Counted from the first letter of the stretch, positions 1 to 64,000 are shown. The stretch is 64,000 nt of DNA from an uncultured Rickettsiales bacterium (GCA_964539135.1 CAZIFG010000005.1:2335-66334), one strand, 5' to 3'. Notes: generated by a model not told the origin, from the letters alone. Translations and numbers: made by a program.

Positions 1-296
1 ATCCTTCCTACCTTTTTAAATTTGATAAATTGGACCTTCAGGTTCAGTTTGAATCCAAAGAGTCTAGTCTTCATATTCAAATTGCAAGCAAAAATGCGGA
101 TTTATTAAAAGAGCTGGAAGACAATCGAAAAGAACTCATGATCGCGCTTCAAAAAGAATTTAAAGAAGACATTGAGCTTGTGATTGTATCTGAAATAGAG
201 CAGCCACATGCCTCAGGAAACGAAACCAATTCTCAAAATCAAGAAAATAAAAAGTCGCAAAAAGAGGAGTCTGCCGATGATGAAGAATCAAATTAG
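1..296 (+). CDS. 3' end of a FliK-like (hook-length control) protein, partial at window edge
   Basis: The frame of ORF 30..296 stays open back to nt 3. The pattern LDLQVQFESKESSLHIQIASKNADLLKELEDNRKELMIALQKEF resembles the FliK/SctP C-terminal domain. It lies directly upstream of the fliM-fliN-fliOPQR genes. Confidence 0.4.
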   Translation, partial: PSYLFKFDKLDLQVQFESKESSLHIQIASKNADLLKELEDNRKELMIALQKEFKEDIELVIVSEIEQPHASGNETNSQNQENKKSQKEESADDEESN

Positions 297-873
297 CGCT
301 ATTTTAGCGGTGGTTTTTTTGAGTTCTTCATCAGCCTTCGCGATATCCCCATCTGAAACTATATTTTCGTATTTACAGCGAAAATACATGGCTGTACCGG
401 TTCAGGTATGGAACAAGGCGGATACAAGTTACAGGACAGAGACTGTTGTGGAAATTAATGCCGGAACAAAACGATATTCCGTAACACTAGAAGACGGCAC
501 TCGGGCGAAAATAGAATTTGGGGCGAGCTCGGATATTCAATACACTCAAAGACGCTGCATGAGTACGCCAAGTGCGCGTAGCCTAGAAATGAAGCCACTG
601 GAAGTCGCACAAATTGTAAATAATGCCATTAAAACAATTGGGATTACAGATGGAAGTGCGGCAGGAACTTCGGGGCAAATTAATCTAGACGCCTATTCCA
701 AAAGTCAAAGCAGTGAAGAAAGTAGCTTTACGAAAGGTGAGGATATTATATATACTGACACCAGATATAAGCAGGAACGAAGTGGGAAGATATTTGTCAT
801 AGAGACCAATAGGTCAACAAATCTTATTTTAGATAATTGTGCGCCAATCACAATAAAATTTAGGGAATTATGA
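277..873 (+). CDS. secreted/periplasmic hypothetical protein in the position usually held by fliL
   Basis: ORF track gives 208..873. A better start is ATGATG at 277, preceded by AAGAGGAG (262-269). The N-terminus MMKNQISAILAVVFLSSSSAFA looks like a cleavable signal peptide. Its stop overlaps the fliM start (ATGA at 870-873). Confidence 0.55.
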   Translation: MMKNQISAILAVVFLSSSSAFAISPSETIFSYLQRKYMAVPVQVWNKADTSYRTETVVEINAGTKRYSVTLEDGTRAKIEFGASSDIQYTQRRCMSTPSARSLEMKPLEVAQIVNNAIKTIGITDGSAAGTSGQINLDAYSKSQSSEESSFTKGEDIIYTDTRYKQERSGKIFVIETNRSTNLILDNCAPITIKFREL

Positions 874-2264
874 AAACAAAAGAATTAAAAAAAGGGTTTT
901 CTAAGACATTAAAACTCCCCCCTGCATTAGGGGATTGGACAAAGTTGAATTGGACACAGGACAATGAAGATATTCTCTATGTATCAAAAATAGATTCCGC
1001 CAGTTTTGATAGTTTAAGTAAAGCGGAATTGGAAAAGCTTCATACCCTTCACTATCTTTTAGCCGAAAAAATAATCGCAGATCTTTCAGCCTGCATGGAT
1101 ATGAAGATAGAATTATATTCCGTGTCCGCAGAGCAATTAAGTTATGAACAATTTTGCCAAAATCAAAGAGGGAAACGGGTTCAGGTTGACTATTTCATCA
1201 AAAATAAAGGGCATATTGACTTAACTTTAGATTGGAAATTGGCGGCCCAAATGGTAAATCGTTTAACTGGCGGAAAGGGCCTAGAGGAGGACAAAGGGGC
1301 TTTTTCAGAGCTGGAGTGCACCATCTTAGAAACCCAACTCGAATCCTTGATGGGACTTTTACAAGAGAGCTGGAAAACCGTGTTTTCAATGGAAGAAATT
1401 TCATTGGCTTTTAATTGCGGCGAATTTAGGCCCAATAAAAAAATAGCCAGTAGAGATGGGCATTTAAGTTTTGAATTTGTACTGAGTTTTGGGAATAGAG
1501 ATATCAAAAGCATTCGATTGGGATATCCCAATAGCTTAGTCCGGAATTTCTTAAAAGAAATCAATAAGATGCCCAAATCCAGTGAACAAACAGTGAGTTT
1601 GAAAAAGAATACACTCAAAAAGTCCTTTGTAGAAGTATCCGCAAGCCTTGGAAGTGCGCAGTTAACCATGTCCGAACTCCGAAATCTTCAACAGGGGGAT
1701 GTAATTCCTTTAGAAGCAGAATTAAATAGCCCTTTGGAGTTAAAAATAAGCAATGATATTGTTTTTCTAGCGCAGCCTGGGATTAACAATGATCGCCTAT
1801 CACTTCAAATTTTAAAGCAGAATTCCAAAGAAGTGACAGCACCTTCTCTTGTAAAAATTCCTGAGCCCTTACCAGCTTCAGAAGATCATCAACTCTCAAC
1901 GCAACTGGTAGAGGACTATGGATTTGAGGAAGAGGATACCAATGTAAAAGACGACCCCTTTCAGCCGCTGAGTGAAACCTCTAAATTTGAGGAAGAAGAT
2001 CACGAAGATGCTGAAAATGAATTAGAATTAGATGCAAGCGAAGCAGAAACGCATGCAGAACATACAGAGGACATAGAAGAGGATGATGAGAGTAGTGAGT
2101 GGGACGATGAAGAACTAGAATTTGGAGAGTCTGAATCTGAAAGATTATCTCAACCTACCCCTGTAGCCAACACAGGCTCTGCTGATTCAGCAGATGAAGA
2201 CGATATCGAGTTTAATGAAGATGAGTTTGATTGGGACGAGATAGATGAGAAGCTAGATTCCTAG
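870..2264 (+). CDS. fliM: flagellar motor switch protein FliM with a long acidic C-terminal extension
   Basis: The middle-domain motif NRLTGGKG...FSELECTILE is present. A SpoA-type C-terminal domain is present (VEVSASLGSAQLTMSELRNLQQGDVIPLE...). About 135 extra D/E-rich residues follow it. Confidence 0.8.
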   Translation: MKTKELKKGFSKTLKLPPALGDWTKLNWTQDNEDILYVSKIDSASFDSLSKAELEKLHTLHYLLAEKIIADLSACMDMKIELYSVSAEQLSYEQFCQNQRGKRVQVDYFIKNKGHIDLTLDWKLAAQMVNRLTGGKGLEEDKGAFSELECTILETQLESLMGLLQESWKTVFSMEEISLAFNCGEFRPNKKIASRDGHLSFEFVLSFGNRDIKSIRLGYPNSLVRNFLKEINKMPKSSEQTVSLKKNTLKKSFVEVSASLGSAQLTMSELRNLQQGDVIPLEAELNSPLELKISNDIVFLAQPGINNDRLSLQILKQNSKEVTAPSLVKIPEPLPASEDHQLSTQLVEDYGFEEEDTNVKDDPFQPLSETSKFEEEDHEDAENELELDASEAETHAEHTEDIEEDDESSEWDDEELEFGESESERLSQPTPVANTGSADSADEDDIEFNEDEFDWDEIDEKLDS

Positions 2265-2274
2265 TCCCAGAGAT

Positions 2275-3015
2275 ATGAGAAAAATAAGCATTATCAATTA
2301 CAAAGGGGGAACCGGAAAGACATGTACAGTGGTTAACATTGCGCATGGCTTGACCTTAAGGGGCAAAAAGGTATTGCTGATTGATACAGATCCTCAAGGC
2401 TCCGTAGCCTATCATTTAGGCTTAAAACCCAAATACACGCTTTATGATATTTTAGTAAATAAGGAAAGTGTAGAAAATTGCATCATAAGAGCGAGACCCA
2501 ATTTAGATGTTATTTGTTCCAATGAACATCTTTATGTGGCTGAAATGAGTTTAGCAAAGTATCAAGGTCGAGAAACAATTTTAAGCGAAAAATTAGCAAA
2601 TATTCAGAACTACGACTTTATTCTTTTAGACTGTGCCCCCTCGATGAATTTATTGAATCAAAATGCCTTATTATACACAACGGAGATATTTTTACCGGTA
2701 TCTATGGAGTACTTATCCCTCATAGGGGTAAAACAGCTATTGAAGAATATTAAAATCATTAATAAACTATTTAACAGGAGAATCAGAATTACAAAAGTCA
2801 TTCCAACTTTCTACGATTCGAGGTACCATAAGTCAAAAGACATTTTAAACAGTCTAAATCGGGTGTTCCCCAATTTAGTATCGTCGCCCATTAGAGTGAG
2901 CGTTGCTTTATCAGAGGCACCAGGAAACAAGAAAAGCGTATTCGAATATGATGCAAGTTCAATGGGTGCAGAAGATTATTACAGGTTAATAGAGGAGGTC
3001 CTAGCGTATGAATAA
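2275..3015 (+). CDS. ParA/Soj-family P-loop ATPase embedded between fliM and fliN
   Basis: Deviant Walker A KGGTGKT and the LLIDTDPQGS motif are present. LLDCAPSMNLL and a C-terminal EAPGNKKSVFEYD segment are typical of ParA/Soj rather than MinD/FlhG. The gene overlaps the fliN start by 8 nt. Confidence 0.85.
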   Translation: MRKISIINYKGGTGKTCTVVNIAHGLTLRGKKVLLIDTDPQGSVAYHLGLKPKYTLYDILVNKESVENCIIRARPNLDVICSNEHLYVAEMSLAKYQGRETILSEKLANIQNYDFILLDCAPSMNLLNQNALLYTTEIFLPVSMEYLSLIGVKQLLKNIKIINKLFNRRIRITKVIPTFYDSRYHKSKDILNSLNRVFPNLVSSPIRVSVALSEAPGNKKSVFEYDASSMGAEDYYRLIEEVLAYE

Positions 3016-3511
3016 ACAAAATGATTTTAATGACCCATTAGAAGATATCGATCCCATTATGGAACAAGCCTTTTCTGTATCCAACGCAGAGGATGATTTC
3101 AATCTTTCAGGGAACTCCAGAAGAAATGCGCCAAGACAGTCCGAATATGAAGGGGGATTTCAACCCGCGAGAAAAGAACATCAGAGATCTAGAATTGCAC
3201 GTTCAGAGGCGGCGCCTGTATCAGAAATTGCGTTCCCCAGACTCAGAAGTAGCGTAGGAACTCCTATTGCCTCAAATATGTTCAATAATATTCCCATTAA
3301 TGTTTCTGTAGAATTAGGCCGTGCTAAAATTTCATTAAAAGAAGTCTTTGAATTAACAGAAGGGGCTATTGTAGAACTGGAAAGATTTGTAGGCGAACCT
3401 TTGGATTTAGTGGTAAATGGACAAACCATTGCCCATGGCGAGGTAGTTGCTGTAGATAATCATTATGGTTTTAGAGTAACAAGCATCATTGCATCTGTAT
3501 CTGAACGCTAA
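3008..3511 (+). CDS. fliN: flagellar motor switch protein FliN
   Basis: Canonical SpoA/FliN C-terminus: IPINVSVELGRAKISLKEVFELTEGAIVELERFVGEPLDLVVNGQTIAHGEVV. Confidence 0.85.
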   Translation: MNKQNDFNDPLEDIDPIMEQAFSVSNAEDDFNLSGNSRRNAPRQSEYEGGFQPARKEHQRSRIARSEAAPVSEIAFPRLRSSVGTPIASNMFNNIPINVSVELGRAKISLKEVFELTEGAIVELERFVGEPLDLVVNGQTIAHGEVVAVDNHYGFRVTSIIASVSER

Positions 3512-3519
3512 GACAGCAT

Positions 3520-3780
3520 ATGGTAGCGTCATATAACAGTCAAATGTTACTAACGCTTTCAGGCGTAGCGATTATTCTCTATCTTGCATTGAAATATTCT
3601 AAAAAAGCAGTAGAGGGTAAATTTTCAGGGGAGATCAAGGTTATAGATAGAAAGGTCGTCGATAATGGCGCCACCCTTGTCATGGTCAAGGTGAGAAAAA
3701 AAGAATATCTACTGGGAATGAGTGCAAAAGGAATTTATGTATTAGATACATTGGAAGAGTCTCATGTTTCAAACACTTAA
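3520..3780 (+). CDS. fliO: flagellar biosynthesis protein FliO-like
   Basis: 86 aa with a single N-terminal TM helix and then an IKVIDRKVV...LVMVKV..KEYLLG pattern. It lies immediately upstream of fliP and overlaps it. Confidence 0.55.
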   Translation: MVASYNSQMLLTLSGVAIILYLALKYSKKAVEGKFSGEIKVIDRKVVDNGATLVMVKVRKKEYLLGMSAKGIYVLDTLEESHVSNT

Positions 3781-4525
3781 AAAAACGCTAACCATTTTGG
3801 TATTGACAGTGGTGATATGGGCAGGGCCATCTGCTCTTTTTGCCCAAGTGCCAGATAATTTTATGATTGATGCAGGGTCTTTTGTGAGTAAAGAGGGATT
3901 TAGTTCCTCAATTAATTTGCTTTTAGCCATGGCTACAATCAGTTTAATCCCCTTTATTTTGATTTCAACAACGGCATTTTTAAGAATTATTATTGTACTG
4001 AGTATGTTAAGACAAGCCTTGGCGACACAGCAATCGCCTCCCAATATGGTGCTTATTTCTTTGGCAACCTTTCTGACTATTTTTGTCATGACTCCAACGT
4101 TTCAGGCAGTAAATGAAAATGCCATACAACCGTATAAACAGGGCAAAATAACACAAATGGAAGCCTTTGATTTAGGCGTAAAACCGTTTAAGGTGTTTAT
4201 GGTAAAATTCATTCGCGAGAAAGATTTAGCGTTATTTTTAGAGTTTTCAAAAGTACCCTTTTCAACCAATCTAGAAGAGATTCCCATTTATGTTTTAATT
4301 CCGTCTTATATTTTATCGGAGTTAAGAGCGGCCTTTCAAATTGGATTTTTATTATTTATTCCCTTTTTGGTGATCGATTTGATTATTTCCAATATTTTAT
4401 TGTCTTTAGGGATGTTCATGTTATCGCCGGCGATCATTTCCTTGCCCTTTAAAATTTTACTATTTGTATTAACAGACGGGTGGAATCTCATTGTGAGAGG
4501 GCTTTTAATTAGCATACAAAAATGA
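3764..4525 (+). CDS. fliP: flagellar export gate protein FliP
   Basis: Contains TAFLRIIIVLSMLRQALATQQSPPNMVLISLATFLTIFVMTP, the hallmark FliP/SctR motif. Confidence 0.9.
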   Translation: MFQTLKKTLTILVLTVVIWAGPSALFAQVPDNFMIDAGSFVSKEGFSSSINLLLAMATISLIPFILISTTAFLRIIIVLSMLRQALATQQSPPNMVLISLATFLTIFVMTPTFQAVNENAIQPYKQGKITQMEAFDLGVKPFKVFMVKFIREKDLALFLEFSKVPFSTNLEEIPIYVLIPSYILSELRAAFQIGFLLFIPFLVIDLIISNILLSLGMFMLSPAIISLPFKILLFVLTDGWNLIVRGLLISIQK

Positions 4526-4791
4526 ACCTAGACTCAGTTACAGAAATTTTAAATAATGCCATTCAAGTCACGATTTTAACGTCGCTACCCACGGTAGGGG
4601 TAGGGCTTTTAGTGGGGCTTGTCATTGCGGTGATTCAAGCTGTGACCCAAATTCAAGAGCAAACCCTTACATTTGTACCTAAAATGGTCATAGTATTGTG
4701 GGTTTTAGCGGCAACATTTCCCTGGATGTTTCGAGTGCTCATGGAATTAACGGTCAATTTATGGGCTAATATTCCGCTCTATTCTCAGTAA
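4522..4791 (+). CDS. fliQ: flagellar export gate protein FliQ
   Basis: 89 aa with two TM helices and the QIQEQTLTFVPK motif. ATGA overlap with fliP. Confidence 0.85.
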   Translation: MNLDSVTEILNNAIQVTILTSLPTVGVGLLVGLVIAVIQAVTQIQEQTLTFVPKMVIVLWVLAATFPWMFRVLMELTVNLWANIPLYSQ

Positions 4792-5570
4792 TGATCATCA
4801 CGCTCCACCAAGTGATTATATTCCTACTGATCGTGGCACGATTTGCAGGTATGATGATAGGCGCACCTTTTTTTAATACCAAAATCCAATCATTGGGGTC
4901 CGCAAAAGTAGCCCTTGTATTATGGTCAGCGGGCCTGCTGATTTTTATTGTGCCGACAGCCCCCATTTTACCTACCACATTGTTTGAGTTTGGAATTGCG
5001 ATATTTACGGAGGTATTTATAGGGTGGATTATTACAACAGCGGGAGAGGTTATTTTCAGCGCGATGGAGCTGGCAGGCGCATTAATGGATACACAAGCAG
5101 GCTTGAGCGTCGCATCCTTATTAGATCCCATGTCTGGGACCAATCAGGCAATTTTCGGACGGCTCTTGCGATGGATTGCCATTATTGTATTTTTACAAAT
5201 GGACGGGCATCATTTAATTATCGCCATTATTCATAAGAGTTTTACAGTGATACCTGTGGGATCTTCGATTCATTACGATACAGCGTCTCAATTTGTGGTA
5301 ACGTTGGGTACCAAAGTATTTGATATTGGAACAAAAATTGCAGCGCCTATTATTTTAGTGATTTTCATTGTCGATTTTGCGTTTGGTTTACTCAATCGAG
5401 TATCGGAGCAAATTAACGTGTTTCAGTTGGGCTTTCAAATTAAACCTTTGGTGGCCTTAATTGTATTTTTAGCCATTACGCCTGTTATGACCAATACCAT
5501 TACAATGGTATTGGGGGAAATGGCGAAAAGCATGTTGTTGGTATTGGGCTACTTAGCAGGAGGCGTGTAA
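4791..5570 (+). CDS. fliR: flagellar export gate protein FliR
   Basis: 259-aa polytopic membrane protein in the conserved fliQ-fliR-flhB order. Carries a GAPFF...ELAGALMDTQAGLS FliR-like motif. Confidence 0.85.
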   Translation: MIITLHQVIIFLLIVARFAGMMIGAPFFNTKIQSLGSAKVALVLWSAGLLIFIVPTAPILPTTLFEFGIAIFTEVFIGWIITTAGEVIFSAMELAGALMDTQAGLSVASLLDPMSGTNQAIFGRLLRWIAIIVFLQMDGHHLIIAIIHKSFTVIPVGSSIHYDTASQFVVTLGTKVFDIGTKIAAPIILVIFIVDFAFGLLNRVSEQINVFQLGFQIKPLVALIVFLAITPVMTNTITMVLGEMAKSMLLVLGYLAGGV

Positions 5571-6641
5571 ATGGGCGAAGATTCAGGGGAAAAAACCGAA
5601 GAACCCACCCCGCATAAGTTACGCGAGGCACGTAAAAAAGGGCAAATTGCAAAAAGTAAAGACTTAACCAGTGCGGTCATGTTAATTGTGGCATTCAATG
5701 TTTTGAAATCCACGGCACCTGATATGTGGGAAAAGATGGTGGATATCAATTTAATGGCCCTGGGCCAAATTGGGGAAGAGTTTACAGTTTCAACGGTGGG
5801 CTATATCTTGCAAGAGGCCTTATCCACTTTTTTATTGGCATTGGCGCCCTTATTTGGAGCAAATGTGGCAGTAGCCATCATTATGGAAACGCTACAGACG
5901 GGATTTTTACTCTCAATGGGGCCCTTAGAACCGCAGCTCAACAAGTTGAATCCCTTGGAAGGGGTGAAAAAATATTTTTCCTTAAAGCAATATATTGAAC
6001 TGGTAAAATCCATTATTAAAATGACGGTGGTGATTCTCATTTTATGGGGGGCTTTAAAGGAACAATTTAAATTTGTACTCATTTCACAACAAATTTCATT
6101 GATGCAGTTAATGGCAATCGCCGGTGAAATTGTGATGACGACAGTAACACGTGTAGCTTTATTTTTCTTTGCCATTGCCATTTTTGATTATTTTTATCAA
6201 CGGTATGAGTATATGAAAGGTCTAAAAATGACCAAAAAAGAAATTAAAGATGAATACAAGCGTTTAGAGGGAGACCCTATGGTCAAGCAGCGTCAAAAAG
6301 AAGCGCAGCGCAACATGTCGCAAGGGCGACAAATGGGCGCGGTGCCAGAGTCAGATGTTGTGGTCACAAATCCCATTCATATTGCCATTGCCATTCAATA
6401 TACGCCCAATAAGATGAAAGCGCCAAAGGTGGTCGCCAAAGGGATGCGACTGGTGGCCAGTGAGATTAAGCGAATTGCAGAACTTCATTTTATTCCCATT
6501 GTAGAGAATCCGCCTCTAGCACGAAGTTTATATAAGACCACAGAGGCTGGAAGTGATGTGCCTCCGCCTTTTTATAAGGCAGTAGCGGAAATTCTGGCCT
6601 TTGTTTACAATTTGAAGAAACGAAAAAAACACCGGTATTAG
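5571..6641 (+). CDS. flhB: flagellar export switch protein FlhB
   Basis: N-terminus GEKTEEPTPHKLREARKKGQIAKSKDL. The autocleavage region reads VVVTNPIHIAIAIQY. The C-terminal NKMKAPKVVAKG...PPLARSLYKTTEAGSDVPPPFYKAVAEILAFVY closely follows flagellar FlhB. Confidence 0.9.
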   Translation: MGEDSGEKTEEPTPHKLREARKKGQIAKSKDLTSAVMLIVAFNVLKSTAPDMWEKMVDINLMALGQIGEEFTVSTVGYILQEALSTFLLALAPLFGANVAVAIIMETLQTGFLLSMGPLEPQLNKLNPLEGVKKYFSLKQYIELVKSIIKMTVVILILWGALKEQFKFVLISQQISLMQLMAIAGEIVMTTVTRVALFFFAIAIFDYFYQRYEYMKGLKMTKKEIKDEYKRLEGDPMVKQRQKEAQRNMSQGRQMGAVPESDVVVTNPIHIAIAIQYTPNKMKAPKVVAKGMRLVASEIKRIAELHFIPIVENPPLARSLYKTTEAGSDVPPPFYKAVAEILAFVYNLKKRKKHRY

Positions 6642-6693
6642 GGAGATAATAAAGCGCTCGAATAGAACGAGCACCTAAGGTATAATATAAAGC

Positions 6694-8769
6694 ATGTTTG
6701 GGATAAATAATTTTAAAGGCCTTTTTTCTGTCGCGGACATCACACTAGCATTTGTGACCATTCTGATTGTGGGCATTATGATCATGCCCATCACAACATG
6801 GATGCTAGACCTTCTCATGGTATTAAATATTGCAATTTCTTTAATGGTTTTGCTGATCGCGATGTACTTATCAGAGCCTTTAGATTTTGCAGCGTTTCCC
6901 TCCTTATTGCTCATTACAACGCTCTTTAGATTGTCACTCAACGTGGCCTCCGCAAAATTAATTTTATCAATGGGCGCTGATTTTGATGGTCATATGGTAG
7001 AGGCTTTTGCGGAGTTTGTAACCCGTGGAAATTTTGTCGTAGGGGTTGTGGCCTTTTGTATCATTACCTTGGTTCAGTTTATGGTAGTTACAAAAGGGTC
7101 TGAAAGGGTTTCAGAAGTTGCGGCAAGGTTTACCTTAGATGCTTTGCCTGGAAAACAAATGAGTATTGATGCCGATTTAAATGCGGGGTTAATTGATGCA
7201 GATCAAGCCAAGGTTCGGCGTAAAAAACTGGAGCGAGAATCCAATTTTTTTGGATCTATGGATGGTGCGAATAAATTTGTAAAAGGGGATGCCATCGCGG
7301 GGATTATCATTGTAATTATCAATATTGTGGGTGGGATTTTAATTGGAAAATTCCAACAAGGGATGGAAATTGGAGATGCCTTAACCACCTTTGCGCGGTT
7401 TACAGTAGGGGATGGTCTCGTGGCTCAAATTCCGGCCTTGCTTATTGCCATTGCAACGGGTTTGGTTGTAACCAAGTCGGCCTCCGAGGAAAGTTTAGGA
7501 ATAGATGTCAAACGTCAAATTTTCAGTCAGCCGAAGGCCTTTGTAATGACGGGGGTTATTTTGGCTTTCATAGGGATAGTGCCTGGATTACCCATGGTTC
7601 CGTTTATGACGATGGCAGCGGTAGTCGCAACATCGGGGCTCTTAATTATGAGAGCACAGCAAGAGTCCAATGAATTGGCGGTAGAAAGTAACCAAGAATC
7701 GGCCAAAGATTCCATGAAAAAGCCAGAAAATTTATTAGGCACCTTATCTTTAGACCCTATTAGTGTCAGAACCGGCCGAAATTTAGTACCTTATATTGAT
7801 CCGAATAACAATGGCCCTTTATTAGAGAGAATTACCTTGGTTCGATATCATATCGGGCAGGAATTGGGTTTTGTTATTCCAGGTGTTCGTGTTATGGATG
7901 ACTTGAGCTTACCCCCGAATCAGTACGAAATAGAAATTAGAGGCACCCGAGTTGCCATTGGAGAGGGCTTGCCTGGGCATTATTTTGTACAAAGAACGGT
8001 ATCGGAGCTTAAACGAAAAGGCATTCAAGGGCTAGAGGCAATAGACCCAATCAGTCAACAACCAGGAGCATGGGTATCTGAAGATCAACTGCAACGATTG
8101 CAAGAAAATGTGATTAATGCCCAATCTGTGACAGATTTTATTGCGGATCATTTCTCAGAATCAATCAAGTATCACGCAGACGAAATTATGACCCGTCAAA
8201 ATGTACAGTCTCTATTGGAATTGGTCAAAAACACAAACGCAGCGATTGTCAGAGAATTGGTTCCAGACATGTTGTCCTTGGGCCAAGTGCATAAAGTCTT
8301 GCAGTCCTTAGTAAAGGAACGCGTATCAGTTCGAGATTTATCCACTATTTTAGAAAAGCTAGCCGATTATGCCCACGTGTCCCGAGATACAAATCTATTA
8401 GCAGAGTATGTGCGACAATCATTGGCGCGGCAAATTTGCAGACATTATATGGACGATGATGATACCATCACGGTCTTTACAATAGATCCAAGATTAGAGG
8501 AAACCATGATTAACTCGGTGCATCAATCTGAATATGGTTCATTTTTAGCCTTAGATCCTCAGGTAGGCGAAAAGGTGTTAGGTCAAGTCGGTGAATTTAT
8601 GGGGAATTTTAGAAAAATGGATAAGCCGTCGGTGGCTCTATGTTCGCCAAGGTTGAGAGTGCATTTGAAAAAATTCACAGAAAGAAACTATCCAAGCTTG
8701 TCAGTTTTGTCCTATAATGAAATCATTCCACAAACAAAAGTACAATCTATAGGGGTTATTAATTTATAA
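6694..8769 (+). CDS. flhA: flagellar export apparatus protein FlhA
   Basis: Contains TKGSERVSEVAARFTLDALPGKQMSIDADLNAGLI, GSMDGANKFVKGDAIAGIII and GDGLVAQIPALLIA. 691 aa with a large cytoplasmic C-terminal domain. Confidence 0.95.
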   Translation: MFGINNFKGLFSVADITLAFVTILIVGIMIMPITTWMLDLLMVLNIAISLMVLLIAMYLSEPLDFAAFPSLLLITTLFRLSLNVASAKLILSMGADFDGHMVEAFAEFVTRGNFVVGVVAFCIITLVQFMVVTKGSERVSEVAARFTLDALPGKQMSIDADLNAGLIDADQAKVRRKKLERESNFFGSMDGANKFVKGDAIAGIIIVIINIVGGILIGKFQQGMEIGDALTTFARFTVGDGLVAQIPALLIAIATGLVVTKSASEESLGIDVKRQIFSQPKAFVMTGVILAFIGIVPGLPMVPFMTMAAVVATSGLLIMRAQQESNELAVESNQESAKDSMKKPENLLGTLSLDPISVRTGRNLVPYIDPNNNGPLLERITLVRYHIGQELGFVIPGVRVMDDLSLPPNQYEIEIRGTRVAIGEGLPGHYFVQRTVSELKRKGIQGLEAIDPISQQPGAWVSEDQLQRLQENVINAQSVTDFIADHFSESIKYHADEIMTRQNVQSLLELVKNTNAAIVRELVPDMLSLGQVHKVLQSLVKERVSVRDLSTILEKLADYAHVSRDTNLLAEYVRQSLARQICRHYMDDDDTITVFTIDPRLEETMINSVHQSEYGSFLALDPQVGEKVLGQVGEFMGNFRKMDKPSVALCSPRLRVHLKKFTERNYPSLSVLSYNEIIPQTKVQSIGVINL

Positions 8770-8786
8770 ATTGAGGCTCGATTAGC

Positions 8787-9062
8787 ATGAAAAATAATGA
8801 ATTTTACCTAAATAAGGTAACGCAGACAGATTATCGAGGGGGAATCAATAAAAAGAAACACATGAAAAAAGAAAGCAATCTCATTGAAAACGAGATTGAG
8901 CCCATAACAGACCCCTTATCAGACATAGAGAAAGATGAATTAAAAGAAAAAATAACAGAGGGTCTTGAGATTATACTTAAAAATATTTTGCCTGAAACAG
9001 AGCATGACGCTATTTTGAAGGGGCCTTTGGTCTCAGAATTGCATCAAAAGTTAGGGCTTTAA
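8787..9062 (+). CDS. hypothetical acidic protein between flhA and the sigma factor gene
   Basis: ORF only; no motif recognised. Its stop abuts the next start (TAAATG). Confidence 0.35.
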   Translation: MKNNEFYLNKVTQTDYRGGINKKKHMKKESNLIENEIEPITDPLSDIEKDELKEKITEGLEIILKNILPETEHDAILKGPLVSELHQKLGL

Positions 9063-9677
9063 ATGGGAACCAAAAAAATAGAGGATTTATGGGGAAAAAT
9101 GAATACGGCTGTATTAAATACGGCTAAAATTTATTTATTGCAAAATCATATTGCGGCCATTTTAGCCTTTTTTAATCCCAAATTGCAGATGATAGTGATC
9201 CGATATGCGCGACATTTACCTAATTTTGTCGTCGACAGTGAAATTGATGATTTAAAAACAATTGCGCAGTTAGAACTTATTGAAACGCTCAAAATTTGGA
9301 ACCCTTTATTAAACGATTCCATTTGGCCTTTAGCGCAAATGAGAATCGTGGGTGCGATGAAGGATCATATTCGGTTTATTACAAAATCCGATCCAGCGCG
9401 TCTCTATGAGTGGATGGCAGATGCGGCTTATATTTATGAAACCGTGAACTCCAATGCCAATTTTGAACATAAATATGAAACGGGGGACGAGCTTTCAAAG
9501 GTCATGAGCGTGTTAGATATGAGAGAGCGAAAAATAGTGATTGCGCACACACAATCAGATCTTACCTTTAAGGTGATTGGAGAGCGCATGGGGGTTTCTG
9601 AATCTCAGATATCTCGCATTTATAAAAAAGCAGTTGAAAAAATGAAAAAAGAGTTGAAAAAACAACTTAATGACTGA
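9063..9677 (+). CDS. fliA: sigma-70 family sigma factor, FliA/sigma-28-like by context
   Basis: Region 2-like DDLKTIAQLELIETLKIWNP...MRIVGAMKDHIR. Region 4 HTH is LTFKVIGERMGVSESQISRIYKKAVEKMKK. It is the last gene of the flagellar cluster. Confidence 0.65.
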   Translation: MGTKKIEDLWGKMNTAVLNTAKIYLLQNHIAAILAFFNPKLQMIVIRYARHLPNFVVDSEIDDLKTIAQLELIETLKIWNPLLNDSIWPLAQMRIVGAMKDHIRFITKSDPARLYEWMADAAYIYETVNSNANFEHKYETGDELSKVMSVLDMRERKIVIAHTQSDLTFKVIGERMGVSESQISRIYKKAVEKMKKELKKQLND

Positions 9678-10083
9678 TTTTCTTAAGAAACTGCTGCCCT
9701 TGACCATAAAGGGATAGTTCATAGCCTCCCGTATCAGCATCATACGTGTATAAAATTTTTCCATCGGAGGCGTCATCATTGAAAGGGCAGCCTGTGTAGG
9801 GATTCGTGGGGGCTTGAGGGAGGTAATGAGCGTCTACCAAAATAGAAATAAGAGCAGGGCCACTAAGAGAGGCCTCCGAAGGAAAGCTAGCGTGATCCAA
9901 AAAATAAGATTCAAGCCCAACTTGCAGTGTATTTCCCAGTTGAGCCATGGCAACATCCTTACTTTTAAGGCTAATTTTAGAAAAATTAGGGATAATAATA
10001 GCACTTAAAATACCAATGATCATCAGAACAATCATGAGCTCAAGCAGTGTAAATCCTTTTTGATAGGGGGCGGTGGTATCCAT
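9667..10083 (-). CDS. type IV pilin / type II secretion pseudopilin
   Basis: Prepilin cleavage/methylation motif QKGFTLLELMIVLMIIGILSAIIIP at the N-terminus. The 3' end overlaps the fliA-like gene by 11 nt (convergent). Confidence 0.8.
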   Translation of the reverse strand: MDTTAPYQKGFTLLELMIVLMIIGILSAIIIPNFSKISLKSKDVAMAQLGNTLQVGLESYFLDHASFPSEASLSGPALISILVDAHYLPQAPTNPYTGCPFNDDASDGKILYTYDADTGGYELSLYGQGQQFLKKISH

Positions 10084-10128
10084 ATTAAAATAATAGCGTA
10101 TGGAAGCAATAATGTAAATATTAAAAGA

Positions 10129-11127
10129 TTACATTTGAATTGAAAGCCCATTAAGAATGGGGAAAAAGGTAAGGCTAATAAGACCAAAAATAAAAAAGCC
10201 GATTAAAAGCAACAGAAGCGGCTGAATAAAAACCAGTCGATGGGTAAAGTGTTGGCGTTCAGCCTCCAAAAAGAGGCGCGAAAGGGTCAAAAAATAAGCG
10301 GGAAGTGGCGTGCTCAAAAAGAGAGAATGGTGAAGAGACTCGGCCTCTAAAAGCGGGGATTTAAAATAAGAGAGAGCTGTAGGCACATCATGCCCCTTTA
10401 AAAGGGAGCCCAGCACCTGTTGATGGACACGATTTAAAGGGTGTTCCCGCGGAAGTTGAAGGGCATAAAGACTAGATTTAAGGCTAAAGCCGCTTCGAAG
10501 TAAGAGGGAAAGGATCCAAAAATAATGACCATAACCCAAAAAAAAGGCAGAGTTTAAAAAATGATATAAAAATTGAATGAAATAGAAAGAAATCAAACTT
10601 AAAGACAAAAAAGAAAAAATTAAAACAAAAGGCTGATATTGGAGGTAGAAAAGAAGTGCCTTAGAGATGAAAGAAGCGGATCCTGAAGGATTCAGAGAGA
10701 CTAAAAGGGTCGATAAGGTTGGAAGTAAGAAGGTGAAAAAAATAAAAAACATAACAATAAAGCTAAAGAACAAAAGTGCAGGATACCGAATTTGGTCCAG
10801 AAAATGACGCAGTGTTTGGTGTCTAAACGTGAGATATTCAGAGAGGCCTTGAATAAAGAGATGGGTATCCGGACTACCGGAAAGGGCCGTGTGGGAGAGC
10901 GGGATAGAGGGGGGTAATAAAAAAATAAGGCCTTGAAAGAGGGAGAGTCCTGCATGAAGGTGGGTTTTAAGCCCCTGAAATTTAGGGTGCGTGGAAAACA
11001 TCGGTAAGGAGAGAAGATGTTCGATGGTTTCATGTTCAGACAGTCCCAGAGCATGCAGAGACTCAAACTGTGTGATAAATCGAGAGAGGCGACGCAGGTA
11101 AAAAATATCGGTAAAAAGGTGAAACAT
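10129..11127 (-). CDS. GspF/PilC-family platform protein, divergent and compositionally odd
   Basis: Two repeated T2SSF-like modules. Each is a helical cytoplasmic segment followed by TM helices, e.g. ...RYPALLFFSFIVMFFIFFTFLLPTL and ...IQPLLLLLIGFFIFGLISLTFFPIL. It sits just upstream of the pilin gene. Assignment is by pattern only. Confidence 0.5.
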   Translation of the reverse strand: MFHLFTDIFYLRRLSRFITQFESLHALGLSEHETIEHLLSLPMFSTHPKFQGLKTHLHAGLSLFQGLIFLLPPSIPLSHTALSGSPDTHLFIQGLSEYLTFRHQTLRHFLDQIRYPALLFFSFIVMFFIFFTFLLPTLSTLLVSLNPSGSASFISKALLFYLQYQPFVLIFSFLSLSLISFYFIQFLYHFLNSAFFLGYGHYFWILSLLLRSGFSLKSSLYALQLPREHPLNRVHQQVLGSLLKGHDVPTALSYFKSPLLEAESLHHSLFLSTPLPAYFLTLSRLFLEAERQHFTHRLVFIQPLLLLLIGFFIFGLISLTFFPILNGLSIQM

Positions 11128-11202
11128 GAAAAGAGATAATCATAGCGATGAAAATAAGTCAATGAATAAGAGTGTCAAACAAAAGAGCTATCCTAAAAAA
11201 GA

Positions 11203-12309
<1,107 letters not shown>

Positions 12310-12315
12310 ATTCAA

Positions 12316-13503
12316 ATGAAAAAGTCCATCCGAGATTTGAATCCCGCCGAACTAGAAAATAAGCTTGTCCTGATGCGGGTGGACTTTAATGTGCCCATGA
12401 ATGAGGGAAGGATTGTAGATGACAATCGAATTCAAGAGGCCATTCCATCCATTGAATATTTAGTGGCCCATAAGGCACGGCTCATGTTGATGTCTCATTT
12501 TGGCCGGCCAAAAGACAGTGTAGATCCTCAATTCAGTTTAGCGCCCATCGCGGCCCATTTATCCACTCTCTTAAAAAGACCGGTAAAAATGGCACCAGAT
12601 TGTATTGGGGATGCCGTTCAAGCTGAAGTTTCTAACTTAAAGTCAGGCGAAATACTCATGTTAGAAAATACGCGATTTCATCCTGAAGAAACAAAAAATG
12701 ATCCTGAATTTTCAAAAGCCCTAATCAATGGCGCCACACTTTTTGTGCAAGAAGCCTTTGGAACGGCGCATCGTGCACATGCATCAACAGAAGGCGTCGC
12801 GCGTATTATACCTGGCGTAGCGGGCCTCTTGGTAGAAAAAGAATTGCATGCCCTGGGAACAGCAGTAGAATCGCCAAAGAGGCCCTTTGTAGCCATTATT
12901 GGGGGGTCAAAAGTATCTTCCAAACTTCCCATATTAAAAAAATTATTGCCTAAAGTGGATACCTTGATTATCGGAGGGGGAATGACCTATACCTTTTTAA
13001 AAGCAGAAGGATTTGAAATTGGTCTATCCTTATGCGAAGATGATAAGATGGGCGATGCAAGAGAGTTTTTAGTAGCGGCTAAAAAAACACAGACAAAATT
13101 AATTTGGGCGATAGATCATATAACGGTATCAGAATTTAAACCAGACGCCAAACTATCCTGCATTGAAGGAAATGCCTTGCCGAAAGATCAAATGGGGATT
13201 GATATAGGGCCGAAAACAGTGGCCTTAATTCAGGACGAACTCCAAAAAGCGGCCACCATATTATGGAATGGCCCTCTTGGTGTTTTTGAAATTCCAGCGT
13301 TTGCAAGGGGTACCAATGAGGTGGCCAAAACGTTAGCCGAATCAGACGCTATTACGATTATTGGGGGCGGCGATTCCGCAGCTGCAATAAAACAGTTGGG
13401 CTTATCCAGTAAAATGACTCATATTTCAACGGGAGGCGGAGCCTCTTTGGCCTTTTTAGAAGGAGAGCCGCTTCCCGGGATAGAGATTTTACAACATAAA
13501 TAA
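12316..13503 (+). CDS. pgk: phosphoglycerate kinase
   Basis: VLMRVDFNVP, SHFGRPK and the C-terminal STGGGASLAFLEG motifs are present. Confidence 0.95.
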   Translation: MKKSIRDLNPAELENKLVLMRVDFNVPMNEGRIVDDNRIQEAIPSIEYLVAHKARLMLMSHFGRPKDSVDPQFSLAPIAAHLSTLLKRPVKMAPDCIGDAVQAEVSNLKSGEILMLENTRFHPEETKNDPEFSKALINGATLFVQEAFGTAHRAHASTEGVARIIPGVAGLLVEKELHALGTAVESPKRPFVAIIGGSKVSSKLPILKKLLPKVDTLIIGGGMTYTFLKAEGFEIGLSLCEDDKMGDAREFLVAAKKTQTKLIWAIDHITVSEFKPDAKLSCIEGNALPKDQMGIDIGPKTVALIQDELQKAATILWNGPLGVFEIPAFARGTNEVAKTLAESDAITIIGGGDSAAAIKQLGLSSKMTHISTGGGASLAFLEGEPLPGIEILQHK

Positions 13504-13521
13504 GGCGATTGAGGAGTATAT

Positions 13522-13902
13522 ATGACAGATCCAAAATCATTACAAGAAGCCATTGAAAATCTATCATCCAAAAAACATGTCATTTCAGATGCCGCCTTGC
13601 AAGCACGTCAAAGTAGCGCGCAGCAAACAAGCGGATTTGATAAAAATCATGCCGTTCTAAATGAGTTTAATCAAAGCATTAAATTGTTAATGTCTATATT
13701 TAGAGAGTCCAATTTTGATCAGTTTTTAGTCCTAGCAGGAAAGCCAGGGCGTTTGATGACACTGCAATTAGTGATGGGCTTAGTAAGAGGAGTAGGATTC
13801 ACTTTAGGGGTGGTTGTATTAGGGACCATTGCAGCTTATGTATTAAATCTCCTGTATCCGGGACTCATTCATCATGTTCTCCTCACCTTTGTTTCAAAAT
13901 GA
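13522..13902 (+). CDS. hypothetical small membrane protein
   Basis: Soluble N-terminal half, then LVMGLVRGVGFTLGVVVLGTIAAYVLNLL hydrophobic helices. ATGA overlap with lspA. Confidence 0.5.
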   Translation: MTDPKSLQEAIENLSSKKHVISDAALQARQSSAQQTSGFDKNHAVLNEFNQSIKLLMSIFRESNFDQFLVLAGKPGRLMTLQLVMGLVRGVGFTLGVVVLGTIAAYVLNLLYPGLIHHVLLTFVSK

Positions 13903-14345
13903 AGAAGTGGGCGTTAACGATAGTTGGAATTGCACTAGATCAGTATACAAAAATAAAAGCAGTAGAAAGATTGTCCTTGTTTGAAGCAAAGACTATCATT
14001 CCGAAGGTCTTAAACTTTCAATTGGTGTATAATTATGGGGCGGCTTATGGCATTTTACAGCATCAGCGTGTCTTTTTAACCGTCATCGGGTGTGGGGTTG
14101 TGATCGCCATCTTAGCCGGTTATAAGCACATTGCGACCACACGGTTTTCAACATGGGGAACACATTTTATATTAATAGGCGCCGTAGGAAACTTAATAGA
14201 CAGAATAAGCGCCGGATATGTAGTCGATTTTATTGATATTGGACTTTTTCCGGTCTTTAATATTGCCGATATATGCATTGATGTAGGGATTGGGTGCTTT
14301 TTATTGGATTTATGGTGGACACATAAACAGTCAAAAGCGGCTTAA
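13899..14345 (+). CDS. lspA: lipoprotein signal peptidase II
   Basis: 148-aa four-TM protein with NxGAAYG-like (NYGAAYG) and FPVFNIADICIDVG motifs. Confidence 0.85.
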   Translation: MKKWALTIVGIALDQYTKIKAVERLSLFEAKTIIPKVLNFQLVYNYGAAYGILQHQRVFLTVIGCGVVIAILAGYKHIATTRFSTWGTHFILIGAVGNLIDRISAGYVVDFIDIGLFPVFNIADICIDVGIGCFLLDLWWTHKQSKAA

Positions 14346-14347
14346 AG

Positions 14348-15208
14348 ATGAGTGTAATAATAGAAAATTCTGGTGAACGCCTGGACCATTTTTGGGCGCA
14401 ATATTCTGGAGAGTCTAGAAATCAAGTTCAGAGGAAAATAGAGTCAGGACTAATTACCGTTAATGAAGTAATCGTAAGGCCCGGTTATAAAATTAAAAAA
14501 GGCGATGTGATTAACGAAAAAATCGTTAATAAATCCAAAAAAATAGAGACGCCGCCCCTCCTTTCATTGCGATATGAGGATCAGGAAATTATGGTGATTT
14601 GTAAGCCCATTGGTGTGGTTGTGCACCCTGGTGTAGGCCATGCCTCTTGGACCTTAGTGGATCAGATTCTAGCTTACAATCCCGATCTCAAGACGGTAGG
14701 ACAGCCAGATAGACCAGGGATTGTACATCGCTTGGATAAAAACACAGAGGGACTAATGGTCATTGCAAAAACAAATGAGGCCTATGCCCATTTAATTCAA
14801 CAATTTCAAGCACATACAGTAGAAAAGCGATATTATGCCTTATGTCATGGCAATATTCAGTCAGAATCGATAGAGGTGAATCAGCCCATAGGGCGGCATC
14901 CTCAGCACTTTAATAAACGCTGGGTAATGCCGACAGGAAAACCCGCTAAAACCGAATTTAGAGTGATCAAGCGTTACAACACAAAGACTTTAGTAGAGGC
15001 ACGCCCGATTACGGGCAGAACCCATCAAATTCGAGTCCATTTGGCCTATATTAAGCACCCGATTATAGGCGATAGTTTGTATCATCCAGGTGAAAAAAAA
15101 GAGCGTGGGGGCATTCAAGCGTTGCAGGCATTTTCCTTGGGATTTAAACATCCAAAAACAGATAAAATCTTACGGTTTCAGGAGCCTAAATCGGAAAGGC
15201 TATTTTAA
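14348..15208 (+). CDS. RluA/RluD-family pseudouridine synthase
   Basis: S4-like N-terminus, catalytic HRLDKNTEGLMVIAKT, and C-terminal GRTHQIRVHL. Confidence 0.85.
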   Translation: MSVIIENSGERLDHFWAQYSGESRNQVQRKIESGLITVNEVIVRPGYKIKKGDVINEKIVNKSKKIETPPLLSLRYEDQEIMVICKPIGVVVHPGVGHASWTLVDQILAYNPDLKTVGQPDRPGIVHRLDKNTEGLMVIAKTNEAYAHLIQQFQAHTVEKRYYALCHGNIQSESIEVNQPIGRHPQHFNKRWVMPTGKPAKTEFRVIKRYNTKTLVEARPITGRTHQIRVHLAYIKHPIIGDSLYHPGEKKERGGIQALQAFSLGFKHPKTDKILRFQEPKSERLF

Positions 15209-15223
15209 AGGATAAGACAGCAG

Positions 15224-16144
15224 ATGGCCAAAATAAGGATGTCCCAGAGTATAAAAAAGGGACTTGTGCTTTTAGGGTTTCTAGGATGGAGTGCAACGCT
15301 TCAGGCTAAAGCCTTAAAGGTAGACATGCAGGTATCCACGAGCTCCATTCAGATGGGCGATTATATCGCGTTGGAAGTGCGTACAAACACAGAGATGATT
15401 TCGGGTAACATGAAATTTGCCAATAGAGTGTTTAGATGGTATTTAGAGCCAAAATCTAAAAAAAACGATTACACCTATTTGGCGTATATTGCAGCCCCGA
15501 TAAACACTCCCAAAGGGGTGTCTTTAAATATTCTGGTAGCGATGACCTTTCCAAAAGGGAGGCGCTTTGAAAAAAGCGTAGAGATAAAATATGGGGAGGG
15601 GCAAGAGGCAGGCAAAGTGCTGGCGCCGAAAAGAGTGCCAAAGATTCAGTTAAAAGGAGAAGCAGCACGTGTAAATAAAAATACAGCTCTTTTAGCAGAG
15701 GAATCCGCAGGGATTAGAGAGCTTTTTAAAACAGAAACACGCGCGCCTCGATTGGCGCTACCCTTTAAGCAGCCAGTACAAGGGAAGATTTCATCGGGGT
15801 TTGGGATAGTACGAAACTATCAAGATACAGAAAATAGGGTGCATAAAGGGGTAGATATTGCGGCCAAGGAAGGGGATTGGATTGTAGCGCCAGAAAAAGG
15901 GACGGTGATTATGAGTCAATTTTTGGAATGTCATGGAGAGTCGATCATGATTGACCATGGCTATGGAATCATTACCATTTATAATCATTTATCCGAGCGG
16001 CGAAAAGCAGTTGGCGATAGTGTCAAAAAGGGCGAGCTTATTGGAAAAGTGGGGCAAACAGGGGTATCAACAGGAGCTCACTTGCATTGGGGATTGAGTG
16101 TTCAAAATATACGCGTTAACCCCTTGAAGTGGGTAGGGATTTAG
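15224..16144 (+). CDS. M23 family metallopeptidase with signal peptide
   Basis: HKGVDIAA...DHGYGIITIYNHL...GQTGVSTGAHLHWGL (HxxxD and HxH motifs). Confidence 0.8.
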   Translation: MAKIRMSQSIKKGLVLLGFLGWSATLQAKALKVDMQVSTSSIQMGDYIALEVRTNTEMISGNMKFANRVFRWYLEPKSKKNDYTYLAYIAAPINTPKGVSLNILVAMTFPKGRRFEKSVEIKYGEGQEAGKVLAPKRVPKIQLKGEAARVNKNTALLAEESAGIRELFKTETRAPRLALPFKQPVQGKISSGFGIVRNYQDTENRVHKGVDIAAKEGDWIVAPEKGTVIMSQFLECHGESIMIDHGYGIITIYNHLSERRKAVGDSVKKGELIGKVGQTGVSTGAHLHWGLSVQNIRVNPLKWVGI

Positions 16145-16740
16145 CGATAGTCAAAGGTTTGAAGCAGCGTTTCCGGGCGACCTTCAAGACATTTAAAAAA
16201 GTAAACATGGTAATGGGACAGGATGATGAGGGTCATGCCACCATTGACCCAATACCATAAAGTAGGTAATCCCAGATACGAGATCCAAAAGAAGCCAGAC
16301 AGAGAGGCCATTAAAAGGCCCAGATGAAAAGATCGAGAGATAAGCGTGCATACGGCCATTGAAAGGGCCAAAATAAGGGCAAAAACGGGATTGATGTAAA
16401 AACTCATTCCCCAGAGTATCAATAGTGGAGAACGGGCAGAAAACGACAGTAAAGGCGATACAGAATGCAATAAAAGGCATAGGGTGGCAAAAAAGGCCAA
16501 GAAAAAAGGAGATAAACTGATAACGTCATCGAAAAGGTATAAGACAACAATCCCTTGAAAAAAGGTAAGAACCAGAATCAGTAAGGTCAGAAAAGGTGTC
16601 ATGGACATAAAAAGCGGCGTATCTTGGGTTTCCATTTGGGACGTCAGCGTAACAACGTAACGATGGATGCCCAAGATAAAATCTTGAACCGGAAGCATTG
16701 CGACAAAGAATGCCAAAAAATAAGCCCAAAAAAGTGTCAT
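16141..16740 (-). CDS. hypothetical polytopic membrane protein
   Basis: 199 aa, almost entirely hydrophobic helices. No motif recognised (the PlsY GSGNxG motif is absent). Convergent 4-nt overlap with the M23 gene. Confidence 0.45.
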   Translation of the reverse strand: MTLFWAYFLAFFVAMLPVQDFILGIHRYVVTLTSQMETQDTPLFMSMTPFLTLLILVLTFFQGIVVLYLFDDVISLSPFFLAFFATLCLLLHSVSPLLSFSARSPLLILWGMSFYINPVFALILALSMAVCTLISRSFHLGLLMASLSGFFWISYLGLPTLWYWVNGGMTLIILSHYHVYFFKCLEGRPETLLQTFDYR

Positions 16741-16783
16741 ACCCCTCAGTATAAGTTAAACGTTAAAAATTAGCCAGTAAATG

Positions 16784-18010
16784 CTACTGATCCAGCTCAA
16801 AAGCGGCATGTAGAATTTGAAGCGCCGTTTCAGCCTGAGCGCGTTGAATTGCACATGAAATTTTAATTTCAGAGGTTGTAATTCTCAAGATATTAATACC
16901 AGCTTGTCCAAGTGCTTGAAACATTTTAGCGGCAACGCCAGGTTTTGAAATCATCCCGACCCCAACAGCAGATACTTTCGCAACATCATCATTGGCAATC
17001 ACTTCTTTTGCACCGATATCAGTAGCGACTTGTTCTGAAATTTCAACAGCACGAGGCAAATCATCTCGAGAGACAGAAAACGAAATGTCATTTTTAGCAG
17101 AAGCATCTTGAGCTTCTACACTTTGAATGATCATATCAATGTTAATGCCAGCTTGGGCCAGTGCCGTAAATAAAAGGCCTGCATTTCCGGGTCTATCGGG
17201 AATAGATAGGACTGAAATAATTGCTTCGTCTTTATTAACAGTGACGCCTGTTACGGGTTTGTTGACTTCCATGGTTGCTATCTCCTTAACGCGTGTACCT
17301 TCACTGAGGTCAAATGATGATCGAACATGTAAAATAATGCCATTTTCCTTGGCGCACTCTACAGAGCGTGGGTGTAAAACCCCAGCCCCTAAAGAAGCGA
17401 GCTCTAACATTTCTTCATAAGAAATAGTCGCTAATTTTTTGGCACCACTCACCTTGCGAGGGTCTGTCGTATACACACCATCCACATCGGTATAAATTTC
17501 GCATTCAGGTGCGCCTAAAGCGGCAGCTAAGACAACCGCAGAGGTATCGGATCCACCGCGTCCAATCGTAGTGATGTCATTATTGGCATTAATACCTTGA
17601 AAGCCAGTGACAATGACAACTTTGCCAGCGGCAAGTTCTTTTTTAAGTCGATCAGCAGACACGTCAATGATTTTAGCGCGTGAATGAAAATCTTCTGTTA
17701 AGACACCGGCTTGTGGGCCTGAAAGGGAAATGGCATCATGGCCAATGCTGAGAAGATGCATGGCTAAAAGGGCAGCCGAAACATTTTCACCCGTAGAGAG
17801 AAGGGCATCATATTCTCGGGAATTGGGTCTATCGGCCATATGCTTGGCCAAGTCAACCAAGTGGTCAGTAGTATCGCCCATGGCAGAGACAACCACCACA
17901 ACGTTTTTGTATTGAGATTTTGTTGCAATAATGCGTTGCGCCACGGCTTTAATACGCTCAGGTGTGCCCACAGAGGTGCCGCCAAATTTTTGAACAATTA
18001 ATGATTCCAT
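16784..18010 (-). CDS. lysC: aspartate kinase with C-terminal ACT domains
   Basis: KFGGTSVG N-terminus, GRGGSDTSAV, and two ACT-like repeats at the C-terminus. Confidence 0.9.
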   Translation of the reverse strand: MESLIVQKFGGTSVGTPERIKAVAQRIIATKSQYKNVVVVVSAMGDTTDHLVDLAKHMADRPNSREYDALLSTGENVSAALLAMHLLSIGHDAISLSGPQAGVLTEDFHSRAKIIDVSADRLKKELAAGKVVIVTGFQGINANNDITTIGRGGSDTSAVVLAAALGAPECEIYTDVDGVYTTDPRKVSGAKKLATISYEEMLELASLGAGVLHPRSVECAKENGIILHVRSSFDLSEGTRVKEIATMEVNKPVTGVTVNKDEAIISVLSIPDRPGNAGLLFTALAQAGINIDMIIQSVEAQDASAKNDISFSVSRDDLPRAVEISEQVATDIGAKEVIANDDVAKVSAVGVGMISKPGVAAKMFQALGQAGINILRITTSEIKISCAIQRAQAETALQILHAAFELDQ

Positions 18011-18144
18011 CGTTACTCACCTATTTTTTACTAAATTTGAGCCGGAAGCAGTATACAGTAAATCCGTAAAAACAAAAACACTTTTTGAGCATGGGGCTGT
18101 TGATAAGGGGCGAGGAATACCGTAACATAGGGGCAATGGAAAAA

Positions 18145-18708
18145 ATGTATTTAGGCCTTATAGGCCAAAACGGCGCCGGAAAATCATCGGTTTGTACATA
18201 CTTAATATCAAAAGGATTTAAGGTCTATTCCTTATCGGATATTGTCAGATCCTGGATTGCCCAACATGGCGGTGCTTTAGACCGAGACACCTTAATTGAG
18301 ACATCCAATCAGTTAAAACTCAAATACGGGAGTCAATTTTTTGCAGAGGAGACGTTTAAACAGGCAGAGGCACTTGAAAGGGTATGCTTTGATAGCGTCC
18401 GTCATCCCGAAGAAGTTCGGTTTCTAAAAGAAAAAGGCACCGCATTTATTGGGATAGAAGCAGATCCTGAGATTCGGTATAAACGGGTCTTAAGTCGGGG
18501 TAAAGAGACAGACCATATTGAATATGACACCTTTTTGCGCCAAGATAAGCGGGAATTATCAGGCGAAAGCTCGGGGCAAAACATTGGGGAGTGTCTCGAA
18601 CAGTGTCGCTATACCATAAACAATAATGGCAGTTATGAAGATTTAACGCAGGCCATAGATAAAATTTTAGACCAGATAAAGGGAGACGTATGCCAAGACT
18701 CATTGTAA
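18145..18708 (+). CDS. P-loop nucleotide kinase-like protein (dephospho-CoA/adenylate kinase fold)
   Basis: Walker A GQNGAGKS lies 7 residues after the ATG at 18145. The ORF track extends to a TTG at 18085, so the start is uncertain. Confidence 0.5.
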   Translation: MYLGLIGQNGAGKSSVCTYLISKGFKVYSLSDIVRSWIAQHGGALDRDTLIETSNQLKLKYGSQFFAEETFKQAEALERVCFDSVRHPEEVRFLKEKGTAFIGIEADPEIRYKRVLSRGKETDHIEYDTFLRQDKRELSGESSGQNIGECLEQCRYTINNNGSYEDLTQAIDKILDQIKGDVCQDSL

Positions 18709-19943
18709 CCGGGGGACAAGTTTTAAACGGAACAGTAAAAGCGGGAGGGGCGAAGAATTCGGCACTTCCCTTACTGGCGGCCTGTATTATGCTCGATGGC
18801 GAAACCAGCTTTGGGAATGTACCTCAGTTATTAGACGTTCAAATCATGTGTCGCATGCTCAATGAACTGGGTTTAAGGACCGAGCAAGAAAGCGGCAATA
18901 AAGTCCATATTTGGAACAATAAAAAAGTGCGTCATATTGCGCCCTACGAATTGGTAACAGCAATGAGAGCTTCTTTTTTTGTGGCAGGCCCTATTTTAGC
19001 CAAAACAGGGTTTGCAAAAGTGCCCCTCCCAGGAGGCTGTTCCATTGGAGAGCGACCTGTAGATCTTCATTTAAAGGGATTTGAAGCCTTAGGGGCTACC
19101 ATTAGCATGGAGCATGGATTTGTTCAGATTGAGGCTAAAAATGGCTTAAAAGGAACCACGATTCATTTGGATTTCCCCTCTGTAGGGGCAACTGAAAATT
19201 TATTAATGGCAGCTTGTTTAGCAGAGGGGACAACCGTCATTGAAAATGCGGCCAAAGAACCTGAAATTGATGATTTATGTGATTTGATGGTTAAAGCAGG
19301 TGCAACCATTACAGGGATAGGGACCGCAACGTTAACGATTTATGGTGTGAGTAAGTTAAAAGGAGTTCATAATTATCAAGTCATTCCAGATCGCATTGAA
19401 GCCGCAACCTTACTGATTGCAGGCGCAATTACGCAGGGGGATGTAACAGTCACCGATGTTAATATTGTTCATCAGGAGCCCCTCTTAAAGGTATTGCGTG
19501 CCGCACAGTTAGACATTGAGGTTGGAGAAGATTGGATGCGAGTTAAAGGGGGACATCGTGCAAAAGCGGTAGACATAGAAACCAGTCCTTTTCCTGGATT
19601 TCCAACAGACATGCAAGCACAGGTTATGGCATTATTAACCGTAGCAGAAGGAAAAAGCATCATTAAAGAAACCATTTTTGAAAATAGGTTCATGCACGCA
19701 AGAGAGCTCATGCGCATGGGGGCAAAAATAAAACTAAACGAACACATCGCAGTGATTGAAGGAGTAAATGCGCTTTCTGGGGCAGAGGTTAAAATAACAG
19801 ACTTAAGAGCAGGCGCAGCCTTGATTTTAGCCGCACTTGTAGCAGAGGGGCGCTCAGATATCTATGGACTCAAACATTTAAATCGCGGTTATCATGACTT
19901 ACCTGGAAAATTAAGATCTTTAGGAGCCATTGTAGAAGAGTAG
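18690..19943 (+). CDS. murA: UDP-N-acetylglucosamine 1-carboxyvinyltransferase
   Basis: GGAKNSALPLLAA motif and the active-site loop PGGCSIGERPVDLHLKG. Confidence 0.95.
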   Translation: MPRLIVTGGQVLNGTVKAGGAKNSALPLLAACIMLDGETSFGNVPQLLDVQIMCRMLNELGLRTEQESGNKVHIWNNKKVRHIAPYELVTAMRASFFVAGPILAKTGFAKVPLPGGCSIGERPVDLHLKGFEALGATISMEHGFVQIEAKNGLKGTTIHLDFPSVGATENLLMAACLAEGTTVIENAAKEPEIDDLCDLMVKAGATITGIGTATLTIYGVSKLKGVHNYQVIPDRIEAATLLIAGAITQGDVTVTDVNIVHQEPLLKVLRAAQLDIEVGEDWMRVKGGHRAKAVDIETSPFPGFPTDMQAQVMALLTVAEGKSIIKETIFENRFMHARELMRMGAKIKLNEHIAVIEGVNALSGAEVKITDLRAGAALILAALVAEGRSDIYGLKHLNRGYHDLPGKLRSLGAIVEE

Positions 19944-19948
19944 CTACC

Positions 19949-20905
19949 ATGAAAATTCAGGTTCAAAAATACAATGGAATAGGGAATGACTTTTTAATCG
20001 TAATGGATGAGCCTCATGGAACTGTTGCGGAACACCTATTTGGGCCATCTGCTGTGTTATCCTCGTCCTCAAGTCCTCACTTATACCGTATAAACTCCGG
20101 GCTTTCGGACTCGGAATGCCTTGCAGCTGATCCAAACGTAGGCGTTTCGCAACAGTCCCCTCATCCCTGGGAAAAGTGGGCTGTATTGTGGTGTGATAGG
20201 AAGTTAGGATTAACGAAAAAAGGTGAAAAAATCGGCGCGGATGGACTGATTGTGGTTCAAAAGAAAGAATCCGGAAATTTTTATATGCGCATTATTAACG
20301 GCGATGGATCAGAGCCGGAAATGTGTGGCAATGGCATTCGATGTATGGCTGCATTTTTAGTGGAAAATCAGCATCTAAAGGATACGGCGTTTACAATTGA
20401 AACCCCTGCAGGACCCATTGGCGTCGTGTGTGATCGCGATCAAAATGGAACGGTGAAATCTGTCCGAGTGGATATGGGACCCCCTCGAATCAATGAGCCT
20501 AAAACCATAGATGTAGGAGGAACACGGCAATCGGGTAGATTTGTATCGATGGGGAATCCTCATTTTGTCATGGAATCTAAAAATCTGCCAGAACTGGATT
20601 TATCCAAAATAGGCCCTGTGTATGAACACAACAAAGCCTTTCCAGAGGGGGCCAATATTGAATTTATAGAAGTGAATGGGCCCAAAGAAATTACAATGAG
20701 AGTTTGGGAGCGGGGCGCTGGAGAAACACAGGCGTGTGGAACAGGGGCCTGTGCCGTTGTTGTGGCAATGGTCAGTGAAAATAAAGCGGAGAGATGTTGT
20801 ACGGTTCACTTACCCGGCGGTGATTTGGAGATTGAGTGGACAGAAACAACGATAATCATGACAGGTCCAGTTGAAAAGGAATACGACATGGAGTGTGTAG
20901 TGTGA
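19949..20905 (+). CDS. dapF: diaminopimelate epimerase carrying a 45-codon in-frame repeat-element insertion
   Basis: NGIGNDFLIV N-terminus and catalytic CGNGIRC and ACGTGACA motifs. Residues 25-69 are encoded by the 135-nt palindromic element. Confidence 0.85.
   Translation: MKIQVQKYNGIGNDFLIVMDEPHGTVAEHLFGPSAVLSSSSSPHLYRINSGLSDSECLAADPNVGVSQQSPHPWEKWAVLWCDRKLGLTKKGEKIGADGLIVVQKKESGNFYMRIINGDGSEPEMCGNGIRCMAAFLVENQHLKDTAFTIETPAGPIGVVCDRDQNGTVKSVRVDMGPPRINEPKTIDVGGTRQSGRFVSMGNPHFVMESKNLPELDLSKIGPVYEHNKAFPEGANIEFIEVNGPKEITMRVWERGAGETQACGTGACAVVVAMVSENKAERCCTVHLPGGDLEIEWTETTIIMTGPVEKEYDMECVV
20021..20155 (-). mobile_element. 135-nt palindromic (RPE/MITE-like) element, in-frame copy inside dapF
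   Basis: Its reverse complement aligns ungapped with 59361-59494, about 115 of 134 positions identical by hand alignment. The terminal inverted repeats are CTGTTGCGGAACACCTA ... TAGGCGTTTCGCAACAG. Confidence 0.85.
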
Positions 20906-21906
20906 AAAAAATAAAAGGGGATATATCGCCCAGTTTGGGACGCGTTTTTTTAGTGGGCTATTATGGATGCGGTAATTTAGGCGACGAGTGGTTGCTTTCT
21001 TTTTTTAAAAAATATTTTAAAGAAAAAAACATAAAATATACGGTTTTATCAGGAAAAAAGCCAAAAAAAAATGAGGTTTCTCGGAAAAATATTATCGCTG
21101 TTTGGCGCAGCATTCGACATGCAGATACAGTGGTATTTGGAGGCGGATCCATTCTTCAAAATGACAGTTCCAATAAAAGTTTAGTGTATTATTTAACACT
21201 CATTGCATTGGCAAAAAAGTACAATAAAAGAGTCATGCTCATAGGTCAAGGCATAGGACCTATTGAGGGTGGAGTGATGACTATTTTAACAAAAAAAGTA
21301 TTAAAAAGGGTTGATTTTATCAGTGTAAGAGACGATGAAAGTAAGCGGCTCTTGGATCAGTGGAAAATTCGGTCTATAGAGGCAGCCGATATGGTGTTTC
21401 AAGATATTCCAGAGCGATGTCAGGCCTCAGGGGAGGCAGGCGTCATAGCGTGTAATTTAATGCCGTGGAAACAAAAATGGCCTCAAGGATGGAAAGAAAT
21501 TAAGCAGCGCATCATGCAGGTATCGTCCTTTGGGCTTTCGATGTCAACGCAGGATAAAAAAGCGATGAAGGGGCTTTCTGTTTATAATTTAAGAGAAAGT
21601 CCGTTGGAACCTGTGACAGATAAAGAAATTTCGTTAATTATTTGCTTTCGATATCATGTAGCGGTATGGGCCGTATTACATGGAATCCCCTTTATTGTTG
21701 TGGATAAAAATACAAAATCAAGGGCGCTGGCAAGGGCCTGTGGCCAAGAATGGATATCCGTGAAAGACAAAACCATGACCTTAAAAGACTTGGACTCTAA
21801 AATAGCCCGAGTAAAAAAGAATTGGGCGTTTTATGCCAATAATGCATTAAAAGCCAGACAAGAATTGCATGAAAAAGCCGTCTTAAACGAAATGGGGTTA
21901 AAGTGA
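20893..21906 (+). CDS. csaB: polysaccharide pyruvyl transferase CsaB-like
   Basis: The N-terminal VGYYGCGNLGDEWLL motif is typical of CsaB. An alternative GTG start at 20902 overlaps the dapF stop. Confidence 0.7.
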   Translation: MCSVKKIKGDISPSLGRVFLVGYYGCGNLGDEWLLSFFKKYFKEKNIKYTVLSGKKPKKNEVSRKNIIAVWRSIRHADTVVFGGGSILQNDSSNKSLVYYLTLIALAKKYNKRVMLIGQGIGPIEGGVMTILTKKVLKRVDFISVRDDESKRLLDQWKIRSIEAADMVFQDIPERCQASGEAGVIACNLMPWKQKWPQGWKEIKQRIMQVSSFGLSMSTQDKKAMKGLSVYNLRESPLEPVTDKEISLIICFRYHVAVWAVLHGIPFIVVDKNTKSRALARACGQEWISVKDKTMTLKDLDSKIARVKKNWAFYANNALKARQELHEKAVLNEMGLK

Positions 21907-22601
21907 GTTTATTATCTGGGTATAGGATCCAGACAGGCGCTAAAGAAGCCGTGCTGGACTGGTGTTTAAAAGCCCGTAAATCAGAGGGATTTAAGCGAAT
22001 TTTAACGCTTAATCCTTTAATCATTATGGCGGGAGAAAAGGATAGTGCACTCAAAACATGGATGCAAAGCGCTGATTTAATTGTGGCAGATGGCGTTGGC
22101 GTGTGTTGGGCACTTAAAAAAGAAAAAAACCTTAAAACACAGTCGGTAACAGGGGTGGATTTGGTGGAAATGCTCCTGAAACAGCCTGTTTCAGTTTACC
22201 TAGTGGGGGCAAAACCAGATATTTTAGCGTTGACAGTTAAAAATATAAAGGAAAGATACCCTACTGTAGGGATAGTGGGCGCCCATCATGGGTACATGAC
22301 GGCATCAGAACGAGACGCTGTAATCCAAGATATTAGCGAAAAATCGCCAGATTTTGTATGGGTGGCGATGGGAATTCCCTATCAAGAGTATTTTCTTCAA
22401 GCGCTGGCAAAACACGCCAAAAGAGGGATAGGAATAGGCGTTGGCGGAACCTTTGATGTACTATCCGGGACTTTGAGTAGAGCGCCGAAATGGGTACAAT
22501 CTCTAAAAATTGAATGGCTGTATCGCGCGATACGGCAGCCGGAACGGTTTAAAAAATTCCCAGAATTACTGCGCTTTATGAGCAGAGTAAGTCTAGGGTA
22601 G
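21903..22601 (+). CDS. WecG/TagA/CpsF-family glycosyltransferase
   Basis: LNPLIIMAGEKD...ADLIVADGVGVCWA and the GIPYQEYF motif. GTGA overlap with csaB. Confidence 0.8.
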   Translation: MSLLSGYRIQTGAKEAVLDWCLKARKSEGFKRILTLNPLIIMAGEKDSALKTWMQSADLIVADGVGVCWALKKEKNLKTQSVTGVDLVEMLLKQPVSVYLVGAKPDILALTVKNIKERYPTVGIVGAHHGYMTASERDAVIQDISEKSPDFVWVAMGIPYQEYFLQALAKHAKRGIGIGVGGTFDVLSGTLSRAPKWVQSLKIEWLYRAIRQPERFKKFPELLRFMSRVSLG

Positions 22602-24042
22602 CTTTAAGCGTTTCAGAGGGGGTTCCTGTGCGCAGGGTTTCCATTAGGGTTTTGCCAAGTTCCACACCGGGCTGGTCAAAAGGATTGAGGCCACAGGCAA
22701 GACCTTCAAAAATAACGCGGTTTTCATAAAACGACCATAGGGCGCCCAAGTTCTGAGCTGAAAGTTCCGGTAAAATGACAGTGGTAAAGGGGCGATTGCC
22801 TTCAAAATTAAAATTTTTAACAGCATGTGACTTCCCTTGAGCCAAGGCAACCTGTTGGGCGGCTAAGTGATAGAGGCATTCACGATCCGTCGTTGAAATC
22901 GTAATAAATTCAATAGGAAGAGGACGAATGCCTTGATGCACAAGTTGAAAAAAAGCATGTTGAGCATTGGTCCCCACGTTGGTCATGAGATAAGGGCTCG
23001 CAGGAATATCAAGAGGGATGCCGTGAGCATCCACGGATTTACCAAGGCTTTCACAGAACAGTTGTTGAAGGTGTAGGGTAAAAATAGAAAAGAATTGAGT
23101 ATAAGGAACAACCGCTAAGGATTCAAAATGGCAAAAAAGACGATGCCAAATGCCAATAAGAGCAGCGATCAAGGCTGGATTTTCAGAGAGCGTGGGACAT
23201 AAAGACTTTTGGTCTAAATCATAAGCACCAGAGAGAAACGCCTTGCAGCAGCTTTCTCCAAATACCAGTGCAATCAGGAGCATGCCAACGGGGGAAGACG
23301 TCGAAAATCGTCCGCCAATTTCAGGGGTAATATAAAACCGGCGAAAGAAAAAATCCGTATCTAAAACACTATTGCGGCAAGAAATAGACACAAGATGCTC
23401 ACGAATGAGAGCCTCTGTATAGCCTTGAGACAAAAAGTAATCACAAATGCGACGAAGATGATCATGGGTTTCATGAGTACCACCAGATTTTGAGGCGATA
23501 ATAAACAATGTTGTTTCCAAGGGAAGCGTTTTTAAAATAGGGGTACTCCATAAGGGGTCAATGGAGGAAAAGAAATAAACTTGAGTGTGACTACTATAAC
23601 AGGCTGAAAGCGCGCGATATAAGGCCATAGGCCCTAGGTGAGAGCCGCCGATGCCAACTTGAATAATATGGGTATAGTGATGGGTGCGTGCAAATTCGAA
23701 ACAGGTGTTAAGTTCCTCTGTGTATGCAGAAGGGGTCGGATTTCGGGTAGAATGAAAATCCGAGCTAAGTTCTTCCGTTAAATTGGAAAGATGGGAGTTC
23801 ATAATATCAGAAAGGCGATCTGTTAACGATAATTCATCAGAAAGTGACTGTAATTCACGAAGAATAGGTCCAGATGTTAAGGCGCCACTAAATGAAAAAG
23901 AGAGGTGTGTAGAGGAACAGCGTGTGCGTTGAATACGATCCGGCGTATAACAGTCTTTTAAATTGGGAGGTGTTTGAGCAAGGTCTAAAAGCTTGGAATA
24001 AGCGTGGGTTTCAGACAAAGAAGGATCGCGTTGGGTCATCAT
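22576..24042 (-). CDS. pgi: glucose-6-phosphate isomerase (Lys-poor, His/Ser-rich)
   Basis: Both PGI signatures are visible: EIGGRFSTSSPVG and GLNPFDQPGVELGK. The 3' end overlaps the tagA-like gene by 26 nt (convergent). Confidence 0.85.
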   Translation of the reverse strand: MMTQRDPSLSETHAYSKLLDLAQTPPNLKDCYTPDRIQRTRCSSTHLSFSFSGALTSGPILRELQSLSDELSLTDRLSDIMNSHLSNLTEELSSDFHSTRNPTPSAYTEELNTCFEFARTHHYTHIIQVGIGGSHLGPMALYRALSACYSSHTQVYFFSSIDPLWSTPILKTLPLETTLFIIASKSGGTHETHDHLRRICDYFLSQGYTEALIREHLVSISCRNSVLDTDFFFRRFYITPEIGGRFSTSSPVGMLLIALVFGESCCKAFLSGAYDLDQKSLCPTLSENPALIAALIGIWHRLFCHFESLAVVPYTQFFSIFTLHLQQLFCESLGKSVDAHGIPLDIPASPYLMTNVGTNAQHAFFQLVHQGIRPLPIEFITISTTDRECLYHLAAQQVALAQGKSHAVKNFNFEGNRPFTTVILPELSAQNLGALWSFYENRVIFEGLACGLNPFDQPGVELGKTLMETLRTGTPSETLKATLDLLCS

Positions 24043-24045
24043 AAC

Positions 24046-25293
24046 TCAAGCGTAATGCTGAAACAAAGTGGCATAAAGAGATTTATAGACATCCGGAAAA
24101 ACAAGATTTCGGCGCGCAAGCACTTTGCTGCTAGTATCCATAAATTTATCCAAATCATGTTGACTGTAGTTGCCGGGGCTTCCCCAAGAAAAAGGTGGGA
24201 TATAGGTATCATGAAAACCGGGATTAAACAGAGTGGACCCAAAATGGACAATAGAGCCGGTATTAAAGGTGGTATAAATGCCGGTTTTAACAAAATCGCC
24301 CAAAATACTGCCTAAAAATTGTTGTCCCGTAGGGATCGGGCCTTCAGGCCCTGAAAGTGAAATGGGACTATAGGTATTTTTAAGATTGGAAGTAGAGGTA
24401 AAGGCCCCTAAATTGACCCATTCTCCGATATAAGAGTGCCCAATAAAACCATCGTGGGCCTTATTAGAATAACCCTGAAAAATGGAATGAGATATTTCAC
24501 CCGCAATTTTACATAGAGGCCCAATCGAAGACTCTTTAATTTTCCCCCCTAAAATTTGAGTATCTTTCCCAATAAAAAGAGGCCCTTCAAGGCGAGAGTG
24601 AGCCTGAATGGTAACGCCAGATTCAATATAAACAGGGCCTTTTTGAGCATCAATGACAACAAAATCCTCAATGTGAACACCCTCATCAATAAAAACCTGG
24701 TTTTCATTATAAATAACACTATAAGGTTTAATATCACCCTTAATAACGCCTGGCTGATTATAAAAATCAAAGTCATAGGAAATAAACGAAGGGGTCAGTA
24801 CAATGCCATCCCAAAGGGTAGCAATGATAACTGCCTGAGAAATATCTCGAGTGCGGCAAAGTGGCCGTAATTGAGTCATAAGGTCTTCAGAACTGGGAAC
24901 ACCTTCCAAAATATAGACCATAGATTCTAAGACTTCTCCGGTAAGGTAGGCGGCAATGACGGTATCGTGTTGGATGAAAAGGGTGTTTTCAGAAAGATCG
25001 ACAGCTTGTAATAAGTTGGCAAGTTCTTGAGTCATTGCCACACGGCCATTGATAAAAAGGCAAGGGGAGCCCAGATTGATTTGATTGACATACTGATCTT
25101 TAAACTGAAACTGAACTGTGGACTTAAAGTAATCCCGGCAATGCAAGCTAATGACTGCAGATTCAAAATATCGATTCACTTTATCAAAAAGGCGATCAAT
25201 ACCCAGTCGAAGGGCGTAGAGAGGACGGGCGTAGGTTAAGGGACTTAATCCAAGAGCGTGTTGATCTTCGAAGATGCAAACATGTTTTATCAT
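24046..25293 (-). CDS. GlmU-family putative sugar nucleotidyltransferase with C-terminal left-handed beta-helix
   Basis: The N-terminus IFEDQHALGLSPLTYARPLYALRLG resembles the alternative bacterial GlmU-like family. Hexapeptide-repeat-rich C-terminal half. Confidence 0.6.
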   Translation of the reverse strand: MIKHVCIFEDQHALGLSPLTYARPLYALRLGIDRLFDKVNRYFESAVISLHCRDYFKSTVQFQFKDQYVNQINLGSPCLFINGRVAMTQELANLLQAVDLSENTLFIQHDTVIAAYLTGEVLESMVYILEGVPSSEDLMTQLRPLCRTRDISQAVIIATLWDGIVLTPSFISYDFDFYNQPGVIKGDIKPYSVIYNENQVFIDEGVHIEDFVVIDAQKGPVYIESGVTIQAHSRLEGPLFIGKDTQILGGKIKESSIGPLCKIAGEISHSIFQGYSNKAHDGFIGHSYIGEWVNLGAFTSTSNLKNTYSPISLSGPEGPIPTGQQFLGSILGDFVKTGIYTTFNTGSIVHFGSTLFNPGFHDTYIPPFSWGSPGNYSQHDLDKFMDTSSKVLARRNLVFPDVYKSLYATLFQHYA

Positions 25294-25429
25294 GGATTCA
25301 TGATAGTATAGCCGTTGAAAATTGTTAAGCAGTATTCACAAAATGAGCATAACGCTAGACAAAAGTGGTAAAAATGCGTATATAGAAGGCCCATCATTCA
25401 ACACATGAAGAAAACAAGGATCAAAACAA

Positions 25430-25792
25430 ATGTCTCGCATGTATCAAACAAGTCCCCAAAAACCATCTTACCAAAACACACAAAAGACTAAAGCCCCAGA
25501 AAAAAAACCGTGGATACCTCATAAGATGTCGAGTATAAAGACAAATTTGAGTCTAAGTTCTATTTCGATGACCCAAGAAACATATCTCCCTGATATACGG
25601 GGTGAAATCAAAATAACACCGATGTGGGATAAAATAGAAGAGGCGCCAGATTTAAAACCAAAAGTAGGGTGCGCATCAAGTCTATGTGATACAGACATCC
25701 CGGTAGTAGAGCTGGCGACCATCGGATTTTTGATTGGATTTATAATAGGACGACGCTATCCCCTATGTAGAAGGGCCCGATATCGCCGGTAA
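25430..25792 (+). CDS. hypothetical tail-anchored protein
   Basis: 120 aa. Hydrophilic, then a single C-terminal TM (LATIGFLIGFIIG) and a basic tail RRARYRR. Confidence 0.4.
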   Translation: MSRMYQTSPQKPSYQNTQKTKAPEKKPWIPHKMSSIKTNLSLSSISMTQETYLPDIRGEIKITPMWDKIEEAPDLKPKVGCASSLCDTDIPVVELATIGFLIGFIIGRRYPLCRRARYRR

Positions 25793-25841
25793 CAACAGTC
25801 CCGCAGTTGAAACTCAAGCCTGTAAAGGCTAGAATAAAGGG

Positions 25842-26423
25842 ATGATCCGAAAAATTCGAAAAAAATTAACACATTGGGCCGCCTTTAAAGAAGAGTTAAA
25901 GTCCAAAAGTAAATTAAAATACCATATGGTAGATCTTGTAGAGTCTATACTTGTCGCGCTCTGCTTGGCCCTTGTCATTAGAGCCTATGTGGTACAGACT
26001 TCGGTAGTGCCTTCAGAGTCCATGGTGCCCACGTTTTTAGTGGGAGACCGTTTATTTGTAAATAAATTCATTTATCGATTTAAAACGCCGAATCGGGGCG
26101 ATATTACGGTATTTAAATCCCCTAATAGAGATGGTAAAGAGTATGTAAAACGATGTATCGGGATGCCTGGCGAAACGGTCCAGCTGATTGAAGGACGTGT
26201 GTATATTAACGGAAAACCCCTCATTATTGCCGGCGTAACCATTTTAGAAGATCGAATGAATTTTGGGCCTATTGTGGTGCCAGATGCCCATTATTTCGTA
26301 TTGGGAGATAATAGAGCCAACTCCCAAGACTCCAGATATTGGGGGTATGTGCCCGTTGAAGACATGTTGGGAAAGGCCTGGTTTACCTTTTATCCGTTAA
26401 CACGCATGAGAGTGTTGAAGTAG
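25842..26423 (+). CDS. lepB: signal peptidase I
   Basis: SESMVPTF (catalytic Ser box), KRCIGMPGE, and GDNRANSQDSRYWG. Confidence 0.9.
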   Translation: MIRKIRKKLTHWAAFKEELKSKSKLKYHMVDLVESILVALCLALVIRAYVVQTSVVPSESMVPTFLVGDRLFVNKFIYRFKTPNRGDITVFKSPNRDGKEYVKRCIGMPGETVQLIEGRVYINGKPLIIAGVTILEDRMNFGPIVVPDAHYFVLGDNRANSQDSRYWGYVPVEDMLGKAWFTFYPLTRMRVLK

Positions 26424-26429
26424 TTGCTG

Positions 26430-26639
26430 ATGAAGGTTTATCTCAATGGGGAGGCATACACCGCTATCAGTGAAGAGGATACCTTAGAGACCCTCTTAAA
26501 AAAATTAGGTCTAGAGAGACGGTATCATGCGATTGAAGTAAATCATGAGATTATCTCTCAAGAAAAAGACATCAGCTTAAAATTTAAGGAAGGGGATATC
26601 ATAGAGATTGTTCAGTTTATGGGGGGAGGCAGTCAGTAA
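26430..26639 (+). CDS. ThiS/MoaD-like ubiquitin-fold protein with residues beyond the Gly-Gly
   Basis: MKVYLNGE...GDIIEIVQFMGGGSQ. Has ThiS length and pattern, but the C-terminus is GGGSQ rather than terminal GG. The ORF track starts at TTG 26424. Confidence 0.55.
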   Translation: MKVYLNGEAYTAISEEDTLETLLKKLGLERRYHAIEVNHEIISQEKDISLKFKEGDIIEIVQFMGGGSQ

Positions 26640-26729
26640 AACCAAATACAGGCCCAGTGCGCTAGTGCGTGAAGGGCAAAGATGATACACTAAGTGCTTA
26701 TAATTGCACAAACGAGGGACGTAAAAACG

Positions 26730-28721
26730 ATGACACAAGAATACAGAGCCGATCATATTAAAGTGTTAGAAGGCCTAGAGGCTGTTCGAAAACGGCCAGG
26801 GATGTATATAGGATCTACAGGATTATCAGGATTAAATCACTTGGTATTTGAGGTCGTTGACAATAGTGTGGACGAGGCGATGGCTGGATATTGTACAGAT
26901 ATTCATGTTCGAATCGAGGAAGGCAATATTGTCACGGTTCGAGATAATGGCCGAGGGATTCCCATAGATACCCATAAAGAAAAAAACTTACCGGCGGTTG
27001 AAGTGGTACTGACAACCTTACACGCAGGTGGAAAATTTGAAGGGGAAGGCTATAAAGTATCAGGCGGACTACACGGGGTAGGCGTTTCGGTTGTAAACGC
27101 CTTGGCAGAATGGCTTGAAGTGGAAGTTAAACGAGATGGAAAACGCTATACACAGCGCTATCAAAAAGGAATTCCGGATCAGCTCATCGGGCAATTTTAT
27201 GACTATGACGGCAAAGATACAGGAACAACCGTTCGATTTTTTCCAGATGCAACCATCTTTGATGAAATAGAGTTTACCAACGAAGTATTAGATCACCGTT
27301 TAAGAGAATTGGCCTTCTTAAATAAAGGCATCAAAATTATTTTTGTAGACGATAGAATTAAAGATGAAAATGGGAACTCAGAAGAAAAAGTATATCAATT
27401 TGAGGGGGGCATTAAATCTTACGTCGAAATTATGAATGAAAATAAAGAGGCCTTATTCACGCCGCCTGTTTATTTAAAAAGTTCTCGAGATGAATATGAG
27501 ATCGAAGTATCCATCCAATACGTGAGCGATTATTTTGATGAAAATGTCGTGAGTTTTGCCAACAACATCCGAACCCGAGAAGGCGGCACACATTTGGCCG
27601 GATTTAGATCAGCCCTAACCCGTGTGATCAATAGTTTTGCTAAAAAATACGAGCTTTTAAAAGACAAAAAATCAACGTTTTCGGGGCAAGATTTACGTGA
27701 GGGATTAAGCGCGGTCATTTCGGTAAAATTAAGAAATCCCCAGTTTGAGGGGCAAACCAAAACAAAATTGGGTAATTCTGAAGTCAAAGGAATCGTAGAT
27801 TCTTTATTGGACCAAGGTCTAGCCGATTATCTAGAGGCCAACCCGAAAGTTGGAAAGCTCATTGTAAATAAGGCAATGATTGCCCAGAGAGTGAGAGAAG
27901 CAGCACGAAAAGCACAAGATTTAATTCGACGAAAAAGCAGTCTAGAAAACACAACTTTACCTGGAAAATTGGCAGACTGTTCCAATTCCGATCCTTCAAA
28001 ATGTGAGATCTTTTTAGTTGAGGGGGATTCCGCGGGAGGTTCGGCAAAACAAGGCCGAGATAGAAATTTCCAAGCGATTTTACCGCTTCGTGGAAAAGTA
28101 TTAAACGTTGAAAAGGCACGATTGGACAAAATTTTAGCGAATGAGGAGATTCGAACCCTAATTACAGCCATAGGACCGGGTGCCATTCAAGGCTTATCAG
28201 ACAAGCCCCAAACGATTAACACAGACGAAGACAATGCCGAAGAAGTGGGCATGAGTGTTACCCATGCCTTAGAAAAATTACGGTACCATAAAATCGTTAT
28301 TATGACAGATGCTGACGTGGATGGCGCACATATTCGAACCTTGTTACTCACATTTTTCTTCCGGTATGCCCGTGCCGTTATTGAAGCGGGAGCCTTGTAT
28401 ATTGCGCAGCCGCCGCTTTATTTGGTTAAAAAAGGAAATACAAAAAAGTATGCCTATAATGATAAAGAGTTAGAGTTAACCTTAGAAGAATTGGGCCGAG
28501 ATAAATCGACAATTCAGCGGTATAAAGGGCTTGGAGAGATGAACCCCGATCAATTATGGGATACCACGATGGATCCAGAAAAAAGGGCCATGTTAAAGGT
28601 AGACTTACAAGATGCAGAAAAAGCAGATGAGATTTTTGCGATGTTAATGGGCAGCGAAGTCGATCCTAGAAAACACTTTATTGAAAAATACGCCAAAGAT
28701 GTGCGATGGATTGACGTGTAG
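26730..28721 (+). CDS. gyrB: DNA gyrase subunit B
   Basis: VLEGLEAVRKRPGMYIGS, LHAGGKF, EGDSAGGSAKQGRDR and PLRGKVLNVE. Start taken at ATG 26730. Confidence 0.95.
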   Translation: MTQEYRADHIKVLEGLEAVRKRPGMYIGSTGLSGLNHLVFEVVDNSVDEAMAGYCTDIHVRIEEGNIVTVRDNGRGIPIDTHKEKNLPAVEVVLTTLHAGGKFEGEGYKVSGGLHGVGVSVVNALAEWLEVEVKRDGKRYTQRYQKGIPDQLIGQFYDYDGKDTGTTVRFFPDATIFDEIEFTNEVLDHRLRELAFLNKGIKIIFVDDRIKDENGNSEEKVYQFEGGIKSYVEIMNENKEALFTPPVYLKSSRDEYEIEVSIQYVSDYFDENVVSFANNIRTREGGTHLAGFRSALTRVINSFAKKYELLKDKKSTFSGQDLREGLSAVISVKLRNPQFEGQTKTKLGNSEVKGIVDSLLDQGLADYLEANPKVGKLIVNKAMIAQRVREAARKAQDLIRRKSSLENTTLPGKLADCSNSDPSKCEIFLVEGDSAGGSAKQGRDRNFQAILPLRGKVLNVEKARLDKILANEEIRTLITAIGPGAIQGLSDKPQTINTDEDNAEEVGMSVTHALEKLRYHKIVIMTDADVDGAHIRTLLLTFFFRYARAVIEAGALYIAQPPLYLVKKGNTKKYAYNDKELELTLEELGRDKSTIQRYKGLGEMNPDQLWDTTMDPEKRAMLKVDLQDAEKADEIFAMLMGSEVDPRKHFIEKYAKDVRWIDV

Positions 28722-28741
28722 GGCAGAGGGAGGACAATTAA

Positions 28742-31225
28742 ATGACAACAGTAGTAGACCCAACATTATTTGATGATACCAATATATCGCCAATTAATAT
28801 TACAGATGAGATGAAAAACTCGTATCTGGAATATGCCATGTCCGTAATTGTCGGACGGGCATTACCAGATGTTCGAGATGGTTTAAAGCCCGTGCATCGT
28901 CGTATTTTATACTCGATGTACGATGCGGGCTACATTGCAGGCCGTCCGTATAAAAAGTCAGCCAGAATCGTCGGGGACGTTTTAGGACGATACCATCCCC
29001 ATGGTGATACAGCGGTATATGATTCTTTAGTGCGAATGGCGCAAGATTTCTCCATGAGATACATGCTCATTGATGGCCAAGGAAACTTTGGATCCATTGA
29101 TGGAGACAATGCGGCGGCCATGAGGTACACCGAAGCGAGAATGTCCCGACTGGCAATGACTTTTTTAGAGGACATCGAAAAAGAAACCGTTCTATTTAAA
29201 AATAACTTTGATGAGTCGCTGCAAGAACCCACGGTATTGCCAACACGAGTGCCAGGCTTGTTATTAAATGGAACAGCAGGGATTGCGGTGGGAATGGCAA
29301 CCAATATTCCGCCCCACAATTTGGGCGAGCTGACAGACGGTATTTGTGCGCTGGTAGATAATCCAGAAATTACAACTCAAGAATTAATGGAGCACATTAA
29401 AGGGCCAGACTTCCCAACAGGGGCCATTATTTGTGGCACAGAAGGCATTGAGCAGGCCTACGAAACAGGTCGCGGCAGCATTCGCCAACGGGCAAAATAT
29501 CAGTTTGAAGAAAATAAAAAAGGCAGAATGGCCATCGTCTTTACAGAAATACCCTATATGGTGAACAAAGCCAATTTAATCATCAAAATAGCCGAATTGG
29601 TGCAAGAGAAAAAAATTAATGGTATTTCAGATTTAAGAGACGAATCAGACCGAAAAGGCATGCGAATTTATATCGAGTTAAAGCGAGATGCTGTCAAAGA
29701 AGTGGTCTTAAATCAACTTTATAAACACACGCCTTTAGAGTCAACATTCGGGGTCAATATGGTAGCCCTTGTCAATGGGATGCCCAAAAAATTAACGCTA
29801 AAAGAAATTTTAGTTCACTATGTTAATCATCGAAAAGACGTGATTGTAAAGCGCACCCAATACGATCTTAAAAAGGCAGAAGAGCGGCTTCATATTTTAG
29901 AAGGCTTACGCATTGCCTTAGATAATATTGATGCCATCATTGCCTTAATTAAGGCCTCTAAAGATACAGAAACGGCTAAAAAAGGCTTAATGGAAACCTT
30001 TAATTTATCCGACCGTCAAGCCATTGCCATTTTAGAAATGCGTTTACAGCGCTTAACAGGTCTTGAGCGTGAAAAAATAGAGCAAGAATATAATGAGCTC
30101 TTGATCAAAATTGAAGATCTTAAAGATATTTTAGCCAATGAATCCAGAGTATATGAGATTATCAAATTAGAACAACTCGAAACGAAAGAAAAATTTGGGG
30201 ATAAGCGGCGCTCTCAGATTGGAGAATCTGTAGAGTCCATGAGCATTGAAGATTTAATTCCCAATAAGCAGGTGGCCATTTTAATTTCGAATGATGGCTT
30301 TGTGAAGCGCATGCCTTTAGACATGTTCCGAAGTCAAAATAGAGGCGGTCGTGGCGTCAACAGTATGAATACTCGAGAGGAAGATTATGTATCCGAGCTC
30401 TTAATTACGAATACCCATGACTATATCCTATGTTTTTCAACCAAGGGCCGTGTATTTAAGATAAAAGCACACCAGCTACCTGAAGCCTCGCGTCAAAGCA
30501 AAGGGATTTCCATTGCGCATTTTTTACAAATGGAAGAAGGGGAGCACTTCTCTACAGCTATGCAAATTGATAATTTTGAGACGAACGATTATCTGATTAT
30601 GGCAACGGCCCAAGGTGTGGTTAAAAAAACAGAAATTAAAGCCTTTGTGCATTTTAAAAACAGACCTATTATTGGGATTAATTTGGATAAGGGGGATGTT
30701 CTAAAATGGGTGAAACGAACCCATGGAAATTCGGATATTGTCCTGGTCACCTCAGCGGGGATGGTCATTCGATTTGAAGAGGAGCAGGCCAGACCTTTAG
30801 CCAGAGCCTCTCGCGGCGTACGGGGTATTCGCATTCGAAAAGAAGACAATCTTGTGGCCATGGATGTGGTACCCAGAGATGAAGATAAATTGCAGCTCTT
30901 AGTCATCACGCGTTACGGTTATGGTAAAAACATTCGCGTCAGTGAATTTAAAAATCAGAACCGAGCGGGGGTTGGGGTTAAAAGCATTAATTTCAGAAAA
31001 TCCTTAAAAGATAGGGTTAACGATGCTGTGATTACCACCAAAGACAAGGAACTGATGATTGTAACGTATTCAGGGACCATGTGTCGGCAAGAGGTATCTA
31101 AAATTTCAACACAGAAACGCGAAGCCATGGGCGTTCGTATCATGAAATTGGACAATGACGACTACGTCATCGCCATGAAATCAGTACCTGAAGTTCAAGA
31201 GGATGACACTCAAGCAGCATCATGA
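28742..31225 (+). CDS. gyrA: DNA gyrase subunit A
   Basis: [16 protein letters not shown], the [14 protein letters not shown] (QRDR) segment, and active-site [10 protein letters not shown]. Confidence 0.95.
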
Positions 31226-31956
31226 AAAAAACGAGCGTTTATCTAGGGTACATGCTGGGACTGCTGTTTATAGGGAGCGTGGGGTGTTCCAATGGGGGAA
31301 CAAAAGGCGGTATTGTGCTACGACCTGTGGCACCCTTAGATTCATTTACAGCCTCAAAAGGCGGCCATCCTGTAACCTTGTCTTGGGTCAATCCGCCAGA
31401 TACCTATGCCATCACGATTTTATATTCAACACAAAATGCCATTTTAACCTACGACCTAACCGCCGGCCATATTTTAACTCAAAATATGCTCGCGTCCACC
31501 ACAACTTTAACGCATAACACCGCAGGTATTGGTTACGGAGATAGCCGAATTTATTACAGTATTTTTGCCATTTCAAGTGCAGGCAATATATCCACGGTCA
31601 GCCTTGCACAAGCAAGGCCTGGGGATACAACGGCGCCAAGCGATATCACAGGCTTTACAGTGGCAAGTGGCAATCATGAAGTAGTATTAACCTGGATGCA
31701 GCCGCTAGATTCGGATCTAGTGGGCTATACGCTTGCTTTTATAGAGGCCCCAGAATCAGGCCCTACCCCTCCAATAGGGGGCGCAGATATCACTCGAAAT
31801 ATTCCAGCCGGTGCCAGTGGTACTCAAAATTATACCTTAACAGGGTTAACAAATGGTATAAGGTACCGATTGATACTAGAGCCTTACGATTTAAATGGCA
31901 ATACGGGGAACATAACGATACAATTTGCAACACCTACAGTCAATGTAGCGCCGTAG
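31222..31956 (+). CDS. lipoprotein with two FN3-like repeats
   Basis: Lipobox LFIGSVGC. Two repeats of a ...[10 protein letters not shown]... / ...[16 protein letters not shown]... pattern. ATGA overlap with the gyrA stop. Confidence 0.6.
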
Positions 31957-31971
31957 GAGCGCAATTTTGTC

Positions 31972-32000
31972 TTGTCTCAAAAAGCGCTTAGTGGTATATT
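31972..32000 (+). promoter_or_regulatory. candidate sigma-70 promoter for tRNA-Gly
   Basis: TTGTCT (31972-31977), a 17-nt spacer, then TATATT (31995-32000). This is 16 nt upstream of the mature tRNA 5' end. Confidence 0.4.
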
Positions 32001-32016
32001 AAGGATCTCTACAGGT

Positions 32017-32092
32017 GCGGGATTAGCTCAGTTGGTAGAGCGCAACCTTGCCAAGGTTGAAGTCGCCAGTTCGAGTCTGGTATCCCGCTCCA
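32017..32092 (+). tRNA. tRNA-Gly (anticodon GCC), CCA encoded
   Basis: The cloverleaf folds by hand. Acceptor GCGGGAT/ATCCCGC, D stem GCTC/GAGC, anticodon stem CAACC/GGTTG with loop TTGCCAA, T stem GCCAG/CTGGT with loop TTCGAGT, then TCCA. Confidence 0.9.
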
Positions 32093-32095
32093 ATT

Positions 32096-32905
32096 CTAAA
32101 TCATTTTCACAGACGAAAATTCAAAAAACTGAGCAATTTTCACCTTAGCAAGGGCCGAATCCATCGGGGCACCATCCAATATTTTTTCCAAGGGGACATA
32201 TTTAACCGAAACATCCACAGGCGACACAAAAGAGGCCAAAGGATAGGATTCAAACCCCGTTAATTTTAAAAGATAGCAGTCAATAGAGGGGGTAACGAGG
32301 TCCTGAAGGTCTTGTATCATCAGCAGTTGGGATTCATATCGAGGATTTGCATAATTAAAATTTAAGGGAACGACAACGGGGTAGCCGTCTTTAAGAAGAC
32401 TTTTAATGGCAGCGGCATTGGCGGGGTAATTTTGATCGGGGTAAGAAATAAGGCGAAAGAGTCGACCGAGGAAAGCCCAGGGGATAAAAAAAGAGGCTCT
32501 AAAGGCCGCCATTTTAGGGCGGAGGGGCACAATAACAGGGCATTTAAACAGTTGAGTCATATAAAGGGACCCCATATCATGGGTACGAAGCGTAAAAATA
32601 AGGGTGGGTTTAGAAAAAGAGGTGGGCAAAGGCGTTGTGGCATAGTGATCCATGCCTCTATAAACAAAATACCATTTAAAGTAGTGGCGAATCAGCCAGG
32701 CATAGGCATTTTTACGCTGTGAAGGGGTAAACATAAAGAGGATCAAAATCCCCAAATAGAGGGCTAAAAAATAAAAAAACCAAACAAAAAAGAGAACATG
32801 GCTCCACAGTTTATAGTACTTAAGGGCTTTAAGGCGTTGGATATCAAACTGTCTATGATCCACGGCCTTTTGAAGTTGCTGAATAGGATCTTGTTCTAAA
32901 GTCAT
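32096..32905 (-). CDS. hypothetical membrane protein, last gene of the giant-ORF operon
   Basis: The N-terminal hydrophobic block WSHVLFFVWFFYFLALYLGILILFMF is followed by a soluble domain. No clear HxxxxD acyltransferase motif. Confidence 0.5.
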   Translation of the reverse strand: MTLEQDPIQQLQKAVDHRQFDIQRLKALKYYKLWSHVLFFVWFFYFLALYLGILILFMFTPSQRKNAYAWLIRHYFKWYFVYRGMDHYATTPLPTSFSKPTLIFTLRTHDMGSLYMTQLFKCPVIVPLRPKMAAFRASFFIPWAFLGRLFRLISYPDQNYPANAAAIKSLLKDGYPVVVPLNFNYANPRYESQLLMIQDLQDLVTPSIDCYLLKLTGFESYPLASFVSPVDVSVKYVPLEKILDGAPMDSALAKVKIAQFFEFSSVKMI

Positions 32906-32907
32906 GC

Positions 32908-33522
32908 TTACAAAACCTTTCCTTTATCTTGGTTCAAGAGATCATCAAGCTTTTTCTGGCGTTCTTTAAAGCGGCGTTCAACACCTTGCGCTCTATTGGT
33001 GGTTTCAATTTCATCGGGGGTAACGGGAGCCAATTTAGAGGGCGAAATGACCTCTTTTTGAGCGGATACGTCTTGAGTCTTAGCGTTAGGAACGGCGCCA
33101 GACTCTACACGCACCCCTTTGGGTGCTTTAACGGCATCGACAACAGGCGCGGGTGTGGGTTTAATCTGTGTATAATTTTTTTCAGCAAAATAACCAGGCG
33201 GGGGGGAGGGGGCTGCGGGCGGTTTGTAGGTAAAGGGTTGTGTTGGAACCTCAGGCGTTTTTTGAGGCGCTTCTGTATGGGATTCTGGAGAAACGACGGG
33301 TTTGAAGGCGGGGCGTTTAACAAGATCGGAAACAGAAAACGGCAGAGGAGTGACTTCAAAAAGATCGGGGACATTGGGCATAGAGGCTTTGGGGGGAAGG
33401 GCCTGTCTCATAATTTGGCGTTGTGCCATAAGAAAATCTGATCCAAACTGAGCCAAAACGTCTTGAGGGCTGCGATCCGATTCAAAAAGATCGGGGCTAA
33501 GATACGGCGTGGACTCCGTCAT
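32908..33522 (-). CDS. proline-rich, probably disordered hypothetical protein
   Basis: 204 aa rich in P/A/V/K (…PPAAPSPPPGYF…), with no hydrophobic segment. Its start overlaps the upstream stop by 4 nt. Confidence 0.5.
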   Translation of the reverse strand: MTESTPYLSPDLFESDRSPQDVLAQFGSDFLMAQRQIMRQALPPKASMPNVPDLFEVTPLPFSVSDLVKRPAFKPVVSPESHTEAPQKTPEVPTQPFTYKPPAAPSPPPGYFAEKNYTQIKPTPAPVVDAVKAPKGVRVESGAVPNAKTQDVSAQKEVISPSKLAPVTPDEIETTNRAQGVERRFKERQKKLDDLLNQDKGKVL

Positions 33523-33833
33523 GATTTTTTAGGAGGTGCGGCCGGAATATCGGGCCTATCAAGATTAGAAGACGGTATAGATTGGGCATTTTTTTTAAGT
33601 TCATTTTGAATGCTTAAAATACTGTGATCCAAGCGATTTCGATTTTGATTGAGCTGGTCTAAAATGGTTTCTATGCGCTTCTCAGAGGCCATCATATCTT
33701 CTTTTAATTTAGCGCGCATGCGATGCGCATTTAAAACGGTAACGGTATCTCGAATGATAAAAAACGCAAAAACAGAGCCTATCACCACAAAAACCAAATA
33801 ATTGTCACGTAAAAAAGATAAAAAACTCTCCAT
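33519..33833 (-). CDS. small bitopic coiled-coil membrane protein
   Basis: N-terminal TM (YLVFVVIGSVFAFFII), then a heptad-like helix and a Pro-rich tail. The architecture resembles FtsB/DivIC, but I recognise no sequence motif. Confidence 0.45.
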   Translation of the reverse strand: MESFLSFLRDNYLVFVVIGSVFAFFIIRDTVTVLNAHRMRAKLKEDMMASEKRIETILDQLNQNRNRLDHSILSIQNELKKNAQSIPSSNLDRPDIPAAPPKKS

Positions 33834-33842
33834 AAAATACTC

Positions 33843-34676
33843 CTATAAGTAATCCAGTACGCGACCATTATAATCAGGGTTCGCGGACACATAATGATCG
33901 ATATCCTGTAACAGTTTACAATAAAACAGGCGCTTCTCAAATGAGCGAATTGTATCATAGGCATAGAGGGCATCAAAAAGCATCTCTAAGAAGTAGTCAG
34001 GCAGTTGATCCATGACTTTTAAGACCCATTCTGTAGAGGGGAATGTTTTAAACGAAAGAATCAAGCGAGAAATAGGCTGTTGAAGGGCCGGTTGTAAATC
34101 GGGAAAAAGCGCCATATAGGGTTGAAGGGCATAATAACATTTAAGCGTAATGCCAAATTGCTCAGGGCCAGACAGTTCTGGAAGTTCCGGAATCACCGTA
34201 TCCAGAATATCTTCGGCAAGGCTTAAAAGAGAATCCAAGGGCAAGGTGGGGGCATTGGGGTAGCGCTTTAAAAAACTCGAAAGAGAGAGGTCTGGGGCTA
34301 AAATATCCTGAGCTAAGGCATTAAAATAAGGCAGGTAATCGGTGTCAGTGTCGCCATCTGAAGCGGCGGTAGGGGCAGCAGGTGTTGCGGTAAGGTTTGT
34401 AAATAAATAGGTGTCTGTAGGCAGTCGTTTTTTAACTTGAGAAAGAATACGGGGATCCATTAAGGAAAAAACAGCCGATCTATCGGTAGAATCTAGGGCC
34501 TTTAAAAAATCAAATAAAAAATCGGCGTTTAGGTCCGGTGTAATGATTTGAGAGAGGGCATAATGCTCATCGGGTTTCATGGGCGTGGGCAGTGCTTTTC
34601 GATCGATAAGAACCGTTTTAAGGGCATCACCTGTAAAGGCAATTTGGGTAGGGGAAAGGTTAAGCGTAGGCATCAT
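33843..34676 (-). CDS. acidic hypothetical protein translationally coupled to the giant ORF
   Basis: 277 aa. Its start overlaps the giant ORF stop (ATGA at 34673-34676). No motif recognised. Confidence 0.55.
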   Translation of the reverse strand: MMPTLNLSPTQIAFTGDALKTVLIDRKALPTPMKPDEHYALSQIITPDLNADFLFDFLKALDSTDRSAVFSLMDPRILSQVKKRLPTDTYLFTNLTATPAAPTAASDGDTDTDYLPYFNALAQDILAPDLSLSSFLKRYPNAPTLPLDSLLSLAEDILDTVIPELPELSGPEQFGITLKCYYALQPYMALFPDLQPALQQPISRLILSFKTFPSTEWVLKVMDQLPDYFLEMLFDALYAYDTIRSFEKRLFYCKLLQDIDHYVSANPDYNGRVLDYL

Positions 34677-37600
34677 TCATACCCTCCTTCATAGTCAAAT
34701 TCAGAACCTCGAGGAGCGTCCCTATCATCAAATGTAAAATCAGGATCATCCCAATTATCAAGGGCATCATTTCCATCTACAGTGCTCGCATCATCAGCCC
34801 CTAGATCCGCGAAAAGAGGCACGCCACCTACAGTACTACCATCACCGCTACCTACAGTACTCGTATCATCCCCATCTACAGTGCTCGCATCATCAGTCCC
34901 ACCTACAGGACTCGTATCACCCCCAGTGGGGGCTTTCAGAGCAAACAAAATTTGAGGCAAGGTAGCTTTTTGGTCAGCCACAGAGCTTGAGGAGAAGCCT
35001 TTTAAAAGCGTATGTGCAGGTGCATCTTCTGCGAGGCGGTAACGAGGTCTATCAAAGGTGTCAATGAAGGCACCAGAATCACCTTTAATGCCACCCGCAC
35101 GAGCAGGGGCTTGACCAGAAACGGTATAACGGTAGAGACCTTGCTCCTCTTGAAGAGGATTATAACCCAAGCTTTTTAAGGTAGCAGCATCAACGGATTC
35201 CGTGAGCAAACGCACCGCAGTGGGTAAAAAATGAGCTTCCTGATCTGAGCCTGTTAAGCCTTGAAGCAGCGTCGTTAAGGTTACACCTTGAGACCGAGCA
35301 TGCTGAAGTAAAGTGACCCCCAGTTTTTTAAGCGCGTCTTTAGGCACAGCCGACTGGCTAGACATCTCCTTTAAGCTGATGAGTACAGTCATCAAGCTCG
35401 AGGGGCTGGAATTAACGAGTGGCGGCTTGGTGGCTATAGAAGAAACATCAGAGATGCTCGATGAATCGGAATACACAGAAGACGCATCATCATCAGAAAC
35501 AGGGGCAGCAGAACCTCCCAAACAAATGGCTTTCAACGCATCATAACTTGCCTGTGGCGTAGTAGCGGGTAAAAGGCTATCAAATAGAATCTTAGCTGAA
35601 GAGTCCGACACTTTAGCGCTAAGGTGTAACTGATCAAACAAGGCCTGTGCAGAAGATTTATGAGCAGATCCCCACTCGACAGGGTAAGTAGGCCTAGTCG
35701 TATCCACAGCCGCCGCATGGAACTGTCTGAATTCATGAGGAAATTTAAGGGCAATATCAGCAAGAAGTTGAGCCTGTGTTCGAGTTTCAGAATGATGAAC
35801 AGGATTTGTAAGGCCCACCAACAAGCGCTGAACATTCGTGCGAAGGGTGGTAAAGGGGCGAATAGAAGGATCTGTAGAGGGCGTATTAAAAACAGCACCC
35901 GAGCCTACAAAATTCAGGATGTCACGACGGGCATCGGCAGATAGTTGAGGGTGCAGAAGCATGGAAAGCAAAAGAGGTCGACCGTCGGCCCCTATGGTTT
36001 CTTTAGCCGACAGCAGAAAACGTTCAAATCCCTCTCTTTTGAATTTTTGTTTTTCAGGTTTCAGCGAAGGATCGTTAAAATTGGCATATCGGTTTAAGAC
36101 ATGAACCTGATCATCAACATGGAGGCGTGTGCTTAAATAAGAATCAGCATATTGAGAACCGCTCCATTTTTTACTACCCCGTATATCTGCGTGGGTATGT
36201 ACAGAACGGGTGACATCTACTGTACGTTCATTGGGCAAAAATAAAAGATCTTCACCATACCCCGACGAAAAGGCACTTAAAACCATTTCGCGAGGGCTTT
36301 GAACAGCACAAATAGTGTCGTGAATAGTACGTAAAGCATCTTCTTTTAAATTTAAATGAGGAAAATCACTTAAATCTACCATGCGATCTCGAGGCATAGA
36401 AATAACGCCGCCTGTTGCAAAACCCTGTTCTTTAAGCCGCGCAAGGAGCGTACCAGCAGGAAGCTCATAATTGGTTTCAAGTTGAGAAAGAGTCCGATAT
36501 CCCTCTTGTTCTTTGTTAAAGGCAGCATTTAAGGTATCGACAGCGGTTTTAAGTTCAGGAGATAAGGACGGAGAGCTTCCGGCGCTAATAGCGGGATTGG
36601 GGGAAAGACTCCCTTGAATGGTTTGTAAGTCTTGGAAATCTTGCCACGCATGTTTTAAAATCAGGGCGGATAATCGAGCTTGAATGGCATTTGCCCGTTC
36701 AGCCCGTTCACCAGCACCTGTAAGTTCATCATGATCCGCACGCAGCTCTTTAATAACGTCGAGGCTATCTAATTTAGCAAAAGACATAATCGCACGGGCA
36801 TCGAAACCGGATTCAAAAAGTTGAGGGTTAAACGATCTCGAGGTCGCAGCGGGATCAGAACCATCTAAAATAGCAGTGCCATCAGCAGCACTGCTTAATT
36901 GAACAAAAAGCTGATCAACAGTAGCCTGTTTGTCTGCAGAGGTCGGAAAGTCAATATCATCTAATGCTGCGGCAAGGCTTTGTTTAGACAGCCCTTGATT
37001 AATGGGCCGCATGACAAATCCTCGGTCATCTAAAATGGGTTTGGCACCCAAAATTTGGCGGTCAGGAGAAATCACTTTAAGGGCACGTAAGTTGGCTGTA
37101 CCGATGGCTGGATCTAAATTATCAACAGAACCATATCGAGACACCTGTCCGGTGACTTTAGATAAATCCTGTTCAGAACTCCCAACGGCACCTGCTTGAG
37201 TAGCATCATGACTGCTTGCACTTACATTGGCATGGCTGGTCATCAATTTCAACAGAAAATCAGGGTTAAGGCGAGGACCTGAAATGGGTTGATATTTAGA
37301 CATGGCCGCTGCAAATTGACCCAAAAGTTGGAGCGTCTCTTGATTTTCAGGAGTAGTAGGATCCTGCATGGCAAATTTAGCCAGATTTTCAAGGTGAATG
37401 CGTAGATTTTGGTAGCGGTCTTTCCAGGGGGCGCCAGGGGCAAGTTCTAAGGCACGGATATTAACAGGACCATCTTTAGACTGAGTATTACCTTCCAAAA
37501 TTAAGGATTTAAGCAGAGATTCTGTCTCAGTAGGCGACAAAGGATCCGATTTAGATAGCAAGTCTTTAGCTGCATCCCTACTTTCTGTAACGCGGTCCGC

Positions 37601-40600
37601 ATCGATACGATGTTGAACGGGGGATAAATAGGAATAAAAGAGGCCCCTTGTATCTGTAAATTTATCGAGCATAGCCTGACGAAGGGGAGAATCTTTAGGG
37701 AGACTCATGATAAACTTGTAATCTTTTTCAATAGAGGTCGCAATAGATTTACCAGAGGAAATAGCCTCGTGAGACACTAGGGTTTTAAATAAAAGGTTGG
37801 TCACAAATTTAATCTGCTTTTTGTCGCTTCCAGCTGTTTTACCCATAGTTTTTAAAATCTCTCGAGATTCTATGGGGTGCGACGCCAAAAACTGTTCCAT
37901 TTGTCGGGTAATACCAGCGAGTTGCTCCTTTCCAATCGTAGGGTTAAGAGGGCCTTGAAGGGCCTGTAAAAAGGGAATCGTATTTTGAATATCTGCTTTT
38001 AATGTGGTGTGAGGGAAATTAGGATGCTCAGGACGCATAACAGAACGCGTAAGCGACGCCATTAGACGAGAAAATTGGTGCAGTTTGGACGGATGAGAGA
38101 GTTTTAGCGTTTCATACAGCGTCGTTAAAAATGTGGCATCCTTTGAAAATAACAGTTTCGCAAGCGGTTCTGGCAATTTAGATCCAAATTCATGCCGAGT
38201 AGTAACAGCAAGAAGCTGATCAAAGACAGCGTCAGATGATCCTGGAGACCGAGACAGGATGTCCATGAGGCTAGAAGGATTAGAAGCAATAGCCGTTTGA
38301 ATCTCCTGCTTTGAAACAGTTGGCGTGCTCGTAGTATCAACCAAGGGGACAGTCGCTTTGAGTATAGACGGTAGCGTAGCGGCGTCTGGACTGCTTCTCA
38401 TCCATCCGGCAAGGCTAAGGCCAGCAGGAGAAGACAGAGCCTCTGTAAGTGCTTTAGACTGAGGACCAGAGGCAAAGGCCCCAAGAGCAGAAAAGCGTGC
38501 CGCGTCTGATCCAAAAGAAGTGTCAGTTTTTAAGGCAGTAACAGCTGTAAGAATAGCTGAGGTATCCCCACTTGTTAGGGCTTTATGAAGGTTAACCAGT
38601 GTTCCCGTTGGTTCAGGGGTGTCTTTAGATAGTGGCGGATAAGTAGTAGGATTAAGGGTAAGGGTGGACGGTAAGAGAGCTCTAAACAGCGCTCGATCTG
38701 CAAGGGAAAGACTATTAATAGAAACTGAAAGATCTGAAAGATGATCATCTTTCAGAAGCCCCTTCTGGGACATCTCAGAAAGTGTGGAGGCAAGTTTAAC
38801 AACCCCAATAGAGGGATTTGAAAAGGACGTTAACTCACGAACCAGCTGACCTGCAGTCATGCCACTTAAATCTCTAACTGCAGAATGCGCTTGAAGTTTC
38901 GCATCAGGCAGAACCGCAGAAAGACGCCCAAGATGTGTATTCGTAATGCCTGGAACGCCATCTAAAACACCAGGAAGTGCCGTATTGATAATCCCTGTAA
39001 GAGCAGGATCTGCCAGATCTGGCAAGCCCCCAGTTGCTAGGGCAGGAAAGGAAGCAACCGCCCGAAGGGTGGCTTTAGCCAATTCCTGAGTAATATCACT
39101 GAATAAGGCTCTAAGTTGAGGTGTAGGCGCTGTAACCGTCGCCATCAACTTCAGAAGAGCCCCCAGAGATTCAGGGGAGCAGGTAGGCTGTAATTTAAGA
39201 AAATTATCCACAGTAGGAGGCGTTTGAGTTTTTAAGGCTTCTTTATGAGCGGCAACTTCAGCGCGAATACCGGCATAAGCAGCCGCATTAAATTGAAGAG
39301 TGTAGTCAGCCCCAGGCTGAATACTAGCTGTTAATCGTTTGGTCTGATCTAACATGCGTCTAAATCCAGGCATTAGAGTATCGGCTTCAGCGTCTTTAAG
39401 CGGCGCTAAAAGTCGATTAAGGGTACCTTTATCATGGGTAAGGTTGGCAGGATTAATCTCCGTGAGGATTCGTGTTCTATCAGCAGGAGAAACAGTTAAA
39501 AGAGCTTTGGCCGCAGAAGGATTCACTTGAGCCATCAATACAAGCGATCTTTCGGGATGGGGCGTACCAAGAAGGGCATTCAAATCACCAAAAGTACCAT
39601 CTGGTTTAAAGAAAGCATCATTGTCCTTAACCAATTGAAGATCGGCAGGAACAGCATCGCCATAAGGTGAATCATCTAAGGACTGCAAAAGCTTTAGATA
39701 AGCTTGAGGGAAGTTATCTTTAATAGCCGTCAAGCCAGCTTGAGACGGTGGCGTACCCAGCGCTGTTCCAAGTGTACTAATATCCCCAGATTGAAGGGCA
39801 GTGTGCTGGGCGGCATTAAGCTCGCTTAAAGCAGCAGGAAGAGGTGCGGGGCCTGCAGGCACAGGCACAGCGCCCGGTGCCGAAAGCGTAACAGTTAAGT
39901 GCGTATCCGCCTCTAAGAAAAGCTGACAGAGGGTAGAAACACCTTGAAGTTGAGCATAATATTCTGGATTGGGAACTTCACTAGAAAGAAGGTCTCCAGA
40001 GCGATCTTGAAAGTCCATTAATTTTTGAGTTTGTTTCTGAATTGTCTCAATTTGAGCTTTTGAAAGTGAAGCGGGTACCGCACGCATTCCCAATGCAACG
40101 GAAATAGTAGCGTCGCTATCAGATAAAACGCGTTGGGAGATAAGGGCATTAAGGTGGGTTTGCAGTGTAGTTTGTAAGCGGGTCACCTGAGTTTGTGCTG
40201 CAGCAAGAGCGGTAGCATTAGATTTATCAATACCAGCCATCACCGCCATAACTGCTTTTTCCATATTTTTAATAACATTGATGGTAGATTGGGGCTCTGC
40301 ACCCGTTCCAACATGAGTAACAACTTCTTGAGACAGTGAAGTCAGCAAATCCACCGCTTTAGCAGGGTTAGTTCTGGCAATAGCCACAAGAGCATCTGTA
40401 AATCCAGCAACTTTATGATTAGAGGCAAAAGAACCCCAAATTCTATCCACAGGGCGTATGCCCAGAGGACCCATTAAGGCAGCGCCTGCAGCAGCCCCCT
40501 GAACCCCATTCACAAGCTCTGTTTTAAAGAAGGTTGCCAATTCTTGATGAGACTGGAGGTTTGTTCCCAGAGTAGTAAGGAAGGTTTCCAGTTTATCCTG

Positions 40601-43600
40601 ATCCAGAAGAAGCACTTTATTCGCAATCTCCAGAGCGAATTTACGAACAACATCCCGATTGATAGGCCCATCTAGCTTTTTGAGGAACTCTGCAAGTTCT
40701 TGAGCCGCTGCAGCAGGATCTGTAGAAAGCTTGTCTTTAATCGCATCTAAAAATTGATCTCTAACAGCCTTTAAATCGGTAAGATTGGGATCTTCAGGGG
40801 CGGCCGTTTCTGGATCTATAAGCACCCGGAGCGCAGGCTCTGTTAATTTAGCAGCTTTAGAGAGAATATCGGTCTTGTCCTTAAGTTCTTTAACCGCTAA
40901 AACAGCGGTGGCGCGAGACGCTTCCTGACCTTTAAGGTGAGCTTTAAAGTCAACAAGATGGGCTAAAAGCTTGGCATTGGCACCTGGTTTAGATAAGTCT
41001 GCAATAAGTGCATCTAAAAGCCCATTACCACTATCCGCCAATTTTTTAACAAGGGCTTGAGGCTTTGTAGAATCATTAAAGTTAGCAATAAGATTAGCCC
41101 CATCGGAATCAGCTTCAAGGAAGGATTGCACGAAGGTTTTATCACTAAAAATATCAGATTGGTGGATACGATCGGAAAAATTTTGTCTGGCAATCAAAGC
41201 GTCATTTGCATTATGATCAGCCTCTCGTATGACAGAGCCCTTGGCACCTTTATTAAGCCCAAACAAAGAAAAGGAAAATTTAGAGGAGCCAGCAAAGGTT
41301 CTTTTCAGCATGGTCCATCCTGCTGTACCTGCAGCGCCAAGCCAAGATTTACCTCTTAGATCCACAGATTTCGACGTGGGCGAAATAAAGCTTTGAGTGC
41401 CATTTTCAGCGGTAGACTCTTCAAGAGCTTTAAGGACAAAATTACGAGTTTCAGAGTCGTCTTTACCACTATCAATTTTCCCAATAGCCTTAGTCAGCAT
41501 AGAAAGCAAGTGTTTATTACGATCACGGCTGAGTTCATAAAACAAATGACGGAGCACACGCGCTTGGACCTGATTTTGTGGATCCGCAAAAGCCTGTAAA
41601 TAAGCCGCTGTTTTTTGAATAGCAGCGGTTTGTTCGGGCGAACCATCTTCTGCCAAGTAAGCCTGTGTCAAAAGAGAGTTAAGTTGAACCCCAGCGCCAG
41701 ACTCTGCATGTTGAAGAAGGGCGTAGCCAGAGTCGAATTGACTAAGAGTAGTCAAGTTTTGAGAAGTAAGCTTACCCTGAGCAGCTGCAACGCCCTCGGG
41801 GCTACCATCTAATAAACGAGTGCCAGAAAGCCCTTGAACCAAGTCTCTATTGGCCGCAGCTTCTCGCATTTGGAGCATTTCTGTTTTTTTGGAATTGAAC
41901 ATAGCATCTTCTGGGAAAAGGAGTTTCAATTGAGCCTCTTCGTCTGCACTTAATGTTTTAGAGGCATAAAGCTTAGTTGTAAGACTAGTAGAGGCATCTG
42001 TAGGATTAGAAGCAGATTTTTGAATCAATGTAGCTCTATCTAAACTGGATGTTAAAATAGCCCGCGCTTTAAGGGCAGAAGACTCAAACAGAATGTCTCG
42101 AATTTTATCAAGATGCGCTTTTTGTGTGGGATCAGGGTTAGCTTCGTAAGCCTTCTTGAGTGCATCTAAAATGGCGACATGCCGTGCTTCAGAGGTCGCG
42201 CTATCGTTAAAGGTGGTTTCTCCGGCATCTGCAGATTCTTGAAGCATGGTCTGCATCTTCTGAAGAGTGTCATCATCTGCAAGTTTAGGAGAGCGAGGAC
42301 CAAGGGATTCCGGCCCACGCATTGCCTTAATGGCATTCAGTGCTTTGATATGATTCCGTTGCATAACCCCAAGGGCGACCTGTTGACGGCGTGTCAGACG
42401 AACCCCATCCAAGTCTGTTGCTTTGTCTAAAGCCAAAATGGCTTTATCCTGCTGCTCCAAGCGTGTGGAATCCCTATCCGCAACAACATCTAAATCAGGG
42501 TTTAGCGCCTGTTCCAGGCTGGCTTCAGTCAATTTACGAGATTTATCGGCTTCTAAACGGTGTTCCGCGCGGATCTCTTCAAATGTCGTGGCTTTTTTCT
42601 TGGAAAGTTTAGGATCTTTGGCATCGCCCAAAGTATCCAAAGCTTCGCCCAAGGAATAGCCGCGTAATTTTCGAATCTTACCGTGGTCTCGAATGTCTCT
42701 ATTTAAAAAGGACAGGGAATCTGAAACATCATTTCGAAACCCAATCATATGAAAAAACTGGAAGATTTTAATTAAAAGCAGCGCAAGAAGCTCAATGGCA
42801 ATAATACCCGCCGTTAAGGCCCCATCTCCAATCGCAAGCCCAAAAGTTTTAAGCTTACTTTTAGCAACCTCAGCTTCTTTGGGTAAGGCATCTCGTTTGG
42901 CTTGAATCACTTTATCAAATTCAGCACGTGCTTCTGCGACTGTAGTGGGTTTTGCATCAGAGCCTAAGCTTTCAAGTGTGCCCTTGAATTTTTCTAATTT
43001 CTCGTCCTCACTAAGCTTAGAAAGCGCCTTCTCAGAATGGTTGGCAACAACAGTATCCAAGGTATCCTTTTTTTCAGTGATCTCAGCACGGTTCAGTTTT
43101 TCATTGCGTTTGCCTTCTTGTTTAAGCTGCTTAAAGGTAGAACGAAGAGAATCGGTATCCAAAAGCAACTTTTCTTTAGAATAGGCACGCGAAAGTGCTT
43201 TTTGGATCACCTTGCGATCCGCATTTGTAAGGGGGGTGGTATTGCCTTGCAAAAACTTATCAATATCCGAAACCGAAAGCGGGAATTTTGTATTTGCGAA
43301 CTGAGACTTGGCAGATCGAGAAAACATACTAAGAAATCTGGAAATGAAGTTTGGAAAGATTTTGTTTTTAACACTATCTCTAGCGGCCTTAAGTATTTTT
43401 AATTCAGCAGTAGAGTCCTCTTTAGCTTTTTCTAGGGCTGTTGACGCATCCTGGAAACTAACCTCAGAGGCCTTTTCTAGGGCCTTAGCAGCGGCAGCAC
43501 TCTTTGCTTGCAGTGCAGTATTGGAGGGGTCAGATGCAGCTGCTTCAGCAGCTTTTGTATAGGCTTCAGTCGCAGCTGAAACACGTTTTTTAAAATCGGC

Positions 43601-46600
43601 ATGATCTTTAGCTAGCGCTTCTAAGCGAGCACTTGCATAACGCGTGGGGGCATCGGGTTCAGACGCAAAATCAACACCTACAAAGCCAAATGCGCGTTGA
43701 ATCCGTGCCTGTGCAGAAGTGGGAAGTACATTAAGAACGGCGGCAGTAGGCCGTTTGCTAAAGAAGCGTTTCTCGTCTCCAATGAGATAGGCTTCTTTAA
43801 GTTTAGGGTCTTTTTCAAGCTTTTTAAGAAAGGCATTTGCGGTATCGGTGCTTTCCATCGCCAATGGCTCAATAGTCTTATAATGGCCTTGCCAAGGAGT
43901 ATTGACGGAGATGGAATCTCGTAGATGCATATTAAAGAGACGATTGATGAGACCCGTTGGAAGATGAAGTGTAAAAAGATGCCCTTCCATAAGGGACTTT
44001 TTCATCTTCGCATAGAAAGCGGCTTTAAGAGATCTTAACCCATCGGCAACAGCGGCAATATCTTCTTTATCTTCCTGAAGATACAGGTTCAAAACTTGTA
44101 AGTTTCCTTTTGTAATACCCGCTGAAAGAATGGCATTTTCAAGGCCTGAAATACCCGCAAAGTCAATGCCATTCGTAAAATCAGAGCTTGGGAAGACAGA
44201 GTCTTCAGCAGCGCCAGCATAAGGGTCCAGAGTGTCCGTTTCTCCCATTCGTTCTAAGTCTGTACTATTAATATCAAAATTGTCCGACAAACCAGTAAGT
44301 TGGGCAAGGTGGGCAATACCTTGTGCCGCAGCATCAAAAAGCCTCAGGGCAATATAAGGGCTGGCATGACCCAACATTTTAAGAAATCCTCGCGCCAGTT
44401 GAGTCCTAGCGGAGTTATTAGAGCCAACAGTACGTTTAAGATCACGGTGCTGAGTGGAATCATAAGTGGCGCCCAAACCTGTAGCTGCAGACCCTCGCTC
44501 ATTGATTGCAATGGCCGACTCTAGGGCTTTTTTTTGAGCGCCTAGAGCTTTTTTATCCTTTAGACCTTGAATTTTTTTATCTTGTTTTGCAAGGGCATCA
44601 GCGTGGTTTTGTCTTTTTTTTGTAAGAGCCTTTTCTTTGCTATCTATTTTCTTTTGAATTTCCGTCTGTTTTGCAGTATCGGTCTCTTTAGCTTTCTTTT
44701 CTTTTAATTCTTTTATCTTTTTTTCATCGCTCTGGGTGGATTCTTTTTGCTTAAGTACGGTCTTGGCTCTGTCTTTTTCAAGTGCTTCAATTCGCCCACC
44801 CTTAAAACGCTTTAGTAATGTTTCAGTCGCCTGTTTAAGAAGTGCCGTCGTGGCGGTAACAGCTCCTTTTTTAACACGGTCTAGTGCTTCATTTCGGGCA
44901 TCCACTGTATTTTGAAGTTTACGAAAAATTAAATCCAAAACGCGGGCATCATTTTGTTCATACGCGCCAACAATACTGCTTAATCGACCTGTAGAGCCTG
45001 CAGACCGACCCGAAAGATCGGCAATGGCATTTAACTCGGCAGATTGAAGGGCTAAAAACACCTTAGTAAGGACTTTCATTTGTCTGAATTGACGCTTCAG
45101 TTTCATGTTGGCCTTGGCTTTAAGCGCAGGGTTTAAAATGAAACGACCCCGACCTGAAAAGCGAATGGCTTTTTTCTCATTAAGGCCATAGAATTGATTT
45201 TGGGTTCCAGTATTTTGGCTATTCTGATTAATTTGAGTACGAAGTTTACCGCTAGTAACTTGAGAAGCGGTGCTAGATCCAAACGCAGCTAAAGAAAAAT
45301 TAATGCTGTTAAGGCGTTCCTTTTCGCTTTGTGTGAGGCCCCCTGCATTAGCCTTATTTTCTAAATCTCTTTTTTCAGCTCTTAAGGCCTCCGCTTCTTG
45401 TGCTTTTTCATCTGAATTGCCAATGGTGGCATTTGTAATCGCCTTTAAGGAATCCTCATTAAGTGGCGGTTTTGTATTAATGGAACTAATTTGAATGATC
45501 CCGATTAAAAATTCAGAAATAGCGCGTGTTGTCGCCATAACACTGGGGATTTTGACGAGTTTTCGGAGTGCTGCACGGGTCATAGAAGGTTTCGCAACAC
45601 GATCTAAGAGCTTAGCGGCCCCTAAAAGAATGCTGGCAACCATAAAGCCAACACCCGTAACCCAGGCATCGAGCACATATTTTTCATAAGCATTTTTAGA
45701 GGCAACGCGATTGTTTAACTCTTCAACCAGAGAATCCATAATCGCGGTTTGTTTGCTATTATAAATATCAGCCATAGACGCAGCGGTATTAATAGCCCCA
45801 ATAGAACTTTGCATGCCAGAAAAACGAGCTACTTCTTGGTTTAGGGCATCCCAATAACTTTGAAGCACCATCAAATAAATACTGCGATTAGCAGACACAG
45901 TGGTCAGTTTTTGTTGAACCTCTGTTACGGTATTAAAATCAACCTGTTGAAATTTCATAGTGGTGAATCGTTTTTCAAGCGGCACATCACCTTTTTTAAT
46001 GAGCGTTAGCAAGGCATCTTTTTCAAGCTCTGTTTGATGAAAGAAGGGGGCTAAAAGACGATTTTTATGCGTCGTTTCAGACAATATATGAGCATTTTTT
46101 TCATCTGAGGTACGTGATGTTCGAAGAATACGGGTATCTTTTGAGGGATCATCTAAATCAGCACGATTGGGAAGAAATTGACGAAGATCCGCAGTGTAAG
46201 CCCCACCTTCTGCAATTTTAGTATTTAAGGCCGATCCTGCAGGTTTATTAAAGAGGTCTGTTTGTCCATCTCGAATAGGTTGATCAGTATAGCCAGCCCC
46301 CCCTACAAGAGAGTCCCCTCTGTTCGCGACAGTGTTAATATTAGCTTCTCTATCCCCCACATTGCCATCTCGATGATACGATGCCAAATACCCTAAATAA
46401 GGGCCCCTTGCTAATTTTCGGTAGTAATCCGCCATTTCAATCGCAAGATCAAAGGCGTCAAATGCCTCTAGGCCGGGGTCTTTACCCAATTCTTTTTCAG
46501 GGTAGATGGCAGCTTCTGGGCCTGTATTTTTGACAAGTAGACGAGGTCTGTAGCGAATAAGAGACCCTGAGGCCTTGGCATTTGCTTTTTCTGCCTCAAA

Positions 46601-49600
46601 ATCCAGTTCAAAAATAGTGCGGTCTTTTTCTAGGTTTTGGTTCCAAGAGGAAAAAAGGGCCCCTTGAATTTCACGGGATAAATCATTTCCTAAATCATTT
46701 TCAAGGCCAACAACAACGCCAATGGCATCAAAAGATCCCGCTTGTTGATAGCCGGCGTAGCCACGCTTGGATCTTTCCGCAAAAAGAGCAATAGCCGAAT
46801 CTAAAGCATCTAAAATAGCGCGAAGGATAAGCAATCTAAATTCAATGGCCAATTGAAGTGTAACGGTGTTTTGGTGCTTAACAGCAGCAAGAAGACCATT
46901 GTACGTGAGAAGGCCATCTCCACGTTCTTCAATAAAGCTAAGTCCATATCCAGAAGGGGCATTAGGGTTAGAGCTATTAGGCTCGCCAGGTACCCCTTTA
47001 ACTTGATAAGAGGCATATCCATTATGAAAGGTTTGGGTTTTATCGCCTGAAAATTCTTTTCGTTGCTTCAATCGAAGCAGCATTAAGTCATTAGAAAGGG
47101 CGTCGACAAAGCCAATCGCTGTGGAAGAAGCGGTAGGGGCGGGGCTATCATCCCTGGGGAGAAGCGTATCCGAAAAGCCGCGTGGTATGTCAAGAGAAAA
47201 TGAGCCATACAGATGATTTGGGTCCGTTACAGGTTGTTGTGAACTAAGAAAATCTTCATATTTCTCAATATTTGAATAGCTATATCGAGAGCCATGGCCA
47301 GGTTCAAAGGTAAATCCATCTTCACGGTAGGCAGAGCGTGCCGCGGCGCCATAAGGATCTTTAGACTGTTGCAAAATGCCAGGGTTTCGATATTCAATGA
47401 TTCCTTTTTCAAGGTGATACTCTAATTTTTTTTGGATAGCGGTAATATAATGTCCAGGGGTGAAGGTCAAAAGATCCATCATAAAATTAAAGTTAGAAAG
47501 TGGTACGTTGAAAATGCCAGCCGGTGGACGATCTGGGTCATAAAACCATACTTTCCCGGCATCTAATTGGGCATTGAATCCCAAAACATTGGCAAGATGA
47601 AGACCTGTATCGGTTGCAAGCTTAGCTTCAGCAGCGGCCTTAGAGGTGGCATCTGGGGCAGTAGCTGCCGCTACCCGATCCGCGGGTAATGTAATGTCCT
47701 GATCAATATGCCACTTTTTAAGGGCAGCATAGAGGGGAGCCCCTAAATAATTTGTTGTAACAGCCGTAGCTGTAATTTTAAGCGCAGATTGAATCGCCAA
47801 TCCTGTACTTCGAATCAGTTGAGTCCAATAGGCCTTATAATAACTGGCGCGTGAGGTAATCAGGGCATTGACCGAATCGGTAAGCATATTAATAGAATGA
47901 TGGGTTTCTTCAAAGGCTTGTTTTTGAGCTTGAAGCTCATTACCCATAAAGGCTTTGGTTCGATTTAAAAGCTGCGTAACGTAGTTATTAGGTTGAGACG
48001 CATTAAACTCTGCTGTAGCCTGTAAAATGGCTTCTAATTGGGCAACCAGGACGAGCTGTGTTGTATGGGCAAACAGTTGAAAACTCACCAAGTTTTGGCG
48101 GAATTCCACTTCTCTTTCCATATTTAAATCCACAAAAACAGGAGCGTGTGTGCTATCTAAAGTCCCGTAACGTTCTATTTGAGAATAAATTTCAAACCCT
48201 GTTTTAACGGTAGTAATAGCCCCTGCAACACCCAAAAGCGTTGTGGAGGCAAAAGAAGACCCTACCTGAATCGCAGTTCTCGCAGCGGCTAATCCCAGAG
48301 CCGCGGTGAGAGCTTCTTTAATATTAACGTCTGGGGGACGAGAAAAAGTAGCTGTTTGACTGGCATCTGCCCCATGAAATAAAGGCGATGTTTCGGTATT
48401 TTCCAAATGGTTAAGATCAATAGAAAAACGGCCTAAACTCTGACCAATTTTGTAGACACTTCCTCTGGAGCTAGGATCAAAGGATTCATTGGCTTTAGTC
48501 ATAAGGCTATTGATAGCAGTTTTGGTAGAGGCCATATATTCTTCAATATGGTCTTTAGAAAAATGAATGCCTTGGGCGGCATTGATTTCTTTGGTGCTAT
48601 AAAAAATGTCATACATAGTGCGACTTGTAGAACTCGAAGAAGAGGGGGGAGAGGTATCATCGGAGGAGCCCCCAATAGTACTAGTACGGGGGCCTTGAAT
48701 GCGAGATAAAAGGCCGGTATTAACAAATTCGGTGGTGGGATCTTTTCTTAAAAGTGAAATACCCCCAACGCGATAAGGTTCGCCTGTAGAAGGGTCAGGA
48801 AACAGTCTACCTGTTGTAATTCGTTTAAAATATTCATTTCGGGCAAGGGTATTTTCTGCAGTGACTTGAAGTTGAAGCTGATTGATATAGTGTTTGGCCT
48901 GCGCTCGAATATAAGAAATAGAGCCTGTAAGTTCATCAAATATAGAGGGGGCAGCACCGCGAAGGGTGGATAAAATATAGGTTGTAACAGCACTGGCATT
49001 GGAGTCCGCATTGCCCGCTTCCGCAGCATTGCTCATATCAAATTCTTGAAGCCATTGATCGATATTAAAGAGTTTAGTTTGAAAGGTGACATCGTTGGTT
49101 TCTGAAATATAGGTAAACATTTGATCGGAGAGTTCGTTGAGTCCTTGAGCAATAGAGTCCACAATGCCCTGCAAGGCATCCATCCCTATTTTAAGAGTCG
49201 ATTTATCTCCACTCTCTTTAAGCGCGCGTTTTTCAGCATCAGATACAGATTCCAGTTTAAACGCTTCGCTGGCCTTACCCACTTCGTCATAAACGGCTAA
49301 AATAGCAGTAGCAAAGACAGTTAAATCCTGAGTTTGGAGACGAAGTTTAGCAATAAAATCATAAAATCCTTCTGGGTTAATAGAAACGGAATGGATGTCA
49401 GTTAATCCGGCAATAGAATCATTTGCGCTAAAACTAAGGACATTTCCAATGGCTTGGGCAGCTTCTGAGCTTTGATCTCGAAGTTCAAAACGCGGGTGAA
49501 TATTAACGTCAAAAAAAGGATAAGGCTTTGGATCTGTGGCTGAGGCAGAAGTACCTGATCCCGGACTTGGATTGGCCGTAATGACTTTGGTGCCATCCGG

Positions 49601-64000: not shown

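Follow-up and report, generated by a model that had tools for sequence, protein, structure and literature searches.

An RPE-like palindromic MITE lies in frame within dapF and other genes of an uncultured bacterium

Introduction

To our knowledge, the in-frame survival of selfish palindromic DNA within core enzymes has essentially one textbook example, that of Rickettsia. The Rickettsia palindromic elements (RPEs; Ogata et al. 2000 Science 290:347; Ogata et al. 2002 Genome Res 12:808) are summarised in two later articles (PMC10969869, PMC3184786) as palindromes of about 105–150 bp with an open frame that occur in frame in unrelated genes, with 44 copies in R. conorii. One of the founding papers calls the phenomenon ‘unique’ to Rickettsia, and a 2024 review treats a similar mechanism in other prokaryotes as merely conceivable (PMC10969869).

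Several other small repeats and insertion sequences bear comparison. Coxiella burnetii carries QMITE1 (300–400 bp, with 2–3-nt direct repeats) and QMITE2 (150–190 bp, with 7–11-nt repeats) (PMC5896051). Small repeats of the ERIC, YPAL, BOX and RUP type are covered by Delihas 2007, Croucher 2011 and the review PMC3184786. Members of the IS1016 subgroup of the IS1595 family, such as ISApl4, have the inverted repeat GGGGCTGTACTAGA and 8-bp direct repeats (PMC12561309).

Here we describe a palindromic element in dapF of an uncultured bacterium. The window, by which we mean the whole 64,000-nt stretch of DNA that was analysed, had been the subject of an earlier note proposing that dapF contains an in-frame insert comparable to the RPEs. 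The results support an undescribed MITE family with RPE-like behaviour in a lineage unrelated to Rickettsia.

Results

The dapF gene (diaminopimelate epimerase; 19949–20905, forward strand) is a complete 318-aa ORF with an insertion (PF01678, DAP_epimerase, E = 6e−54), and the motifs around the catalytic residues Cys126 and Cys263 as well as the GNDF motif are all retained. The earlier note had assigned codons 25–69 to a 135-nt segment without an in-frame stop; these coordinates (20021–20155) and the encoded peptide were reproduced. It had also reported an ungapped match of about 86% to an intergenic stretch at 59360–59494. The identity stands (116/135, 85.9%), whilst the coordinates were one base off: the match is to the reverse complement of 59361–59495, and the other register gives 26%. 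A repeat search within the window extended this pair to 141 nt at 85%. The element's palindromic self-matches reached 62/135 among ungapped 135-nt matches in the window, and the best unrelated ones only 54–56/135, which places the match between dapF and the intergenic stretch far above chance.

The element in dapF spans 142 nt (20018–20159, forward strand; nhmmer E = 3e−45), supported by its hairpin and by a six-copy alignment, and translates as GTVAEHLFGPSAVLSSSSSPHLYRINSGLSDSECLAADPNVGVSQQS. Its left terminal inverted repeat (20018–20033, forward strand) reads GGAACTGTTGCGGAAC, compared with a family consensus of GGGACTGTTGCGAAAC, and its right one (20144–20159, forward strand) reads GTTTCGCAACAGTCCC. 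On either side lies the target-site duplication CTCAT (20013–20017 and 20160–20164, forward strand), which accounts for a PH...PH repeat at the protein level. Element plus duplication (142 + 5 = 147 nt) therefore add exactly 49 codons to DapF (codons 24–72), replacing the 45 codons proposed earlier. In silico deletion of 20018–20164 left an open 269-aa DapF, with the predicted empty-site junction ...GAGCCTCAT|CCCTGG....

Alignment of six DNA copies (two in the window, three on contig L002 and one on contig L022) gave a unit length of 136–142 nt. All six carried terminal inverted repeats of ~16 nt (GGGACTGTTGCGAAA / TTTCGCAACAGTCCC), including the two window copies for which shared repeats had already been noted. 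Both window copies fold into a single long hairpin (minimum free energy −54 to −63 kcal/mol, z −5.6 to −7.7), compared with about −32 to −37 kcal/mol for shuffled controls; values were −56 to −59 kcal/mol (z −7.7) for the dapF copy and −70 kcal/mol for the feoB copy. The consensus hairpin keeps 52 pairs across the six copies. Compensatory changes occurred in 3/52 of these and the covariation term was not supportive, so among these copies there is no evidence of selection on the hairpin beyond common descent. The three compensatory pairs correspond to concerted changes of both inverted repeats in some copies (window 59357–59498; L022 4403–4538). In the window intergenic copy, for example, CTGTTGCG became CTGTCGCG and CGCAACAG became CGCGACAG. 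Such changes, too few to test, hint at either hairpin-templated repair or subfamily masters.

A perfect flanking 5-bp duplication was found at dapF (CTCAT), feoB (AAGAG, in gene orientation) and the L022 copy (AAATA). Flanking 5-mers of two intergenic copies matched at 4/5 positions, and no duplication was recognisable around the intergenic window copy (59357–59498). Of 28 elements with these ends, 9 had identical flanking 5-mers and 17 had 5-mers that matched at ≥4/5 positions, compared with 0/252 perfect and 8/252 at 4/5 in shifted controls. The element is a MITE, because it is small, is bounded by inverted repeats, generates a duplication of fixed length and variable sequence and is present in multiple copies. 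Its 136–142 nt hold no transposase gene, and its open frames of just 45–47 codons match no family.

The insert lies between the GNDF strand and the helix that precedes the CDR..G.GADG segment, where, as previously suggested, canonical DapF has a short linker. None of 16 aligned DapF orthologues (260–310 aa, 43–48% identity) had a segment at exactly this site, nor a homologous 45-aa segment, and the positions invariant across the 17 sequences, both catalytic cysteines included, were all kept. Alignment to DapF sequences in the PDB splits at this point, into query residues 1–21 and 78–312. An AlphaFold2 model of DapF had a mean pLDDT of 83.6, with residues 23–70 below 50 and most other 10-residue blocks at 87–98, and compared with solved DapF structures at a target-normalised TM-score of 0.79–0.85. 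The model, confident outside the insert, predicts that the DapF fold is kept and shows the insert as an additional loop of low confidence between beta2 and alpha1. The low pLDDT shows only that the insert is unmodelled and says nothing of where it is located. A second assembly record, whose contigs end elsewhere, agrees with the window at every base of the dapF region, and the neighbouring cell-wall genes, including an EPSP_synthase-family gene read as murA, are intact.

We further investigated the occurrence of the element in contigs assigned to the same organism by source tags and coverage (one ENA sample, about 6x). Eight full copies (four in frame in genes, four intergenic) and two fragments were found on at least five contigs. 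The three in-gene copies besides dapF, in UvrC, FeoB and a BamB/PQQ-like protein, were recovered by a peptide search with six frames of both window copies. This search missed DapF itself despite a 47-aa exact match, so its list of in-gene copies is probably incomplete. The 4:4 ratio of genic to intergenic copies is also biased, because three of the four in-gene copies came from protein searches that are blind to spacers.

The insert of the BamB-like protein (...GTVAKRLFCPSAVLSSSSSPHLSHINSGLSDSECLAADPNVDISQQ...) has the same orientation as that of DapF, and those of UvrC and FeoB have the opposite one (...GTVAK(R/C)LRLDQLQGPHVRKPLY.INEDL.TRITQQM.KIG.SQQ...). None of 11 UvrC orthologues, the closest 63% identical, has the 47-aa UvrC insert, which sits exactly between ...K.DG and YFGP. 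The FeoB insert (feoB contig, L002 3763–3898) sits in the G domain, between two matched blocks and between chain residues 49 and 50 of 3k53. Apart from the insert, uvrC and feoB are intact. The inserts separate conserved secondary-structure elements that are joined by a short linker in orthologues. Each host protein repeats one or two residues at the insert junctions (PH...PH, HS...HS, DD...HD, KE...QE), as a 5-bp duplication predicts; for UvrC (DD...HD) and the BamB-like protein (HS...HS) the duplication was inferred from these residues at the protein level only. The insert peptides of DapF and the BamB-like protein are 84% conserved, and those of UvrC and FeoB similarly so. These copies, several with target-site duplications of their own, argue against a local duplication or assembly artefact, which the earlier note had named as a possible source of the similarity.

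The full-length intergenic copy of the window (59357–59498, reverse strand; 142 nt, 84–86% identical to the dapF copy) begins at the hpf stop codon and lies between convergent hpf and a flgG-like gene; a terminator scan found no terminator role for it. Two further intergenic copies on L002 (1234–1370 and 1464–1600) have the same orientation and are 96 nt apart. The spacer between them (1371–1463) holds an imperfect palindrome of its own (CTGAGACTGAGTATCAGATACTGAGTCTCAG) and lies upstream of a gene that faintly matches DUF6662. The L022 copy (4403–4538) lies between a thioesterase stop codon and the lolA ribosome-binding site, and the gene caller had read through it. This LolA copy was the one new copy found by an exhaustive HMMER search of 1.84 billion cluster representatives with a reverse-orientation peptide profile; a second match, to a repeat protein, was judged spurious. 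UvrC and FeoB were unlisted in this search, probably because insert-free relatives represent their clusters.

Two fragments lie within the window. One is internal (15209–15245, reverse strand; 37 nt, model positions 10–46), at the junction of a pseudouridine synthase gene and an M23 peptidase gene. It fills the 15-nt spacer between them and supplies the first ATG of the M23 ORF (15224); a second ATG at 15239 begins a signal-peptide-like sequence, and either may be the start. The other is a solo right-end inverted repeat (51497–51520, forward strand; TAGGCGTTTTGCAACAGTCCCA), a remnant just upstream of the start of a giant ORF (34673–51364, reverse strand; 5563 aa) whose only Pfam match is a transglutaminase-like domain (residues ~205–274). 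Inside this giant gene, 28 nt at 47364–47391 resemble the element's right end at 78%, with a single mismatch to GACTGTTGCAAAA, either by chance or as a decayed in-gene copy.

All four in-gene copies entered in one phase, in which GGG-ACT-GTT-GCG-AAA reads GTVAK in either orientation; four copies would match the open phase by chance with a probability of (1/3)^4, about 0.01. In this phase (phase 0), the 142-nt and 136-nt variants are stop-free in both orientations, whereas the other phases have 1–4 stops. With the duplication, both variants add a multiple of three (142 + 5 = 147; 136 + 5 = 141), which the 137-nt variant does not. The latter occurs as two copies, intergenic only, that are frameshifted and have 1–3 stops per orientation. 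The intergenic window copy has two stops in the orientation and frame used in dapF, namely the TGA already described and a TAG. One intergenic 136-nt copy also has no stops in either orientation, so freedom from stops is a property of the family and does not prove that each in-gene copy has been under selection. The dapF copy has diverged by 11–16% from its relatives and has gained no stop. This pattern of phase and stops would be the expected trace of selection for read-through translation, and is indirect evidence that the segment is neither removed nor bypassed. From the conservation of the reading frame we infer that the insert is translated.

Since the element can be stop-free, gene callers may read through copies that lie upstream of genes. 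Read-through of this kind was seen in three gene calls (L022 4388–5176, lolA; L003 13–1938; L017 3126–3884), producing N-terminal extensions of 45–110 residues on LolA, on a seeming periplasmic solute-binding protein and on a seeming small helix-turn-helix regulator (the latter two judged by sequence). These extensions are probably annotation artefacts.

GC content of the host is 42%. The best named relatives of its DapF and UvrC belong to Candidatus Margulisbacteria / Marinamargulisbacteria (44–49% identity), with the closest UvrC overall at 63%, which suggests that the host belongs to a poorly sampled lineage near Margulisbacteria. Family-specific strings gave no matches in GTDB representative genomes (a 20-mer) or JGI metagenomes (a 26-mer), both of which lack the host species. 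BLAST against plasmids returned only chance-level matches of 26–28 nt, and in the entire window Rfam, at gathering thresholds, identified one tRNA only.

We expanded the search to the pattern of the two ends at their spacing, which occurred in 19 stretches in GTDB genomes and 13 in JGI metagenomes. The GTDB stretches came from four Omnitrophota MAGs (16), one unclassified bacterial MAG (1) and a Hyphomonadaceae MAG (2), and the metagenomes from groundwater and sediment. These elements have the same ends (GGGACTGTTGCGAAAT...), measure 129–150 nt (mostly 142) and generate a 5-bp duplication, with palindromic interiors that are unrelated; many are found at the ends of contigs, as would be usual for repeats. 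The nhmmer family profile matched their ends only, so the Omnitrophota and metagenome loci are superfamily relatives rather than copies of this family. Candidate in-gene insertions in Omnitrophota were rejected, the long ORFs of L003 and L017 looking like gene-caller extensions upstream of real starts. Shared ends with unrelated interiors would point to one transposase lineage mobilising many MITE families across phyla. By a rough grouping, length plus five was a multiple of three in about 8 of about 13 interior types, compared with one third expected; fitting lengths included 142, 139, 133, 130 and 145, and non-fitting ones 129, 134, 143 and 150. As the independence of the families is uncertain, this excess is suggestive only.

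Discussion

We place the probability at roughly 0.85 that, taken as a whole, these observations reflect a multi-copy palindromic MITE that survives in frame inside genes in the manner of the RPEs. A trans-acting transposase would recognise the terminal repeats and move the element. Selection would then filter genic insertions, sparing only those copies that are in phase, lack stops and fall in surface loops able to tolerate them. Transcription and translation of the insert would yield a loop that is disordered or loosely structured, with DapF staying active. One result that we count against this explanation is that, once the insertion is deleted, the beta2-alpha1 linker of DapF is 5–6 residues shorter than in the closest orthologues. 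A parent transposase with these repeats was found neither in about 100 kb of the organism (window, L002 and L022) nor in the 32 related loci, and the repeat end was not found among viral contigs. A weak pair of repeat-like sites in L010, in or just after an apparently TnpB-like ORF, was judged to be chance. In that locus a 465-aa ORF (1803–3200), TnpB-like by its motifs, lies 1.6 kb from one of the Hyphomonadaceae elements, and no link to the inverted-repeat elements was seen.

The segment could be present in the gene and missing from the protein, its hairpin being either cut out of the mRNA or skipped by the translating ribosome. Bypassing is known from the mobile ‘byp’ inserts of yeast mitochondrial genes and from the gap in phage T4 gene 60, and an insert hairpin as stable as that of dapF (−56 to −59 kcal/mol) or feoB (−70 kcal/mol) would suit such a mechanism. 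However, each of the four in-gene copies lengthens its gene by a multiple of three (147 or 141 nt) and is stop-free, and all share one phase, constraints that would be needless if the segment were removed or skipped, and neither take-off/landing codon pairs nor splice-like features were seen; we consider excision or bypass improbable. Similarly small weight is given to the idea that dapF is dispensable or decaying and that the insertion is a tolerated lesion in a future pseudogene. The apparently poor sampling of the host, whose closest DapF is 47–48% identical, and the giant orphan gene in the window fit such decay, whereas the complete ORF, the retention of every residue invariant across 17 sequences, the high-confidence fold modelled outside the insert and the intact neighbouring cell-wall genes do not. 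Moreover, the element copy has diverged by 11–16% and is still stop-free, and the same pattern recurs in the otherwise intact uvrC and feoB.

The conservation of the insert peptides between hosts (84% between DapF and the BamB-like protein, and similar between UvrC and FeoB) might indicate exaptation, the peptide providing its host proteins with a new property in common, for instance as a tag for interaction or localisation. This we regard as very unlikely: the conservation is not above the DNA identity of intergenic copies, the two orientations encode peptides that are unrelated except at their ends, and the peptides match no known family and are modelled as disordered. Least credible of all is a native, lineage-specific DapF loop whose similarity to 59357–59498 is secondary, a local duplication or an assembly artefact. 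The segment is indeed found in one genome only. Yet it is present in no orthologue, the same sequence recurs, with its own 5-bp duplications, both in spacers and within unrelated genes of at least four further contigs, and the dapF region is reproduced exactly in another assembly record whose contig ends differ. Misassembly is further disfavoured because in-frame junctions flanked by duplications are not expected from it.

The MITE tolerated in frame represents a clear second case of this phenomenon, in an unrelated uncultured lineage and with transposon hallmarks cleaner than those reported for RPEs. The route from a mobile element to an extra protein loop would then not be a Rickettsia oddity. 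There are also consequences for annotation, with real proteins lengthened by 47–49 residues, assemblies fragmented and ORFs over-extended by gene callers (lolA of L022 and, in Omnitrophota loci, two further ORFs).

A broader proposal, possible though doubtful on present evidence, is that the element is built to survive in genes and belongs to a cross-phylum superfamily that has ends, approximate size and a 5-bp duplication in common. Element and duplication together make exactly 49 codons (47 for the 136-nt variant), and because one phase is stop-free both ways, about one in three coding insertions would be non-disruptive in either orientation. If true, a widespread transposon lineage of gene-dense genomes would have been selected for its compatibility with genes, and would offer a general way of creating new protein loops. 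Literature searches left the forward terminal-repeat string unmatched and found its reverse complement only in an unrelated Pseudomonas enzymology paper; they returned nothing combining Omnitrophota with MITEs and no description of a cross-phylum MITE superfamily.

Comparison with known systems

The outermost 8 nt of the element, GGG(A/G)CTGT, resemble GGGGCTGT of the IS1016 subgroup. IS1595/IS1016 elements differ in their target duplication (7–9 bp vs 5 bp here) and in their repeats beyond these 8 nt, and no transposase of this type was found near any copy; the likeness of the ends may therefore serve as a lead and not as an assignment. REP/BIME sequences, which are extragenic imperfect palindromes of 20–40 nt without a duplication, were rejected, as the element measures 142 nt, has a duplication and lies inside genes.

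QMITE1 and QMITE2 are likewise MITE families with tens of copies in a host-associated bacterium, some of which overlap or extend ORFs in frame (PMC5896051). Their effects on ORFs are mostly terminal extensions, stops or changes to hypothetical proteins, whereas the insertions here are internal to conserved enzymes and have a 5-bp duplication. ERIC, YPAL, BOX and RUP repeats are also small hairpin repeats with open frames that are occasionally fused in frame to genes. Most of them lie between genes, terminal fusions being occasional, and their ends and sizes are different; they are not known to insert time and again into the interior of core enzymes in a single phase, as seen here.

The closest likeness is to the RPEs. 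In both, a palindrome of about 100–150 bp occurs in spacers and in frame inside unrelated housekeeping genes, here those for DapF, UvrC, FeoB and the BamB-like protein. The added length is also alike, about 45–50 residues, which for the RPEs are predicted to be accommodated by the host fold. NCBIfam includes RPE domain models, and at the peptide level, where this comparison was made, the insert peptides in both orientations matched 0 Pfam/NCBIfam families at E ≤ 10. The earlier note's parallel with the RPEs therefore stands for the mechanism, in-frame copies in several unrelated genes, and falls for membership of that family, on grounds of sequence and host. The host is not Rickettsia (GC 42%; named relatives in Margulisbacteria). 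Unlike the RPEs, the element has clear terminal inverted repeats and a 5-bp duplication, the signature of a classical cut-and-paste-type insertion, and whichever way round it lies, it is read in one and the same phase.
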